Shown: positions 1-64,000 of the stretch, piece after piece | How positions within the stretch are numbered: position 1 is the first letter of the stretch | Layout of the letters: every line of letters begins with the position of its first letter | From: a virus | Taxonomy: Duplodnaviria > Heunggongvirae > Uroviricota > Caudoviricetes > Herelleviridae | DNA length: 64,000 nt | Virus record (IMG/VR): IMGVR_UViG_3300027628_000013 | Direction: 5' to 3' (one strand) | The notes under the pieces: model-generated | The model's input: only the letters and a program-made list of their open reading frames with translations | Database searches by the model: none | Told to the model about the DNA's origin: nothing | Translations under genes and position numbers: made by a program

Positions 1-978
1 GGTAAGGGTCAAAGTAAGGCTAGAATCAATTCATTCGCTTTAGAGTGGCTTAAGTACATGAAACAAAAGACAGGTATCACACCTATGCTCTATACCATGT
101 ACGGATTCTTCCCTAACTTCTCTAGCAAAGAACTAGCAAATTACCCCCTTTGGATTGCTAGATACTATGACAAGGCTAACCCAGGGAACTCTAGTATTTG
201 GTCTAAATGGTCTATGTTCCAATACTCAGACAAGGGTTCTGTCAAGGGTATTAAGGGAAATGTTGATGTTAATGCTATGAGTGCTGATTTCTTTAAGCTA
301 ATTGACACAGGTGTTTCTTACGTAGCAGATGCTAACCCTCCTTCATCTTTTCGCAAGGGTGATAGTGGTTTAGGTGTTAAGGAATTACAGCAAGACTTGA
401 TGAAAGTCGGCTATAAACTTCCTAAGTACGGAGCAGATGGTGGATACGGTGATGAAACTGTAGAAGCTGTTAAAAAGTTCCAAGCTGACAATAAGCTTAC
501 TTCTGATGGTATTGCAGGTGAAAAGACCCTTGCTTTACTAGCAGACAAGGTTATTGAAGCAGAGAAGCCAGCAAACCTACCCCCTGTAACTTCTTTAGGA
601 GATAAGTATTCATTCCAAGTGAAAGCTAACGTTGATACTGGAGTATATACTTATGCTGACTTATCTAAGAAGAACCGTGTTATCTCTAAAGATACAGTAT
701 TCTCTGTGTACGGTTACACAACTTCTGCATATGCAGTAGGTGGCGGTGGATTCGTTAAACGTAACGAAGTTACACCATTACCAGTAACTATCACTACTGG
801 AGGGCTAAGCAAGGATATGGAAGCTGAGTTCAGAGCATTCCTTAAGGATGCTGGTATTGATACTGACCTCAACGTACATGCTGAGGGTAATCCTAGTGCA
901 ACCCTAACAGTAGCAGGTCTTCAACTAGTATTAGTAAGACATTTCCTTGATAACAAGGGATGGTACTACAAAAATTAA
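1..978 (+). CDS. Endolysin, 5'-truncated by the window edge: GH25-type muramidase C-terminus, then a PG_binding_1 peptidoglycan-binding repeat, then a C-terminal domain
   Basis: The reading frame is open from nt 1. GH25-like motifs YTMYGFF, LWIARY, FQYSDKG.VKGIKGNVDVN are present. The PG_binding_1-like stretch GDSGLGVKELQQDLMKVGYKLPKYGADGGYGDETVEAVKKFQADNKLTSDGIAGEKTL is present. Two terminators follow. Confidence 0.75.
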   Translation, partial: GKGQSKARINSFALEWLKYMKQKTGITPMLYTMYGFFPNFSSKELANYPLWIARYYDKANPGNSSIWSKWSMFQYSDKGSVKGIKGNVDVNAMSADFFKLIDTGVSYVADANPPSSFRKGDSGLGVKELQQDLMKVGYKLPKYGADGGYGDETVEAVKKFQADNKLTSDGIAGEKTLALLADKVIEAEKPANLPPVTSLGDKYSFQVKANVDTGVYTYADLSKKNRVISKDTVFSVYGYTTSAYAVGGGGFVKRNEVTPLPVTITTGGLSKDMEAEFRAFLKDAGIDTDLNVHAEGNPSATLTVAGLQLVLVRHFLDNKGWYYKN

Positions 979-984
979 TGGGGA

Positions 985-1005
985 GGGGCAAAAGCCCCTT
1001 TTTAT
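985..1005 (+). terminator. Rho-independent terminator (GGGGC-AAAA-GCCCC + TTTTTAT)
   Basis: Perfect 5-bp GC stem with a tetraloop, followed by a T-run immediately after the endolysin stop codon. Confidence 0.6.
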
Positions 1006-1050
1006 CATGGGGTGTTGTAACCCCACCACCAATTTAGTTCTCTCTGGAAA

Positions 1051-1085
1051 AGCCTAGTGTTCCCCATACACTAGGCTTCTTTTTA
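1051..1085 (+). terminator. Second, tandem rho-independent terminator (AGCCTAGTGT / ACACTAGGCT 10-bp stem + TTCTTTTTAT)
   Basis: Perfect 10-bp inverted repeat with a 7-nt loop and a T-run. Confidence 0.65.
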
Positions 1086-1299
1086 TGGATTTGAACTAAT
1101 GAAATATCAGACCCCTTAAAACCTCCTCAGAGGGATTTCCAAGGCTTCAAAGATTTTCACCTTTGAAGGAAACTTTGGAAGCAAACTGCATGGAAGTCGT
1201 GTAGCCAAAATCCTTGTTTGGTCTGAATGTTCAGGGATAATTTTCTCAGAGTATCATGGAGCTCTCACTTTCTATATATTATTAATAGGAGGTGATAAT

Positions 1300-1626
1300 A
1301 TGTCTGAATACAGAGAACTTGGTTTGGCTACTTATGGTGATAAATGTGAAATCTGCGGTCATAGTATGGTAGAGGTTCACCATATCAACTATAAGTTGCA
1401 CCAACAAGAAGAGGATAGAATTAGGAAGGCTATTAAGAAAGGTGAGCCTATCGATCAGCTAATAGATAATGCTAAAAAACTGGGTTTTCAGTATTGGGAT
1501 GGTCATGATTTAGAGAAAGACAACAGCTCTACGAACTTATCCGTACTTTGTTCTAACTGCCATACACTGATACATAGATTGGATGCAGGTATGTCTCTAT
1601 TGAAAGTCCTATCTGAACGTAAATAA
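1300..1626 (+). CDS. HNH endonuclease (free-standing, homing-endonuclease-like)
   Basis: RBS GGAGGTG upstream. Motifs CEICGH..VEVHHI and CSNCHTLIH form an HNH zinc-finger nuclease motif. Confidence 0.7.
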   Translation: MSEYRELGLATYGDKCEICGHSMVEVHHINYKLHQQEEDRIRKAIKKGEPIDQLIDNAKKLGFQYWDGHDLEKDNSSTNLSVLCSNCHTLIHRLDAGMSLLKVLSERK

Positions 1627-1799
1627 CTGTAGTGAGGTGGTCTTTGGGCTACCTCATTTCCTATTTCTCCCCACAAACTTTCTCTCCTGCGTATGGCTTC
1701 GCCAATAAAAAATTTAAAAATAATTTATTAAAAAAGTATTCTTTAAAAACTTTTCTCCTTTAAAAATAAATTAATTACTTTTTAATACTCTTTTTAGTA

Positions 1800-1826
1800 T
1801 TTAAATAGTACTTCGTACTATTTAAA
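1800..1826 (+). promoter_or_regulatory. Perfect 12-bp-stem hairpin TTTAAATAGTAC-TTC-GTACTATTTAAA in an AT-rich 300-bp intergenic region; likely regulatory (terminator, processing or operator site)
   Basis: Seen directly in sequence. The same architecture and the same TAC-TTC-GTA centre recur at 47184-47210. Confidence 0.35.
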
Positions 1827-1933
1827 GGGAAATCCGCCATAGGAACTCCTACCCCAGTACTCAGTCTCCATACAATGTAGCAGAAAACTTTGGACTTTGG
1901 GATTTTTTCATTCAAAGGGAGGATGATTGCTAC

Positions 1934-2905
1934 ATGACAGTTAGACATTGGGAACACGTTGAGGAAGTACACGTACTAGACTATAAGAAATTTCTTGACC
2001 ACGGTATATCTATTACTACACAAGCTAGCCTTCCTGCTAACACAGCAGTTCTTATTCAAGCTATAGGTTACAAGCAGTTAGAAGGGGTATACGTTGAGAA
2101 GCTACGTTCTATCAGACCGTTAACTAATAAATCAGCTCCTAATAGAGACTTAAGACTATATCTTGATGCTATAAATAACCCAGACATTACTATGTTAGCA
2201 ATAGATGGGCTGATGGGCTCAGGTAAGACAAGTACCATTATCAAACATCTTATTGAGGAAAACCTAAAGGATGTAAAGATTGATAGGTCTAGTCCTGATG
2301 AACCAAGCCATAGCAGAGCGGAAAGACCTAGAACGTTTAAGATGCCTGTAGATGGTGAGAAGAAACATAATAAAGAGGGTACAGCTAAACGTAAAGTCCT
2401 GATTGCTAAACCTTATGTAAATGCTTCAGGTGAGGAATACGGATTCCTACCAGGGGATATTGACCAAAAGCTTGACCCTACCTTAGAGAACTTCATACAG
2501 TACTTTAACAGATGGCACCCTGCTGGGTATGATTTACTAAAACTAAACGGATATATCGACGTTATGCCTTTAGGCTTCATACGTGGTATGGACGTGGAGA
2601 ACATGGACATAGTGGCAGATGAGTGTCAGAATACTAGCGAGCTTATTTCCCTAGCTACTAGAAAAGCTAACAATTCTCGAATATTCTTTTTAGGGGATAC
2701 AAGTCCCTTCCAAATTGACCGAGTTGGTAATACGCCTAAGAAGAATGGTCTACGTGATTTAATAGACCTATTACAAGGTGCCCCATACTTTCAGTATATT
2801 GAGATGCAGTCTTTAGAACATATCGTGCGTAGCCACGAGACTAAAGACATTGTGCGCAGATTGTTTAAGAAGCATGGGGAAGACCCTAAGGAATGGGTCA
2901 TCTAA
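1934..2905 (+). CDS. phoH: PhoH-like P-loop ATPase
   Basis: Walker A AIDGLMGSGKTSTI is present. Size and architecture are typical of phage PhoH-family proteins. RBS AGGGAGG. Confidence 0.65.
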   Translation: MTVRHWEHVEEVHVLDYKKFLDHGISITTQASLPANTAVLIQAIGYKQLEGVYVEKLRSIRPLTNKSAPNRDLRLYLDAINNPDITMLAIDGLMGSGKTSTIIKHLIEENLKDVKIDRSSPDEPSHSRAERPRTFKMPVDGEKKHNKEGTAKRKVLIAKPYVNASGEEYGFLPGDIDQKLDPTLENFIQYFNRWHPAGYDLLKLNGYIDVMPLGFIRGMDVENMDIVADECQNTSELISLATRKANNSRIFFLGDTSPFQIDRVGNTPKKNGLRDLIDLLQGAPYFQYIEMQSLEHIVRSHETKDIVRRLFKKHGEDPKEWVI

Positions 2906-2916
2906 CAGAGGTTCTA

Positions 2917-2950
2917 AAAGGTGGGGTCTATGGCTCCACCTTTGTTAATG
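2917..2950 (+). terminator. Weak terminator-like hairpin (AAAGGTGG / CCACCTTT 8-bp stem)
   Basis: Inverted repeat directly after the PhoH stop. Only a weak T tract follows. Confidence 0.3.
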
Positions 2951-2968
2951 TTATAAGGAGGAGATAAT

Positions 2969-3172
2969 ATGGCACAAAAGCTAACAAAATTACAACTTAT
3001 TACAGGAAACGCATACACAGAATTGCCTGTAGGTGAAGTTCGTACTTATTTGCAAGGTGGTCAGAAGGGTGGCACTATCTACGGATATACGGACACTACT
3101 ATGGCTGTCCGAATTGTGATTGCAGTACATGCAATTGAGTACATTTATGCTGACCAAGTTGACCCTACCTAA
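2969..3172 (+). CDS. Hypothetical protein (67 aa)
   Basis: Strong RBS AAGGAGGAG with 7-nt spacing to the ATG. Confidence 0.5.
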   Translation: MAQKLTKLQLITGNAYTELPVGEVRTYLQGGQKGGTIYGYTDTTMAVRIVIAVHAIEYIYADQVDPT

Positions 3173-3362
3173 ACAATAGGAGACACATAGGGATTTGGGT
3201 TGCAGGGAGAATAAACTGAATTTATAAATTACGAATGTCTGCTGGGTTAGATGGTATTCCTATCTATACTCAGGAGACAATTTTTGTCCCTTCGGTTTAT
3301 TTAAAGTGCAATGGTTCCAACCAGTGTACAACCATAGGATTACATTTAGGAGGAATGGGTCA

Positions 3363-5825
3363 ATGTCATTCAAGTTTACAGAAGAACAACTACAACCATA
3401 TAAAGAAAAGGTAGCTCCCTTTGGAATTATTGGAGCACCAACGTATAAAAGAACATACTCACGTGTTATTGATAAGAACGGTGTAGTAAGACGTGAGGAC
3501 TGGGTGGATACTATTTCACGTGTTATTGAGGGTAACGTGAATCTAGGTATTGAGAATAATGACCCAACTGCTACAGAAGAATGGGCTTTAGAGGCTCTTG
3601 AATACTTTTTCCATATGGGAGTTATGCCTCCTGGACGTGGATACTGGATGATGGGTACAGAATATGCCGCTAACCGTGGTGGAGATGCCCTTAATAACTG
3701 CTGGTATACTTCTGTTAGACCACAGAGCTATGAGAATATTGAGATGTTTGCTAACCAACCATACATCTATTCACACCCTGAGAAGAAAATGCCTTCATAC
3801 CCATTTGTGTTTATGTTTGATAGAGCAATGCTAGGTGGAGGGGTTGGCTTTGGTGCAAACCGTAAGAATATCCGCCAAATTCCTAAGGTTTCTAGCAAAG
3901 TTAACCTGAAAATCTTCTTACATCATAGTCATCCCGACTGGAATCGTATTGTAAGTAGCGAAGAGTGGAGCCGTATTGAACCTTACGTCACTACTATTAA
4001 GGACTATGCTGAGAAAGCAAAAGAGAACGGAACATATTACTTTGCTACTGATGACCGTGAAGGCTGGAACATCTCAGTACGTGAAACTATTGATGCTCAC
4101 TTTAAAGAAGGAGTAACACACGGAGAAGTAGATTTGGTTATTGACCTGTCTCGTATCCGTCCTTATGATGCACTGATTAAGGGATTTGGTGGTACAGCTA
4201 GTGGTCCACTACCTCTTATCTCAGCTTTAGTAGATGTTAACAACATTCTTAATGAACGTTTAGGTAAGCGTATCAAGAGTGTAGATGCTTTAGACATGAT
4301 GAACTTATTAGGACGTTGTGTAGTTGCAGGTAACGTTAGACGTACTGCTCTTATAGCTTTAGGTGATGCAGACGATAAAGATTACACAGAAGCTAAAAAC
4401 TACATGTTGGTAGCTCCAATCGTTGACATTGAGTATGGTGAGTGGGGTTGGTATACTAATGAGTGGGGTCGTAAGACACAGAAACTTAAACCACGTGAAC
4501 AGGTTATTGAAGAAGAATGGGCTAAGTGGTTTGAGCAAGAGCATGTTATGGTTACTAGTAAAGAAGAGATGGATGAAGAGGAGCGCACTGGACTACAGCA
4601 ACGTATTGAAAGTTATGTAGACCATATGTACGATATGCACTTCAAACAAGACAATCACCGTTGGGCTTCTAACAACTCAGTATACACAAATGAGATGTTT
4701 AAAGACCATCACTTTATTGCCGCTGGTATTATTGCTAATGGTGAACCGGGAATAGGTAATGAATGGTTAATGAAGAATTATGGACGAATCATGGATGGCT
4801 TTAAGGAAGCTATTGATGCAGATGCAGAGGGCTTAAACCCATGTGCAGAGATTACGCTAGAGAACTGTGAGCCTTGTAACCTAGTTGAGTTCGTTCCTCT
4901 AATGTGTAAACGTTTTGGCTTAAACTTCAGAACAGCTCTACGAATTGCTACTGAATATACTTATCGTATCACGTTTGCTAAGTATATTTGGAAGGAAACA
5001 GCTAGAGTAATTGCTAAGAACAGACGTATTGGTGTATCAATCACTGGTGTTCAGGATTACTACCTAGAGGAATATGGTCACTACGCTCTTAAAGAGTTCA
5101 AGGATGGAGATATCACAGAGCCTATCTTCCACCAAGAAATCGTAGATGAGTTAGATGGATGGTATACAATTGTACAGGAAACTAACATTAAGCACGCTGA
5201 ACTAATGGGAGCTAACCCTTCTAAGAAGACTACAACAGTTAAGCCTTCTGGTACAGTAGCTAAGATGCCTGGAGTATCTAGTGGTATCCATTGGAACTAT
5301 GCACCTTATATGATTCAACGTATCAGATTCCATGAGACTGACCCTAACGTAGAAGTTATGAGAGCTTGTGGATTACCAGTAGAGAAAGCTATGAAAGAGC
5401 CTAATGCTGTAGTAGTTGAGTTCCCTGTTAAGAACGTTGGAGCAGATAACCCTAACTTCCGTAGCTCAGGTGACGTTTCATTAGAAGAACAGTTTGCTAA
5501 CCAATACTTGTTTGCATACGCTTGGGCTGATAATGCCGTATCAGCTACACTAACATTCAAGTTTGAAGAGACTGAGAAGATTGAACCACTACTAAAAGCA
5601 TATAACAACCGTATTAAGTCCACTTCCCTTTTACCTTATAGTGGTCACGGATATGTGCAAGCTCCTTGGGAGCCGATTACTAAAGAAGAGTACGAAAAAC
5701 GAGTTGCACAAATGGTAGCTACTCCTGAAGAAATGTATATGAAAATGGAACTTCCTGTACGTACTGAGAACGATGATGATTTACTAGACGCAGAGTGTGC
5801 AGGTGGAGCCTGCCCTACTAAGTAA
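3363..5825 (+). CDS. Ribonucleotide reductase catalytic (large) subunit; probably class II (B12-dependent, NrdJ-like), since no small subunit gene is adjacent
   Basis: Active-site region NPCAEITLENCEPCNLVE matches the NPCGEI...CNL thiyl/cysteine motifs. C-terminal redox cysteines CAGGACPTK are present. Length is about 820 aa. The start was reset to the ATG at 3363, behind an AGGAGG RBS. Confidence 0.7.
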   Translation: MSFKFTEEQLQPYKEKVAPFGIIGAPTYKRTYSRVIDKNGVVRREDWVDTISRVIEGNVNLGIENNDPTATEEWALEALEYFFHMGVMPPGRGYWMMGTEYAANRGGDALNNCWYTSVRPQSYENIEMFANQPYIYSHPEKKMPSYPFVFMFDRAMLGGGVGFGANRKNIRQIPKVSSKVNLKIFLHHSHPDWNRIVSSEEWSRIEPYVTTIKDYAEKAKENGTYYFATDDREGWNISVRETIDAHFKEGVTHGEVDLVIDLSRIRPYDALIKGFGGTASGPLPLISALVDVNNILNERLGKRIKSVDALDMMNLLGRCVVAGNVRRTALIALGDADDKDYTEAKNYMLVAPIVDIEYGEWGWYTNEWGRKTQKLKPREQVIEEEWAKWFEQEHVMVTSKEEMDEEERTGLQQRIESYVDHMYDMHFKQDNHRWASNNSVYTNEMFKDHHFIAAGIIANGEPGIGNEWLMKNYGRIMDGFKEAIDADAEGLNPCAEITLENCEPCNLVEFVPLMCKRFGLNFRTALRIATEYTYRITFAKYIWKETARVIAKNRRIGVSITGVQDYYLEEYGHYALKEFKDGDITEPIFHQEIVDELDGWYTIVQETNIKHAELMGANPSKKTTTVKPSGTVAKMPGVSSGIHWNYAPYMIQRIRFHETDPNVEVMRACGLPVEKAMKEPNAVVVEFPVKNVGADNPNFRSSGDVSLEEQFANQYLFAYAWADNAVSATLTFKFEETEKIEPLLKAYNNRIKSTSLLPYSGHGYVQAPWEPITKEEYEKRVAQMVATPEEMYMKMELPVRTENDDDLLDAECAGGACPTK

Positions 5826-5830
5826 GATAA

Positions 5831-5860
5831 GGGAGGTGCCTTTGGTACCTCCTATTTTAT
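5831..5860 (+). terminator. Terminator-like hairpin after the RNR gene (GGGAGGTGCC / GGTACCTCCT + ATTTTATT)
   Basis: 10-bp stem with two G-U pairs, followed by a T-rich tract. Confidence 0.4.
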
Positions 5861-5876
5861 TGGAGGAGGAGATAAT

Positions 5877-6068
5877 ATGTCATTTAGTATATTTTTCTTA
5901 ATTATAGCTTTTGGTATTACACTACCTGCTACAATAGTCCTAGTGGTAAACCTTTTATTGAAAGGAAGAAACGGAGATAATTATAATTTAAGCAGTCAAA
6001 AAATAGTAGTCCTATACCTTGTGAGCTTGGTAGGATGGGCTTATGTATTGGGGGTGTTTCTACGATGA
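5877..6068 (+). CDS. Small membrane protein (two predicted TM helices, 63 aa)
   Basis: RBS GGAGGAGGAG is present. The sequence is hydrophobic: FFLIIAFGITLPATIVLVVNLLL ... VVLYLVSLVGWAYVLGVF. Confidence 0.5.
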   Translation: MSFSIFFLIIAFGITLPATIVLVVNLLLKGRNGDNYNLSSQKIVVLYLVSLVGWAYVLGVFLR

Positions 6069-6220
6069 GGGAGACAGATAAAGGTAACTGGTATCCACAG
6101 ACCCAAAGCTTTAGCGATGAGCATAAGAAGAAGTCCTTAACAGAGGAAGAACGCATGCGTAAGCAACAGCAACCAAATACACTACAAAAGCGTATGGGGG
6201 ACTTTGACCTACGTAAATAG
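6065..6220 (+). CDS. Hypothetical small basic protein; ATGA start/stop overlap with the upstream gene
   Basis: Translational-coupling overlap ATGA at 6065-6068. Confidence 0.35.
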   Translation: MRETDKGNWYPQTQSFSDEHKKKSLTEEERMRKQQQPNTLQKRMGDFDLRK

Positions 6221-6231
6221 GAGGAATCACA

Positions 6232-6465
6232 ATGGCAGAAACTAACAATTCAGGATACACATTCCTTAAATGGAATGGGAATTACGGAGATGGAGCACGT
6301 TTTGTTGTAAGGAATAACGATACAGGGGAGCAGAGTATGTTTACCCCTGGTAGGACTCAAGACCTTGTATTCACCAAAGTAGACCTTGCTAGCCAACCTG
6401 AAATGGCTAACTGGAGTGATTTTGGAGAGGAAACTGTACAAGACTTAGAGGAAATTGCGTTTTAA
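6232..6465 (+). CDS. Hypothetical protein (77 aa)
   Basis: RBS AGGAGG is present. Codon usage is consistent with the neighbouring genes. Confidence 0.5.
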   Translation: MAETNNSGYTFLKWNGNYGDGARFVVRNNDTGEQSMFTPGRTQDLVFTKVDLASQPEMANWSDFGEETVQDLEEIAF

Positions 6466-6980
6466 TGAAGAATGAATATGAAATCAGAGGAGAGGATACT
6501 GTTATCTTTCTTAAGAAGAAGGATGGCACTATCCTTGAGACTCTGATAGATACCGCAGACCTTCCGTTGGCTCAGAGTATTAGGGGAACATGGTATGCTA
6601 ACTGGGACAAAGGCAGTAGCACCTACTATGTGAAAGCTGGAATATCTAGGGATGGCAAGGTGAAGAAGATACCTCTTCATAGATTCCTGTGTGGTGAGCC
6701 TAAGGGTCTTACCATTGACCATGAAAATCATGATACACTTGATAACAGGCGCTCCAGTAATCTAAGGGTACTTACTATAAAGCAGAATCAACAGAATAGG
6801 AAAACCCTTACGAAGAATGGAGAAAGAGGTTTACGTCAGGACAAAAGAAGTGGGAAATGGTACGGTCAAGTAAGAGTTGATGGTAAGTTACACCACACCC
6901 CTCACACAGAGGATAGGGATAAAGCCATCGAAGATGTAAGAGAGTTAAGGAAAAAGCTACTACCATATGCGTTGAACTAG
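6465..6980 (+). CDS. HNH endonuclease with a C-terminal AP2-like DNA-binding domain (homing-endonuclease-like)
   Basis: HNH_3-like motif LTIDHENHDTLDNRRSSNLRVLTIKQNQQNR, then AP2-like GLRQDKRSGKWYGQVRVDGKLHHTPHTEDRDKAIEDVRELRKKL. Paralog of 58596-59186. Confidence 0.7.
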   Translation: MKNEYEIRGEDTVIFLKKKDGTILETLIDTADLPLAQSIRGTWYANWDKGSSTYYVKAGISRDGKVKKIPLHRFLCGEPKGLTIDHENHDTLDNRRSSNLRVLTIKQNQQNRKTLTKNGERGLRQDKRSGKWYGQVRVDGKLHHTPHTEDRDKAIEDVRELRKKLLPYALN

Positions 6981-6983
6981 AAT

Positions 6984-7014
6984 TAGCCCTAACAATTGTT
7001 AGGGCTATTTTTAT
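6984..7014 (+). terminator. Rho-independent terminator (palindrome TAGCCCTAACAATTGTTAGGGCTA + TTTTTATTT)
   Basis: Perfect 10-bp stem with a 4-nt loop and a T-run. Confidence 0.6.
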
Positions 7015-7038
7015 TTAGAGAAGAATGGAGGTGTCCTT

Positions 7039-8430
7039 ATGGAATTATATATAGACCTAAGCAAAGGTATGAACACTGCTCAACTAGTCAAGAAACCGGT
7101 ACAGGTACACGGAAAGATGGGTAAGATGTTTACACGTATGCAGTGGGTTGACCCTAGAACTGGACAGCCTGTACATGAAGAGCATGGGGGTAAGGAAGAT
7201 GCCCACCACGACTTAGTACACAATAAGATGGACAGATTTGATAAGCTTGGTGTAGCTCAAAAGCTCGTAAACGAAAAGGAGCATAAAGCACACACAAACC
7301 AATTTCTTGACGCAACTGGATATAAAGGTGCTAGGGGAGAAGGCATATTAGACCAAGGGAAGATGAGAGACCACATTGCACAACACCTAGACAAGATGCC
7401 AATAAGCAGAATTAAGCCCCATGTACCAGCACACCTGAAACAGCACATGGTTGACTATGCAGAGCAGGAACAGCCTAAAGCTGGAGGTACCCCTCTTGGA
7501 CTTAAGCATACTGACCATGGATTACCTGAGGAAGAGGTAAAGAAACGACACGGTGAGGTAGGGGAGTTAGACACAAAATCCCTCACACAGGGCAAAGCAG
7601 TATGGTCAGTTAATGAATTTAAACATGCCTTTAGACAAGCTAAACACTCCATGGAGTACGACTTTGGTAAACGTCCTGAGCAGGTATGGGATGATACTAT
7701 GAGAGGTACAACCAAGGAAGGTTTAGAATCAGTATTCTCACACCCTAATGGAGACTACAGCGCCAAACTAACTGACGTTATGATGTACTCTGATGAGGTA
7801 GATGGGGAGATGGTGGGTCTATGTGAGGTAGGATTTGAGCTGTCAGGAGAGAAGGGTTCAGTAGGAACCATTACTAGGGCAGTAGGCAGAAAGCAAGATG
7901 GCTCTATGTATATCAAGAATGAGTTCTTGGAACTAAATGGTAATGCTCAAGGCAAAAGCCTAGCTAACAGTATATATGGACGGTCAGACCAGTTTTGGAG
8001 ACACCTATCTAATGGTAAGCCTGTATCAGTCAATCTTGAAGCTAACATTAGTGTAGGTGTCTACGCTTGGGCTAAGAAGGGCTTTGATTTTAAAACTCCT
8101 GATGGATTATCTCAGGCTAAGTCAGAATTGAAGGCTTTCTGTAAGAAGAATAAGATAGACGTTAATGAAGTCTTGGAGCATAGCGGTCATAAGTCGATAG
8201 ATGACCTGAAACATACTTGGGACTTTGCTACCCTAGACAACGGTAAGAAGTATGACCTCAATAGTGTTGCACCCGATATGTATAAAGGAGAGCTTAAAGG
8301 TGAGGGTCACTTTGGTAAAGCCTTCATGATAGGCGGTATGGAGCCTTGGGAAGGTAAGAAGACCCTTAACGATGACTCAGTACATGAAAAGGTACATGAT
8401 ATACATGAGAAGCACAAAGGAGGTCAATGA
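7039..8430 (+). CDS. His-rich hypothetical protein, member 1 of a three-gene paralog family that shares an N-terminal module
   Basis: N-terminal LYIDLSKGMNTAQLVKKPVQVHGKMGKMFTRMQWVDPRTGQPV is shared with the next two genes. His is abundant, often in a HxxxH pattern. Confidence 0.6.
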   Translation: MELYIDLSKGMNTAQLVKKPVQVHGKMGKMFTRMQWVDPRTGQPVHEEHGGKEDAHHDLVHNKMDRFDKLGVAQKLVNEKEHKAHTNQFLDATGYKGARGEGILDQGKMRDHIAQHLDKMPISRIKPHVPAHLKQHMVDYAEQEQPKAGGTPLGLKHTDHGLPEEEVKKRHGEVGELDTKSLTQGKAVWSVNEFKHAFRQAKHSMEYDFGKRPEQVWDDTMRGTTKEGLESVFSHPNGDYSAKLTDVMMYSDEVDGEMVGLCEVGFELSGEKGSVGTITRAVGRKQDGSMYIKNEFLELNGNAQGKSLANSIYGRSDQFWRHLSNGKPVSVNLEANISVGVYAWAKKGFDFKTPDGLSQAKSELKAFCKKNKIDVNEVLEHSGHKSIDDLKHTWDFATLDNGKKYDLNSVAPDMYKGELKGEGHFGKAFMIGGMEPWEGKKTLNDDSVHEKVHDIHEKHKGGQ

Positions 8431-8431
8431 T

Positions 8432-10045
8432 ATGGCAGAACAGCTACAACGTAGTGTTGAGTATAAGTCAAAAGGCAAGGAAGGTCTTTCTCCTAAAGGA
8501 GACTTATGGTTACATGAAGATATAATGAATGACGAGTACGAGAAGAAAACAAACCGTGCTATTAAGTCAATGAACGTTGAGAAATCCTTAGGAGGTCTAT
8601 ATATTGACCTTGAAAAGGGTAGGGTTGATACCGCTAAACTAGTGAAGAAGCCTGTTCAGGTACATGGTAAGAATGGACAGATGTTTACACGTATGCAGTG
8701 GGTAGACCCTAAGACAGGTCAACCAGTTAGCCAAAAGGATGCAGTAGACAGCCATGTTAAGCATGATATGTCCCCTGAGGATAAGCAAGCCTATGTGGAA
8801 AAGCATGGAATAGAGCACAAAACTAGCGAGCACCCTCAGATTCATAACATGCATATGACAAGAGCCATTAAGGAGCACTTGTATAAGAATCCTCATATTA
8901 TTGGAGCAGACCATCTACATGAGCATGATGAGGATGTAGCACCTCATAACCAAGGTGTCAAGGAGCAGGTAGATGCTTTCCATAAGCATATGTCTAAACA
9001 TCCTGAAAAGTACTACCAACTTATGAAAGAGCATGGTATTGCAGATTCAGACCCACGTGTAGGTAAAGAGGGTGACGAAAAGCAGAAATCAGCCATTGAA
9101 CATATGAAGAATGTAACAAAGATGAAGGCTCATTTAAAAGAGAACCCTCATATTATGGAGCACACGGAGATTCCACAGGCTAGTAAACCTACTAGTCCAG
9201 CCCCATCTAGAGCACAGCAAGGTGGAAATGACATAAAGGGCATACTTAAGAACATGAGTCCTAAAGAGCACTATGACTTAATGAAGCAACATGGTATAGC
9301 TGACTCAGACCCACGAGAAGGTAAAGAGGGTGCAGAGAAGCAGAAAGCCGCTATTATGCATATGAAGAATATGGTGGCTTTAAGGAAGAAGATTGAGCAA
9401 GACCCTTCTATCCTGAATATAGGCGAAAACGGTGAGAAACATGAGTCAGAGGTCAAACGTGTTGAAAGCATGAATGACGAGCAAAAGAATGTACATGATG
9501 TAAAAACTTTCCTAGGAGGGTTGAGCAAGGAGCACAAGAAGAGATTGATTGACGAATACGCTCACATCCCACATATCAGAGACCGTAAACGCCATGACAA
9601 TGAGAATATTGACTATATGCATGGGGTAACTGCCCTACGTAAGCACTTTGAAGAGAATCCTAAGGAAATGGATAAACACAAGGCTGATGCAGATAAGGAA
9701 AAGCTACATGACCTTAAGATTCCTAACAAGAAGATGCAGAAGTTCCTACGTGAAGTTGTAGGTTTAAAGGGTGTAGGAGATGCTAGACAAGAAGAGTCAG
9801 GGGTAGAGTGGTCATTTGGTGCTGATAAATCATCTTTTGCTAGGAAGGATACGGATGAGAATGGTAATCCTATTCTATCAATCGTAGACACTGGTAGGGA
9901 TGGTACAGACTGGAATGAGCACACAGTTCCTATGGAGAAGGTTAAGGAATTCTTAGATGGTCTAAGTAAATCTGAGGAGGAAGACCTGTACAAGTCTGCC
10001 CTAGGGGATGTGGAATTTTCTATTGTAAACTGGTGGGAGGTATAA
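8432..10045 (+). CDS. His-rich hypothetical protein, paralog member 2, with an internal tandem duplication
   Basis: Start reset to the ATG at 8432 (RBS AAAGGAGG). It carries the module LYIDLEKGRVDTAKLVKKPVQVHGKNGQMFTRMQWVDPKTGQPV. An internal repeat is present: YQLMKEHGIADSDPRVGKEGDEKQKSAIEHMKN and YDLMKQHGIADSDPREGKEGAEKQKAAIMHMKN. Confidence 0.6.
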   Translation: MAEQLQRSVEYKSKGKEGLSPKGDLWLHEDIMNDEYEKKTNRAIKSMNVEKSLGGLYIDLEKGRVDTAKLVKKPVQVHGKNGQMFTRMQWVDPKTGQPVSQKDAVDSHVKHDMSPEDKQAYVEKHGIEHKTSEHPQIHNMHMTRAIKEHLYKNPHIIGADHLHEHDEDVAPHNQGVKEQVDAFHKHMSKHPEKYYQLMKEHGIADSDPRVGKEGDEKQKSAIEHMKNVTKMKAHLKENPHIMEHTEIPQASKPTSPAPSRAQQGGNDIKGILKNMSPKEHYDLMKQHGIADSDPREGKEGAEKQKAAIMHMKNMVALRKKIEQDPSILNIGENGEKHESEVKRVESMNDEQKNVHDVKTFLGGLSKEHKKRLIDEYAHIPHIRDRKRHDNENIDYMHGVTALRKHFEENPKEMDKHKADADKEKLHDLKIPNKKMQKFLREVVGLKGVGDARQEESGVEWSFGADKSSFARKDTDENGNPILSIVDTGRDGTDWNEHTVPMEKVKEFLDGLSKSEEEDLYKSALGDVEFSIVNWWEV

Positions 10046-10047
10046 AT

Positions 10048-10596
10048 ATGAACGCTAAGATTTGGTATGAATGCCAGTTAGTAGCAAAGAGTATGGGCTA
10101 TAACCCTAATGACCCTGACAAGGTTATGGCTCTATACGAGTCACATCCTGACGTACAGGAAGAGCCTTTGCTTACTATTGACTTAGAAAAAGGTAAGTCA
10201 GACCGTGATGGTCTTATACAACAGATTGTAACATATGTACGTGATGGTCATACAGTAACACGTAAGCAGTGGGTACGTAGTACCTTTGCTGATCACGCTA
10301 AGAAGAATGAGGAAGAAAAGAAACAGGTAGAGTTCAACCAAAAAGAGCGTGAAGCTAGGTCAAGGCAGAAGAAGATAGATGATATTAACGAGAAGGCTAA
10401 GAATGCTGATGTTAGAGCCTATAAGAAAGAGAAGAACAGACAGGCTAAAGATGAGGGTAAGCGTGGTCATAGTTCTCGTAACAAGAAAGTAGATAAGAAG
10501 GAAAGCCACAAACTTATTATCGAAGCTAACAAAGTGAAGAAGAAGGATAAGGGTAAGGGTAAGAAGGCTAAGAAGGACAACACGAACCAGCAATAG
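10048..10596 (+). CDS. Paralog member 3: degenerate N-terminal module plus an extremely Lys-rich (histone-like) tail
   Basis: LTIDLEKGKSDRDGLIQQIVTYVRDGHTVTRKQWV aligns with the module of the two upstream genes. The C-terminus is KKDKGKGKKAKK-type low complexity. RBS GGGAGG. Confidence 0.55.
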   Translation: MNAKIWYECQLVAKSMGYNPNDPDKVMALYESHPDVQEEPLLTIDLEKGKSDRDGLIQQIVTYVRDGHTVTRKQWVRSTFADHAKKNEEEKKQVEFNQKEREARSRQKKIDDINEKAKNADVRAYKKEKNRQAKDEGKRGHSSRNKKVDKKESHKLIIEANKVKKKDKGKGKKAKKDNTNQQ

Positions 10597-10635
10597 TAGC
10601 ATACACATTGGTGTATGCTATTTTTCTTTCTTTTT
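10597..10635 (+). terminator. Rho-independent terminator (TAGCATACAC-ATTG-GTGTATGCTA + TTTTTCTTTCTTTTT)
   Basis: Perfect 10-bp stem with a tetraloop and a long T-run. Confidence 0.65.
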
Positions 10636-10689
10636 AGATTTTATGTGAGAGAAGCAACAGTTTGTAGTAATTATAGGGAGGTGCTTTAC

Positions 10690-12270
10690 ATGGGAATTAA
10701 ACAATTCTTTGGGAACCTAGCTGACACTGTTAAGTTAGGTGAAGCTCCTTTTGCTATGAGTAGCGGAATGGATGAAACCCAAAATGACACTATCGCTAAG
10801 TCAGAGCGTGCCCAAGAGTCTAAGGCGATAGTAGAAGACCCAATGGCTATAGTTCAGAGTATGGGGTACAAGGACAAACCCTATTCTTTATCATATGATA
10901 CACTAAAGAGGATGGCAATTAGAAACTCAGTTATATCATCTATTATCTTTACTAGGATTAATCAGATATCTACTTTCTCTCAGCCTGCTAGGTTTACAAA
11001 GGACGGCATAGGGTTTGAGGTGAAACTAAGAGATCCTAAGGCTAAAGGCACAGAGGTACAGAAGAGAATGATGCTGGCTATAGAATCTTTTCTAGAGAAC
11101 TGTGGGTATGACTATAATCCTTCTAGGGATAGCTTTGATACTTTTCTGCGTAAAGTTCTATGGGACTCTTTAGTATATGACCAACTTACTTTCGAGATTG
11201 TTCCTGATAGAATGGGTAGACCTGCTGAGTTGTATGCAGTAGATGCTTCTACTATACGTGCGGCAGAGGTTGATGTAGAGTCACTAGGAGAAGATGAGTT
11301 TGTAACCAACACTACAGAGCAGGAAAACCACTTTGTACAGCTTATACAAGGTACTGTAGTTTCAGAGTTCAATAATACAGAGTTAGCCTTCTGTGTACGT
11401 AACCCTAGAACGGATATTAATGTTCAACCTTATGGATTCTCTGAGTTAGAAATTCTTATACACCAAGTAACTTCACACTTATATGCAGAGGAATACAACT
11501 CTAGATACTTCTCTCAAGGTGGTACTACTAAAGGGGTAATGAACCTTAAAGGTCAGAATATCAGTAAGCCACAACTTGATGCTTTCCGTAGACAGTGGCA
11601 AGCACAGTTATCAGGTGTTACAGGTGCATGGAAGACTCCAGTAGTATCAGTAGAGGGCTTAGAGTACATTAACGTAGCTCAGTCTAACCGTGAGATGGAA
11701 TACGAGATGTGGATGAACTACTTAATCAATATCTGTTGTGCAGTGTACCAAATTGACCCTTCAGAGATAAACTTCCCTAACCGTGGTGGTAGTGGCGGTG
11801 GTGGTGGAGCTTCTATCATGGAAGGCGGTATGGAGTCTAGATTAAAGAACTCTAAAGATAAAGGTTTACGTCCTTTACTACGATTCCTAGAATCTGTCAT
11901 CAATAAGCACATTGTAAGACGATTTGGCTCTGAATACTCCTTTAACTTTGTTGGTTTAGACCAAGAAACAGAGCAGGAGAGAGCAGAACTGAATGAGAAG
12001 TTAGTACGTACTCGTAAGACTATCAACGAGATTCGTAAAGAAAATGATGACCCGCCTATTGAGGGAGGGGACATTATACTTGACCCTACGTTCACTAACT
12101 ATCTCTTACAGAAACAACAGATGGAACAAGCAGACCAAATGCAACAAGACCCTAGTGCTGGTGGAGACCCTAATGCTGACCCTAATGAAGAGCAAGACCC
12201 TGAGGAAGCTAACCAACAGCAGGAAGATGCAGATATATCACAAGGTATAGACGAGCAGTATAGTCAATAA
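10690..12270 (+). CDS. Portal protein (putative)
   Basis: Size is about 527 aa, immediately upstream of the protease-scaffold-capsid genes. The C-terminus is acidic and Q-rich. The start was reset from the track (10615) to the ATG at 10690, behind RBS AGGGAGGTG. Confidence 0.6.
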
Positions 12271-12352
12271 AGTATGTCGAATAATGACTCTACAAGATTT
12301 TAGTCTTGTAGGGTTATTTTGATATTGAATATTAGATATGGAGGTGAGTGAC

Positions 12353-13111
12353 ATGAATGATAAGTTTAATTTCATGATGCCTATGGATATCGCTAAGTCA
12401 GAAGATGGTGAAGACCGTTGGATGATTCGTGGATATGCGTCTACTGATGCACAGGATAGACAAGGCGAGTCACTAGTACAGAAGGGACTAGATTTTAGCG
12501 ACTTCGTTAACCATGGATTTTTTAACTATGACCACAATAACTCCATTATACTTGGTTACCCAACGGATGCCTGTAAGGTAGACGATAACGGTTTCTGGGT
12601 AGAGGGTGAGTTACTGAAAGGTATACCTGAAGCTGAACGCATGTGGCACCTATCTTTAGCACTTAAGAAGTCTAATGCGCCTAGAAAAGTAGGCTTCTCT
12701 GTAGAAGGTAAGGTCATTGAGCGTGATGGTGATAAGGTGACTAAAGCCAAGATTTATAACGTGGCTATCACAACAAACCCAGTTAATACGACATGTACAT
12801 GGGATGCAGTAGTTAAGTCATTTGCAGGGGTAAAGGAAGAGCCTATTAGATTCGATAATGTTAGTAAAGCATTAGAAGCTGGCTATGAGACTGACCCTAG
12901 ACAAATGGAAGGTGGAGATGTCTTCCGTAAGGAAAGCCTAGAGAAAGACTTAACGAACCTCTCATATGTGATAGACAGTGATGCAAATAAGAAAATTCTT
13001 AAAGAGAAATTGGCAAATAAGTCAATGACTAACCGAGAACTAACTTTGTACTTACAGCTTACTAAGGGTTGGTCAAGACAAGAAGCCCAAGACTTCATTA
13101 AGAAAATCTAA
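12353..13111 (+). CDS. Prohead (head maturation) serine protease, HK97/S78-like
   Basis: N-terminal region RGYASTDAQDRQGESL resembles the S78 protease core. It sits between portal and scaffold. Its C-terminal 40 aa duplicate the N-terminus of the capsid protein. Confidence 0.55.
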   Translation: MNDKFNFMMPMDIAKSEDGEDRWMIRGYASTDAQDRQGESLVQKGLDFSDFVNHGFFNYDHNNSIILGYPTDACKVDDNGFWVEGELLKGIPEAERMWHLSLALKKSNAPRKVGFSVEGKVIERDGDKVTKAKIYNVAITTNPVNTTCTWDAVVKSFAGVKEEPIRFDNVSKALEAGYETDPRQMEGGDVFRKESLEKDLTNLSYVIDSDANKKILKEKLANKSMTNRELTLYLQLTKGWSRQEAQDFIKKI

Positions 13112-13135
13112 CATTAATATATAGGAGGTGCCAAC

Positions 13136-13951
13136 ATGGGTGCAGAAAATACTAATGTGCAAAACCATGATGAACTTATTAACAAGTCTCTAGAAGAGAT
13201 TGATGAGTTGGTAAAAGGCATGGAAAAGGCTGAGGAAGAGCAGATTTCTAAGGCATTACCACAGGATGACGCTACACCTGATGAGGTATCACAAGATACT
13301 CCACCAGCAGAAGAAGGTGCTGAACAAGACCAAGCTCCTACTCAAGAGGGTGCAGGGGATGATGCTGACGTAGATACTGACACAGAAGCAGAAGAGAACG
13401 AGCAAGAGGACGATGAAGTAGAGAAGTCTTTAGAAGACACTATGAAGGGTAATGAGGGTGTACGCAAAGCATTAGAAGTATCTGAGTTCTTAGATGAGCT
13501 TGTAAAAGGTATCTCTACTGTAATCGGTAACCAAAGCGTTACTTTGAATAAATCTTTAGCGTCTAATGAGCAATCTCAAGCATTGCTAGCTAAATCTTTT
13601 GAAGGTATCGTGAAATCACAGAAGGCTGTTATCGGTATCACTGGTAAACTTCAGAAGTCCATTCACGCTTTAACTGAGAGACTTGAAGCTGTAGAAGCTC
13701 AACCTTTAGTACGCAAATCAGTACCTAATGCTAAAGCAATTGAGAAATCTTTCCCTGCTAGTACTGGAGCACAAAACTCAGGTAATACAACTAACAGCAC
13801 ATTAAGCAAGGGCGTAGCTGTTCAGCGTCTATCAGAGGAAGTAATGAAAGGTAATTCTTCTTTAATGAACGATGTTCTAGCATTAGAAGGTTCAGGGAAC
13901 TTTAATTCCCTATCAGCTGAAGCTAAGACATTCTTAGGATTAACACAATAA
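13136..13951 (+). CDS. Scaffolding protein (putative)
   Basis: Highly acidic N-terminus, predicted coiled-coil, located directly upstream of the major capsid gene. Confidence 0.5.
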   Translation: MGAENTNVQNHDELINKSLEEIDELVKGMEKAEEEQISKALPQDDATPDEVSQDTPPAEEGAEQDQAPTQEGAGDDADVDTDTEAEENEQEDDEVEKSLEDTMKGNEGVRKALEVSEFLDELVKGISTVIGNQSVTLNKSLASNEQSQALLAKSFEGIVKSQKAVIGITGKLQKSIHALTERLEAVEAQPLVRKSVPNAKAIEKSFPASTGAQNSGNTTNSTLSKGVAVQRLSEEVMKGNSSLMNDVLALEGSGNFNSLSAEAKTFLGLTQ

Positions 13952-13981
13952 TTTTTTTATATATCACGGAGGTGGACACGA

Positions 13982-15391
13982 ATGTTTACTAATCTTAATG
14001 AAAACAACCAAGGCTTTGGTATTGCTGAAGCTTCACAGGTTGAACAGTTAAATAAAGCGTTAGAAGCAGGCTATGAGGTTAACCCTCTTAACCTAGAAGG
14101 CGGTGGCGCTTTCCGTGTTGAATCACTAGAGAACAGCTTAAAAGTTCTTACTTACGGTGACCAACACATTAAGTTTTGGAAGAAAATTCCTAAACAAAAA
14201 GCGTTCTCTACAGTAGAACAATACGGACAGTTAATTGACTACGGTCGTGGTCAAGGGGCTTTCGTAGGTGAAGGTCAGTTACCTGATACTAACGACTCTA
14301 CTTACGCTCGTAAGGCAGCGTTCGTTAAGTTCCTAGGTACTACTCGTGAAGTTACACACCCAATGACATTAGTAAATAGTGCATTCGGTAACGTTGTAGC
14401 TCGCCAAAACCAAGACGGTATCCTATGGATGCTTAAGCAAATTGAGCAATCACTATTCTGGGGAGATAGTAAACTAGCTCCTGGTGGTGAAGAAGGTCTA
14501 GAGTTTGACGGTATCAACAAAATGATTGATAAAGATAACACTATTGACCTTAAAGGAACTTACCTAGAAGAGAAACATATCAACTGGGGAGCTCAAATGA
14601 TTATTCAGAACTACGGTACTCCAACTGATATCTTCTTACCATTTGAAGTACAAGCGCAGTTCTCTAATGAATTCTTCCCTAAAGAGCGTGTTATTATGCC
14701 AACAAACGCTGGCTACCAAGCTGGTGTAGTTGTTAACAAGTTCATGACTCACGGTGGAGAAGTTAACTTTGAGCCTAACATCTTCTTAAACAAAACACGT
14801 GCGCTACAACCTAACGCATCAAGCTTTAAAGCTCCTGCTGTAGGTACATTAGCGGCTAACTCTACTCCACTTATCGGTACTGATGGCGACTTCGCTAAAC
14901 AAGGTGCTGGAGTATATAAATATAAAGTAACATTCAACAACTCTCATGGTGAGTCTATCCCATCTAATGAAGTTGCAGTTACTTTAGCAGGTTCTGATGT
15001 ATCTAAAGGTGTTAACCTAGACATCACTAACCCAGCTTCTACAGCTTTCCCTATCGAGTACATTCGCTTGTACAGAACAGAGAAAGACCAAAACCAATTC
15101 TACGAAGTAGCTAAGTTCGCTGTACAAACAGCAAGCTCAGGTGCTAAAATGACTTACGTAGATAAAGGTACTACAATTGCGAACACTTACACAGCGTTCA
15201 TGGGTGAAATGTCTCCTGATATTATCGCCTTCAAGCAATTAGCACCTATGATGAAGATGGATCTAGCAACCCTAGGACCAGTAATCCGTTGGATGATTCT
15301 TATGTACGGGGTACCTGTGATATATGCCCCTAAGAAGTGGATGAGATACACTAACATTAAAGCAGACGTACCTGGATTCGTACAAATCTAA
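13982..15391 (+). CDS. Major capsid protein (putative, HK97-fold)
   Basis: 469 aa, following protease and scaffold. Strong terminators lie downstream, consistent with high expression. An N-terminal propeptide-like segment is shared with the protease. Confidence 0.65.
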   Translation: MFTNLNENNQGFGIAEASQVEQLNKALEAGYEVNPLNLEGGGAFRVESLENSLKVLTYGDQHIKFWKKIPKQKAFSTVEQYGQLIDYGRGQGAFVGEGQLPDTNDSTYARKAAFVKFLGTTREVTHPMTLVNSAFGNVVARQNQDGILWMLKQIEQSLFWGDSKLAPGGEEGLEFDGINKMIDKDNTIDLKGTYLEEKHINWGAQMIIQNYGTPTDIFLPFEVQAQFSNEFFPKERVIMPTNAGYQAGVVVNKFMTHGGEVNFEPNIFLNKTRALQPNASSFKAPAVGTLAANSTPLIGTDGDFAKQGAGVYKYKVTFNNSHGESIPSNEVAVTLAGSDVSKGVNLDITNPASTAFPIEYIRLYRTEKDQNQFYEVAKFAVQTASSGAKMTYVDKGTTIANTYTAFMGEMSPDIIAFKQLAPMMKMDLATLGPVIRWMILMYGVPVIYAPKKWMRYTNIKADVPGFVQI

Positions 15392-15403
15392 TATAGAACG
15401 TAA

Positions 15404-15455
15404 AAATGGATGGGGAGAAAATTCCCATCCATTTGCTTTGTTTAAGCAAACAAAG
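15404..15455 (+). terminator. Tandem hairpins after the capsid gene (AAATGGATGGG/CCCATCCATTT 11-bp stem; CTTTGTTT/AAACAAAG 8-bp stem)
   Basis: Two perfect inverted repeats lie back to back directly after the capsid stop. There is no long T-run, so they may be attenuating or processing structures. Confidence 0.45.
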
Positions 15456-15469
15456 TGTGGAGGTTCTAT

Positions 15470-16081
15470 ATGGTAACATGCCAATTATGCGGTAAGCAGA
15501 TGAAATGGATACAAAATACTCACCTTGCTAAACATGGGTACACTCTAGCTGAGTACAGGATAGATTTCCCTAATTCCCCTGTCAAGACAGAAGAGATACA
15601 GAAAAGACTAGAGAGAAGAGGTCAAAGAAAGCCCATTAGGTTTTGTGCTAGAAAAGGGTGTGGAAATACTCTGAATAAGGGTAACAAATACTGCTCCAGT
15701 AAATGTAACGCTTTAGATAATCCTGAGGTGGGTCTTCACCATAAAGGGTATACTACTCATCTTAATCCCAACTATACAGATGGCACCTACTCCTATGGAA
15801 AGTCTCAGAAGCAAAAAGCCTATGAACGAGACAAAGGTAAGTGTCAGAGATGTGGGTGTGATGTAGGTAGTGGTACTAAATATGGGGTGCATCATCTAGT
15901 TCCTAGGAGATTGTTTAGGGACAAAGCTAGTGCTGACAGCCTTGATAATCTAGTGACTCTTTGTAGTAAAGACCATAGGGATGTAGAAGCAGAGTTTGTA
16001 GAACATCTATACTATCTGTATATGAATGCGATACACATGGAGCCAAAGCACTTAATGGTATACCTACGTGAGAAAATATAG
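15470..16081 (+). CDS. HNH endonuclease, inserted between the capsid gene and downstream head genes (homing-endonuclease-like)
   Basis: Cys-rich N-terminal zinc-binding region. HNH motif QRCGCDVGSGTKYGVHHLVPRR ... SLDNLVTLCSKDHR. Start reset to the ATG at 15470 (RBS GGAGG). Confidence 0.65.
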   Translation: MVTCQLCGKQMKWIQNTHLAKHGYTLAEYRIDFPNSPVKTEEIQKRLERRGQRKPIRFCARKGCGNTLNKGNKYCSSKCNALDNPEVGLHHKGYTTHLNPNYTDGTYSYGKSQKQKAYERDKGKCQRCGCDVGSGTKYGVHHLVPRRLFRDKASADSLDNLVTLCSKDHRDVEAEFVEHLYYLYMNAIHMEPKHLMVYLREKI

Positions 16082-16107
16082 GGGTGAACTTCGGTTCATC
16101 CCTTTTT
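16081..16107 (+). terminator. Rho-independent terminator with a C(UUCG)G tetraloop (GGGGTGAAC-TTCG-GTTCATCCC + TTTTTGTATTTT)
   Basis: 9-bp stem (one G-U pair), UUCG loop and a T-run. Confidence 0.65.
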
Positions 16108-16179
16108 GTATTTTAGGGGCAGGAACGATTATAAAAAACAGTAGGACTATAAAACTAAGCACTCCTAGGAGGTAATAAT

Positions 16180-16572
16180 ATGGGTAAACTTAAGAATGAA
16201 TTTTTAGCGAACACAAAGGTTACGTTTTCTAGTGGAGAGGTACACTTCGATGAAAAGGGTATTGCTGAGGTAGAGCCTGATGAGTTATACCAAGAAGTAC
16301 TACAGATTCCTAACTTCTATGCAGTTAATGAAGAGGGTGAAACAGTACCTAAAGAAGAGCCTAAGAAAGAAGCTACTGAAGAGGAAGAAACAGAGGAGAA
16401 GGAAGAGCCTAAGAAACCTAAAGCTCCGACTATTGACCCTGATGACTACAAAGAAAAAGAGTTAGATGAAAAAGCAAAAGAATTAGAAATCCCTGAGGAA
16501 GATTATCCTAAGAGCGGTACTAAGGCGGTTAAGGCTGCTGCTATCAATGCTTTCCTAGCTGAAAATAACTAA
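16180..16572 (+). CDS. Hypothetical acidic protein (possible head decoration or virion protein)
   Basis: Strong RBS AGGAGGTAATAATATG. E/K-rich central region. Confidence 0.5.
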   Translation: MGKLKNEFLANTKVTFSSGEVHFDEKGIAEVEPDELYQEVLQIPNFYAVNEEGETVPKEEPKKEATEEEETEEKEEPKKPKAPTIDPDDYKEKELDEKAKELEIPEEDYPKSGTKAVKAAAINAFLAENN

Positions 16573-16583
16573 GGAGTGGTCAC

Positions 16584-17321
16584 ATGAAATTCAGTGAGGT
16601 AAATAGTGAATTTCTACGAGAGAACTATTTGTTCGGGGTACCACTTGAAGATATGTATGGAAACAAGATGAAAGAGGGAATGTTAGACCATTACATTAGG
16701 TCTGCTGTACAGCACACTCAGCGTATGTTGCAGATAGTCATTGAACCTACAGAAGTTGTAGATGAAGTTCATGACTACTATAACGGTGACTATACAAGTT
16801 GGGGATTCATGCAACTTCATAAACGTCCTGTTATAGAAGTAACATCACTGTCCATGCAGTTTGGTGACCGTAAGATATTTGACATTCCTAAAGACTGGGT
16901 AAGGAATCACGGTATTTCAGGACAGATACAGCTTTTTCCTGTGTCAGGCTCCTCAGGTAGCTTAATCCTTACTCAAAATGGTTCTTTCATGCCTTTCCTT
17001 ACAGGTCAGTATTCTAATGCACCTTCTATATGGAGACTTTCTTATAGAGCTGGGTTAGAGGATATTCCTGAGGATATGGTTGAGTATATCATGAAACGTG
17101 CCTCTGTTGGTATCCTTCAAGTATGGGGAGACTTAATTATTGGTGCTGGTATCGCCAACCAAACTATCAGTATTGATGGTTTATCTCAGTCTATCGGTAC
17201 TACTCAGTCTCCTGAGTTCTCAGGTGCAGGTGCCCGTATCAAGAACTACATGGATGATATGAAAGAGCTTGAAAGAGCACTCAAGGATACCTACTTAGGT
17301 ATCAACATGGGTATCATCTAA
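16584..17321 (+). CDS. Hypothetical structural protein (possible head-tail connector or adaptor)
   Basis: Position between the capsid and tail genes. RBS AAGGAG. Confidence 0.45.
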   Translation: MKFSEVNSEFLRENYLFGVPLEDMYGNKMKEGMLDHYIRSAVQHTQRMLQIVIEPTEVVDEVHDYYNGDYTSWGFMQLHKRPVIEVTSLSMQFGDRKIFDIPKDWVRNHGISGQIQLFPVSGSSGSLILTQNGSFMPFLTGQYSNAPSIWRLSYRAGLEDIPEDMVEYIMKRASVGILQVWGDLIIGAGIANQTISIDGLSQSIGTTQSPEFSGAGARIKNYMDDMKELERALKDTYLGINMGII

Positions 17322-17334
17322 AGGAGGTGGAGAC

Positions 17335-18042
17335 ATGGCTGAGTATCAACAATCTCACATGGCTCCTAGGGCAGACCTCCAAGTACAACAATTCGATACA
17401 GCAATAAGGCAAAAAGGATACAGGGTTTGGTGGGAGCAAGGTATGTTTTGTCCATGTGTGGATAAGCGTTCTGGACAGCCTGACCCTGTTTGTCCTGTTT
17501 GTTGGGGTAACGGATATCACTACTTGGAAGGTAAAGAAACTAGGGCTGTAGTGACTAGTATTAACAGTCAAAAGATGCAGACACATATTGGTTTGGATGA
17601 CTTAGGTACAGCTTACCTTACAGCACTGAGTACAGACAGAATTGGGTATAGGGATAGATTCACGTTCTTAGACTTTACTGTTAAGTACTCAGAACTTGTA
17701 GATAGAGGTGAAGCAGGTGAATTAGATGCCCTAAGGTATCAGTGTAATGGTATGATTTGCTTGCGTACATTAGATAAGATTTACAAAAGGGGCATAGATT
17801 TTGATATATCCAAGGATGGTTGGCACATACAGTGGCTAAAGGAAGAGATATTCGAGGGTGACAGATACTCTGTACTTTATTATACTCCACCTACCTATAT
17901 TGCTATGGGTCCACTACATGACCTGCGTGGTACAGCTACACTATTTAAGTCAGGCGGTCAAGAACGTTTTGAGTACCTATCTCAGCAGTATCAGATTAAG
18001 AGGGAGGACTTTTTAGATGACACCTTCTTCAATAAACAATGA
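17335..18042 (+). CDS. Hypothetical structural protein with a Cys cluster (CPCVD...CPVCWGNG)
   Basis: RBS AGGAGGTGGAG. Located in the head-tail joining region. Confidence 0.45.
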   Translation: MAEYQQSHMAPRADLQVQQFDTAIRQKGYRVWWEQGMFCPCVDKRSGQPDPVCPVCWGNGYHYLEGKETRAVVTSINSQKMQTHIGLDDLGTAYLTALSTDRIGYRDRFTFLDFTVKYSELVDRGEAGELDALRYQCNGMICLRTLDKIYKRGIDFDISKDGWHIQWLKEEIFEGDRYSVLYYTPPTYIAMGPLHDLRGTATLFKSGGQERFEYLSQQYQIKREDFLDDTFFNKQ

Positions 18043-18319
18043 TGATTGGCTACGCAGTATTATTGATGAAGTTGTGGATGAGGAGCAAAGAAAGTACCAA
18101 AATTCCTATAAACCTTCTAAGCAAACTCCTAAGCAAACCCCTGAGAAAAGGGAAAACCAACTAAAGCCAAGAGAATATGTGAAAGCCCCACTACCTACGG
18201 CAGTAGACTGGGGAGGACAGGAGTACTTAAATCCAGTATATCCTAAGAAGAAAGAGCCTACAAAAATACCTCAGAAGAAACCTGCTCCTAGCAACATGCC
18301 TAAATGGGGTAGGTTTTAA
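18017..18319 (+). CDS. Hypothetical Pro/Lys-rich protein (100 aa)
   Basis: RBS AGGGAGG lies 9 nt upstream. The gene overlaps the 3' end of the preceding gene. Confidence 0.4.
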   Translation: MTPSSINNDDWLRSIIDEVVDEEQRKYQNSYKPSKQTPKQTPEKRENQLKPREYVKAPLPTAVDWGGQEYLNPVYPKKKEPTKIPQKKPAPSNMPKWGRF

Positions 18320-18342
18320 GCTGTTATAGGTGGTGATAATAG

Positions 18343-19200
18343 GTGATACCTGTAATTGACGATTATTTAAGTGATTTAATACAAAGCAAGTTTAAGTATT
18401 TGCAGAAAAATCCTAGCTTTATTGAGGATATAATAACCTTAAGTCCTAATAAGATGAAGTCTCTACAGACATACATCTCAAGGCAACCAATAGAAGTCCT
18501 TAAGGGATTCCCTATTAAACCTAACCAACTTCCCTGTATCGCAATCCTATTAGGTAACGAGAACGAGGAGCAAGGGGGTTTAGGTGACTATTCAGAGGAT
18601 GAAGATGCAGATATCAGAACTCATACTGAGACACTGAAAGTTGTAGACTCTGTGGGTGGACATTTAGCTGTGCCTTATGTGCAGTTAACATATAAACCTG
18701 TAGTAGCTGTACAGCAAGTGTTCTCTAATTCTGTGGGACAGGTAATACCTGAGAATCAGTATTACATTGATAATCCTAGACTATCTCTAGTAGGCTTCCT
18801 ATCAGGATTGATAGAAGGTGACGATGAGGTAACCGTAACTTATAGTTACAGACATACTTCAGAGGTTAGTTTGGATACAATGTTCGAGCACAACTTCCGT
18901 ATAGAAGTGTGGAGCAATAATGCTGACATAGTGTCTCAGCTATACGCTTTGACCAAGTGGGCTATACTATCAGGTAGAAATGACCTCGTAACACAGTGTG
19001 GGTTATATAGGCAGAGACTAAGTGGCGCTGACCTACAGCCTGATAACAATTTGTCTCCTGAATTTGCTTATAGGAGAGGTCTTAATTTTTGGTGTCAAGC
19101 TGACTCATCTGTACCTGTGGAAGAGATTGGTTATGTCTCTGACGTAGTTGTAAATGAGCAGATAGGTTTTGACATAGAGGGTGGTGACGAACATGGCTAA
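18343..19200 (+). CDS. Hypothetical structural protein (possible tail terminator or completion protein); GTG start
   Basis: RBS AGGTGGTG with 8-nt spacing to the GTG start. Located immediately upstream of the sheath gene. Confidence 0.45.
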   Translation: MIPVIDDYLSDLIQSKFKYLQKNPSFIEDIITLSPNKMKSLQTYISRQPIEVLKGFPIKPNQLPCIAILLGNENEEQGGLGDYSEDEDADIRTHTETLKVVDSVGGHLAVPYVQLTYKPVVAVQQVFSNSVGQVIPENQYYIDNPRLSLVGFLSGLIEGDDEVTVTYSYRHTSEVSLDTMFEHNFRIEVWSNNADIVSQLYALTKWAILSGRNDLVTQCGLYRQRLSGADLQPDNNLSPEFAYRRGLNFWCQADSSVPVEEIGYVSDVVVNEQIGFDIEGGDEHG

Positions 19201-19384
19201 GAAGAAAGAGGAAAAAGTAGCAGAGCCTGTGGAAGAGCGTATCCACATTAACGAGTATAGAGCTTCTCATCCTGAGTTATCCCTAGAGGAGATTGCAGGG
19301 CTGACAGTACGTGCAGGTAAAACCATGATGCGTAGAAGTCAGTGGGATGAAGTCCTAGCTGAATATAAAGGAACTGACAAATAA
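19193..19384 (+). CDS. Small hypothetical protein (63 aa)
   Basis: The ATG at 19193 overlaps the upstream stop codon. Confidence 0.35.
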   Translation: MAKKKEEKVAEPVEERIHINEYRASHPELSLEEIAGLTVRAGKTMMRRSQWDEVLAEYKGTDK

Positions 19385-19404
19385 GAGAAAGAGGTGTTTA
19401 GCAC

Positions 19405-21108
19405 ATGGCTAGAAGTGATTATGGTGTTGTATTTAATGGTCGTAGGATTGTACATCCTGGTGCCTATGATGCTATAGAGTCTAACGGTTTAACTGCCGTA
19501 TCAGACGGAAGCCTAGACTTACCTATCGTAGTTGGTACTGCCGACTCAGGTGAGAAGGGTGTGCTTAAATGGTTTACAAGCATTGAGGTAGCTCGTGAGT
19601 ACTTAGGTGGCGGTGAATTAGTAACTGCATTGGAACTTATGTTCTCTCCTAGCCCTCAGGGTGGTGGCGGTGCTACTATGATTGGTGTTATTGTTGCCAA
19701 CGATGCTAAGAAAGCTACAGTGACAGCAGGTGGAGTCGTATTTACAGCTCAAAAGGCTGGAGATGGCGGTAACCGTACTACTGTGAAGATTGAAGATGGT
19801 TCTGTTACAGGAGCTAAGCTAATCACTGTACAACGTTGGGATTTAGAAGCAATGGAAGTATACGCTAACTTAGGTGCACTATTCAGCATCAAGTATGTAG
19901 GTTCTTCTGCATATGCCAATGTTGATGTAACTAACGGGGTACTGACTACTAAGGTTGGTGCAGACGCTGGTTCAGCGACAACAGACTTGAGTGTTAACTT
20001 AACTAGCGGTCAATATGCTACAGTAAATGATGTTGTTAGTTACCTTGGAGGTATTTCAGACTATGAAATATCACTTTCTAACTACAATAACCTAGACTTA
20101 GCTTTAACCGCTGTAGATAACTTAACATCTACTAGTATCAAGGGTACTGCAAAGACTGTCCTTTCTGTAAAGGCAGACATTGTACACCAAATTAATAAGT
20201 TGTCTCAGTTAGTAACTGTTTCTGTATCAGGAACTGTATCTAACTCTCCAACAACTTCATTAACTGCTGGTACTAAAGGTACTGCTCCATCTAGCTGGGT
20301 TCAGTATTTTGATACTATCAAAAAGAATTTCTCAGACATGCTAGTGGTTCTATCTAGTGACCCAGGTATCCATGCAGAAGCTATGGCTCACGTAGCTCAG
20401 ATGGAAAACCGTAACCAAAAGCAAATGTTGTTCACTGGTGGTGCTACTGGTGAGACAGTAGCTCAGGTTAAACAACGTGCTATGCAACTTAACAGCTCTC
20501 GTGCTGTACTAGGTTACCCAGCATGTTTCCACAAAGCTTACAATGATGGTAAAGTTGCTTTACCTGCATATATGACTGGAGCTATGATTGCTGGTCGTGT
20601 GGCTGGTGTAGACCCTGCTGAACCTATCACAGGTGACTACTTCAACCTTATCTCATTAGAGAACGACTTAGTAGCAGGTGACCCAGATATTGATGATTTA
20701 ATCACTTCTGGTATTGCTACGTTAGAACGTACAGGTAATGGTGGTATCCGTCTAGTACAGGGTGTTACAACTTACCTAGGTTCTAATAACTCTCTATACA
20801 GAGAGATTTCTGTAAGACGTGGAGCAGATAACATCTCTAGCACTATGAGACAGACGATGGAGAAAACATTCGTAGGTCAGAAGATGCCAGCTACTCCATC
20901 AGCAGTACAGACAGTAGCAATCACTGTATTAGAGCAAGCGGTTAAAGATAAGGAGATTGCAGGCTATCAGAATATCCAAGTGGTATTCCAAGGTACAATT
21001 GTAGTAGTGAGCTATGAAGTGGCTCCAATTGAACCTATTAACTTCATCCTAGTAACTTCTCACTTTATTCCAGCGGCTTCTCTTAATACAAATACTGAAC
21101 AACAATAA
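19405..21108 (+). CDS. Tail sheath protein (putative)
   Basis: 567 aa, directly upstream of a 137-aa tube-like gene, with chaperones and tape measure downstream. The layout is typical of contractile tails. Confidence 0.55.
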   Translation: MARSDYGVVFNGRRIVHPGAYDAIESNGLTAVSDGSLDLPIVVGTADSGEKGVLKWFTSIEVAREYLGGGELVTALELMFSPSPQGGGGATMIGVIVANDAKKATVTAGGVVFTAQKAGDGGNRTTVKIEDGSVTGAKLITVQRWDLEAMEVYANLGALFSIKYVGSSAYANVDVTNGVLTTKVGADAGSATTDLSVNLTSGQYATVNDVVSYLGGISDYEISLSNYNNLDLALTAVDNLTSTSIKGTAKTVLSVKADIVHQINKLSQLVTVSVSGTVSNSPTTSLTAGTKGTAPSSWVQYFDTIKKNFSDMLVVLSSDPGIHAEAMAHVAQMENRNQKQMLFTGGATGETVAQVKQRAMQLNSSRAVLGYPACFHKAYNDGKVALPAYMTGAMIAGRVAGVDPAEPITGDYFNLISLENDLVAGDPDIDDLITSGIATLERTGNGGIRLVQGVTTYLGSNNSLYREISVRRGADNISSTMRQTMEKTFVGQKMPATPSAVQTVAITVLEQAVKDKEIAGYQNIQVVFQGTIVVVSYEVAPIEPINFILVTSHFIPAASLNTNTEQQ

Positions 21109-21124
21109 TCGGAGGTGAGTGTAG

Positions 21125-21538
21125 ATGGCTACAGTTGAAAAACAGACCGTACACACTGGTCATACCATCAATATCCGTGTTGGTAGTCAGATTATCGGTA
21201 GAGCTCAAGGTATCGATGGAGAACGTTCCTTCGGTACTGAGGGTGTCTATGAAATCGGTTCTATGATGCCACAAGAACACGTGCAAAATAGATATGAAGG
21301 TCAGCTTAACTTAGAACGCTTCTTCGTACGTAATAAAGACTTAGCGGCTGCTGGTCTATCTTCTCTAGGGGAAGAGGTCTTGAAGAAAGACATGATTACC
21401 ATTGAGATTGTAGACAAGTACACTGGCAAGGTAGTTCGTGCATACCACGGTTGCACAGCTAACTCTTATAGAGAAACATTCCGTGTTAACTCTATTGCTG
21501 GTGAGAACGCTACTTGGTCTTACTTGTACGCTAAGTAA
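21125..21538 (+). CDS. Tail tube protein (putative)
   Basis: 137 aa, lying between the sheath and the tail-chaperone genes. RBS GGAGGTGAG. A strong terminator follows. Confidence 0.5.
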   Translation: MATVEKQTVHTGHTINIRVGSQIIGRAQGIDGERSFGTEGVYEIGSMMPQEHVQNRYEGQLNLERFFVRNKDLAAAGLSSLGEEVLKKDMITIEIVDKYTGKVVRAYHGCTANSYRETFRVNSIAGENATWSYLYAK

Positions 21539-21554
21539 ATATCAGACCTATCAA

Positions 21555-21597
21555 GGGGTGGGAGTATTTGTATAAATACTTCTGCCCCTATTTTATT
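21555..21597 (+). terminator. Rho-independent terminator after the tube gene (long stem GGGGTGGGAGTATTT / AAATACTTCTGCCCC + TATTTTATTT)
   Basis: About 15-bp stem including G-U pairs, a GTAT loop and a T-run. Confidence 0.55.
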
Positions 21598-21628
21598 TGG
21601 AGAAATTATTTTATAGGAGGAATAGAAT

Positions 21629-22051
21629 ATGGATAACAGTGCATTAGTTAAACTAAGAGAAAGAATGTTGGGAGCAGTTAATAAAGGTAATAAGATTCAG
21701 CACTCTATTAAAGTAGACTTCTCACATATTGACCCTGAGTTTGTAGGTACTTTCGTTATACACAAGCCTTCACAGATGGAACGCTTAGAGATTGGTAGAA
21801 TTACAGCATTCCTTAAGGGTGGAGACGATAGCGTTGATACTCGTACACATAATATTGCTACTATCACTGCAACTTTTGAGGTACTATTGGATTCTAAGCC
21901 TGACTGGTTTGATGTATTCGATCCTAGAGTTGAGTATGAAATCTCAGAGGAAGTATACGCTCAATACATGAACTTCCTTGCTACCTTTCGCAACGGAGCT
22001 AAAGGAAGCGAACCTACAGGAGATAGCGAAAACAAACCAAGCGAGGTTTGA
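21629..22051 (+). CDS. Tail assembly chaperone (G-like, upstream ORF of an overlapping pair)
   Basis: Located between the tube and tape measure genes. Its 3' end overlaps ORF 21978-22496, which lies in the +1 frame. Confidence 0.5.
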   Translation: MDNSALVKLRERMLGAVNKGNKIQHSIKVDFSHIDPEFVGTFVIHKPSQMERLEIGRITAFLKGGDDSVDTRTHNIATITATFEVLLDSKPDWFDVFDPRVEYEISEEVYAQYMNFLATFRNGAKGSEPTGDSENKPSEV

Positions 22052-22496
22052 GTGGTGGATACAGAAGAACTTCCAAGTGCTACCTACAGACCCTAGATTT
22101 CAAGACCTAACTAAGGAGCAAATGGACTTGATGTATGAACACTATCTTATCGATAATCCTAAGGTTAAGGTGAAGTTAGAGGATGACGGTAAATTCCGTG
22201 ACCCTGACTATGATAAAGAAGAGCTAGAGAGTGAAATGGAAGACTCCTATAATCAGAACGCTACTGATGAGGACAAAGAAAGATATAAAGATACCCTCCC
22301 TATGCAGGATATAGAGCACTATGAAGACCCTGACTTTGACTCAGCTTGGAACATGGATGAGGATGAGGATTTTGGTGATAAGGGAATCATAGCCGAAAAT
22401 CCCCAAAAACAGGGAGAAGAGGATGAAGAAGGGCAAATGTTAGCCCCCAAAGATTCGCCTACGATGAACCCTAATGATTGGGAGGAGGTAGATTAA
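21978..22496 (+). CDS. Tail assembly chaperone extension (GT-like); probably expressed by a +1 translational frameshift from 21629-22051, or by internal initiation at the ATG at 22123
   Basis: No ATG or RBS at the 5' end of this frame. The +1 frame is open from 21972. The C-terminal half is highly acidic. Confidence 0.4.
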   Translation: MLPFATELKEANLQEIAKTNQARFEWWIQKNFQVLPTDPRFQDLTKEQMDLMYEHYLIDNPKVKVKLEDDGKFRDPDYDKEELESEMEDSYNQNATDEDKERYKDTLPMQDIEHYEDPDFDSAWNMDEDEDFGDKGIIAENPQKQGEEDEEGQMLAPKDSPTMNPNDWEEVD

Positions 22497-22497
22497 G

Positions 22498-25179
22498 ATG
22501 GCAGAGCACGAAAAAGATGTCAAACTGAATATGGATACCAAGGAAGCTGTTCGTAATATCTCCCAGTTAGAAAGACAGGTTGATAAGCTAGGAGACCTAG
22601 CAGACCAAGGGGAGAGGTTGCAGGATGGCTTCCTTTCTCGTAAACAGGTATATAACTACCGTACTACTTTTCGAGAGATTGAGCGTAACTATCAAGACCA
22701 CTACAAAAAGCTAGAGGAAATGGAAAAAGAGTACTCTAAGCAGAGGGAGTCAGCTAGGCAGGAACTAGAGAAACGTCAGAAACTCTATGAGAATGCCCAA
22801 GGTGGTAACAGATGGGGTGATGTAGCTAGCCCTGCTGTTATGGATTACCATGAACGTAAGTATGGTGAAGCTCAGAAGAAGTATGATGATTCTACTAGGG
22901 CTGATGCTCAGCTAGCACAAATGCGTGAAATGGTAAACCAAATGGGTGAAGAACGTGACAGGGGGCAAATGCACGCAAACCGTATAGACAATATGCACCA
23001 AGTCAATCCAATGGCTAGGGACGTAATGAATACGGCAGGTGACATTGCGGCTACTGGAGGTATTATTCATTCCATTGGTCAGCTTACTAACTACGTTGGT
23101 GATGGTGTTGACAAGATACGTGACCAAGATAAGCAAGGGTATGTAGTTGGTCAAAGGCTTGGAACCTATGAGGGTGATGATACCAAGGTACGTACTGATG
23201 CAAGGGAAACAGGTCTAGAAAACCAGTACAAAGCTAGTGAGACCCTACAAACTCAGTCTGTCCTCCTATCAGGTGGTACAGATGGTGACAACAAGAAGCT
23301 ACAGGCTGATACTGAAGCTGTACAGAATTTCTCTAGAGCATACACCACTGACCCAAATGAAATGGCTCAAGCAGGTAGTTACCTTAAACAGATAGGTGCC
23401 CTAAATGATGGTGATATGCAACGCTTTGCTGACCTTATCGGAGGTGCAGTAGCTAAGAATGGTATGAATGGTAGGGAAGAGGAAATGCTTCGCGCTACCA
23501 CTAACCTATTAGCTAGGTCATCTCAAGGGCAAGTAGAGTTTGGTAATGACCAAGTAAAAGACGTAGTTGCTCTACAAGCTACTCTAGGTGAGACTAATGA
23601 GACTCTTAAAGGTGACAAGGGGGCAGATTTACTAGGCAGAGCAGATGATGCTATCAAGAGTAAAGATAATGCACTTCAAATCCTAATGGGTCGAGGTACT
23701 AACCCAGAGTATCAGGGTCCAGAAGGTCTAGAGAAGCTACAGATTCAGATGGAGAAAGGTGTATCTGACCCTGAGAATCTTAAGACTATCTTTGGTAACG
23801 CTAAGAAGTTTGGTTATAGTGATGCGGTAGTTAGAGACATCATAGGCAGTAACTTAGGCTGGAATAAGACTGAAACTAAAGCCCTATGGGATAGTGGTTT
23901 TGTTGATAAAGTTGCTAATGGTGAGCTGTCTGATGAGGAAATCACTAAAGAGATGGAGAAGTACGGCAAAAAGGAAACTAAAAAGCGTACTAAAGACTAT
24001 AACAAAACCAATGCTAAAGAGCGTTACAGTAATGAAGCTGAGAATGAGTCCATCAAGACTAAGGCTAGTTATGGTTTTGAAGAAATAGGCTCTGGTATCA
24101 ATACCCTTTGGAATGAGATGCCTGACTGGTTACAGGTAGCGGCACCATTTGCAGGTGGAGTACTTGGTACAGGAATGGCTATGACTGGTATGGGTAGAAA
24201 GCTTATCCAAAAGGGTATCAAGAAAGTTACTCCTACCATAGGTGGTAAAAACAATAAGGTTCCTGACCCTGATAAACCACCTACTAACAAGCCTGATAAA
24301 CCTGAGCCTAGGGTAGATGCAGACGAGAGACAGACACGTAGTGAGCGTAATGCTAAGCCTAAGTCTAGTACAGGAGAGAAAATCAAGGGTACTAGTAAAA
24401 AGGTATGGGAGAAGACTAAAGGTGCAGGTAAGACTGTAGCTGAGAAGGGTAGTAAGCTACTTGGACCACTAGGAACCCTAGCCGCTGTAGATATGACTGC
24501 TGATATAGCTGATAGTGCTGGAGACTGGTTTTGGGGACACTCAGCAGGAGAGAAAAAGAGTGGCGGTCTAATCAGTAATCCATTTAAAGACCACGGTACC
24601 TATGAAGAGGGTAGACAAGGTGCGTTCTATAAGGCAATAGGTGTAGACTCTCAGATTAAGGATGAGAAAAAGAAGGATAAGGAAGATAAGGAAAAGAAAG
24701 TAGATGAAAAGGCTGATAAGTCAGATGGTAACAAGAAAGCTGAGAAAAAGCTAGAGGAAGAGGATACTAAGAAAAAGGGCGAACATAAGCTTGCTGGAGA
24801 AGATAGGTCTACTACTGCTCCTGAAGGTGGCTCTACTTTAGATTCCCTCAATGTAACCAATCTGTACATTCAGGACAAATCCTTATCAGACTTACTACAA
24901 TCTGGACGTAATCCTGAGAAGGAAGCATACCGTGCTATCGTAGAATCCTCAGGAAACGATAGAGAAGTGGGTAAGGCTGGAGAGAAGGACAAGAAAGGTA
25001 AAGCAAATGAAATGGTTGTAAGGGTTGTAGTAGAGGGCTCTATTGATGGAATGACTAACGAGAATCAGACTACTGTTGCAGGCTCTATAGCCAATGCGTT
25101 TGACAGTGCTGTATCAGGTATCACAAACTTTATCACTGGAGATGGCTACAACCTATCCGAAGACCAAAGTAGGGGGTAA
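22498..25179 (+). CDS. Tape measure protein
   Basis: 893 aa, with a coiled-coil-rich sequence and a Gly-rich TM-like segment (AAPFAGGVLGTGMAMTGMG). It sits after the chaperone pair. Confidence 0.65.
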   Translation: MAEHEKDVKLNMDTKEAVRNISQLERQVDKLGDLADQGERLQDGFLSRKQVYNYRTTFREIERNYQDHYKKLEEMEKEYSKQRESARQELEKRQKLYENAQGGNRWGDVASPAVMDYHERKYGEAQKKYDDSTRADAQLAQMREMVNQMGEERDRGQMHANRIDNMHQVNPMARDVMNTAGDIAATGGIIHSIGQLTNYVGDGVDKIRDQDKQGYVVGQRLGTYEGDDTKVRTDARETGLENQYKASETLQTQSVLLSGGTDGDNKKLQADTEAVQNFSRAYTTDPNEMAQAGSYLKQIGALNDGDMQRFADLIGGAVAKNGMNGREEEMLRATTNLLARSSQGQVEFGNDQVKDVVALQATLGETNETLKGDKGADLLGRADDAIKSKDNALQILMGRGTNPEYQGPEGLEKLQIQMEKGVSDPENLKTIFGNAKKFGYSDAVVRDIIGSNLGWNKTETKALWDSGFVDKVANGELSDEEITKEMEKYGKKETKKRTKDYNKTNAKERYSNEAENESIKTKASYGFEEIGSGINTLWNEMPDWLQVAAPFAGGVLGTGMAMTGMGRKLIQKGIKKVTPTIGGKNNKVPDPDKPPTNKPDKPEPRVDADERQTRSERNAKPKSSTGEKIKGTSKKVWEKTKGAGKTVAEKGSKLLGPLGTLAAVDMTADIADSAGDWFWGHSAGEKKSGGLISNPFKDHGTYEEGRQGAFYKAIGVDSQIKDEKKKDKEDKEKKVDEKADKSDGNKKAEKKLEEEDTKKKGEHKLAGEDRSTTAPEGGSTLDSLNVTNLYIQDKSLSDLLQSGRNPEKEAYRAIVESSGNDREVGKAGEKDKKGKANEMVVRVVVEGSIDGMTNENQTTVAGSIANAFDSAVSGITNFITGDGYNLSEDQSRG

Positions 25180-25184
25180 TATTA

Positions 25185-27353
25185 ATGTCAGAAATGATAG
25201 CTACTAGATATAAACCACAGGCAAAAGTTACCTTTTACAATGAGAAGGGTAACTTAGTAGTTAGGGGTACAGGTGACCCCAAAAGTGATATAGACCAAGA
25301 TATTGTCAGTATTAGAACTATCAGAGATATGGGGGCTGATGCCCCTACCTTTACTATAAATCTAACTAGAAGAAGAATGTGGCACAAATGGATTACATCA
25401 AATGACCTAGTGATTATAGAAATGAGTAGACCACCTGAGAAGATGGCAGTAGTCTTTGTAGGTCTTGTTGACGATGCACGTAAGCAGGTAATAATAGGTG
25501 AGGATTCTGTTCAGCGTATTATAACTATTACTGGACGTGGTGTGAACAAGGCGTTTATCAAGTTTGATATTGGCTATGTACCTGAAGCAGAGGTTGTAAG
25601 CCCTAGTATTGGTTACATGGAGGACAGTGGAGTTACCCTATCAGGTTCTACTCCTGACAAGATAATGAAGTCCATGCTAGACAACATAGCCAAAAAGCAC
25701 GTAAACTATAAGTGGGGAGACAAAACTGCTCTCTTTAACCTTATTGATACAAAGCTGTCAGCTCGTAAGGATGTTGTACTAAAGGATGCTACAACCTTAA
25801 TGAACTTCCAAGGCAGTATATGGGCATTCATGAAGGAGCTAGCAGATGAGCCATTCCATGAGATATTTTGGGAAATCAATAAGAACAATAGACCTGAGCT
25901 AGTCCTCAGACCTACTCCGTTTAGTGAGAGTCGTTGGGAGTCCTTACCATACCATGAAATAGAGGATAAGCATGTTGTGAATGAGCAAATAGGCAGAAGT
26001 GACCTTGAAACTTATTCCCTGTACTCTGTAGGTACCCAAACAGCTTTCAGTAACAATGACCCTTTCCATACATTCGGTTATCTTCCTTTGTGGTATAAGC
26101 CATATGCAGATAAATACGGGTTACACCGTCTACATGTTGATACTCTATTTGCGGCAGTAACTAGTGCAGAGGATACAGCAGATTCAGGAGTTATCAAGAA
26201 TCTACAAACTGACCTATTCAACTGGAACATACACAACAACAGTTTCTATAATGGAAGCCTACAAGTTCTTGGAAGCAACCAGTACAAGATAGGTAACAGG
26301 TTGAGGTATAAGTCTGTTGAAGACAATAGTAATATGGAGTACTATATCACCTCAGTAACTAACACTTTTGTGAACTTTGGTACATGGACAACTGAGTTAG
26401 GTGTTACGAGAGGTATGAGAATAGGAGACCGATTCAAAGCACCATATGGTAAGGCTGAGGAGTACAAAGGTATTGGCTTAGTGAAGTATGACCCTGAAGG
26501 AGCTAAACAAGCCATGCTAGCAACATCTACTGGAGCCACAGGAGTAGCTTCGGGTGATGCAAGTGGGGTAATCTCTGTAGGTCAGACACTAATCGGAAAG
26601 GTAACCTACCAAATGGGTGGTCCGGGTATGGAAGCTGGTAGGGGAGACTGTTCTCAGTTCACTAGGTACTGTTTCCAAAAAGGGGCAGGAATTGATATTG
26701 GAGTACCTACAGCAACTCAGGTTGGTAAGGGGACTCAGATAGCTAAGGGTAGTGAACAGCCAGGAGACCTAATATTCTTTAAGGGAACCTACAACAGTGG
26801 ATACATCTATGGTGTTTCCCATGTAGGTATAGTAGTGGGTAATGGTCAAATGATTGACTGTGGTAGTAAGGGTGTATCTGTTCGTAGTTATAATACTTCC
26901 TATTGGAGTTCCAAATTTCTAATGTTTAGAAGAGTACTAACAGCGACAAGTGCAGGTGGAGGAGGAGCCTTTGGTCAAAGCGGTCTAACAGGTATACCTA
27001 CTGGTAAGTCATATCAAATGACTGCTTCCGCTTATGGAGCTACTGCCCTTAACCTAGAAGGTGGTCCAGGATGGGTACCTACATTCAAGACAGCGAGTGG
27101 TACCAGACCTACAGAGGGGAGAACAATAGCAGTTGATAGAAGACTGATACCTCTTGGTACTAAGGTGAGAATCACCTGTCCATCATATCCTCAGGTCAAT
27201 GGAGTGTATATAGCGGAGGATGTAGGGGGAGCCATCAAGCAGATGCGTATAGATATCTACTTTGATGATATGCCTCCTAAAGACCCACACCAAGCACGTA
27301 AGCGAATGTTAGCTTTCGGTATGAGAAAGATAACAGTTGAGATTCTCAAATAG
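25185..27353 (+). CDS. Tail-associated cell-wall hydrolase: an N-terminal tail/baseplate domain, an NlpC/P60-like cysteine peptidase and a C-terminal 3D (MltA/RlpA-like) domain
   Basis: NlpC/P60 motifs GDCSQFTRYCF ... GDLIFF ... SHVGIVVGNG. 3D-domain-like motifs TASAYGATALNLEGGPGW ... GRTIAVDRRLIPLGTKVRI ... GGAI. Confidence 0.6.
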   Translation: MSEMIATRYKPQAKVTFYNEKGNLVVRGTGDPKSDIDQDIVSIRTIRDMGADAPTFTINLTRRRMWHKWITSNDLVIIEMSRPPEKMAVVFVGLVDDARKQVIIGEDSVQRIITITGRGVNKAFIKFDIGYVPEAEVVSPSIGYMEDSGVTLSGSTPDKIMKSMLDNIAKKHVNYKWGDKTALFNLIDTKLSARKDVVLKDATTLMNFQGSIWAFMKELADEPFHEIFWEINKNNRPELVLRPTPFSESRWESLPYHEIEDKHVVNEQIGRSDLETYSLYSVGTQTAFSNNDPFHTFGYLPLWYKPYADKYGLHRLHVDTLFAAVTSAEDTADSGVIKNLQTDLFNWNIHNNSFYNGSLQVLGSNQYKIGNRLRYKSVEDNSNMEYYITSVTNTFVNFGTWTTELGVTRGMRIGDRFKAPYGKAEEYKGIGLVKYDPEGAKQAMLATSTGATGVASGDASGVISVGQTLIGKVTYQMGGPGMEAGRGDCSQFTRYCFQKGAGIDIGVPTATQVGKGTQIAKGSEQPGDLIFFKGTYNSGYIYGVSHVGIVVGNGQMIDCGSKGVSVRSYNTSYWSSKFLMFRRVLTATSAGGGGAFGQSGLTGIPTGKSYQMTASAYGATALNLEGGPGWVPTFKTASGTRPTEGRTIAVDRRLIPLGTKVRITCPSYPQVNGVYIAEDVGGAIKQMRIDIYFDDMPPKDPHQARKRMLAFGMRKITVEILK

Positions 27354-27365
27354 GAGGTAATAAGT

Positions 27366-28544
27366 ATGGATAGAAAAGGTATTAACTTGCAACCTTCCCT
27401 TGGAAAGTTCAAGACTAACTATAAACCTCATAAGAACATGGGTGGGCACCTAGCGTTAGCTAAGGTGCTTACTGTGCATCATAAACATAATACAGCAGAT
27501 GTTCAATTGGTGAGAACTAAGGAAGTAATATCCTCTAGTGCGGATAATGAAGGTAGATTTGCGGCTAGAATAGGTACATCTACAGCTCACTTCAATCCTA
27601 CTACAGGGGCATCCTCAGGTATTGTAGAACCTATACAAGAAGGTCAGCTGGTGCTAATTGCTTTCCTTGATGGTAATAAGTCTAACCCTATTATCATAAT
27701 GAGCTTCCATGATACATTCGAGTCTAGCAATAACATCCTTCCTGACTACTACCCAGTCAACCCTAGAAACTCCATGGAAGAGTTCAGACAGGCTATGCAA
27801 TCGTTACATGTTCACCCTTCACAGTGGTATCGTCAGATTGATGGTATTGGTGCTATGGAGATGGGGCATCCTTCTAAGACTTTTCTAAAGGTTGACCCTG
27901 ACTTGTATGGAGAGATATCAGATGACCACGGTGGGTATGACCATGAAAACCTTGATGTAATTGACCCTATTACTGGTCTTCCTAGAGAGGGGCGTACAGA
28001 GCAGTCTGTTTTGCCTGTCAAGATGCTATTCTCCCACCGCTCAGGTACAAACCTAGTACCTACTGATGATGAGGACGTAGAGTTGGATGAGTGGGGAGAG
28101 CCTATCTACAAGATAGACCCCAAGTGGACAAAGTTCTTCATAGACAAGGACGGTCTATTCCGTGTGACAAGGGACAACAATGACGACACTTTGACATTCA
28201 CGGAGATGACAGCAGAAGGTGACTATCGAGTTCGTAGGCAAATTGACACGAATGAGCGAGACAAGAGCGAACATTATCTTGAGTTTTTAATTGGCTCTGA
28301 TGGTAGCATGACTGTAGAGCAAATGATAGAAGGACAACTGAACAAGTTTGAATTCTCATCTGCTGGACAAATTCTCCTAAGTCACTTAACTGGAAGCTAT
28401 ATGGAGTTCAGTAAGGAAGGCGATATTAATTTTAACGTGAAAGGTAAGTTGAATGGTCTTGGAAAGCTAGTTCACGTGGGATATGAACCACCTGAAGACC
28501 CTGAGGAGGGTATGCTTTGGATAGACCTCAATGAGCCTGAATAA
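27366..28544 (+). CDS. Baseplate protein (putative)
   Basis: Position within the baseplate module. RBS GGAGGTAATAAG. Confidence 0.4.
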   Translation: MDRKGINLQPSLGKFKTNYKPHKNMGGHLALAKVLTVHHKHNTADVQLVRTKEVISSSADNEGRFAARIGTSTAHFNPTTGASSGIVEPIQEGQLVLIAFLDGNKSNPIIIMSFHDTFESSNNILPDYYPVNPRNSMEEFRQAMQSLHVHPSQWYRQIDGIGAMEMGHPSKTFLKVDPDLYGEISDDHGGYDHENLDVIDPITGLPREGRTEQSVLPVKMLFSHRSGTNLVPTDDEDVELDEWGEPIYKIDPKWTKFFIDKDGLFRVTRDNNDDTLTFTEMTAEGDYRVRRQIDTNERDKSEHYLEFLIGSDGSMTVEQMIEGQLNKFEFSSAGQILLSHLTGSYMEFSKEGDINFNVKGKLNGLGKLVHVGYEPPEDPEEGMLWIDLNEPE

Positions 28545-28558
28545 TAGGAGGTGTGACC

Positions 28559-29308
28559 ATGCCAAGTCCTAATAACAGTCAAGATGATGGTAAAAATGCC
28601 ATAAAGCGGTTTGAGTTCGTGTACAAGGGGGCTACCTATAAGTTTGTATTGAATCCTGAGGAGTATACACAGATAGAACCAAGCCGTATCACAGTTACAC
28701 AAACTAAGGCAGGAGCGTGGGTAGACGACTTCGGTATGGGTATAGCTACTATCAACTTCAAGGGTACTACAGGATTCAAGAATGGTACCAGTGACCCTAG
28801 GAATGGATTCCTTAAGTTTAAGGAGCTTAGGGATATGATAAGACGGTACTACACTCATACTCCAGGTACTATAGTGAGTCAGACTGATGAGCTAGTGTTC
28901 CACAACTATACTGATGCAGAACACTGGGTAGTATTTCCTAAGACTTTTCAATTACTGCGTTCTGTGTCAAGACCAACACTATACCTGTATGAGGTTCAGT
29001 TAGTTTGTTTACGTAGAGCTGACCAACCTGCACCTACTTACACCAATGCTACTCCAATTGAACCTAAGATACGAAAGGTTACAGAGGAAACAGTCAAGAA
29101 GGATGATAAGAAGAAGGAGAAAGACGCTGAAACACCAGCTACTACTCCTGCTAGTGGTTCCTCAGGGGGCTCATCTTCTAAGAAGAAAAACATACCTACT
29201 AAAGGTGGAATTGGTGGTAAGGCAGGCTCAGGTACTAGTTCTAAGTCAGGTGGTATATACAAGGATAGCTTAGGTGACTCCTACGATTCCTTTGGAGGTG
29301 GTAGATAA
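28559..29308 (+). CDS. Baseplate or tail protein with a Gly/Ser-rich C-terminus
   Basis: Start reset to the ATG at 28559 (RBS AGGAGGTG). The C-terminus is GSSGGSSSKKK...GGIGGKAGSGTSS. Confidence 0.4.
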   Translation: MPSPNNSQDDGKNAIKRFEFVYKGATYKFVLNPEEYTQIEPSRITVTQTKAGAWVDDFGMGIATINFKGTTGFKNGTSDPRNGFLKFKELRDMIRRYYTHTPGTIVSQTDELVFHNYTDAEHWVVFPKTFQLLRSVSRPTLYLYEVQLVCLRRADQPAPTYTNATPIEPKIRKVTEETVKKDDKKKEKDAETPATTPASGSSGGSSSKKKNIPTKGGIGGKAGSGTSSKSGGIYKDSLGDSYDSFGGGR

Positions 29309-30615
29309 TGGAGGAATTATATCCTACAGTATCCGATGAGTTTATTAAAGAATACCTGAATCGTGACATCATAGATGATGTTTATGATTCAGTGTTCAAC
29401 ATAAGTGCTATCCTAGGAGACAAAGATGGGTGGTTGACCAAGCCCACAGCCAATCTAGCAGTTAGGGGTCTAGTCATTGATGCTACCGGAACCATACAGG
29501 TCTCTGTAGATGAAGAGGTGGGAGACTCCTATGGAGATGTCATTATAGATGAGCCTTTTGACCCTGTCATTTCTTACCAAGCTTACTTAACGTACTTGAG
29601 AATAGCAGAAAGCGATGCAGGTCTAGTGCTCCCTATATACACAGATACTAGCAAAGAGATAAACAGCCCCTTACTGAGGTATACCGAGAACGTATCTAAA
29701 ACAGAAGCCCTTGTTGCTAGAGCGCTATATGTTGAGCTTTATCACATCTACTTGGAGCTGTTGAACTACGTTGAGCCTAGCCAGTTCCTAGTTACAAGGG
29801 ATGACTTGAAAAGGATAGACAGTAATATAAGATGGCTGTGTTCTCGTGTGGGAGGGCTAACTAGTAGCTACTACGACCTAGTGGAAGTCCTTAGAGACAT
29901 GCAGGTGAGTCTCTCCTATATACAAAATCTAGACAGACTATTTGAACAAACAAAGTCTGTAGAGATGGAGTTACTAACAGGAGTAAAGAACATGAAGTAT
30001 ATGCAGTACGTTGTCAAAGAGGGAGATTCCTTACCAATGATAGCCCAAAGGATATTGGACGATGCAGGTAGATGGATAGAGATTGCTACACTTAATGACT
30101 TACAGTATCCTTATATTGTGAGCCTACAAGAAGCAATGCCTAACACAGCAGTACCTGGAGATACATTATCCATACCTATTCTAAGCAGTCAAGGATTAGT
30201 TAACATAGATGACTCCAAGACTCCTAGCTTTGGTACTGATATTCTTCTCACCAATGACCTTACTAACTTGTCCTTTGGTAGGGGAGGAGACTTTAAAGGA
30301 GACCTATACGGTGACCTTACTCTAGCTAAAGACGTTAAATCCCTGTCTCAAGACTTAATACATGCCCTAACTACTCCTTATGGCTCTCTTCCTTACCATC
30401 CTGAATATGGAAGTTTCTTCCTAGATATCATTGGTCAAAAGAATGATAAGAACATGGTAGACAAGGCAGTAATTGAGGTGTTACGAGTATTTAGGTCAGA
30501 TGCAAGGGTACAAGATGTTATAAATGCTGAGGTTGTTTCTGTAGGTGACACTGTACGTATTGAATGTGACGTAGTGACAGAAGCCACGGTAATCACACTT
30601 AAAGAAGTAATATAG
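29308..30615 (+). CDS. Baseplate protein containing a LysM-like motif
   Basis: YVVKEGDSLPMIAQRILDDAGRWIEIATLNDLQYPYI ... AVPGDTLSIP matches the LysM consensus. ATG overlaps the upstream TAA. Confidence 0.45.
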   Translation: MEELYPTVSDEFIKEYLNRDIIDDVYDSVFNISAILGDKDGWLTKPTANLAVRGLVIDATGTIQVSVDEEVGDSYGDVIIDEPFDPVISYQAYLTYLRIAESDAGLVLPIYTDTSKEINSPLLRYTENVSKTEALVARALYVELYHIYLELLNYVEPSQFLVTRDDLKRIDSNIRWLCSRVGGLTSSYYDLVEVLRDMQVSLSYIQNLDRLFEQTKSVEMELLTGVKNMKYMQYVVKEGDSLPMIAQRILDDAGRWIEIATLNDLQYPYIVSLQEAMPNTAVPGDTLSIPILSSQGLVNIDDSKTPSFGTDILLTNDLTNLSFGRGGDFKGDLYGDLTLAKDVKSLSQDLIHALTTPYGSLPYHPEYGSFFLDIIGQKNDKNMVDKAVIEVLRVFRSDARVQDVINAEVVSVGDTVRIECDVVTEATVITLKEVI

Positions 30616-30627
30616 GAGGTGTAGTAA

Positions 30628-31677
30628 ATGGGCTTTAAGATGAGAGGATTCAGAACAATCCTAGGTGAAATGGCTACTTGGATTATGACAAACAGTAAGA
30701 CTCTAACCAACTTCTATCCTGGGTCTGTTATACGAAGTGTTCTAGAAGCTATATCGATTCAGATAGAAGCACTGTATTTCCAAGCCCGTAAGGGCTTTCT
30801 TTCTGCTATTGAGGAGTCTATATTCAATAGCTTTGACTTTCAACGTGCTCTTGCTACTAAGTCTACAGGAGATATAGTAGTAACGTTTAGAGCACCCCTA
30901 GATCAGCGTGTAGTATTTGAGCAAGGGTTTGAGTTTAGTACTGTTCCTGTAAATGGGGACATTCTATACTTCCAAGTTATGCAGGATACCTATGTTGAGA
31001 GAGGGGCTTCTGAGGTTACTATCAAGGTAGAGTGCATGACCTCAGGTATCACAGGTAATGTTCCTGCATATGCTATACGTAGGGCTGTGCTGACAAGAGG
31101 GTATATCCTTGACATATTCAACCCTGCCAAGTTCTTCAATGGACTACCTGAGGAGACTACAGACCAACGTAAGAAACGATTCACAGACTTTGTTAACTCT
31201 TTAGGCAGAGCAACTATACACTCAGTGAAGTATGGGGTACTACAGATTCCTGAAGTTAAAGGTGTATACGTTAAAGAGGACACTGGTATCCTCACTGTAT
31301 ACGTGCATGACATAAATGGTCAACTCCCTGACGACTTAAGAACAAGAGTACAAAACGCTCTTGTAGATTACAAGTCTGGAGGTATCAGAGCCTTAGTTTC
31401 TCCAGTAGTTACTAAGACGGTTGACCTTGATATCACTGTAACAGTGGAAGATGGCTACGACAAAGAGATGTACCGTCAAATACTACAGAGCTCAGTAGAA
31501 GCTTACCTGTCCTATTACATTGTATCTAAGAACCTAGTTCGTGCTGAGTTGATTAGATTTGTGATGAACATAGATGACAGTGCTATTTTAAATGTTAGCA
31601 TAAACTTAACACAGGACATTGCAGTTGGAGCTAATGAACTGATAAGACCAGGTACAGTTGTAGTAACTGTACAATAG
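30628..31677 (+). CDS. Baseplate J-like protein (putative)
   Basis: Size is about 350 aa and it lies inside the baseplate module. The call is positional. Confidence 0.35.
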   Translation: MGFKMRGFRTILGEMATWIMTNSKTLTNFYPGSVIRSVLEAISIQIEALYFQARKGFLSAIEESIFNSFDFQRALATKSTGDIVVTFRAPLDQRVVFEQGFEFSTVPVNGDILYFQVMQDTYVERGASEVTIKVECMTSGITGNVPAYAIRRAVLTRGYILDIFNPAKFFNGLPEETTDQRKKRFTDFVNSLGRATIHSVKYGVLQIPEVKGVYVKEDTGILTVYVHDINGQLPDDLRTRVQNALVDYKSGGIRALVSPVVTKTVDLDITVTVEDGYDKEMYRQILQSSVEAYLSYYIVSKNLVRAELIRFVMNIDDSAILNVSINLTQDIAVGANELIRPGTVVVTVQ

Positions 31678-31688
31678 GGGGTGACCAC

Positions 31689-32378
31689 ATGGGACTCTTA
31701 CAGAAGTTACATGGAATATTCAACCGTAACTCTACAGGAGACCTGAAAGTCGTTACCACCGCTATAGACAACATACTGACTCAGACTGATAAAGACCTTC
31801 AAGCATTGGAGCTAGAATATAGCATATCAACTGCTACTGGGGAATGGTTGGATGAGTGGGCTACATGGTTTGGCTTGTATAGGAATGGTGAGGATGATGA
31901 AACCTTCCGTGCTAGGATAAAACTAGTATTACTCAAGACAAAAGCCACTATTCCAGCCATTATTCAGGAGGTTAAAAGGGTTATGGGGGATGACACCTAT
32001 GTTAAGGTGTTTGAACCCTATAACAACGTAAAACTACTCAGTGTGTCTACTCTTAGTGGTAAAGACCGCTTTCAGGATGGAGAATACTGGCGTATGTCTG
32101 TTATAGACATTACAATAGACAAGCCCATAACAACAGAAGTGATAGAAGCTGTAGATAAGATACGAGGTGCAGGTATCAAAGTACTATTCACCTATAATGC
32201 TTCTCCTGACATTGTGTATATGTCTGATATGACTGACCCTCTTTCAAATAGTGCTACCTTGACTAGTGCTCAGGGGGTAGCCACAGATGATTTCAGTGAC
32301 TCAGGTCTATCAGGAGGCACTACAGATACTAACTTATCAGGCTCTCAAGCTATATGGTCTGATACACAAAGTATATAG
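31689..32378 (+). CDS. Baseplate or tail fiber-associated hypothetical protein
   Basis: RBS GGGGGTG, positional. Confidence 0.35.
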   Translation: MGLLQKLHGIFNRNSTGDLKVVTTAIDNILTQTDKDLQALELEYSISTATGEWLDEWATWFGLYRNGEDDETFRARIKLVLLKTKATIPAIIQEVKRVMGDDTYVKVFEPYNNVKLLSVSTLSGKDRFQDGEYWRMSVIDITIDKPITTEVIEAVDKIRGAGIKVLFTYNASPDIVYMSDMTDPLSNSATLTSAQGVATDDFSDSGLSGGTTDTNLSGSQAIWSDTQSI

Positions 32379-32384
32379 GAGGTT

Positions 32385-32957
32385 GTGAAGATGCCAATAA
32401 AACCTAATGATTATAGAACTGCTAGGGCTTTGGATTTCTATAAAAAGACTAGCATTTATTTTGGTCTTGCAAAGACTACTGCATGGAAGGCTTCTGACTA
32501 TTCAGACCCTACTATGGCACCAGAAGACCCAGAGAAGAAGCCACCTCTACCTAAAGGTAGTGATACTTTCACTTCTGAGATTGTAGGCTATAGAAAAGCT
32601 GATAAGGTGTACTTAGTTGTTCCTTATAACGGTGTTGACGTGCTACCTTCAGGAGCGATTGTAATTGAGTATGCTGATACCAAATGGAGAGTAGTTAGTG
32701 AGTCTGATGCAAAGACAGAGAAAGTGAAGCATGTGTATGTGGAAACAACCATCCTTCCTACAGACTTTGCTACAACTACTTACCGTAAAGTTGCTGTTTT
32801 CTCAGGTCTTACTAGAAAGACAGGGGTAGACACAGGGAAGTTTAATTTGCTACCAACAGAGGTACAAGACCAAGGATTCATGGAAATTTTAGATTACAGA
32901 GTATTTAGTAATCTTAATGGTAATAAGGAATTTCTGAGCTTCATAACTCAGTTTTAA
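32385..32957 (+). CDS. Hypothetical tail protein
   Basis: RBS GGAGGTTG, positional. Confidence 0.35.
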   Translation: MKMPIKPNDYRTARALDFYKKTSIYFGLAKTTAWKASDYSDPTMAPEDPEKKPPLPKGSDTFTSEIVGYRKADKVYLVVPYNGVDVLPSGAIVIEYADTKWRVVSESDAKTEKVKHVYVETTILPTDFATTTYRKVAVFSGLTRKTGVDTGKFNLLPTEVQDQGFMEILDYRVFSNLNGNKEFLSFITQF

Positions 32958-32969
32958 GGAGGAGTTTAC

Positions 32970-35900
32970 ATGGCTGGAGAAGATATTAGAAAAGCTGGAC
33001 CATATAACGATGACTATGATCCTACCAAACAGTATACACATTTCTTAGCGGTGCCTGGACGTGTACATCAAGCTAGGGAAGAAACTAGTATCCAAACAAT
33101 GATTTTTGACTACCTAAAGAGGGTTTCAGATACATTGTTTAAAGATGGAGCTATCACACAGGGGATGGGCTTTTCTCTAAGCACAGATAAGGTTTTGACG
33201 GTTGAGGATGGTAGAGTATACCTGAATGGTAAGCTTCACTATTTCAAAAAGCAAACCTTACAAATTACTGGTGTAGGTACAGAGAAGATAGGAGTAATCC
33301 TAGATGAGACTATAGTAACTGAGGAGCAAGATGTTACCCTAACTGACCCTGCTGAGAATATGCAGAACTTTGGTCAAGCAGGTATGCATCGCTTAAAATC
33401 AGTTCCTAAACTAACTCTTAACAATTCCAGTGCCGCTACTATATACGAGCTAGAGGATGGACAACTTAAAGTTGAGGTATCAAGACCTAACTTTGATGGA
33501 CTTTCTGATACGTTAGCTAAACGTACTTATGATGAGTCAGGTAACTACCGTGTAAACGGTTTAGAGATTGTAGCGGAGCCTTATGATGCAAACAATGTGC
33601 AACTTACTGTTGAGGTTGGTACAGCATACATCAAGGGTTATCAAGTAATCAAGCCTGCACCTATCAAGAGAGTATTACCAATCTCTACTTCAACTCGTTC
33701 AGGTACTAATGAGCCTAAAGTCTTTAAAACAGGCACACTAGACTATGAGCTGAATAACTACCCTGCTAAGTCCATTACTAAGGTAGTATCCCAAGTTAGT
33801 GTTACAGAGACATTAACAAGAGGTGGAACAGCTAATGGTCTTGACTACCCTACAAAGTCTCCATTGGTGACTATTGATAGTATCGTTGCTGGGGGTACTA
33901 CTTATGTTAAGGGTACTGACTTTAAGCAGACTGGTGACGCTGTAGACTGGAGTTTAGGTGGAGCAGAACCAGCATCGGGTACTTCTTATACAATCACTTA
34001 CAAGTACAACAAGACAATGGCTAAGGACGTTGACTATCAGTTGTACTCTATCACAGGTGATTGGGGAGAAACTAAAGACTATGTACGCTTCAAGGCAGGT
34101 GGAGACAGACCTGTAGCAGACTCTACTTTCACAGTGGACTACGAATACTATCTTGGACGTATTGACTTAGTGTGGTTAGACCGCTTTGGTAACGTTGGGT
34201 TTGAAACAGGACAGCCTGATATCCCACGTTCAGTACAACCACCATTCTTACAAAATGCTGATGTTTTACCTTTAGGTAGTGTGTACTTCCCTCCTAACAG
34301 TGGTAATGCTGTAGCTAAGTTTAGCTCAGTGACTCGTTTGGAGATGGCAGAGTTACAAAGACTAGCTAAACGTGTAACTGACGTTGAATATAACCAAGCT
34401 ATTACAGAACTAGATAGACAGGCTATTGCAGGGGAATCAGCTTCTACTCTTAAAGGAGTATTCTCTGATAGCTTCCGTAACCCTAACAAAGGTGACTTAA
34501 CACACCCTCTATTCACTGTAATGTACTCTTTAGAGGATGGCTTGATTATGCTACCTCCTAACAGCACCAATGCAACTAAGCCTTCTATCAACACAGGGGC
34601 TTCAAGTGCTAAGGTGTGGGGACGCTTAATTACAGCTCCTATGACAGAGGTTGTGTCTATCAACCAATTCTACGCTACACGTTCAATGCAGGTCAATCCA
34701 TACTTAGCATTCAACACTCTTGCTAGTATGAAGCTAATACCTGAGGTTGATAACTGGATTGAGGACAGCTTCATAGAGGTAAACAAAACTGAGTTTGAAG
34801 CTAGAAAGTTCTATCGTTGGTGGAACCATAAGCTCGCTAGTGATGCTTGGAGATACAACGCCAATGCAGACTTAATGGACTTGATAGTAGAAGGTACTAA
34901 TGGTCAGAAGTTCTCTGATTGGAGAGGTGAAACCGCTTCTGTAGTTAAGACTGAGAAGTCTAGGGAAATCCTAGAGGAAGCCATCACTAATATGAGACAG
35001 ATAGAGGTTCAGATTAGTGCTTCTAACCTACTACCAAGTGCAGATAACCTAATTGCTTACTTCGATGGTATTAAGGTTACTCTGACTCCTCTTGCAGGAT
35101 TCTCAGCAGGTTCTACAGCAGGTTCAGTAAGAGCTAATGCTAGTGGTGAGGTTAAGGCTAAGTTCACTATTCCAGCAGGTGTAAGAACTGGTACTCGTGA
35201 GGTAGTGTTATCGAACGCTAATAACACAGCTACAGCACCATTCACATCTATTGGTACTAGAAGAACAACGATTAACACTATCACTACTACACGTATCACT
35301 GGTACTATCGTTGACCCATTAGCACAGTCATTCGAGTTCCCACAAGACACCGTATTAACTTCTGTAGGTGCCTACTTCTCTGCTAAGGATGCAACTAAGA
35401 ACGTTATTGTACAGATTCGTAATATGGTGAATGGATACCCTGGACAGATTGTATATGGTGAGAAGGTACTGAAACCAAGTCAGATTAATATCAGTTCTAC
35501 TGCCGCTACAGAGACTAAGGTTACATTCGATGACCCTGTTATGTGTGCGGCTAATGAACAGTACTGTATGGTGTTCTTAACTGATAGTGCTACACCTGCA
35601 ATGTGGGTAGCTGACCTTGGAGGTAAAGACGTGACTACTGGTACAGTGGTTGCTAACAACCCTTACCTAGCTGGCTTACTATTCAGTTCTGCCAATGCTA
35701 AGACATGGACAGCACACCAAGGACAAAACCTTAAATTTAAGGTATACACAGCAGAGTTCCAGCCTACAGGTACGATTGAGTTTGACCCTCTGTTTGATGT
35801 ATCAGCGGATAGATTGTTACTACTTTCTGACTACCTAACACCACGTAACACAGGTTGTGTTTGGGAAATGAGCTTAGACGACAAGCCTTATCAGCCCATT

Positions 35901-36344
35901 ACTTCTTACGAGGATGTTGACTTAACTACTGTTGCTTCTAAGGTTAAGCTTAGAGCTACGTTCAAGTCAGATAAGAATATGTCACCTCTGATGGCTTTGG
36001 ATAGCTTCACACTAGTATCCTTCCTATCAGCAACCTCAGGTTCTTATATTGGACGTAACACAGTGATGGACACATCTTATACTACAGTAGTACAGACGTT
36101 TGAAGGGTCTATACCTCAAGGATGCACAATTGTTCCACAATTGAGCTATGATGGAGGTACAACTTGGAAAACTCCTACTTCTACTGGTCAGACCCAAGTA
36201 TCAGCAGACTTCACTAGATATGAGTACTCGTACACAGTTCCTAATGGAACAAACGCTACTCAGTTTAGAGCAAGACTGAATCTGACAGCTAACAGTCCAG
36301 TCCTTAGACCTAAGGCTAGGAAGTTCATAAACGTTATAAAGTAA
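32970..36344 (+). CDS. Large tail fiber or adsorption-associated tail protein (1124 aa)
   Basis: Long, Thr/Ser/Gly-rich and beta-rich. Located after the baseplate genes. A terminator follows. Confidence 0.5.
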   Translation: MAGEDIRKAGPYNDDYDPTKQYTHFLAVPGRVHQAREETSIQTMIFDYLKRVSDTLFKDGAITQGMGFSLSTDKVLTVEDGRVYLNGKLHYFKKQTLQITGVGTEKIGVILDETIVTEEQDVTLTDPAENMQNFGQAGMHRLKSVPKLTLNNSSAATIYELEDGQLKVEVSRPNFDGLSDTLAKRTYDESGNYRVNGLEIVAEPYDANNVQLTVEVGTAYIKGYQVIKPAPIKRVLPISTSTRSGTNEPKVFKTGTLDYELNNYPAKSITKVVSQVSVTETLTRGGTANGLDYPTKSPLVTIDSIVAGGTTYVKGTDFKQTGDAVDWSLGGAEPASGTSYTITYKYNKTMAKDVDYQLYSITGDWGETKDYVRFKAGGDRPVADSTFTVDYEYYLGRIDLVWLDRFGNVGFETGQPDIPRSVQPPFLQNADVLPLGSVYFPPNSGNAVAKFSSVTRLEMAELQRLAKRVTDVEYNQAITELDRQAIAGESASTLKGVFSDSFRNPNKGDLTHPLFTVMYSLEDGLIMLPPNSTNATKPSINTGASSAKVWGRLITAPMTEVVSINQFYATRSMQVNPYLAFNTLASMKLIPEVDNWIEDSFIEVNKTEFEARKFYRWWNHKLASDAWRYNANADLMDLIVEGTNGQKFSDWRGETASVVKTEKSREILEEAITNMRQIEVQISASNLLPSADNLIAYFDGIKVTLTPLAGFSAGSTAGSVRANASGEVKAKFTIPAGVRTGTREVVLSNANNTATAPFTSIGTRRTTINTITTTRITGTIVDPLAQSFEFPQDTVLTSVGAYFSAKDATKNVIVQIRNMVNGYPGQIVYGEKVLKPSQINISSTAATETKVTFDDPVMCAANEQYCMVFLTDSATPAMWVADLGGKDVTTGTVVANNPYLAGLLFSSANAKTWTAHQGQNLKFKVYTAEFQPTGTIEFDPLFDVSADRLLLLSDYLTPRNTGCVWEMSLDDKPYQPITSYEDVDLTTVASKVKLRATFKSDKNMSPLMALDSFTLVSFLSATSGSYIGRNTVMDTSYTTVVQTFEGSIPQGCTIVPQLSYDGGTTWKTPTSTGQTQVSADFTRYEYSYTVPNGTNATQFRARLNLTANSPVLRPKARKFINVIK

Positions 36345-36349
36345 CAGAC

Positions 36350-36388
36350 AGTGTGAGTCTCTGAATATCAGGGGCTCACATTTTTTAT
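36350..36388 (+). terminator. Terminator after the 1124-aa fiber gene (TGTGAGTC...GGCTCACA + TTTTTTAT)
   Basis: Imperfect 7-8 bp stem followed by a T-run. Confidence 0.45.
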
Positions 36389-36428
36389 GGATATTTTGTA
36401 TTAGTCAATTGAACGGAGGTGTAGGTGC

Positions 36429-36605
36429 ATGCCAGATTATTATGTTGCTCCTAGTGGTATGGTGGTCTTTAAGCCTACCAAGGAGGAGAAGGAAGTACAA
36501 GATCTAAGAGAAACTTTACAAAAAGAGGTTGATGAGGTTAGAAGCCTTAAAGACGAGCTAATGAAAGAACTACAAGAAGTAAAGAAACTTAGAGAGGGGG
36601 AATAA
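36429..36605 (+). CDS. Small coiled-coil protein (58 aa) missing from the ORF track; possibly a fiber assembly factor
   Basis: RBS GGAGGTG lies 7 nt upstream of the ATG. The sequence MPDYYVAPSGMVVFKPTKEEKEVQDLRETLQKEVDEVRSLKDELMKELQEVKKLREGE has a heptad-like charge pattern. Confidence 0.4.
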   Translation: MPDYYVAPSGMVVFKPTKEEKEVQDLRETLQKEVDEVRSLKDELMKELQEVKKLREGE

Positions 36606-36608
36606 CTA

Positions 36609-39600
36609 ATGCCTACTTTAAAAGCTAGGATTGGTGGTCAATGGGTACCTATCGGTGGCACAGGTGCTATAAGTCAAGGAGACATAGACAAGATATTATC
36701 GGATGCTCAGAAGTATGCAGACCAGCTATGGGATGAGCTAGATGAGGAACTAGCCGATTTAACTAGGGACTTAGGAGACACTAAGGACTATATTGATGGT
36801 GCCTTTAAAGATGGAGTTATCTCAGAGACAGAAGCTAGAAAAATTCAAACGTATCTCAATACCTTAGACTCAGCTAAAAGAGCTTTTGATGAAGAGTACA
36901 TGCATCTGTACAATAACCCTAAAATCAGTACTGAGTTGCAGACTAACCTAGTAACAGCTAAGAACAACTATGATTCCCACTATATGTCCTTAGTCACTGC
37001 TATCAATACAGCTATTGCAGATAATCTTGCTACAGTGGAAGAAGCTAATGCTGTTAACCAAGCCTTTGCTGAGTATAATGATACTATCTCTGTTTTAGTA
37101 GCAATTCTAAAGATTGTAACTGAGTATATTGGTCAGAAGATGGCGGATGAAGCCAATGAAAGTGCTAAACAGTATACTGACGGCATATTTGGTCCTATGC
37201 AGACTCAGATAACTAACATGAATACAACAATTACTCAGAACACAGAGAAAATTGAGCTTTCAGCTACTAAGGACGAACTGACAACAAAGATATCGGAAGC
37301 TAATGCTACTGTTACTGCCGAAGCTAAGAACTATGCAGATGGTCTAAAGAGTGCAACAGATGAGGATATATCTGCGTTACAGGGCTCACTTACTGATATG
37401 GATGGATATATTGATGGAGCTTTTAAGGATGGTGTTATCTCTTCTGCGGAATCTTTCAGAATCCAAGGTTACATTAACACTCTGACTTCAAGCAAGAATT
37501 TGCTAGACAATCAATATGCAGAATTGTATGCAAACGTGTACCTGACAGGGACTCCAAAAACAAATTTAGCTGGTGCAAAGTCTGCCTTAGACACTGCCCA
37601 TACGAATCTAATAACGGCTATTAATGACGCTATTGCAGATAGCTCCACTACTCCTGAAGAGTCTACTAATGTTGATTCTAAGTTTGCTCTATATAATGAT
37701 GCTATCAAAATCTTCACTGCTAGGGTACAGCAAGCTACTGATGCTATTGCTCAAGCTAAGTCTAATGAAGCTGAGAAGAACGCTAAGGACTATACTGACG
37801 GTGAGATTGCCCCTATCCAAAATACACTGACTGAGTATGACTCTCAGTTTACTGTAATGGCAGAGGACATAGAAGCAAGGGTTACTAAGGTAGTGCATGA
37901 TGCTGATTTGGCTTCTAACCTACAAGCGGCTAATAAGTATGTGGATGACACCAAGATACTTATTGATGCTGATATTGCTGGAGTGTCAGGAGATGTCACT
38001 ACCCTTAATGAATATGTAGATGGTTCATTTAAGGATGGTATTATATACGAGTCTGAAGCCAAGAAGATTCAGTCTTATATACAAAATCTAGACTTATCTA
38101 AGAAGCAGTTTGATAACCGCTATTCTGAAATTTATAACAATAGTGGTCTTACAGGTCAGACTAAGACAGACTTAGCTACTGCCAAGACTGATTATGACAA
38201 TAAGTACACAGCTCTGATAGCTGCTATTAATAATGCTATCTCAGATGGAAAGTCTAACCAAACAGAGGCAGATGAGGTAAACAGTAAATTCACTGCTTAC
38301 AATGGCACAGTTGCACTATTAGCTACTTTGTTAGAGAAGGCTGTGGACATCATTGGTAAAGCTAAGTCTGATAAGGCTCTAGCAGATGCCAAGAGCTATG
38401 CTGATGGACTGAAGGTCTCTATAGACCAAGCTATATCAGATGTATCAGGTGATGTTGGGGATTTAAATACCTATGTAGACCAGTCATTCAGGGATGGGGT
38501 TATTAGTGAAGCGGAAGCCAAAAAGATACAGGCTATCTTCAAAATCATCCAAGAGTCTAAGTCTAACCTAGACAACAGGTATACCCCTATCTATACTAAT
38601 ACCTACCTAATAGGCACACCCAAGACAGACCTTAGTCAAAGAAAGAGTGACTACGATATAGCATACAATGCACTTGTGACTGACATTAATGACGCTATAG
38701 CGGATGGAAAAACCAGTCCTATAGAGTCGTCTAACGTAGATACTAAGTTCACAGATTATAACGCTAAGTTATCCTCTCTAGTGAACAGTCTTGAAAAAGC
38801 CATTGATTCCATAGCTAAGGCTAAAGCAGATGAAGCCCTTAATGGAGCAAATGAATACACTGATGGTGTTAAGCAGGGTATAGACACCCGTATCGAATCT
38901 GCTGAAGCTTCTATCAAGGCTAATGCAGACAACTTGCTATTAATGGTTAGTAAGGAAATGTATGCGGCAAGTATGATTGGTGTACGAAACAAGTTAATCC
39001 GCACAGGCTTCAGAGAGAACCCAACAGGTTCAGGTACTTTTGAGCATAACTTGGGCTCTACAGTGGGTACAGGTGTCGTTGCTAACATTGCTATTGTTGA
39101 TGAGGACACCGCACCTACCAAAAAAGCTATGAAAATTACTAGAACTGACACGGCAACCGTCAGTGGTGGTAGGTATTGGTATACTGGAGACAGACTAGTT
39201 GTTGGCTCTAAATGGTCTTGGGGTATCTGGGTTAAGGGGACTGGCACATGGCAGATAGGTCACGAGCAAGGAGGTCAAAAGAACGTCACCCTTACTGGCA
39301 CATGGCAGTATATAACTAACACATTCACAGCCAATTCCAGCCAATACAGTACCTTTACTTTCTATAGGGTAGCAGGCAGTAATGCAGGAGGGGAAATTTA
39401 CTTCCACTCACTGATACTATCCGAGGGTGATAAGCTTACTGGAGTTTGGGTTCCTGCTTTAGAAGACACGGATACTCGTATCTCTAGTGCTGAGTCTCTT
39501 ATCAAGCAGAATGCTGATAATATCTTGTTACGTGTTACTAAAGATGGTGTTATCGGGGCTATCAACTTGTCAGCAGAACAGTTACTAATTGACTTTGCAA

Positions 39601-42600
39601 AGATAGACTTCGTAGGTAAAGTTACCTATAATGCCTTTGCTCCTGATGCTAAGACTAAGATTGATGCAGGGGTAGATGCCAAGACTGGACTAGACGGTAT
39701 GGTCATTAGTGGTGTCAATCTGTTAGATGATACCGCCTTCACTAAGCCTGACAAGTATGGTATTTGGGGTGTAGGTACTCTATCTGCTGTCACTACTGAT
39801 ACTTGGGCTGGATACAACTACCTCAAGAATGAGACTAAAGATGCTAGTGGAAATAACCTGACAGTGGCTACAAATACTGCCATTGGGATTCAAAGCCCTA
39901 GAAGTAAGTTTGCTGTTAAGGCTGGTAAGAAGTATACAGTTTCAATGTTTGTTGCTACTAGTGAGCTTAACAAACTTCTAAACTACTGCTACCTTATGCA
40001 TAGTGATGGAAATGGTCATACTGCTTTACCACCTGTGGATATATCTACTTTCCCTGTAGATAAAACTGCATATAGTGGAGCACCTGCTTTATATAACTGG
40101 CACCAAGTGTACTTTACCTTCACTGCTGACAGAGATGACCCTAGTGCTTATATCCTAATCGGGGGTAGAACTGCAAGAGCCTTAGACCCTGCTACAGGAT
40201 ATGCTTGGATTAGGATTGCTAGACTTAAGGTTGAAGAGGGTACAAAACCTACTGCATGGTCTGAGTCTCCTAACGATGTTCAGACGCGTATCAACACAGT
40301 AGCCGACTCGGTTGTAAACGGTAACATCTACGTAAAGGGTACTGGTTCTAACCGTGGAGGTAACCGCATTCTTAAAGTTAACAACAAAGAGATATACAAT
40401 ACTACTGGACGTGGGTTAAGAGTAACCACTCTTGATAGAACTACCTTAGCAGTAGTGTTTGACCAGCTGTATGATGTATACACTACAGGTACTCCTCAAG
40501 ATGATTTTGTTAATAAGCTTAACTCTCTTGACGACTCTGTAATCATTGTAATCTCTTCTTATGATGCTATTAAGACTAACACAACTGCTATATTCAATGC
40601 CCTGACTAGAATAGGTGGTTCAGGTAAGTACCTCACTTACAGAAATCCATTTGCTCTTGTAGGAATTGCAGGTATTGGTAGAAGTGCTGGTATAGAGGTT
40701 ATTTCTAACGGTAGTGCCACTGACCCTAATGCTGAAATCAGTGTTAAGGTAGTTGATGGTATTCCTCAGGGAATCAATACAGGTTCCGCAACGATGGCTC
40801 AGGAAGTCAAAGACACGGTAGACACTAATAAGGACATTTGGGCTCTTGCAAGCAATTTCAGAACAGACGGTACCCTTGACCCTTCCAAGATTTTTGGTAC
40901 TGTTCCTGATAGCAAGGTTGCAGGTGCTACAAACTGGAACTACGCTAAGAGTGCAGTTGACTTATGGCAATGGCAGGGGGATAAGACTGTTATCAATGGT
41001 GGAGTTATAGCAACAAGCACCATCTTTGCTAAGTCCATGCTAATGTCTGACTTTACTAATCTAATAGAGAATCCAGACTTTGAGCAAGATGCAGTAGGCA
41101 GTACGCCTAAGGGTTATGGTTCTACAGTTAGTTACAGACGTGTAGCTGATATCTCAGGCTTCGTTAATGGTAATGGTAGTGCTAGAGCATGGGAGTTTGA
41201 TGCTCGTAGTGGAGCAAACAATAGTGCCTATGGAGACAACCTAATACCTGTAACACCTGGACAACAATTCTATATGGAAGCAGAGGGCAGGTACCTAAAC
41301 ACTGCTGGTACTGGTACCGCTAGGATTGGGTTCAGACGATATGGTGCTACTAGAATAGCCCTAGACTCATGGGATGGAGTGTCCTACTGGAATGAAACAA
41401 CTAAGGTTACAGCTTTCACTAAAAAGGGTGGCACTTATACCGTTCCTGATGGTTGTTACTACCTACAGCCGTATTTCAGCTTTGCTGACAATGGAGAGAC
41501 TACCAACAAATTCTACTTAGATAATATCAGACTTCACCGTATGGCTAATGCCCAGCTGATAGTGGATGGTTCTATCGAAGCTAGACACATCAAGACTGAG
41601 AGCATTACCTTTGATAAGGCAAAGGGTGGTATCTTAAAGCTAGGTGGAGCCAATAATGAAAACGGTAAACTTGAGGTGTATAACTCTAATGGTGACCTTA
41701 TAGCTGACTTAGATGGTGACCGTGGAGGTTTCTCTAAGTTAACAGTAGCTGACCTTGATGCACCTAATATCTTAAGCTATGGATCTGACTCAGTAGAGTA
41801 CTATGTATCAAACCGTAAACTGGACTACACAGGTGCTGTAGACCCCGATGATACTAATGATGGGTTGGGCTGGTTGAGACCTCTAGCTACTATCGGAGAG
41901 GCACTGCGTAGGGTACCTAAGTATAATGATGGCACTATCAAGATAAACATTGCATACAGCTCCATCCTATACGAGGATTTAGACATTGCAGGATTCATAG
42001 GCAATGGATCTATAAGCCTAGTGGCTTCAGGTAGTGGAGTTCAGTTCAATGGTAACGTGTCTATACGTAATAACATTAATAACATCTTTATTGGTGCTTC
42101 TAATACGTACATCACCATCAATGGACGTGCAGGTAGTTATGCTGTGTGCAATATGAGCCAAAGCACTTGTGTAAGGTTTGAACAGGTTAAGGTCTTTGGT
42201 AGCGGTAGTGATATGAACTTCCAGACTACCCAAGGGTATACTGAGCTTATAAACTGTGAAACTTGGACTTGTAAGTACGGGGTAAGTTCCAAATATGGGG
42301 CAACTACCTTTGTAGAGAACGTTACAGGTAAGGCTACAGACATAGCGCTTCATGCTTATGGAGGTAATATAGTAGGTCAAGGTACTGCTCCTGAAGCCCC
42401 TACAACAGTATCTGAGGGTAGAGGCGGTCGTATCGGTGGTCGTGCTAGTGCAGGTTCAGGCTTCACGTTCCCTACACAAACAGCCCCTACCCCTCCAACT
42501 ACTCCTGATGTTACTAAGACCTGGAGTTCCGTAGGTGGTAACTCTTGGAGAGACAACTATGGTGGAGAGTGGTATAACCAAGGTATCGTAGCTCAAGGTT

Positions 42601-42980
42601 CTTGGGGTGGGTTCGGAGTATACCGTGGTCTATGGTTCATTGACCCTAATATGGCTACTACCCTTAGTGGTAAAACTATTAAGAAGATGCGTATCTATGT
42701 TACTCGTACTTCTAGTGGTGGTTACTCCGATACAGTCAACGTAGCCTTTAGAGCTCACAACTATGCTTCTGCCCCATCAGGTGTTCCTAGCTTAGGTGGA
42801 GTGTCTTACAGCGTAGGATTTAAGTGGGGTCAAGGTAAGTGGGTAAACATCCCTAGCTCCATGTGGAATGGCTTCACTACCGGTACCTTCAGAGGATTTG
42901 GTATCTATGTCGGTGGTGGAGGTACTGGAGACTATGCACGATTTGGAACATCTTGTAAGGTAGAGGTAACATATGCATAG
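36609..42980 (+). CDS. Giant tail fiber or spike protein (2123 aa) with four tandem repeats of about 155 aa, a beta-helix-like region and a Gly-rich C-terminus
   Basis: Repeats DG.FKDGVIS..EA.KIQ.Y...L..(S/A)K..(F/L)D..Y..(L/I)Y.N begin at approximately nt 36795, 37395, 37998 and 38470. The C-terminal part carries NGS/NGN-rich beta-helix-like segments and a GGGGTGDY tail. Confidence 0.6.
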   Translation: MPTLKARIGGQWVPIGGTGAISQGDIDKILSDAQKYADQLWDELDEELADLTRDLGDTKDYIDGAFKDGVISETEARKIQTYLNTLDSAKRAFDEEYMHLYNNPKISTELQTNLVTAKNNYDSHYMSLVTAINTAIADNLATVEEANAVNQAFAEYNDTISVLVAILKIVTEYIGQKMADEANESAKQYTDGIFGPMQTQITNMNTTITQNTEKIELSATKDELTTKISEANATVTAEAKNYADGLKSATDEDISALQGSLTDMDGYIDGAFKDGVISSAESFRIQGYINTLTSSKNLLDNQYAELYANVYLTGTPKTNLAGAKSALDTAHTNLITAINDAIADSSTTPEESTNVDSKFALYNDAIKIFTARVQQATDAIAQAKSNEAEKNAKDYTDGEIAPIQNTLTEYDSQFTVMAEDIEARVTKVVHDADLASNLQAANKYVDDTKILIDADIAGVSGDVTTLNEYVDGSFKDGIIYESEAKKIQSYIQNLDLSKKQFDNRYSEIYNNSGLTGQTKTDLATAKTDYDNKYTALIAAINNAISDGKSNQTEADEVNSKFTAYNGTVALLATLLEKAVDIIGKAKSDKALADAKSYADGLKVSIDQAISDVSGDVGDLNTYVDQSFRDGVISEAEAKKIQAIFKIIQESKSNLDNRYTPIYTNTYLIGTPKTDLSQRKSDYDIAYNALVTDINDAIADGKTSPIESSNVDTKFTDYNAKLSSLVNSLEKAIDSIAKAKADEALNGANEYTDGVKQGIDTRIESAEASIKANADNLLLMVSKEMYAASMIGVRNKLIRTGFRENPTGSGTFEHNLGSTVGTGVVANIAIVDEDTAPTKKAMKITRTDTATVSGGRYWYTGDRLVVGSKWSWGIWVKGTGTWQIGHEQGGQKNVTLTGTWQYITNTFTANSSQYSTFTFYRVAGSNAGGEIYFHSLILSEGDKLTGVWVPALEDTDTRISSAESLIKQNADNILLRVTKDGVIGAINLSAEQLLIDFAKIDFVGKVTYNAFAPDAKTKIDAGVDAKTGLDGMVISGVNLLDDTAFTKPDKYGIWGVGTLSAVTTDTWAGYNYLKNETKDASGNNLTVATNTAIGIQSPRSKFAVKAGKKYTVSMFVATSELNKLLNYCYLMHSDGNGHTALPPVDISTFPVDKTAYSGAPALYNWHQVYFTFTADRDDPSAYILIGGRTARALDPATGYAWIRIARLKVEEGTKPTAWSESPNDVQTRINTVADSVVNGNIYVKGTGSNRGGNRILKVNNKEIYNTTGRGLRVTTLDRTTLAVVFDQLYDVYTTGTPQDDFVNKLNSLDDSVIIVISSYDAIKTNTTAIFNALTRIGGSGKYLTYRNPFALVGIAGIGRSAGIEVISNGSATDPNAEISVKVVDGIPQGINTGSATMAQEVKDTVDTNKDIWALASNFRTDGTLDPSKIFGTVPDSKVAGATNWNYAKSAVDLWQWQGDKTVINGGVIATSTIFAKSMLMSDFTNLIENPDFEQDAVGSTPKGYGSTVSYRRVADISGFVNGNGSARAWEFDARSGANNSAYGDNLIPVTPGQQFYMEAEGRYLNTAGTGTARIGFRRYGATRIALDSWDGVSYWNETTKVTAFTKKGGTYTVPDGCYYLQPYFSFADNGETTNKFYLDNIRLHRMANAQLIVDGSIEARHIKTESITFDKAKGGILKLGGANNENGKLEVYNSNGDLIADLDGDRGGFSKLTVADLDAPNILSYGSDSVEYYVSNRKLDYTGAVDPDDTNDGLGWLRPLATIGEALRRVPKYNDGTIKINIAYSSILYEDLDIAGFIGNGSISLVASGSGVQFNGNVSIRNNINNIFIGASNTYITINGRAGSYAVCNMSQSTCVRFEQVKVFGSGSDMNFQTTQGYTELINCETWTCKYGVSSKYGATTFVENVTGKATDIALHAYGGNIVGQGTAPEAPTTVSEGRGGRIGGRASAGSGFTFPTQTAPTPPTTPDVTKTWSSVGGNSWRDNYGGEWYNQGIVAQGSWGGFGVYRGLWFIDPNMATTLSGKTIKKMRIYVTRTSSGGYSDTVNVAFRAHNYASAPSGVPSLGGVSYSVGFKWGQGKWVNIPSSMWNGFTTGTFRGFGIYVGGGGTGDYARFGTSCKVEVTYA

Positions 42981-43055
42981 GATAGGTAGGGGTGTTTGAC
43001 CCCTGCCTTACTTATGTAATTCTAATTAATAAAGCTATTATGGAGGGGATTAACA

Positions 43056-43661
43056 ATGACAACTGCATTAGAGCAACGGTTATTAGCAGTAGGATTCAGT
43101 AAATTCACAACAGATGAGAAGAACCAGTTTGTCATGGAGCTGGCTAGTAAGCTTGATATGGCTTTTACAGATATCACAGAAGCTTACGTATTTGAGTATC
43201 ACAGGGAGCTTAAGAAAGAAATTATGTCTCTTACATGTGAGGACGCTATCCTAAAGGGTTTTGTTGCTTCTAATGGTCACCATTACCGCACAAACAGAGA
43301 TGACCAAATAAACTTCCTAGGTCAAAAAGAAGAATTGAATGATAACCCTACTGTTACTGAGGTTGAGTGGAAGACTGAGGATGCTGGCTATATAACCCAT
43401 ACAAAAGAAGACTGGATTAAAGTCTTCTATGAAGCACTGAGATTCAAGAGCAATAACCTTAAAAAGCTGTCAAGAATTAAGGGGTATATTACCTTAGCTA
43501 GAACTGACGTTGAGCTTACAGCTATTAAATGGACTACCTTTGAGACAGATTTCCCTACTGAAAATCCTGAACACACAGACTATGAAGAACCTGTAGAAGC
43601 AGGTGGAGATGGCTCTGGAGAAGGTAACCCAGTAGAGGACAAACCTCTATCTGAACTATAA
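43056..43661 (+). CDS. Hypothetical protein (201 aa, acidic C-terminus)
   Basis: RBS GGAGGGG. Confidence 0.45.
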   Translation: MTTALEQRLLAVGFSKFTTDEKNQFVMELASKLDMAFTDITEAYVFEYHRELKKEIMSLTCEDAILKGFVASNGHHYRTNRDDQINFLGQKEELNDNPTVTEVEWKTEDAGYITHTKEDWIKVFYEALRFKSNNLKKLSRIKGYITLARTDVELTAIKWTTFETDFPTENPEHTDYEEPVEAGGDGSGEGNPVEDKPLSEL

Positions 43662-43673
43662 GGAGATGAAGTC

Positions 43674-44132
43674 ATGTTACAGATAGGTGATATAGTTTTT
43701 GTTAGGGGGACTTCCCTAATATCTCAGATTATAAGAAAGATTGACGGTCAGTACAGTCATGTTACAATGATGGTAACAGACTATGACTCCATTGAAGCTG
43801 TGTATCACTCTAAGTGCAAGATAATGCCTTTTGAGCATGAGGACTATGAGGTACTTAGATTAAACCTAACAGAGGAACAAAGAGCTAAAATACTATCTGT
43901 AGCTAAGACACTTGAGGGCAAACGGTACGACTTCCTTCAGATACTGAGGATATTGTACGAGGATTTATTTCACCGCAAAGGAGAATACAAATTCAATAGC
44001 CCAAACCGCTTAATATGTTCAGAAGCAGTAGTAATCATACTTCAGGAGATAGGGGCTATACCTAGGGGTATTGTTCCAAAAGACACCACCCCCAACCGTT
44101 TATATGAATATCTTAAAGATTACACTAAGTAG
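43674..44132 (+). CDS. C92/YiiX(YaeF)-family permuted-papain-fold peptidase-like protein
   Basis: Ordered motifs GDIVF...SQIIR...YSHVTMMV...IEAV...YDF...ICSEAVV match the YiiX-family signature (GD[IL].F / SHVG / CSE). RBS AAGGAG. Confidence 0.5.
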   Translation: MLQIGDIVFVRGTSLISQIIRKIDGQYSHVTMMVTDYDSIEAVYHSKCKIMPFEHEDYEVLRLNLTEEQRAKILSVAKTLEGKRYDFLQILRILYEDLFHRKGEYKFNSPNRLICSEAVVIILQEIGAIPRGIVPKDTTPNRLYEYLKDYTK

Positions 44133-44154
44133 AGCTTAAGGCTCTACTTTTTTA
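44128..44154 (+). terminator. Rho-independent terminator (AGTAGAGC-TTAAG-GCTCTACT + TTTTTTATTT) overlapping the stop codon
   Basis: Perfect 8-bp stem with a T-run. Confidence 0.6.
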
Positions 44155-44217
44155 TTTGTGACCTATAACACGATATTATGATTAGACTGTCATTTAAACT
44201 AGAGGGGTGTTTCACTT

Positions 44218-44817
44218 ATGAAGGATATCGAACTTTATAGTCGAGGGGGTGAGGGCTTGATTAGGTATTATACGGCTCAGTTAGCTAATGGATTTGAATG
44301 GAAAGTGGTGGCAAGTATTATAGGAACTACAATCTCTATCATAGAAGGATTTTATGGTAGTATTCTTTGGGCGTTTCTAGCTCTATTCTGTTTTGATTTA
44401 ATAACTGGTATAATGAAGTCAGTTAGGAATGGTGTTCCTGTAACTAGTCGTAGACTTAGGGATTCAGTGGTTAAGCTGGGTTCGTATATGATCCTTATAA
44501 CTGCCCTAATCATCACAAGCAAGTTTGAAAAAAGCTTTTCTCCTGTAGTCACTACTGTTTACTATTACTTTATATTCACAGAGCTGAAATCCATTATAGA
44601 AAATGTAGGGGAGATGGGTGTTAAGGTTCCAGCTTTCCTTAAGGACACGGTAGAGCAACGTACAGGTAGTGAAGAAATTACTAAGGTTAAGGAGACTCCT
44701 AACGAAAAGATAACTACTAGCACAAAATATGAGGTTGAGGTTACTCCTGAGGATAATAAAATTGTAAACCGCACCACAGAAGAAAAGGAGATAGTTATCA
44801 AAAAGGAGGATGAATAA
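44218..44817 (+). CDS. Holin (phage_holin_4_1-like, three predicted TM segments) with a long hydrophilic C-terminal tail
   Basis: Hydrophobic segments WKVVASIIGTTISIIEGFYGSILWAFLALFCFDLITGI and LGSYMILITALIITS, plus the conserved ELKSIIEN motif. Confidence 0.55.
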   Translation: MKDIELYSRGGEGLIRYYTAQLANGFEWKVVASIIGTTISIIEGFYGSILWAFLALFCFDLITGIMKSVRNGVPVTSRRLRDSVVKLGSYMILITALIITSKFEKSFSPVVTTVYYYFIFTELKSIIENVGEMGVKVPAFLKDTVEQRTGSEEITKVKETPNEKITTSTKYEVEVTPEDNKIVNRTTEEKEIVIKKEDE

Positions 44818-44818
44818 T

Positions 44819-45217
44819 ATGCAAGAGATTATTTCTAATTTGGCAGTCACAATCATTACCGTTTTAGTAGTAGTTGTTGGAGCTGTAGGTTCAGCGGTAC
44901 TAGTTAAGGGCAAAGAAGCCTTAAAGAGTGCTAAGCATAAAGATGAACTTGGTATCATCGATATTGTCACTGAACGTATGGCAGGGTTAGTGGAAGCAGA
45001 GTTTAAGGGAGCTAGTGGTGAGGTTAAGCTACAGAAAGCTCTGGCATTAGCTTCAGATACTTTGGCTCGTAAGGGTATCAAGGTATCAGAGGAAGAAATT
45101 AGAGCAGGCATTGAAGAAGGTGTACGTAAGCTACCTAAAGAGGTTAAACTCAGCTTTGGTTCGGGTCTTACTAACACACATGGTGAAATTAAGGTGCCTG
45201 ACGACACAATCAAATAA
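44819..45217 (+). CDS. Small membrane protein with one N-terminal TM helix (possible second holin or antiholin-like component)
   Basis: Start reset to the ATG at 44819 (RBS AAAAGGAGGA 8 nt upstream). TM segment LAVTIITVLVVVVGAVGSAVLV. Confidence 0.45.
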   Translation: MQEIISNLAVTIITVLVVVVGAVGSAVLVKGKEALKSAKHKDELGIIDIVTERMAGLVEAEFKGASGEVKLQKALALASDTLARKGIKVSEEEIRAGIEEGVRKLPKEVKLSFGSGLTNTHGEIKVPDDTIK

Positions 45218-45249
45218 CAATTCTAAGCTATGGATGTTATACCCAAGAA

Positions 45250-45280
45250 CCCTTCAAGATTCGTTTTGAAGGGTTTTTAT
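45250..45280 (+). terminator. Rho-independent terminator (CCCTTCAA-GATTCGTT-TTGAAGGG + TTTTTATT)
   Basis: Perfect 8-bp stem with a T-run. Confidence 0.65.
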
Positions 45281-45459
45281 TATGTCCAAATTCTAACAGA
45301 AATTCGCCTATAAGTTACCCTATTAAACACAAACTACTCTGCTAAGTATAGGCTCCATTTGAAATCCCACGCAGAAGGAAGGAAAATTAAAGGAAGAGAA
45401 TAATTTCCTCTGTGCGGTTATTTTAAGTAGGAAATTAAACTAATTGGAGGTAATTGACT

Positions 45460-47061
45460 ATGGTAGTAGTGGAGATAGGTAATTTATACACAACGGTTGT
45501 AGGTCTCAAGGATACAGTAGCCATTTTCAACCTAGAAAATGCCCTCTCAGTAGATACTCCAGGTGCTAGTTTCAGTGCTAGCTACCGTGCTGGTATGTGG
45601 GATGGTAAAACTAAGTTTGCAAGAAAATCTAAGGGCGGTATCAAGTTTCCTACAGGTCTACTAACTAATGCTATGAAATCTCTTAAGATGAGGGGCATTA
45701 AGTACGAACTAGTAGACATTCGTACAGAAATGGAAGTAACCGTACCTAGTGAGATTAAGCTGGCTGACCCTAAGCTTGGACATATCACTTTACGTGACTA
45801 TCAACAGGAAGCAGTAGAGAAATCCTTAAAGGCAACTAGGGGAGTAGTTAATGTTGCTACTAACGGTGGGAAGACAGAGATTGCTTGTGGTATTATGAAA
45901 ATCGTTAGGAACTCTCTAGGCGAAGGTCAGAGGATAGTATTTTTCACTCATTCCAAAGAAATCTTCAAACAGTCTGTCAAAAGACTAGAAAAACGCCTAG
46001 GACAGAAGGTGGGGGTGATTGGGAATGGTAAATGGGAGGAAGAACAGATAACTGTTGTCATGATACCAACCATTACTCAGTATCTTAAAGAGCCTAAGCA
46101 ACCTAAGAAAACTAAGAAGATGACGGATTATGATAAAGCCCTCAAAAACTATCAGACACGTATCCGAAACGGAGAAACCGATTTAAAAGAAGAAGCGAAG
46201 CAAGTCAGACTAGAGTTTGCTGAATACAAGGCAGAACAGTTAGAGAAGGCTATGGAGAAGCACAAGATGACTAAGAAGTTCCTAAAATCAGTAGTGTGTT
46301 TCATAGCGGATGAGTGCCACCATGCTAGCTCAGATACTTGGTATAAGCTGTTCATGGAGCTGGATAATGCTTACTTTAGATTCGGTCTAACTGGTACTGT
46401 AGATGAAGACCAGCCTATCAACCTTATGAGACTATTTGGTTCTACTGGTCGTATCACCAAGAAGGTGTCCAATGCGTTCTTAATAGAGCACGGTTACTCT
46501 GCAAAGCCTACAATCAATATGATTTCTTACAAAGCACCTTCGATTGTATCTTCTTATGATGTTGCCAGGTATGACGGTATCATCTGTAATGAACACCGCA
46601 ACCACGCTTTCCTACACTATATACAGGAGGAGAGAAAACAGGGGAACCAGTGTTTAATTATTGTGAATGAAACTGAGCATGGTGATATTGTGGGTAAGAT
46701 GTTGAGTGACAGTAAGATTGACCATAAGTTCACACATGGTGACAGAGCTGATAAGTTTCGTGAGAAGGTGTTAGAAGATTTTAGTGAGGGTAAGATTCAC
46801 ACACTAATAGCTACTTCTGTACTGGATGAAGGTGTTGACATCTCTAACATTGATGCTATATTCTTAATGTCAGGTGGTAAGTCAATGAGGATGGCACTAC
46901 AGCGTATAGGTCGTGGTCTTCGTAAGAAGGATGATGGTAGAGGGGTTAACATCTACGATGGACTGGATTATCATAATGATTACTTAGCTGACCACACTAT
47001 GGAACGTTATAACGTGTATAAGGAAGAGCAGTTTGAAATCAAAAAGGTAGGAGTGAAGTAG
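45460..47061 (+). CDS. Superfamily-2 DNA helicase (DEAD/DEAH-box, UvsW/RecG-like)
   Basis: Walker A VATNGGKTEIA, DEAH-like box FIADECHHASSD, helicase C motifs LIATSVLDEGVDI and QRIGRGLR. Start reset to the ATG at 45460. Confidence 0.7.
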   Translation: MVVVEIGNLYTTVVGLKDTVAIFNLENALSVDTPGASFSASYRAGMWDGKTKFARKSKGGIKFPTGLLTNAMKSLKMRGIKYELVDIRTEMEVTVPSEIKLADPKLGHITLRDYQQEAVEKSLKATRGVVNVATNGGKTEIACGIMKIVRNSLGEGQRIVFFTHSKEIFKQSVKRLEKRLGQKVGVIGNGKWEEEQITVVMIPTITQYLKEPKQPKKTKKMTDYDKALKNYQTRIRNGETDLKEEAKQVRLEFAEYKAEQLEKAMEKHKMTKKFLKSVVCFIADECHHASSDTWYKLFMELDNAYFRFGLTGTVDEDQPINLMRLFGSTGRITKKVSNAFLIEHGYSAKPTINMISYKAPSIVSSYDVARYDGIICNEHRNHAFLHYIQEERKQGNQCLIIVNETEHGDIVGKMLSDSKIDHKFTHGDRADKFREKVLEDFSEGKIHTLIATSVLDEGVDISNIDAIFLMSGGKSMRMALQRIGRGLRKKDDGRGVNIYDGLDYHNDYLADHTMERYNVYKEEQFEIKKVGVK

Positions 47062-47105
47062 TTAAAACTGTAGGGAGCCTAGTGGTTTCCTACCCTTTAT
47101 TTTAT

Positions 47106-47142
47106 AAAAAGAGTATTTAAATATATTAAAAATACTCTTTTT
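47106..47142. repeat. Perfect 13-bp-stem AT-rich hairpin (AAAAAGAGTATTT / AAATACTCTTTTT) in the intergenic region
   Basis: Seen directly in sequence. It is symmetric, so it could function in either orientation. Confidence 0.5.
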
Positions 47143-47183
47143 TAAAAACTTAAAAAAGAATTTTTAAAATTAAGTATTAATTA

Positions 47184-47210
47184 TTTTTCTCTTACTTCGT
47201 AAGAGAAAAA
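47184..47210 (+). promoter_or_regulatory. Perfect 12-bp-stem hairpin TTTTTCTCTTAC-TTC-GTAAGAGAAAAA; same architecture and centre as 1800-1826
   Basis: Seen directly. It is followed by a third small hairpin, GGGACTATCGTCCC. Confidence 0.4.
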
Positions 47211-47251
47211 GGGACTATCGTCCCGAACAGATTCCATTGGAGGGTATCTGA

Positions 47252-48025
47252 ATGGTAGAGAGAAAACCAATTAAGATTGAACGAGTTCCTATTAAGTTAC
47301 CTACAGATATAAAGATGAAGCTGAGACTATACGAGAAACAGGAAGAAACTAGGGATGAAGATATCTTGGAGATGATTGACCACTACAATATGCTTATGGC
47401 AAAAGCTACCAACAAGACAGGTTTCACTATTGTCTCTATGAGAAATCCTAAGAAGAGTAAGCAGTACATTCACTTTGAACGTGTATTTGAAGTATGTAGA
47501 ATGAAAGGGTGGGACTTAAAGTTATATATTGAAGCACAGTTTGACAGAACTAGGGGGTGGACTAACATGAAATACCCATTACCTAGCACTCTGTATTCTT
47601 TGAATGCCTTTAGGCATTTCACTAACTACATCTCAACTCTAAAGCAAACCTATGAGAAGGACGTGGGAGGACACAAGAAACAAAAAGGAAGCGTGACGAA
47701 ATCCCTAAAGCAACAGGTAATAGATGGTATTGTCAATACAGCAGAAATGCTGGATATGTATGTCTCTAAGAGTAGTATGGAGGACAAGGAACAGTACAAG
47801 GCTATGAGGATATTTCAATCTTGGGGAGAGTATTCACCCTTCTATCTATGGTCAGTGCCTTGGTTTCACGAGGTGTTAAAAGAATTACCGGATGGAAAGA
47901 AGGTAGAGGAATGTAGGAGAGAGTTTGAAAGAATAGGTACATCCAAAAACATACAGAGATTAATTGAGATTACAGTAGAACAGGTAGAGAAACATTTCAA
48001 TTTGCCACCCAATGTTAAAATTTAA
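47252..48025 (+). CDS. Hypothetical protein (257 aa) between two helicase genes; possible replication accessory or helicase-loader
   Basis: RBS GGAGGG. The functional suggestion is positional only. Confidence 0.45.
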   Translation: MVERKPIKIERVPIKLPTDIKMKLRLYEKQEETRDEDILEMIDHYNMLMAKATNKTGFTIVSMRNPKKSKQYIHFERVFEVCRMKGWDLKLYIEAQFDRTRGWTNMKYPLPSTLYSLNAFRHFTNYISTLKQTYEKDVGGHKKQKGSVTKSLKQQVIDGIVNTAEMLDMYVSKSSMEDKEQYKAMRIFQSWGEYSPFYLWSVPWFHEVLKELPDGKKVEECRREFERIGTSKNIQRLIEITVEQVEKHFNLPPNVKI

Positions 48026-48098
48026 TAGAAGGGAGAGGACTTTGACCTGCTCGACTTAAATTAGTGTGAAAGCTGATTTGAGGGGGCAGGTATATTTT

Positions 48099-49433
48099 AT
48101 GTCTACAGTGTATGAATTTTCAGAACCATTCCAACTTAAGATACTAGCAATTATGGCTAGGGAACCAGCAACATTTGTATCTTACCAAGAGGTATTCAAA
48201 CCTCAGTATTTCAAGAAAGATGTGCATATTGAAACTGCACGTATGATTATAGACCACTACGAAAGGGAGATGGAACGAGCTAAGTTAAAGAGTACTAGTA
48301 TTGAACCTCCTACTGTTGAGGTATTCTTTGAAGAAATTCGTAAGCTCACTAAGAAGAACAAGAAAAAGTATGAGCTACGTGACCAGTATCATGATGCTGT
48401 CATTGGTATTATGGAGGAAGAGTTAACAGACCGTGAGTACATTAAAGAGAACATTGTACAATTCGGTAGGGAGCAGGCTATGAAACTGGCTATTCTTGAG
48501 TCTGCTGATGACCTAGAGAAAGGGACAGAAGACTACAGCAGGATAGAAGAGCGTATATCTGAAGCTATTCGTGTTGGTGAGGATATGTCTGACTTGGGTA
48601 CAGACTACTTTGAAGAAGTAGATGAACGTGCAGACCAATATGAGTCAGGTGAAGACGGAGTACGTAGGATTCCTACAGGCATGTCAGGATTAGACCTAGC
48701 TCTAAAAGGTGGTCTAGGTGATGGCGAACTAGGAGTAGTTATCGCTCCCCCTAACCGTGGTAAATCCTTTGCATTAACGAACATAGGAGCAGGGGCAGTA
48801 CTAGAAGGTTTTAATGTTGTTCACTACACACTAGAGATGCCTGAGAGACAGGTGGCTAAACGTTATGACCAACGTATGACTAAGAGGGACTTCCATTTCT
48901 TACAGAACAATAAGAGTAAGTTCGCTGAGACTATCAAGAATATCTCTAAGTTTAAGAAAGGTAAGTTGGTTATTAAGAAATATGCAACTAACATGTGTAA
49001 TATCAACACTATCCGTTCTCATTTAACTAGGCTTAAGATGGAGAAAGGGTTTACACCTGACGTCATTATCATTGACTATGGTGACTTAATACAACCAAGA
49101 CGTTCTTACTCAGATAAACGTTTTGAGCTAGAATCAATCTACTTAGATATGCGTGATTTGGGTGATGAGTACCAATGCCCTGTTTGGACTGCATCACAGG
49201 CAAACCGTGGAGCTTTGGATAAGAAAGTTATAACGATTGCTGACCTAGCTGAAGCATTCAACAAAGCTAACATTGCTGACTTCATGGTAGCCCTATGTCA
49301 AACTGTAGAAGAGAAAGAAGACGGTGAGATTAGATGGCATATAGCTAAGTTCCGTGATGGTGAAGCTAATATCACACTAGATGGAGACATTGACTACCCT
49401 ACAGCCACAATGAATGTGTTTGCTAGGGATTAG
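48099..49433 (+). CDS. DnaB-like replicative helicase (RecA-fold)
   Basis: Walker A GVVIAPPNRGKSFALTN, then an IIIDYGDLI Walker B-like motif. Start reset to the ATG at 48099. Confidence 0.55.
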   Translation: MSTVYEFSEPFQLKILAIMAREPATFVSYQEVFKPQYFKKDVHIETARMIIDHYEREMERAKLKSTSIEPPTVEVFFEEIRKLTKKNKKKYELRDQYHDAVIGIMEEELTDREYIKENIVQFGREQAMKLAILESADDLEKGTEDYSRIEERISEAIRVGEDMSDLGTDYFEEVDERADQYESGEDGVRRIPTGMSGLDLALKGGLGDGELGVVIAPPNRGKSFALTNIGAGAVLEGFNVVHYTLEMPERQVAKRYDQRMTKRDFHFLQNNKSKFAETIKNISKFKKGKLVIKKYATNMCNINTIRSHLTRLKMEKGFTPDVIIIDYGDLIQPRRSYSDKRFELESIYLDMRDLGDEYQCPVWTASQANRGALDKKVITIADLAEAFNKANIADFMVALCQTVEEKEDGEIRWHIAKFRDGEANITLDGDIDYPTATMNVFARD

Positions 49434-49444
49434 GGGGAGCTAGA

Positions 49445-49630
49445 ATGAAGACACTAGTTGAATATATTAAGCGTAGATTCAGAAAGCATAATTATGTTCC
49501 ATTTGCAAAATCAGCTACCTATGGATTGTGGTACAAGTGTGGGAAATGTGGGGATGAGACCTACATCCCCTATGATTGGCTATTCAGAGTGAGAATGGAG
49601 AACAGGAAAGGGTGTAAAGGACATGAGTGA
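49445..49630 (+). CDS. Small zinc-ribbon protein (61 aa)
   Basis: CGKCGDE ... CKGHE. Confidence 0.4.
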   Translation: MKTLVEYIKRRFRKHNYVPFAKSATYGLWYKCGKCGDETYIPYDWLFRVRMENRKGCKGHE

Positions 49631-50201
49631 AACTAGAGACATTTGTCCTGAATGCTTACGCAGAGGACATAAAGCAGAGGTATTTGTGGGACGTGAACTA
49701 TGCAGATGTCTACGCTGTCTCAGGGATGTAGAACCAGTGGAGGAGACAATTCCCCCTCCACCTTCTTCTTTTAAAGGGAAGGGGCGGATGATTACCTGTA
49801 CTATACATGGCAGGAAGCCCCTAGAAGAAGCTGATGAAAATCTACTAGCTGTTGGTAAACGTAAAGGACAAACTTATCTTGACTTAGGGTGGACACACGA
49901 CTCAGGATTAGCCCCTAGTAGTGATTTGGTAACCTTTACCAAGGAACATAACCGAAAAGGGCACAAAGATGGTTGGTTTGAACGTTACACTGAAAGGCTT
50001 TTGGAAGAGTGGTCAGTTAGAGAAGATTCTAAGAAGTCTCTAGGGAGATTGCTCAAGTGGTTGAAGGCAGGAAAGACAGTTGCAGTAGCTTGCTATTGTG
50101 ATTCAGCTAAGAGAGAGTTCTGTCACCTGAGCATACTAAGGGACATAGTAGAGGATATGGGCTTTGAGGTAGAGGAAGCACAACCAATAAAGTATAGGTG
50201 A
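49623..50201 (+). CDS. Zinc-ribbon + DUF488-like domain protein
   Basis: N-terminal CPEC...CRCLRC. The C-terminal VAVACYCDSAKREFCHLSIL resembles the DUF488 C..C..CHR motif. Confidence 0.4.
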   Translation: MSETRDICPECLRRGHKAEVFVGRELCRCLRCLRDVEPVEETIPPPPSSFKGKGRMITCTIHGRKPLEEADENLLAVGKRKGQTYLDLGWTHDSGLAPSSDLVTFTKEHNRKGHKDGWFERYTERLLEEWSVREDSKKSLGRLLKWLKAGKTVAVACYCDSAKREFCHLSILRDIVEDMGFEVEEAQPIKYR

Positions 50202-50209
50202 GGTGAATC

Positions 50210-50320
50210 ATGGAGACTGGAGCAGTAGTATCCATAGCCATATCATGTACCTGTTTTGGTATAATTATTGGTATAGGAATTTGCTCTACAATAGATATGT
50301 ACTTTAAGGGGAGAGGATAA
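50210..50320 (+). CDS. Small hydrophobic Cys-containing peptide (36 aa), not in the ORF track
   Basis: RBS AGGTGAGGTG. The sequence METGAVVSIAISCTCFGIIIGIGICSTIDMYFKGRG is a single TM helix. Confidence 0.35.
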   Translation: METGAVVSIAISCTCFGIIIGIGICSTIDMYFKGRG

Positions 50321-50321
50321 T

Positions 50322-50489
50322 ATGGTTAAGGCAGAATTAAAGGTATCGGGTCATGTGGGTGGTAAGGAACTTATCATAAAATCAGATAGCACTGGGTGGG
50401 TGACTTTAACCATTGGTAGTGAGTCTATAAAAGTCAAGGGCGATGAAACAGCTACAGCAATTAGAATAGCAGGGAGTGTTGGTTTATGA
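50322..50489 (+). CDS. Small protein (55 aa), not in the ORF track; ATGA overlap with the SbcD start
   Basis: RBS GGAGAGGA. The sequence MVKAELKVSGHVGGKELIIKSDSTGWVTLTIGSESIKVKGDETATAIRIAGSVGL. Confidence 0.35.
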   Translation: MVKAELKVSGHVGGKELIIKSDSTGWVTLTIGSESIKVKGDETATAIRIAGSVGL

Positions 50490-51577
50490 AGATAGCAGTG
50501 TTTGGGGACTTACACAGCCACAATTACGCACAATTTGATAAGCATGGTGAGGAGACACCCTCCCAACGCTTAGACAACATTATTAAAACATTAAGAGTCA
50601 TTCGTCAATACTGCAAGGACAATAATATCAGAAATGTACTATTTGCTGGGGATATGTTTGATGTGCGCTTGAAGGTTAACACTTTCGTACACAATGCTAC
50701 TTACGATGAGATGAAGCGATTCAGTGACGATGGTATCAAGGTATTAGCTATTCCTGGTAACCATGACCAAGTAGATAACTCTGATGTACCACAACATTCA
50801 CTTCATGTATTCAATGATATTCCTAACATGAAGGTTGTCTCAGACCTAGGAGTAGAGTGGATAGAAGACGATAATGGCTGTCAGGTTCCTGTCGTATGTG
50901 CTCCCTATAGTAAGAACACTAACCGAACTAAGAAGTATCTAAAAGACATTACGACTTCTAATATTGAGTCACCTATACTATTAGCTCACTTAGGAATTAA
51001 TGGAGCATTTGTAGGTAGTGGTGATTATCCTATGGCTGATGCGTTTACACCTGAGGACTTACAACCTGACTTCTTCCAGTATATAGTTCTTGGACACTTC
51101 CATCGTAAGCAATTTATTGGGGGATATAAGCACGCATTATATACAGGGGCTCCAATACAGCATAGCTTTGGAGATGAAGGTGAAGAGAAGGGCTTTATTT
51201 TAATTGACACCGACAAACGTTACCATGTAGAGTTCGTAGCAATTCCTAATCCTAAGTTTGTCACAATTGATGGAGACTACATTAAGGATTTAGGATACGG
51301 AAAGCTACAGGATTTAGCAGACAACGGTGACTATGTACGTGCTCAACTTAAAGAAGATGAAGTACAAGCGTTCGTATCACATGCTCCACTAAACCTACAA
51401 TACAAGATAGAGCTGATTAAGACGTATGAAGCTCAGTCTAGGTCAGAGGTTAAGATGGGTATGGGATTCTCCGAAATCATTACCAAGTATGCTAAAGAGA
51501 ATGTACCTGAGGGCATGGATTTAGAAAGCTTGACTAAGAAGGGTCTAGAGATACTAGATAAAGTTCAGGAGGGCTAA
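50486..51577 (+). CDS. sbcD: SbcD/Mre11-like nuclease (calcineurin-like phosphoesterase)
   Basis: Motifs GDLHS, GDMFD, GNHD and GHFH appear in the canonical order. Confidence 0.75.
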   Translation: MKIAVFGDLHSHNYAQFDKHGEETPSQRLDNIIKTLRVIRQYCKDNNIRNVLFAGDMFDVRLKVNTFVHNATYDEMKRFSDDGIKVLAIPGNHDQVDNSDVPQHSLHVFNDIPNMKVVSDLGVEWIEDDNGCQVPVVCAPYSKNTNRTKKYLKDITTSNIESPILLAHLGINGAFVGSGDYPMADAFTPEDLQPDFFQYIVLGHFHRKQFIGGYKHALYTGAPIQHSFGDEGEEKGFILIDTDKRYHVEFVAIPNPKFVTIDGDYIKDLGYGKLQDLADNGDYVRAQLKEDEVQAFVSHAPLNLQYKIELIKTYEAQSRSEVKMGMGFSEIITKYAKENVPEGMDLESLTKKGLEILDKVQEG

Positions 51578-51579
51578 AC

Positions 51580-51912
51580 ATGTGTACAAGAGTTCCAGTT
51601 AGTGTGAATCGTAAGCCTGTTACTATGTTTTCTAAGTCAGGGGCATTTCCTTCAGGAGGATGGTTTGTATTCAACGTACCCGATGAACCTGCTCCAGAGT
51701 ATAGAACTAAGAAGACACAAGAGGTGTTATGGTGTCCCTACTGTGGTGAGTGGACTATCTTCCAACAGCGTTTTGATGAACGAGATGTATATGATTGTAA
51801 AGGTTACTGTGGGTGGAGTAACACCAAAGACTTTTATGTACGTACAGCAAATGCCTTATGGAATCAGGGTATAAAGGATGCAGTAGCCAATAGGTACCGG
51901 AAGTATAAATAG
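51580..51912 (+). CDS. Small Cys-rich (zinc-binding?) protein
   Basis: CPYCGEW ... CKGYCGW. Confidence 0.4.
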   Translation: MCTRVPVSVNRKPVTMFSKSGAFPSGGWFVFNVPDEPAPEYRTKKTQEVLWCPYCGEWTIFQQRFDERDVYDCKGYCGWSNTKDFYVRTANALWNQGIKDAVANRYRKYK

Positions 51913-51958
51913 TGAAAAGTTAGACCTCTTATCATTTTATTTGGTAGGAGGTGTTTTC

Positions 51959-52201
51959 ATGAGAATCTTACATCAGAATAAGAAGAGGGTAAAGCTGGAA
52001 GTATCACCTGAGGAACTATTGCTGGTACGACAAGCCCTCTTAAAAGAGCGTAATTATAGGAGTCGCACATGGAAAGGTTTATCAGCTAAGTACCCTGAGG
52101 AACTCTTGTACCACGCTTTCATGGATGACTCATGTAAACGTATGGTCGGTGTAGTATCTAAGGGAATTGAGCAGTTTAAGAATTGGGGAATACTAAAGTA
52201 A
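51959..52201 (+). CDS. Hypothetical protein (80 aa)
   Basis: Start reset to the ATG at 51959 behind RBS GGAGG. Confidence 0.4.
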   Translation: MRILHQNKKRVKLEVSPEELLLVRQALLKERNYRSRTWKGLSAKYPEELLYHAFMDDSCKRMVGVVSKGIEQFKNWGILK

Positions 52202-52207
52202 TACTCT

Positions 52208-52243
52208 AGACTCGGAGAGAACTTCTTCGAGTCTGTTTTATTT
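52208..52243 (+). terminator. Rho-independent terminator (AGACTCG...CGAGTCT + GTTTTATTT)
   Basis: 7-bp stem with a T-run. Confidence 0.5.
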
Positions 52244-52265
52244 AATTCGAGAGGGGGAGGAAGCA

Positions 52266-52568
52266 ATGATAACCGTAGACTTCAAAGGAACAACATATGA
52301 GTTTACACCCCACAACGTAGACCTGACAGAACAGGCAGGTAAGCCTTGTAGGATTACTCACATCATTAAAGGGTTTGAAGAAGACCTAGCACTCATTATT
52401 CAACGTAGAGCTGGTAAGGATTTAGACTTCTTCTTTGGTTTAATGGTTGACCTAGGTAACATAGGTATGGTACACGGCTTTGAGGATGACGAGACTAACC
52501 AAGAAGCTACAGAGCTTGTGTTCTATGCTCTTGAAAATGACATTATTATGTGGGAGGAAATAGGATGA
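52266..52568 (+). CDS. Hypothetical protein (100 aa)
   Basis: RBS GGGGGAGG. Confidence 0.45.
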   Translation: MITVDFKGTTYEFTPHNVDLTEQAGKPCRITHIIKGFEEDLALIIQRRAGKDLDFFFGLMVDLGNIGMVHGFEDDETNQEATELVFYALENDIIMWEEIG

Positions 52569-52804
52569 ATATAGTTGATATCATTGTAAACGCTGACATA
52601 GGTGAAAGATTTAGAATGTCCGAACCTGCAATAGGAGAAAACAGTGAAGCATACAAAAAATGGTTAGGCTTAACTGTTGAGAAGGTTCTAGGCGGAGCAA
52701 TCATAGTGGTTGACCCTAGTGGAGTAAAGCAATATGCTACAGGAGACTTCCTTAACCTATCAGGTATGGTAGTAGACTCTGAGTGGGAAAAGGTTGTGGA
52801 ATAA
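52565..52804 (+). CDS. Hypothetical protein (79 aa); ATGA overlap
   Basis: RBS GGGAGGAAA. Confidence 0.4.
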   Translation: MNIVDIIVNADIGERFRMSEPAIGENSEAYKKWLGLTVEKVLGGAIIVVDPSGVKQYATGDFLNLSGMVVDSEWEKVVE

Positions 52805-52844
52805 CGGAGGTTATACTCGCAGTATTCTTTAGGAGGTGATTGGT

Positions 52845-53036
52845 GTGTTCATAGTAGTTTGGTACACCGACTCAGGTAATGGTCATTTACTGTACTCAGG
52901 AGGAAACAAGATTATAGCGGATGCTACATTTGGGGCTTTTCAAACTGGGTACATGACGGTTGAGTATCAGGAATGGGATGATGAAGGTATGTTAGTCCAT
53001 TATAAATATAGAGGAGCTGGTCACTGTGAAGATTGA
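52845..53036 (+). CDS. Hypothetical small protein, GTG start
   Basis: RBS AGGAGG lies 8 nt upstream of the in-frame GTG. Confidence 0.35.
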   Translation: MFIVVWYTDSGNGHLLYSGGNKIIADATFGAFQTGYMTVEYQEWDDEGMLVHYKYRGAGHCED

Positions 53037-53319
53037 TATCTATACACAAACAGCATTCGAGAATATTAAGTACCATATTGAGAAGGACAATGGAATTCAC
53101 CTACCTGAGAAAAACCACTGGGATATTAAGAGCAATGTTCAACTAGCCAAAGACAAACTAACTACAGCACACCAAAGACTATTAGATGAGCAGGGTATAT
53201 ACAGATTCAATGAAGCACGCATATGGTGTAGAGACCGTAGAAAAGATGATGCAGAACTAATGCTTATGTTTGATAAGCTCAGCCTATATAAGCCAATGAG
53301 TGTTAGAGGGAGAGGATAA
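53026..53319 (+). CDS. Hypothetical protein (97 aa)
   Basis: GTG start, overlapping the preceding gene. Confidence 0.35.
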   Translation: MKIDIYTQTAFENIKYHIEKDNGIHLPEKNHWDIKSNVQLAKDKLTTAHQRLLDEQGIYRFNEARIWCRDRRKDDAELMLMFDKLSLYKPMSVRGRG

Positions 53320-53320
53320 G

Positions 53321-55237
53321 ATGGGTTTACAGTTTGGTATTGTGGAAGCAGAGAACTTCCTATCTATTGTAAAGAAAATTAAGTTTGATTTCCGTAATAA
53401 GGGCTTAGTTCTTATACAGGGAGATAACCAAGATGATGATGCCTTTGAAAGTAATGGAGCAGGTAAGTCTACTATGTTCTCTGAGACTATTGTGTACACC
53501 TTGTTTGGGGAAACTATTCGTGGATACAAGGGTAATGAAGTCATCAATGAAGAGGTAGGTAAAGGTACAAGAACCTCCTTGCAGGTATTTGATGATGATG
53601 TAGAGTACATTATTGAAAGACACCGTAAGCATAAGGAGCATAGTAACCATGTTCGTATCTTCCGTAATGGTGAAAACGTTACTCCTAAGAGTGACAAGGA
53701 TGCCAACCAGTACATTATTGACCTCCTAGGTATCGACTACGTATCCTTTATCAACTCTGTTATGTTCGGTCAGGGTATCACTAAGATGTTTGCTAGTGCT
53801 ACTGATAGTGAGCAGAAGAAGATTATGGAACGTATGTTGCAGATTGATGTATTTGCAGGGTGCTTAGAGCAGGCTAAGAAAGAGCTTAAGAAATGCAATG
53901 AGGATATTGAGTTACTGGAGCATGCCATTGAGACTAGAACAAATACACTAACTACACAGCGTTCTAATATCGCCAACCTACAAGAGAAGGAAGCTACACT
54001 AGGTAAGCAGGTGGAAGTTACTATCACTGAGTGTGATGAAAAGATAGCAGAATATAAGTCTGAGTTAGAAGATATGGAGACTACTGAGGACTTAGAAGAA
54101 AGCATTGCAAACCTAGATGTACTAGCTGAAAAGGTGCAAGCAAAGATTGACTCCTATGAAGAGATACAGGAAAGCAGAAATGAGCTTGCTACTGAAATGT
54201 CAGTACTGCAACGTGAGATGAAGAAGCTAGAGAAAGAATATACAGCTGATGGACGCAAACTAGCTGATGTTCAGGCAGGCAAAAACGTTCCAAAAACGTG
54301 TTCTGAGTGTGGGCAAGATTTGCCTTTGGATGACACCACCCACATTGAAAATCACCTAAAAGACAATATCAAAAAAGCAATGTCTGAGCGGAAGGAAAAG
54401 TCTGCTGAACTGGATGAGCTGAAAGTACTTGTTGATAAGATAGACAAGAAGCTAGAGGGTAGGAAGAAACAGGTTGACAACCTACAGCTTATTAAAGACG
54501 GTAAGGCTGAGAAGCGTTCTGAGATTAAGCTTATTGAGAATAAGAGAAAGAACCTAGAAAGCAACATTGCTTCTAAGGAGAAGGAGAAGGAGCGTGCTCT
54601 ATCTTTAAGGGATAAGACCTATACTGACCTTATTGAGAAGGCTATAGCAGAAGCTGAAGAAACTAAGAAGTTTATACAAGAGGATGAGAAGGCTATAGAA
54701 GCACTTAAGCATGAAGCCAAGCAGTATGAATTCTGGGTTAACAGCTTCTCTAACAAAGGTATCAAGTCAGTACTTCTTGATAGTGTTACCCCCTTCCTTA
54801 ACACTAGAGCTAATCACTATCTATCTAAGCTGTCTCCTTCTATTGAGGTTAAGTTCAATACTCAGAAGACCCTAGCTAATGGTGAGAAGCGTGACCAATT
54901 CTCAGTAGAGATTAATAACCGTCATGGTGGAGGAGCATATAAAGGTAATAGTGGTGGGGAAAGACGTAGGATTGACCTAGCTGTTATTATGGCTCTGCAA
55001 GACCTAGTGGCTTCACGTTCCAATAAGTCTATTGACTTTGTACTCTATGATGAAGCATTCGAGAATATGGATAACTTAGGATGTGAACGTCTAATAGAAG
55101 TTCTCAAGGAGAAGTCTAAAGGAGTAGGAACGATAATGGTTATCACCCACAATGACAGCTTGAAACAGCTATTTACTAAGAGTGTGAAGGTAACCAAGTC
55201 TGATGGAGCTACAGTTATTACGGAGGTGGCGGCATAG
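53321..55237 (+). CDS. sbcC: SbcC/Rad50-like ATPase with a central coiled coil and a CxxC zinc hook
   Basis: Walker A NGAGKST, hook NVPKTCSECGQDLP, ABC signature SGGERRRIDLAV and Walker B VLYDEAFENMD. Confidence 0.75.
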   Translation: MGLQFGIVEAENFLSIVKKIKFDFRNKGLVLIQGDNQDDDAFESNGAGKSTMFSETIVYTLFGETIRGYKGNEVINEEVGKGTRTSLQVFDDDVEYIIERHRKHKEHSNHVRIFRNGENVTPKSDKDANQYIIDLLGIDYVSFINSVMFGQGITKMFASATDSEQKKIMERMLQIDVFAGCLEQAKKELKKCNEDIELLEHAIETRTNTLTTQRSNIANLQEKEATLGKQVEVTITECDEKIAEYKSELEDMETTEDLEESIANLDVLAEKVQAKIDSYEEIQESRNELATEMSVLQREMKKLEKEYTADGRKLADVQAGKNVPKTCSECGQDLPLDDTTHIENHLKDNIKKAMSERKEKSAELDELKVLVDKIDKKLEGRKKQVDNLQLIKDGKAEKRSEIKLIENKRKNLESNIASKEKEKERALSLRDKTYTDLIEKAIAEAEETKKFIQEDEKAIEALKHEAKQYEFWVNSFSNKGIKSVLLDSVTPFLNTRANHYLSKLSPSIEVKFNTQKTLANGEKRDQFSVEINNRHGGGAYKGNSGGERRRIDLAVIMALQDLVASRSNKSIDFVLYDEAFENMDNLGCERLIEVLKEKSKGVGTIMVITHNDSLKQLFTKSVKVTKSDGATVITEVAA

Positions 55238-55500
55238 TGAAGATAGAGGGCAAAGCCACAGTCACAATAGGTAATCTACAGTATGACCTAAAAGATTTAG
55301 TGATGGATGCCTATTCAGATGAGATTCAAGCACAGGTGGATAGAATAGCTAGGCAGAGTGGGTATTCTTCCTTTACCATAGAAGCTCATCGTACTAGTTT
55401 GAGACATAAGTTAAAGACACCAAGACTAAACAGATATTTCGAGGAGGTAAGGGTACCATGGGACGTATTGAAAGCAAAGAGCAAGCTGAAGCGTGGTTGA
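55237..55500 (+). CDS. Hypothetical protein (87 aa), GTG start overlapping the sbcC stop
   Basis: RBS GGAGGTG. Confidence 0.35.
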   Translation: MKIEGKATVTIGNLQYDLKDLVMDAYSDEIQAQVDRIARQSGYSSFTIEAHRTSLRHKLKTPRLNRYFEEVRVPWDVLKAKSKLKRG

Positions 55501-55946
55501 GGTATATAGAACAATCTAAGGTTCAGGTGAGTCAAAGATATATAAATGAGCTAAGAAGAAGGGCAGGTCACAGAGACATAGACCCTATGGATGCGGTAGT
55601 GGAGCAGATGGAGGATATGCTAGATGATATACTCTTTGGCGATGAGGAAGAGTACAGCATTCCATATGACCCTAATGACCCTATACAGGTGGAGTTGAGA
55701 AAGTTAGATCAGATACTACACTTTGGACAGACATATGAAGAGGTACCAGCTGAGGTAGCTATGAATGCAATACAGAGAAAGTTTGAAACAGTAGGGCTAG
55801 GAAAGCCAATGTCTGTACCTTTAGTGGAAACAGAGTTTGATGGTCTACAGAAGTTAACTTATATCAGTGGTAAGCCTGCACCAGTGTTTAAGCAAGAAAT
55901 TATGGGAGAGTTCTATAAGGAGGATGATGAGAATGAAGAAGGGTGA
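55458..55946 (+). CDS. Hypothetical acidic protein
   Basis: RBS GAGGAGG. Confidence 0.45.
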   Translation: MGRIESKEQAEAWLRYIEQSKVQVSQRYINELRRRAGHRDIDPMDAVVEQMEDMLDDILFGDEEEYSIPYDPNDPIQVELRKLDQILHFGQTYEEVPAEVAMNAIQRKFETVGLGKPMSVPLVETEFDGLQKLTYISGKPAPVFKQEIMGEFYKEDDENEEG

Positions 55947-56280
55947 CGTTTACAGACACTTTAAAGGTAACATATATAAATTTATAGGGATTGCCACTCC
56001 ATCAGAGGAAATATCAGTTAGGACTTACCCATATGGGAGTGCTACTGCTAAACACTCTGAAACCAAAGAAAAGGTTAGAGTACAGCAGATACCTTCCTTT
56101 GATAATGTGTATGTATCTGATTTAGATGAACCAGTAGTACTATACAAAGACACTATGGACGGACAACTTTGGGTTAGACCTGTAGATATGTTCTTCGACT
56201 ATAAAGTTATAGCGGTTGATAGCGTTACACGTCCTGACCCTGTGATAAAGCATGTTAAGAGATTTACAAAGATATCGTGA
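55933..56280 (+). CDS. Hypothetical protein (115 aa)
   Basis: Start reset to the ATG at 55933 (RBS AAGGAGG with 9-nt spacing). A strong terminator follows. Confidence 0.45.
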   Translation: MKKGDVYRHFKGNIYKFIGIATPSEEISVRTYPYGSATAKHSETKEKVRVQQIPSFDNVYVSDLDEPVVLYKDTMDGQLWVRPVDMFFDYKVIAVDSVTRPDPVIKHVKRFTKIS

Positions 56281-56288
56281 CAATTTTG

Positions 56289-56323
56289 GACTTCTGACTT
56301 TTTATTAGTCAGGAGTCTTTTTT
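56289..56323 (+). terminator. Rho-independent terminator (GACTTCTGACT / AGTCAGGAGTC + TTTTTT)
   Basis: 11-bp stem (one G-U pair) with a T-run. Confidence 0.65.
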
Positions 56324-56336
56324 GGGAGGTAGGAAC

Positions 56337-57377
56337 ATGTCAACAGCACTAGAATATATAGAATCCTCTTTAGGAGGAGGGACACCTCATAATACCGCAA
56401 AGGGCATGCAGTACTCCTACATGTGTCCTTTGTGCCATGACCATAAGGATAGACTGTTTGTCAATGTAGACAGGCAGGTATTCCATTGCCACAATTGTGA
56501 GACAAGCGGTACACTAATCACATTCATCTCACTCTTAGCAGGGATTACATGGCATGATGCACTTGATATCTACCGTGAGTATCAAGGGAATGAATACCAG
56601 CTCCCTGACTCACTAGAGCAGGAAGTATACGATAAGCTAACAGAGAAGATGGAGGTAGAGCAAGAGAAGTATATCCATCCTCTACCTGAAGAGTTTGTCC
56701 TACTTGAGGATGCAACAGGTAAGGCAGGTAGGCAAGCTGTGAAGTATGCTAAGAGCAGGGGTATCACTATGAAGATTGCAGAGCAACATTATGTAGGGTA
56801 CTGTGCTGAAGGAAAGTATAAGAATCGTATCATAATGCCAGATTTTGAAGATGGTGAATTAGTGTACTGGCAAGCTCGTACATGGGAGCCACCACCTAAG
56901 AATAAGATGATGAAGAAGTTCTATAGAAAGGTACTGAATCCATCCTTAACAGATGAACAGATAGAAAACGGTGTGATAGCCGTTGATAAGTCTGAAATCA
57001 TTACCAACATAGACTACATCTTAGAGGATGGGGTAGCGGTTATATGTGAGGGTAAGATGGATAGTTACTCTATAGGAGACTATGGTGGAGCCATTCACGG
57101 AAAGCATATGTCAGACACTCAGTTTATCAAGCTCGTAAAGAACAAGAACAAGATAGACTCGGTGTATGTAATGCTAGATGGCGATGCGTTCCCTAATGCA
57201 GTAGCCCTAGCAAAGAGACTAGACATGTACTTTGATGAGGTCAGAGTTTGTAGGATGCCTACAGTAGATGATGACCCAGGTAGTATTGGTCGTAAGGGTA
57301 TCCTGAAGTCAATCCAAGAGTCTGAACGATACGGAAGTATGTTCCACGTAAAATGTCAACTCAGAGGATGGATATGA
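56337..57377 (+). CDS. DNA primase (CHC2 zinc finger + TOPRIM)
   Basis: CPLCHDHKD...HCHNCETSG zinc finger. TOPRIM motifs VICEGKMDSYS and VMLDGDAFP. Confidence 0.7.
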   Translation: MSTALEYIESSLGGGTPHNTAKGMQYSYMCPLCHDHKDRLFVNVDRQVFHCHNCETSGTLITFISLLAGITWHDALDIYREYQGNEYQLPDSLEQEVYDKLTEKMEVEQEKYIHPLPEEFVLLEDATGKAGRQAVKYAKSRGITMKIAEQHYVGYCAEGKYKNRIIMPDFEDGELVYWQARTWEPPPKNKMMKKFYRKVLNPSLTDEQIENGVIAVDKSEIITNIDYILEDGVAVICEGKMDSYSIGDYGGAIHGKHMSDTQFIKLVKNKNKIDSVYVMLDGDAFPNAVALAKRLDMYFDEVRVCRMPTVDDDPGSIGRKGILKSIQESERYGSMFHVKCQLRGWI

Positions 57378-57439
57378 GGGAGAGAAGTTTTGAGAGCAGG
57401 GTTTTTTTAACATGAACACGCTGAGAGGAGCAAAGGACA

Positions 57440-57970
57440 ATGAGAAACGTACCGTATTATTCTGAGATGCCTGACTTTGAGCTAAAGAGAGCTCATGAAG
57501 ACGATGCAGGCTATGACTTACCTATTTGGGATGAGCGCTTAACTAATGGAGAGTGGTCTCATACTGGTGAGTACACATTGAATCAATTTGAAAGTAAAAA
57601 GTTTAAGACAGGGGTACACATTGGGATGCCTGTAGGTAAGATTGCAGAATTCCTTAACGCTAGACATAGAGTATATGGTCAGCTAGACACACGTAGTGGA
57701 ACTTCAGACCATAAGCTAATCCTGCTATGTCACACTATTGATTCTCCATATAGAGGGAACATTAGATTAGTTCTTATGAACCTAAACCCTGAGCCTGTCA
57801 CTATCAAGAATGGGGTAAGCTTAGCACAGATTATCTTCAACCCATTTGGGGTAGATGACCATTTCAACTTTATCAAGTGTCCTACACTTAATGAGTTTAT
57901 GGAGAAAGCAGGAAATACATTACGTGGTGCAAATGGATTTAATTCTACTGGAGGAGGACTAGGAAAATGA
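57440..57970 (+). CDS. dut: dUTPase / dCTP deaminase-family protein
   Basis: Motifs DDAGYDLPI, DTRSGTS and IDSPYRGNIRLV. Confidence 0.55.
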   Translation: MRNVPYYSEMPDFELKRAHEDDAGYDLPIWDERLTNGEWSHTGEYTLNQFESKKFKTGVHIGMPVGKIAEFLNARHRVYGQLDTRSGTSDHKLILLCHTIDSPYRGNIRLVLMNLNPEPVTIKNGVSLAQIIFNPFGVDDHFNFIKCPTLNEFMEKAGNTLRGANGFNSTGGGLGK

Positions 57971-58359
57971 CAAACGTAAACCAACAAAAAATCAATGAAG
58001 CAGTAATGAAAGCGGTAGGTAAGGAGGCTCCTGACTTATCAAGGCTACAGAAGAAAGCAGAGAAAGAGAAAAAGGCACAGGAGCGATATATGAAAGGCAT
58101 GATGACTCGTCAAGAGGTACAAGATTATATGGCTCCATTCTTTAATCAGATGCAGGAACTACAGACTAACCTACAACTTGTTTACATCCAGAACCTAGCA
58201 CTTCATAAGTTAGCTAAAGAGAACTGGGGCTTGACAGATGAACAGCTAGACAAACTAGCTAGAGATGTAGCTGACGAGTTCTATAAGGTTCCTGAGTATC
58301 CTGAGCCTACTAATACTGAGTCTCCTAAGGAGGATGTTAATGAAGAAGCTGGTAATTAA
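57967..58359 (+). CDS. Hypothetical protein (130 aa)
   Basis: ATGA overlap with the dut stop. Confidence 0.45.
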   Translation: MTNVNQQKINEAVMKAVGKEAPDLSRLQKKAEKEKKAQERYMKGMMTRQEVQDYMAPFFNQMQELQTNLQLVYIQNLALHKLAKENWGLTDEQLDKLARDVADEFYKVPEYPEPTNTESPKEDVNEEAGN

Positions 58360-58594
58360 GTCTATTGCATGGTTTGTGGGAGGGGTATTGCTTAGTGCAA
58401 TACTCCAGCAAGCCCACCCTATGATTACAGCAGATACCGCAGTTAAGCAACTAGAGGATTCAGATTCCGCATACCTACAGTTTAAAGCAGTTATGGGCGT
58501 AGGCTCTACACTCATCTTAGCAATCTATGTCGTTGTCGCTATGTTTTTCCTACACTTTGACGTTAAAAAACTATTCAAAAAAGGGGATAAATGA
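58340..58594 (+). CDS. Small membrane protein (two TM helices)
   Basis: RBS AAGGAGG. Hydrophobic segments IAWFVGGVLLSAIL and VGSTLILAIYVVVAMFFL. Confidence 0.45.
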   Translation: MKKLVIKSIAWFVGGVLLSAILQQAHPMITADTAVKQLEDSDSAYLQFKAVMGVGSTLILAIYVVVAMFFLHFDVKKLFKKGDK

Positions 58595-58595
58595 G

Positions 58596-59186
58596 GTGTG
58601 TAAGGTAAAAGGCTGTGATAACAAGCCCTATAGAAAGGGCTTGTGCAGACCTCATGATTATAGAGCTAAGAAGTATGGAGACCCTTTAGCTAGGACTAAG
58701 AGAGACCCTAATGAAATTATAAATAATGGTGACGTATCCTATATCTGTCTGTACAAGGATTGTCAGGTTATAGCACATGCAATAATTGATACCAAGAATG
58801 TACCCCTAGTAGAGGGGTGTGTTTGGTACCTTGATACTGATGGATATGTTAAGTCTAACACAGAGGGCAAGAGAAAGCTACACAGACTTATATGTGGTAA
58901 CCCTGAGGGCAAGGTTATTGACCATTGGAACCACAATAAGCTTGATAATACAGAAGACAACTTGAAAGTAGGCACTCAGCTAGACAACAACCAAAATATT
59001 GTCAAGAGAGTAGACAATACTAGCGGGCACACTGGGGTTCGTAAGAGGGAAGACACGGGTAAATGGAGAGCTTATATCTCTGTTAACAAGAAGCCTATAA
59101 GCCTAGGCAGTTTTGCTACTGTTGAAGAAGCTGTAGAAGCTAGAAAGAAAGCAGAACAAAAATACTTTGGTACTAAGGAGAAGTGA
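58596..59186 (+). CDS. HNH endonuclease + AP2 domain (paralog of 6465-6980) with an N-terminal zinc ribbon; GTG start proposed
   Basis: VIDHWNHNKLDNTEDNLKVGTQLDNNQN, then AP2-like HTGVRKREDTGKWRAYISVNKKPISLGSFATVEEAVEARKKAEQKYFG. The track start at 58527 would overlap the upstream gene in another frame. Confidence 0.6.
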   Translation: MCKVKGCDNKPYRKGLCRPHDYRAKKYGDPLARTKRDPNEIINNGDVSYICLYKDCQVIAHAIIDTKNVPLVEGCVWYLDTDGYVKSNTEGKRKLHRLICGNPEGKVIDHWNHNKLDNTEDNLKVGTQLDNNQNIVKRVDNTSGHTGVRKREDTGKWRAYISVNKKPISLGSFATVEEAVEARKKAEQKYFGTKEK

Positions 59187-59191
59187 ATTAT

Positions 59192-60115
59192 ATGAATATT
59201 AAGAAAAAGGTTGTCCTTCCTATTGCTTTGGTTGTTGGTGTATCTACCCTATCAGGTTGCTCATTTGTAAAACCATACGATAAGCCTGAGTATGTTGAAA
59301 TCAAGCCTAACCAAACAGCATTTGTTATTCCTCTTGAAGGTGCTACTAGTGACCAAGGTAAACTGGATAGTGAGAAATTCCTTAAGGATGCACAGGTAGC
59401 TTCTAAGCGTATCCAAGTACCTCACCGATGGGTTAAAACAGGTAAGTGGCGTGGAAGTGGTAAATACATGGATACAGTTCGTGTAGTAGTAGTAGACCGT
59501 TATCCTGAGACACGTGAGTGGACTGATAACAAGCTGGGTTCCTTTGTAGGTGAGTCTAGAGACTCTATTAAGTTCAAACAGGGTATGTCAGCTACAGCAC
59601 AGATTCTAGAGGATGACACAGCTACATTCTTGTACCAATACTCAGGTAAGAGCCTTAAACAAGTTATGGATAAAGAGATTCGTAACAAGATTGGCTCAGT
59701 GTTACTAGAGAAATACGGAACAATGGACATTGATAAGATTCGTGGCTCTAAAGATGACGTTATCGCCTATGTACGAAAAGAAGTAGAACCATACTTCAAG
59801 AAGCGTGGAATTACATTATCTAACATTGGTTATATTGGTGACCTTCAGTACCTACAGTCCGATATTCAAACTGCTATCAACAAGAAATTTACAGCAGAGC
59901 AAGAACAACAGGCACAGAAGGTAAAGAATAAGACAGAGATTGAAAAGGCTAAGGCTGATGCAGAAGCGGCTAAGACTAGACAATCATCTATTGAAGCTCA
60001 GACTAAGCTACTAGAGATGGAGAACCAAAAGGCTTGGATTGAGAAATGGGATGGTAAGATGCCTAGTGTGCAGGCTGGTGGCAATTCTATGATTCAAATT
60101 CCTACGCAGAAGTAA
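59192..60115 (+). CDS. Lipoprotein with an SPFH/band-7 (prohibitin/HflK-like) domain
   Basis: Signal peptide plus lipobox LSGC. SPFH-like core and a coiled-coil C-terminus ending in the KAWIEKWDGKMP-type motif. Confidence 0.55.
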   Translation: MNIKKKVVLPIALVVGVSTLSGCSFVKPYDKPEYVEIKPNQTAFVIPLEGATSDQGKLDSEKFLKDAQVASKRIQVPHRWVKTGKWRGSGKYMDTVRVVVVDRYPETREWTDNKLGSFVGESRDSIKFKQGMSATAQILEDDTATFLYQYSGKSLKQVMDKEIRNKIGSVLLEKYGTMDIDKIRGSKDDVIAYVRKEVEPYFKKRGITLSNIGYIGDLQYLQSDIQTAINKKFTAEQEQQAQKVKNKTEIEKAKADAEAAKTRQSSIEAQTKLLEMENQKAWIEKWDGKMPSVQAGGNSMIQIPTQK

Positions 60116-60151
60116 CAGGAAAATAAAAGAAAATAAGGGTAACCAGAGGAT

Positions 60152-60188
60152 ATAGTGCTGATATGAGTCAGCACTATTTTCTTTTTGA
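60152..60188 (+). terminator. Rho-independent terminator (ATAGTGCTGA / TCAGCACTAT + TTTTCTTTTT)
   Basis: Perfect 10-bp stem with a T-run. Confidence 0.65.
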
Positions 60189-60210
60189 TTGGGTAAAAGG
60201 AGGTGTATCT

Positions 60211-60612
60211 ATGAGCAAAAGGCTGAGAGACGCAGGAGTTACTAAGAGATTTATAGCCCTTGGAGTATCAGCTATATTGAATGTCCTGTTAGTGTGTTTT
60301 CTTATCGTGGCTTGTACTTATGGTAATGCGTTTAATGGTAAGTACTCTTTAGGTTTGTCTAGTGCTGTGAAATCCAATTACTTAGTACTGGTGTATTCAG
60401 GAGGTAAAGTAACTGATTACTACACTATTAAGAACGGAGTCATACAGTACTCTAAAGACACAGGCGCAACATACTGGGTGGCAGACGATGGGGGTCTACT
60501 TTGGCTTAAGGCTGATGTAGCGGTTAAAGAGATTAAAGACACAGACGAATACCACAGACTTAGGAAAGAGTACAACTTAGATAAGATAGATAAAAAGAAT
60601 AGTAGTGAGTAA
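60211..60612 (+). CDS. Membrane protein with an N-terminal TM helix (134 aa)
   Basis: Start reset to the ATG at 60211 (RBS AAAAGGAGGTG). TM segment FIALGVSAILNVLLVCFLIVAC. Confidence 0.5.
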   Translation: MSKRLRDAGVTKRFIALGVSAILNVLLVCFLIVACTYGNAFNGKYSLGLSSAVKSNYLVLVYSGGKVTDYYTIKNGVIQYSKDTGATYWVADDGGLLWLKADVAVKEIKDTDEYHRLRKEYNLDKIDKKNSSE

Positions 60613-60625
60613 TACGACCACACTT

Positions 60626-60660
60626 ATGGGACTTCAATATGGAGTCCCATTTTCCTTTTT
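60626..60660 (+). terminator. Rho-independent terminator (ATGGGACT / AGTCCCAT + TTTTCCTTTTTT)
   Basis: Perfect 8-bp stem with a T-run. Confidence 0.6.
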
Positions 60661-60684
60661 TATAAAAGAAAGGGAGTGTGCGTG

Positions 60685-61215
60685 ATGACAGAAAAGAAGA
60701 AGAGAGTCAATAGCAAACAAAAGGGTTCTGAATATGAACGTAAAATTGCTAAGATTTTGTCTAAGTATTGGGGTGAAGACTTTCATCGTACTCCTATGAG
60801 TGGAGGTCTCCATTGGAAGGATGATAATAGGGTGGCTGGAGATATTGTGACACCACCAACTTCCATATATCCTTGGACAACAGAATGTAAGAAAAGGCAG
60901 GAGTGGGGTTTTGACCAGCTACTAAAAGGTACTGGAGAGGTAGAGCAATGGTGGAAGCAAGCTCTAGGGGATAGCGTTCGAGTAGGTCTTAAGCCACTTG
61001 TTATCTTTGCTAAGAACTTCTCACCTAACTACATGATGTTCGAATATGAAGATGCTAAGGTGTTTGCTAAGGAACTTGGTATGGAAGAGCTTCCTTTCAT
61101 TCATTTTGTTCTCCACAAACCAAACACAGCTAGTAGAGTAATCTGCATCCTAGAGGACTTCATCAAACATGTACCAAAGGAAGTAGTTATCAAGGCTCTA
61201 AACCTAGAAAAATAA
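60685..61215 (+). CDS. Holliday-junction resolvase-like nuclease (archaeal Hjc/PD-(D/E)xK-like)
   Basis: KQKGSEYERKIAKIL...RTPMSGG...AGDIVTPP matches the Hjc pattern KGS..ER...L....R.P.SG...D(I/V). Confidence 0.5.
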   Translation: MTEKKKRVNSKQKGSEYERKIAKILSKYWGEDFHRTPMSGGLHWKDDNRVAGDIVTPPTSIYPWTTECKKRQEWGFDQLLKGTGEVEQWWKQALGDSVRVGLKPLVIFAKNFSPNYMMFEYEDAKVFAKELGMEELPFIHFVLHKPNTASRVICILEDFIKHVPKEVVIKALNLEK

Positions 61216-61230
61216 TCTTGAAAGTACTAT

Positions 61231-61258
61231 GGGTAGGACTCGTTCCTGCCCTTTTCTT
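61231..61258 (+). terminator. Terminator-like hairpin (GGGTAGGA...TCCTGCCC + TTTTCTT)
   Basis: 8-bp stem (one G-U pair) with a T tract. Confidence 0.45.
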
Positions 61259-61382
61259 ATGCTATCTACTGCTTCATAATGCCTGTCCATTTGATGTTTT
61301 CACTGATGTGGGGCAAAATCATTTTCAAGAGGGACGCACACAAGCAACCCACTACAAAAACTAATTAAAAGGAGTGTTTCAA

Positions 61383-62072
61383 ATGGCTACAACTACTGGA
61401 TATGAATACAAAGAAGAGGTTTACACTAACTTAACGGAGTTATCTCAAGCAATGGGGCTTCCTAAGCCACCTAAGAAAGAGGAAGTTATTAACGGTAAGT
61501 ACTCAGACGTAGTAAACGTAATTGATTTAGCTGAAGAAGATACACAGGAGGTAGCACAGGAAGAGCAGTCTACAGAGGAAGAGACTAAGCAAGAAGCTAC
61601 TTCATCAGAGGAAACTGATACTGAGAAGTCTACTGATGAGGAGAATTGGGAAGAAGGTTATCCAGCTAAGAAAGATAGCGGAGAGCAAGAAGAAGCTAGT
61701 GCTGAGGATATCTTGGAGGTACTTGGTGAGATTGAGAGCTTAGATGAGTTTAAAGAGTTCTTTAAGGATTTAGATACGGAGACAGCAGTAATCTGTGTCG
61801 ATGCTCTAGACTTAGAAATCAAGCCTACGGATAACCCTAATATCTATCGTATGAGACTGTCAATGGCTCTACAACGTCATCTATTCCCTGAGCACTTTAA
61901 GCCTAAAAAGGCTGAAAAGAAAACTAAGTATGGTGACTTCTCTACAGAGGAGCTAGAAGCTATAGCTAAGAAACATAAGGTGGAGTTTGAAGACAACCCA
62001 CATGCAGGTATTCATCGTATGAGATTGATTATGGCTCTTAAGAAGAGTGGGCATTTGGTAGAAAGCAAGTAA
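61383..62072 (+). CDS. Acidic protein with two Rho_N/SAP-like nucleic-acid-binding motifs
   Basis: NPNIYRMRLSMALQRHL and EELEAIAKKHKVEFEDNPHAGIHRMRLIMALKK resemble the Rho N-terminal motif (EL..LA...G......RMRKQDIIFAILK). Confidence 0.5.
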   Translation: MATTTGYEYKEEVYTNLTELSQAMGLPKPPKKEEVINGKYSDVVNVIDLAEEDTQEVAQEEQSTEEETKQEATSSEETDTEKSTDEENWEEGYPAKKDSGEQEEASAEDILEVLGEIESLDEFKEFFKDLDTETAVICVDALDLEIKPTDNPNIYRMRLSMALQRHLFPEHFKPKKAEKKTKYGDFSTEELEAIAKKHKVEFEDNPHAGIHRMRLIMALKKSGHLVESK

Positions 62073-62078
62073 TGTAAG

Positions 62079-62105
62079 GGTAGGGGGGCAAGCCCCTACT
62101 TTTTA
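62079..62105 (+). terminator. Rho-independent terminator (GTAGGGG-GGCAAG-CCCCTAC + TTTTTA)
   Basis: 7-bp GC-rich stem with a T-run. Confidence 0.55.
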
Positions 62106-62309
62106 TAACAACATTGGTACAAGCTATCAACGCAATATACCCCCTAATACATATCGCACCTATCACTAGAATAGCCTACATGAGGTTGGAAAAATCTTCT
62201 TGACTTTCCTGTAAATTCGTGAGAGAATGTTTTCAGTGGCTTGATTGCATCACAGAGGAGCGAGCAATATAGTAACAAATAACCTAGAGTATAGAAGGAG
62301 ATGGGAACT

Positions 62310-62585
62310 ATGGTAAATATGGACAATCATGATACAGAGAGAATGAATTGTGAGGTATTGCAAATCGTTTCAGACATCACGTTATCAAGTACACAGAAAA
62401 TGATGACACTAATTATCAGAGACGAAAATGATAAGGTAGTAATATCTCAACAAAAATGGTGGAGACATAAGGAAACTGATAAGTGGAAGCCTGGGAAAGG
62501 GTTTCAACTAGATGGTAGAACATCTATCCTTGTGGGTAAAGCAATGGCGGAAGCTGGGTCTAAGATTTTAACTATCAAGAACTAA
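62310..62585 (+). CDS. Hypothetical protein (91 aa)
   Basis: RBS GAAGGAG. Confidence 0.4.
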   Translation: MVNMDNHDTERMNCEVLQIVSDITLSSTQKMMTLIIRDENDKVVISQQKWWRHKETDKWKPGKGFQLDGRTSILVGKAMAEAGSKILTIKN

Positions 62586-62679
62586 CAACCCATAGACTAT
62601 AATAGATATAGAGAAAAAGGCGGAAGAAGAACAACAAAAGCTGGGGTAATCAATTATTATATGGGGAGAGAAGAAATAT

Positions 62680-63369
62680 ATGACTAACAATAAACCTTTT
62701 ACACCTAAACTATCTTGGGAAGCGGTACTTACACAGTTCGATAACCTAATTAAGCATGCGGCAGGACAACGAGTATCAGAGACTACAGTGGATACAATGC
62801 TTTCAGCAGAGGACTTATACCAAGAGGGTATGATTAAGTTATATGACTGCTGGAACATCTGGTGTAATGACCCTAGTGTAGATAAGGATATGGATGAATT
62901 TGCTCCTATCTTTAAGAAATCGCTATTCCGTGTAACCAAGAAGAAGGGTGTAAACCGAGATAAGTCGGGTAAGCAGGTTATTGTGGACTTAGAAGAGGAT
63001 GGTTTATCCAACATCCAAGACCCTAATGCAGAGGATGTAGTTGAGCGCATGTACCGTGATTACGGTATTCAGCACTTAATTGACATCCTTACTTCTGACA
63101 CAGCTAAAAGGGTTTTGTCGGAGTTAATGGAGCCAAGCCATGACACGCTGTATCAAGTTTGGGCAGACATCGCACGTAAGAAGATGGTAAAATCCCAAAT
63201 TGAGGCTAATAAGGCTAAGGGAATCAAGGACACACGTAGAGTTAACATTCCAAAAGACAATACTGTACGCATGAAGCATATTCAGAGAGCCTTAGGAATC
63301 ACTACAAAGCAATATGACATGGCTATGAAAGAAATCCGTGAGAAGGCTAGACTAGCTTTAAACTACTAA
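62680..63369 (+). CDS. Phage-encoded sigma-factor-like protein (sigma-70 region-2-like; SPO1 gp28/gp34-type candidate)
   Basis: DLYQEGMIKLYDCWNIW matches the region 2.2 consensus DL.QEG.I.L. The size (229 aa) fits small phage sigma factors. Confidence 0.45.
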   Translation: MTNNKPFTPKLSWEAVLTQFDNLIKHAAGQRVSETTVDTMLSAEDLYQEGMIKLYDCWNIWCNDPSVDKDMDEFAPIFKKSLFRVTKKKGVNRDKSGKQVIVDLEEDGLSNIQDPNAEDVVERMYRDYGIQHLIDILTSDTAKRVLSELMEPSHDTLYQVWADIARKKMVKSQIEANKAKGIKDTRRVNIPKDNTVRMKHIQRALGITTKQYDMAMKEIREKARLALNY

Positions 63370-63436
63370 GCTGAGAGAAGTTTTACGGTTGAACGAATTT
63401 AATTAAAGTGATTATCCAATGGGAGGAAGAACGAAT

Positions 63437-63889
63437 ATGATAAATTTAGATGCGAAGGTATTAAAAGTATTAGAAGAGTCTAGCTGTTTTGGAATTGCAT
63501 ATGATAGCACAGCACCTGAATGTGCTATGTGTGACGTGAAGTTAAACTGTAAGTCTAAGATTGAGGGAGCTAACATCCCAACCCCTACAGCAAAGCCAAA
63601 GGTTAATAAGCCTGCCCCTAAAGCTGACAAAGATGACAAACCGGCTACTAAGAAGAAGGATTCAGCGGTTAAGAAGGAAGCAACTAAGAAAGTAGCTACA
63701 GAGAAAAAAGCACCTGCTAAGAAAGCTACCGCAAGTAAACCTAGTGGTAATGCTCCTGACTTCAAGGGAGTGGAGTTACCTGAATTGATAGAAATTGCTA
63801 AGAAAGAGGGCGTTGAGTGGAAAGAGTACGGAAACGATAACATCACACGCATGCGCCTAGTAATGTCTCTTAAAAAGCACTTTTCTTAA
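63437..63889 (+). CDS. Lys-rich (histone H1-like) protein with an N-terminal Cys cluster and a C-terminal Rho_N/SAP-like motif
   Basis: CFGIAYDSTAPECAMCDVKLNC, then a KP/KK-rich linker, then PELIEIAKKEGVEWKEYGNDNITRMRLVMSLKK. Confidence 0.5.
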   Translation: MINLDAKVLKVLEESSCFGIAYDSTAPECAMCDVKLNCKSKIEGANIPTPTAKPKVNKPAPKADKDDKPATKKKDSAVKKEATKKVATEKKAPAKKATASKPSGNAPDFKGVELPELIEIAKKEGVEWKEYGNDNITRMRLVMSLKKHFS

Positions 63890-63898
63890 GATTACAGA

Positions 63899-63930
63899 GG
63901 GGGCGTACCTTAGGGTACCCCCTATTTATA
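63899..63930 (+). terminator. Terminator-like hairpin (GGGGGcGTACC-TTAG-GGTACCCCC + TATTTAT)
   Basis: 10-bp stem with one bulge, then an AT-rich tract. Confidence 0.4.
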
Positions 63931-63946
63931 TGGAGGTATAGAGAGA

Positions 63947-64000
63947 TGGACAGACAGCCGATAAAGATTAGAAAGCCTATATTCAAACCCTCATGCACCT
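63947..64000 (+). CDS. 5' end of a further gene (MDRQPIKIRKPIFKPS...), truncated by the window edge
   Basis: RBS GGAGGTATAGAGAG upstream of the ATG. Confidence 0.3.

Follow-up and report, generated by a model that had tools for sequence, protein, structure and literature searches.

The prohead protease and the major capsid protein (MCP) of the phage studied here, which is SPO1-like, share a block of about 35 residues that appears to begin, in both proteins, at the position where related capsid proteins are cut during maturation. The two copies co-vary across the phage family, and the protease copy is maintained by purifying selection. We propose, with about as much confidence as doubt, that this copy acts as a self-release site joined to a mimic of the N-terminal arm (N-arm) of the capsid protein, by which the protease is tethered.

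The window, that is, the whole stretch of 64,000 nucleotides that was analyzed, contains the genes in the order portal (10615-12270), prohead (head-maturation) serine protease (12338..13111, 257 aa), scaffolding protein (13136..13951, 271 aa; phrog_15087, "head scaffolding protein," 5e-75), and MCP (13982..15391, 469 aa), the last three, like all features described below, being on the plus strand. The same order is found in SPO1, phi812, P100, EF24C, and other phages, and the placement of the protease gene between portal and capsid genes is that of HK97-type prohead proteases. The protease and scaffold genes of the window are separate and do not overlap; fused protease-scaffold genes, absent from the window, occur in two relatives (L092 and L093). 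By sequence and predicted structure, the protease belongs to the Peptidase S78, or HK97-type, prohead serine proteases: PF04586 (Peptidase_S78) covers aa 20-166 with 26.8 bits (Pfam cutoff, 21), the head maturation protease family phrog_1028 is matched at 8.6e-108, the AlphaFold2 (AF2) model has the herpesvirus-assemblin fold (Foldseek probability 1.0 and E about 2e-4 to herpesvirus proteases), and neither putative catalytic residue, H66 or S121, varies among 10 distant and 87 closer homologs. The catalytic domain (aa 28-160, 12419..12817), modeled with pLDDT of 85-98 across aa 28-158, ends at the conserved tripeptide K160-S161-F162, in which only S161 shows any variation, and that rarely, among the 87 protease homologs. 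The C-terminal extension beyond it (aa 161-257) includes a variable linker (aa 162-176, 12821..12865; pLDDT <50), which has a mean amino acid identity of only 0.31 among nine spouna-like orthologs and is missing from Twort-like proteases, then the shared block, and finally a C-terminal helical domain (aa 212-257, 12971..13108). The last is predicted to form helices at 215-226, 232-243, and 247-256 (pLDDT 79-94) and bears the conserved motif LQLxKGxSRxxA, in which G244 and S246 are invariant.

The MCP matched Pfam PF17236 (9.6e-11) and, in the PDB, Gp6.1 of SPO1 (9vel, E=5e-243, aa 7-467) and the MCP of phi812 (5lii and 9row, about 1e-63), and by these matches it is an HK97-fold protein of the SU10_MCP family, the Herelleviridae type. 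Its likely maturation site can be located from two related proteins: the mature Cps in the A511 record (mat_peptide) begins at S24, after ...EDALK with the cut at K23-S24, and the deposited chain of the phi812 MCP, 9row, begins at S25, after ...EDVVK. When aligned with these starts, the window MCP is predicted to be cut at K25-A26 and the protease at K177-A178. The propeptide that would be removed from the MCP by such a cut (aa 1-25, 13982..14056) lies upstream of the putative cleavage site and is absent from the protease. It is poorly conserved, with an amino acid identity of 0.49 and a pN/pS of 0.48, and megablast matches to relatives start only at nt 14051. The preliminary description of this locus had suggested that the shared segment might represent the capsid delta domain or propeptide. 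That reading had to be abandoned, because the approximately 25 residues upstream of the cut are not shared and the shared part, lying downstream, is retained in the mature capsid, as indicated by the virions of phage K, which yield the tryptic peptide SFQTGYGITPDTQIDAGALR homologous to the MCP block (PMC5258805). Since the shared part stays in the mature capsid, what the protease seems to mimic is the mature N-arm and not the propeptide. The second suggestion, that both proteins carry the same cleavage site, agrees well with the alignments, in which the block starts where related MCPs are cut, and there is good reason to expect that the protease processes itself at such an MCP-like site. For the MCP, the AF2 monomer model is uninformative on the arm, with pLDDT <50 across aa 25-142.

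The cleavage motif implied by these sites, K-(A/S)-hydrophobic, recurs elsewhere in the head genes. A further candidate for autocleavage, K160-S161 (VVK-SF, 12815..12820), fits the motif at the very end of the catalytic domain, and in the proteases of Twort, Listeria, and Enterococcus phages K-SF itself begins the shared block. The scaffold contains 11 such sites against 0.9 expected, a number reached by none of 2000 shuffled sequences, and ranks top in this respect among the 61 ORFs of the window; similar enrichment is seen in the scaffolds of SPO1, CP-51, phi812, and others.

The protease copy of the block occupies aa 177-211 (12866..12970), where K177, the residue before the predicted self-cleavage point, is followed by the arm-like sequence ALEAGYETDPRQMEGGDVFRKESLEKDLTNLSY, and the MCP copy occupies aa 25-59 (14054..14158), where K25 is followed by ALEAGYEVNPLNLEGGGAFRVESLENSLKVLTY, the putative N-arm of the mature protein. 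The location given in the preliminary description was correct, the similar segments being aa 172-211 of the protease (nt 12851-12970) and aa 19-59 of the MCP (nt 14036-14158), and the likeness between them is genuine. BLASTP aligned protease aa 168-224 with MCP aa 16-73 with 28/61 identities (E=2e-10), and local alignment of the two proteins gave a score of 111 (z=17.8 against 200 shuffles). The relationship is also visible across families, as aa 171-210 of the protease match the MCP family phrog_752 (1.5e-4) and aa 20-69 of the MCP match the protease family phrog_1028 (2.7e-7) in PHROG profiles, while the protease matches the PDB entry of SPO1 Gp6.1 solely through the block (E=4e-6). Run against all six reading frames of the window, a block HMM found exactly two copies, those of the protease (62.9 bits) and the MCP (67.9 bits), and none in other window proteins, so a wider distribution of the block within the window was rejected. 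Matches of the block profile in the long repeat proteins P0256 (FNIP repeats), P0263, and P0268 were judged spurious; they covered part of the C-terminal, helix-forming half of the block only and, in two of the three proteins, fell in several repeated stretches. Within the block, K177, P187, G193, and E199 are invariant in the protease and K25, A26, L27, G30, and G41 in the MCP. In the AF2 model of the protease, aa 201-211 form a helix, and aa 162-199 (pLDDT <50) are predicted to be disordered and, therefore, probably accessible.

If the block were fortuitous, as the preliminary description had allowed, orthologs might be expected to lack it, but the opposite was found. It is common to 50 of 52 nonredundant loci encoding both proteins (z up to 26), which comprise Herelleviridae, their metagenomic relatives, and a Bordetella phage, PHB04, where the block is present. 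In the two exceptions (L077 and L078), the MCPs still carry the block, of which the proteases have lost all but K-A sites past the catalytic domain, so the mimic is dispensable in some phages. In the protease, the pN/pS of the block (0.25) is close to that of the catalytic domain (0.20) and well below that of the adjoining linker (0.63); the MCP block has a pN/pS of 0.20. The protease copy is thus under purifying selection. The two copies also co-vary. Among genome pairs whose MCP blocks are less than 30% identical, the blocks of different genomes share 28% (protease-protease), 25% (MCP-MCP), and 27% (protease-MCP) identity, whereas the protease and MCP blocks of one genome in the same set are about 51% identical, and the identity within a genome exceeds that between the proteases in 98% of these distant pairs, a figure uncorrected for phylogeny. 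Per-column matches between protease and MCP in 22 representatives, likewise uncorrected for phylogeny, number 363, compared with 264 +/- 12 in permutations, and are concentrated at P1'-P19'. In the L092 and L093 fusion proteins, whose genomic context was obtained by exact look-up, the block stands at the junction of protease and scaffold, and that of L092 is identical to the downstream MCP at 24/34 positions; scans of IMG/VR and metagenome contigs found no relatives of these fusions. The junction is the position expected of a release site.

These observations can be arranged into the following scheme. The module present twice would consist of the K-(A/S)-hydrophobic cut site and about 34 residues of the mature N-arm of the MCP. 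Cleavage of the MCP at K25-A26 would take off the 25-residue propeptide and expose the arm, whereas the protease would carry its copy, about 60% identical, in a flexible stretch between the catalytic and C-terminal helical domains. There the arm-like segment might engage whatever the MCP arm engages in the procapsid, for which a docking groove on neighboring MCP subunits, the scaffold, or other N-arms are candidates, and the protease would thereby be co-assembled and held at the inner surface of the shell. Once active, it might cut its own MCP-like site at K177-A178, the conserved K160-S161, or both, and the freed catalytic domain would digest the scaffold, at its 11 sites of this type, and the MCP propeptides. 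The leftover tail of 80 residues would have the same new N terminus, ALEAGYE..., as the mature MCP. Protease peptides are still present in virions purified from a P100-like phage and from Bc431v3. Both copies would change together because both must fit the same partner. We infer both the self-cleavage of the protease and its tethering role, and regard targeting or co-packaging of the enzyme through the block as plausible. Tethering cannot be the only role of the block, given that the fusion proteins keep it despite having a scaffold domain of their own for encapsidation. A bolder version, which we put forward only tentatively and consider rather doubtful, is that the cleaved tail persists as a structural mimic of the N-arm, which might occupy the docking sites of N-arms or pair with N-arms inside the procapsid, so that loading, release, and maturation are all read from one co-evolving "arm code."

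The same facts could be explained if the block were an extended substrate determinant, or pseudo-substrate, that is read by an exosite of the protease. About 35 residues on the primed side would then be needed for efficient or timely cutting of the MCP, and the protease's own copy, acting in cis, would keep the enzyme as a latent zymogen until assembly and then be cut; co-variation would reflect co-evolution with the catalytic domain and not with the shell. The exact coincidence of the start of the block with the predicted cut site in both proteins, the peak of co-variation directly past the scissile bond, and the retention of the block in fusions that have no need of it for encapsidation all suit this explanation, and prohead proteases, such as T4 gp21, are generally made in latent forms. 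Against it, the 11 scaffold sites bear no trace of an extended block, and if they are cut, a long determinant is unnecessary for cleavage. The proteases of L077 and L078 lack the block even though their MCPs have it, and at least 19 co-varying primed-side residues greatly exceed the number that a protease cleft normally recognizes. The AF2 model, which is weak evidence here, leaves the block segment (aa 162-199) undocked on the catalytic domain. An exosite is possible on these grounds, but we think it somewhat improbable.

The block might instead be a constrained relic of gene history, left by an ancestral rearrangement, for example one that copied the 5' end of the MCP gene into the 3' portion of the protease gene or split a larger polyprotein, and now no more than a spacer with a self-cleavage site, in which the likeness beyond the opening residues is functionless. 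The adjacency and common orientation of the genes would favor such an origin, as would the fusion and fission of protease and scaffold that clearly happen in this clade, and the loss of the protease block in two lineages would be easy to understand. A mere spacer, however, should evolve like the adjoining linker, while the block changes as slowly as the catalytic domain. In addition, with saturation at synonymous sites (pS about 0.74), a functionless relic would have diverged by now, but the copies retain 50-70% identity in almost all lineages and change together. We therefore regard this explanation as quite unlikely. The saturation bears also on the claim of the preliminary description that a segment of about 120 nt had been duplicated, which survives at the protein level and not at the DNA level: only 74/120 nucleotides (62%) are identical, the 24-nt stretch that had been quoted (22/24) being the best part, and over 37 genomes the same codon is used at 406 of 883 sites against 377 expected. 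With DNA identity so low and codon matching so near chance, the similarity must be maintained at the protein level; the synonymous-site evidence rules out a recent duplication or gene conversion, and the block, as read from these sequences, is an old protein module. Concerted evolution by gene conversion or recombination between direct repeats 1.2 kb apart, with no selection for similarity, might account for the excess of shared codons in the window (19/28 versus 12.1 expected), that in its closest relative, L011 (17/29 versus 12.8), and the well-matched 24-nt stretch, but it is hardly credible in view of the low overall DNA identity, the near-chance codon agreement over the 37 genomes, the ceiling of 74% on protein identity between copies in every one of about 50 lineages, and the persistence across lineages of copy-specific residues, such as V in the MCP (15/22 representatives) versus P or K in the protease after the conserved R, and T in the MCP (18/22) versus mostly A or S in the protease at position 36 near the block end.

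No description of the block shared by protease and MCP was found in the searchable full-text literature, although absence there is no proof of novelty, and it is most likely an apparently undescribed variant on known schemes of protease targeting. To our knowledge, the entry, latency, and exit of such proteases are understood for only a few models, namely HK97, T4, lambda, and the herpesviruses, and in all of these, as far as we know, the enzyme borrows a scaffold-type signal. A whole phage family, including those phages most often used to combat Staphylococcus and Listeria, would here borrow instead from the capsid protein, taking its N-terminal arm together with its cut site, with the copies co-evolving. 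The K-(A/S)-hydrophobic motif predicts which head proteins are processed, and the co-varying pair of peptides could help to locate the partner of the N-arm in the new capsid structures of SPO1 and phi812. If true, the arm code would be an unrecognized way for tailed phages to encapsidate the maturation protease and time its action, and would hold throughout Herelleviridae, the therapeutic phages K, A511, and P100 among them.

Comparison with known systems places the proposed tether and release site among several related solutions. HK97 gp4 belongs, like the window protease, to the PF04586 family, and both bear a noncatalytic C-terminal extension, which in gp4 reportedly directs the enzyme into the prohead. 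HK97 gp5 is cut at K103-S104, before L105, the same K-S-hydrophobic chemistry as is implied in the window, and mature gp5 starts at S104. The ...AAMK-SV sequence of gp4 aligns with K160-S161 of the window protease, directly past the catalytic domain, and the motif LQLxKGxSRxxA, which is kept in the block-less proteases and in the protease-scaffold fusions, resembles, by eye only, GLTKSQAVGLI of gp4 (a GhS/TxxxA helix motif). Unlike gp4, the window protease has a copy of the MCP arm inserted between catalytic domain and tail; sequence comparison of the gp4 tail with the N-arm of mature gp5 found no similarity, and a weak match between the N-terminal region of gp4 and the cut region of gp5 (E=0.018) was treated as chance. 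HK97 also works without a separate scaffold, the delta domain taking that role, whereas the window has a scaffold gene.

The precursor of herpesvirus assemblin (pUL26/pUL80a), an enzyme whose catalytic-domain fold matches that predicted for the window protease, carries the cleavage site of its substrate and a capsid-binding region and releases itself at that site, the scaffold being pUL26.5/pUL80.5 and the self-cleavage sites R and M. The logic would be the same in the window, where the protease carries the site of its substrate and may cut itself free, and the block in the L092 and L093 fusions is placed as is the herpesvirus R site, at the junction of protease and scaffold. In herpesviruses, lambda (C/Nu3), and P2 (gpO), the shared part is scaffold, identical in sequence because the genes are nested or fused in frame, but in the window it comes from the MCP, the product of a separate gene, reaches only about 60% identity, and owes its likeness to selection. 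A protease tail homologous to the scaffold tail, as in the lambda and herpesvirus model, was considered and rejected (hhalign of the C termini, probability 1%), and the block HMM gave no match in the window scaffold.

The T4 capsid targeting sequence (CTS) of internal proteins, which is removed by gp21 at L/I-x-E, resembles the block in being a short motif of several head proteins that joins a targeting role with a cleavage site. A CTS precedes its cut and is lost on cleavage, whereas the block follows the cut, on its C-terminal side, and remains part of the mature MCP, so a T4-type CTS was rejected as an identity for it; the protease families and cleavage specificities of T4 and the window also differ. 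In Staphylococcus phage 80alpha, the N termini of the capsid and scaffold proteins mimic ribosomal protein L27 and are cut by the host protease Prp, and, as proposed for the window, distinct proteins share a cleavage motif by mimicry such that one protease serves all. In 80alpha, the mimicking motif spans about 10 residues, lies on the side that is discarded, and is cut by a host enzyme, whereas in the window the phage's own protease would mimic about 35 residues on the retained side of its substrate.

The head module of the window is of the typical SPO1 type, comprising genes for the portal (10615-12270, PF04860), the prohead protease (12338-13111, Peptidase_S78), a 271-residue scaffold (13136-13951, phrog_15087), and the major capsid protein (MCP; 13982-15391, SU10_MCP). 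Among cultured phages, the window is closest to Spounavirinae and to an Exiguobacterium phage: the MCP gene is 77-80% identical in DNA to those of CP-51 and SPO1, the MCP is 81% identical in protein to that of vB_EalM-132, and a Logan metagenome contig encodes a protease identical to that of the window. The similarity between the protease C-terminus and the MCP N-terminus noticed in the preliminary description is real, because BLASTP aligns protease aa 168-224 with MCP aa 16-73 (28/61 identities, E=2e-10), the local score stands 17.8 standard deviations over shuffles, the PHROG family profiles of the two proteins cross-hit both ways, and an HMM of the shared block of about 35 residues (protease aa 177-211, MCP aa 25-59) finds two copies only, those in the protease and MCP, in the six-frame translation of the window. 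The block is also the sole part of the protease that matches the solved SPO1 capsid protein. To call it a duplicated segment, as was first done, nevertheless says too much, since the two 120-nt stretches of DNA agree at 74/120 positions (62%). Immediately 3' of the MCP gene lies an HNH endonuclease gene (15455-16081, + strand; PF01844 with a weak ROS/MucR-like zinc-finger match), which was probably inserted as a mobile element; small, unrelated ORFs occupy this position in SPO1 and CP-51.

The anatomy of the block can be read from relatives whose capsid maturation is documented. In the A511 record, the mature capsid protein is annotated as starting at codon 24 (...EDALK|SFTTGYGITPDTQ, where the bar marks the cut), and the 439-residue MCP chain of phi812 (PDB 9row/9rox/9roz) begins at S25 (...EDVVK|SFQTGYG), so both cuts fall at the invariant lysine that opens the block. 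Virions of phage K yield the tryptic peptide SFQTGYGITPDTQIDAGALR (PMC5258805), and the block thus belongs to the mature capsid. What the two proteins have in common is therefore the cut site together with the mature N-arm, i.e., the first ~34 residues downstream of the cut. The idea that the common part is the propeptide was not borne out, because the block starts at the cut lysine and persists in the mature capsid; a common cleavage site, one of the two readings first offered, is supported. By alignment, the MCP of the window would be cut at K25|A26, and the equivalent candidate site in the protease is K177|A178. A second candidate, the invariant K160|S161-F162, closes the catalytic domain, and its equivalent in Twort-like proteases is the block start itself. 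AF2 models the protease with a confident catalytic domain of assemblin fold (aa 28-158). Confidence falls to pLDDT <50 over aa 162-199, where the primed (downstream) sides of both candidate sites lie along with the block's first half, and the second half of the block (aa 201-211) forms a helix, followed by three more helices (aa 215-256, pLDDT 79-94) bearing the conserved LQLxKGxSRxxA; the MCP model is uninformative over aa 25-142. The MCP contains another K[AS]-hydrophobic site, K73|A74 (14198-14203; KQK|AFSTVEQY), in a highly conserved region of the mature protein where K71 and A74 are invariant, and this site is presumably shielded by folding.

The same motif abounds in the scaffold, which has 11 K-[A/S]-hydrophobic sites where 0.9 would be expected; 0/2000 shuffles reached this count, and no other ORF of the window (61 in all) is as enriched. 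The sites include INK|SL, ISK|AL, VEK|SL, VRK|AL, LNK|SL, and LAK|SF. Most related scaffolds tested, including those of SPO1, CP-51, and phi812, are significantly enriched as well; Enterococcus- and Bastille-type scaffolds show a smaller excess, and the scaffolds of P100 and SIOphi show no significant one. HK97 is the type member of this protease family, and its gp5 reads K103-S104-L105, with the mature protein beginning at S104 (K103|S104); in its gp4, K|SV stands where the catalytic domain ends in the alignment. These observations support the view that these head proteases cut at K|[A/S]-hydrophobic, and they make it likely that the protease cleaves itself at the block. The second-highest enrichment (6 versus 1.4 expected, p=0.003) makes the product of ORF 7039-8430 (+ strand, 463 aa) a candidate for a further substrate; this ORF is unassigned in function (phrog_25452) and its C-terminal part matches a "minor head protein" (phrog_4611). 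ORF 8372-10045 (+ strand, 557 aa) overlaps it by ~60 nt, is linked to it by PHROG cross-hits, and carries two copies of an internal repeat of ~45 aa (..HGIADSDPRxGKEGxEKQKxAIxHMKN..). ARAGORN, run on the whole window (1-64000), detected neither tRNA nor tmRNA genes.

Among 52 non-redundant protease and MCP pairs drawn from nine phage records and 80 IMG/VR loci, 50 share the block (z up to 26), which answers the question of its conservation in related phages. They span Spouna-, Twort-, Bastille-, Brock-, and Jasinka-type Herelleviridae, many uncultured relatives, and Bordetella phage PHB04, with the consensus h-x-K-[AS]-[LFW]-x-[AT]-G-[YH]-x-x-x-P-x5-G-[GA]-x-x-[LF]-R-x-E-S-L-[ED]-x-x-h-x-x-L-[TS]-[YWF]. 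Changes from lineage to lineage run parallel in the two copies, as in KALEAGYE..P...EGG..FR of spouna-like versus KSF.TG.G..PDTQ.DAGALRRE of Twort-like phages. When genomes with MCP blocks <30% identical were compared, with no correction for phylogeny, block identity was 28% between proteases, 25% between MCPs, and 27% between the protease of one genome and the MCP of another, against 51% between protease and MCP of the same genome, which exceeded the orthologous value in 98% of the distant pairs. Likewise, among 22 representatives and again uncorrected for phylogeny, same-genome column matches numbered 363, where permutation gave 264 +/- 12, and the excess was centred on the 19 residues following the block lysine.

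The best-supported reading is that the block would serve both as a self-release site of the protease, as its motif, its position, and the fusions described below suggest, and as a mimic of the N-arm, by which the protease may engage the partner of the MCP arm during assembly. The ~19 co-varying, strongly constrained residues exceed the needs of a protease cleft and the scaffold sites do without them, which points to the arm-mimic role. When 1.84 billion representative proteins were searched with a profile built from both blocks of the window, the matches were MCPs (block at ~22-79), proteases (block at ~156-210), and a handful of longer proteins, of which P0243 and P0264 read by their sequences as protease-scaffold fusions. 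Genomic context was traced for P0264 (metagenome contig L092, 1227-2519, 430 aa) and its homologue P0283 (contig L093, 5001-6449, 482 aa). In both, the MCP gene directly follows the fusion gene and a separate scaffold gene is absent; the fusion runs from the catalytic domain through a K|S block and a GhSxxEA helix to a scaffold-like region in which the cleavage motif is frequent, which places the block at the boundary of protease and scaffold, and the downstream MCP has a matching block (24/34 identical in L092). No cultured phage of the collection has such a fusion. The chief alternative is recognition of the long primed-side segment by the catalytic domain itself, either through an exosite or as a pseudo-substrate latency device. 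These fusions are compatible with it and so is the position of the co-variation, but the scaffold sites speak against it, as do the block-less proteases of two IMG/VR contigs (L077 and L078; 247 and 230 aa), which have lost the N-arm-like block although K|A sites remain past the catalytic domain and the C-terminal helix motif is still present; the MCPs of both retain the block (SKALSAGYQNPP...).

Ongoing gene conversion does not fit the codon sharing at identical residues, which is at chance level overall (406 versus 377 expected at 883 sites) and mildly raised in the window (19 versus 12.1), or copies that are at most 74% identical in every lineage and keep copy-specific residues. A neutral relic does not fit a pN/pS of 0.25 in the protease block (catalytic domain 0.20, linker just upstream 0.63, MCP propeptide 0.48) under saturated synonymous divergence among orthologues (pS ~0.74). 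Judged from these sequence comparisons, the similarity is kept by selection, not by DNA homogenisation.

The literature that could be searched yielded no account of this feature, and an earlier mention is possible, e.g., in the SPO1 or A511 genome papers. In the herpesvirus, lambda, and P2 systems, the protease carries the cleavage and binding region of its substrate and frees itself by cutting, as is predicted for the window, and herpesvirus proteases have their release site where the L092 and L093 fusions have the block. The defining feature of those systems is nevertheless absent, because their partner is the scaffold whereas that of the block is the capsid protein. The block is predicted to work similarly to the HK97 gp4 tail, but HK97 lacks the similarity between tail and N-arm; a match between gp4 aa 20-45 and gp5 aa 90-118 in HK97 is probably fortuitous, given its overlap with the catalytic domain's conserved EGYAS strand. 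The capsid targeting sequence of T4 differs in that it is removed, whereas the common part stays here. The block would extend the known devices for protease targeting and release.
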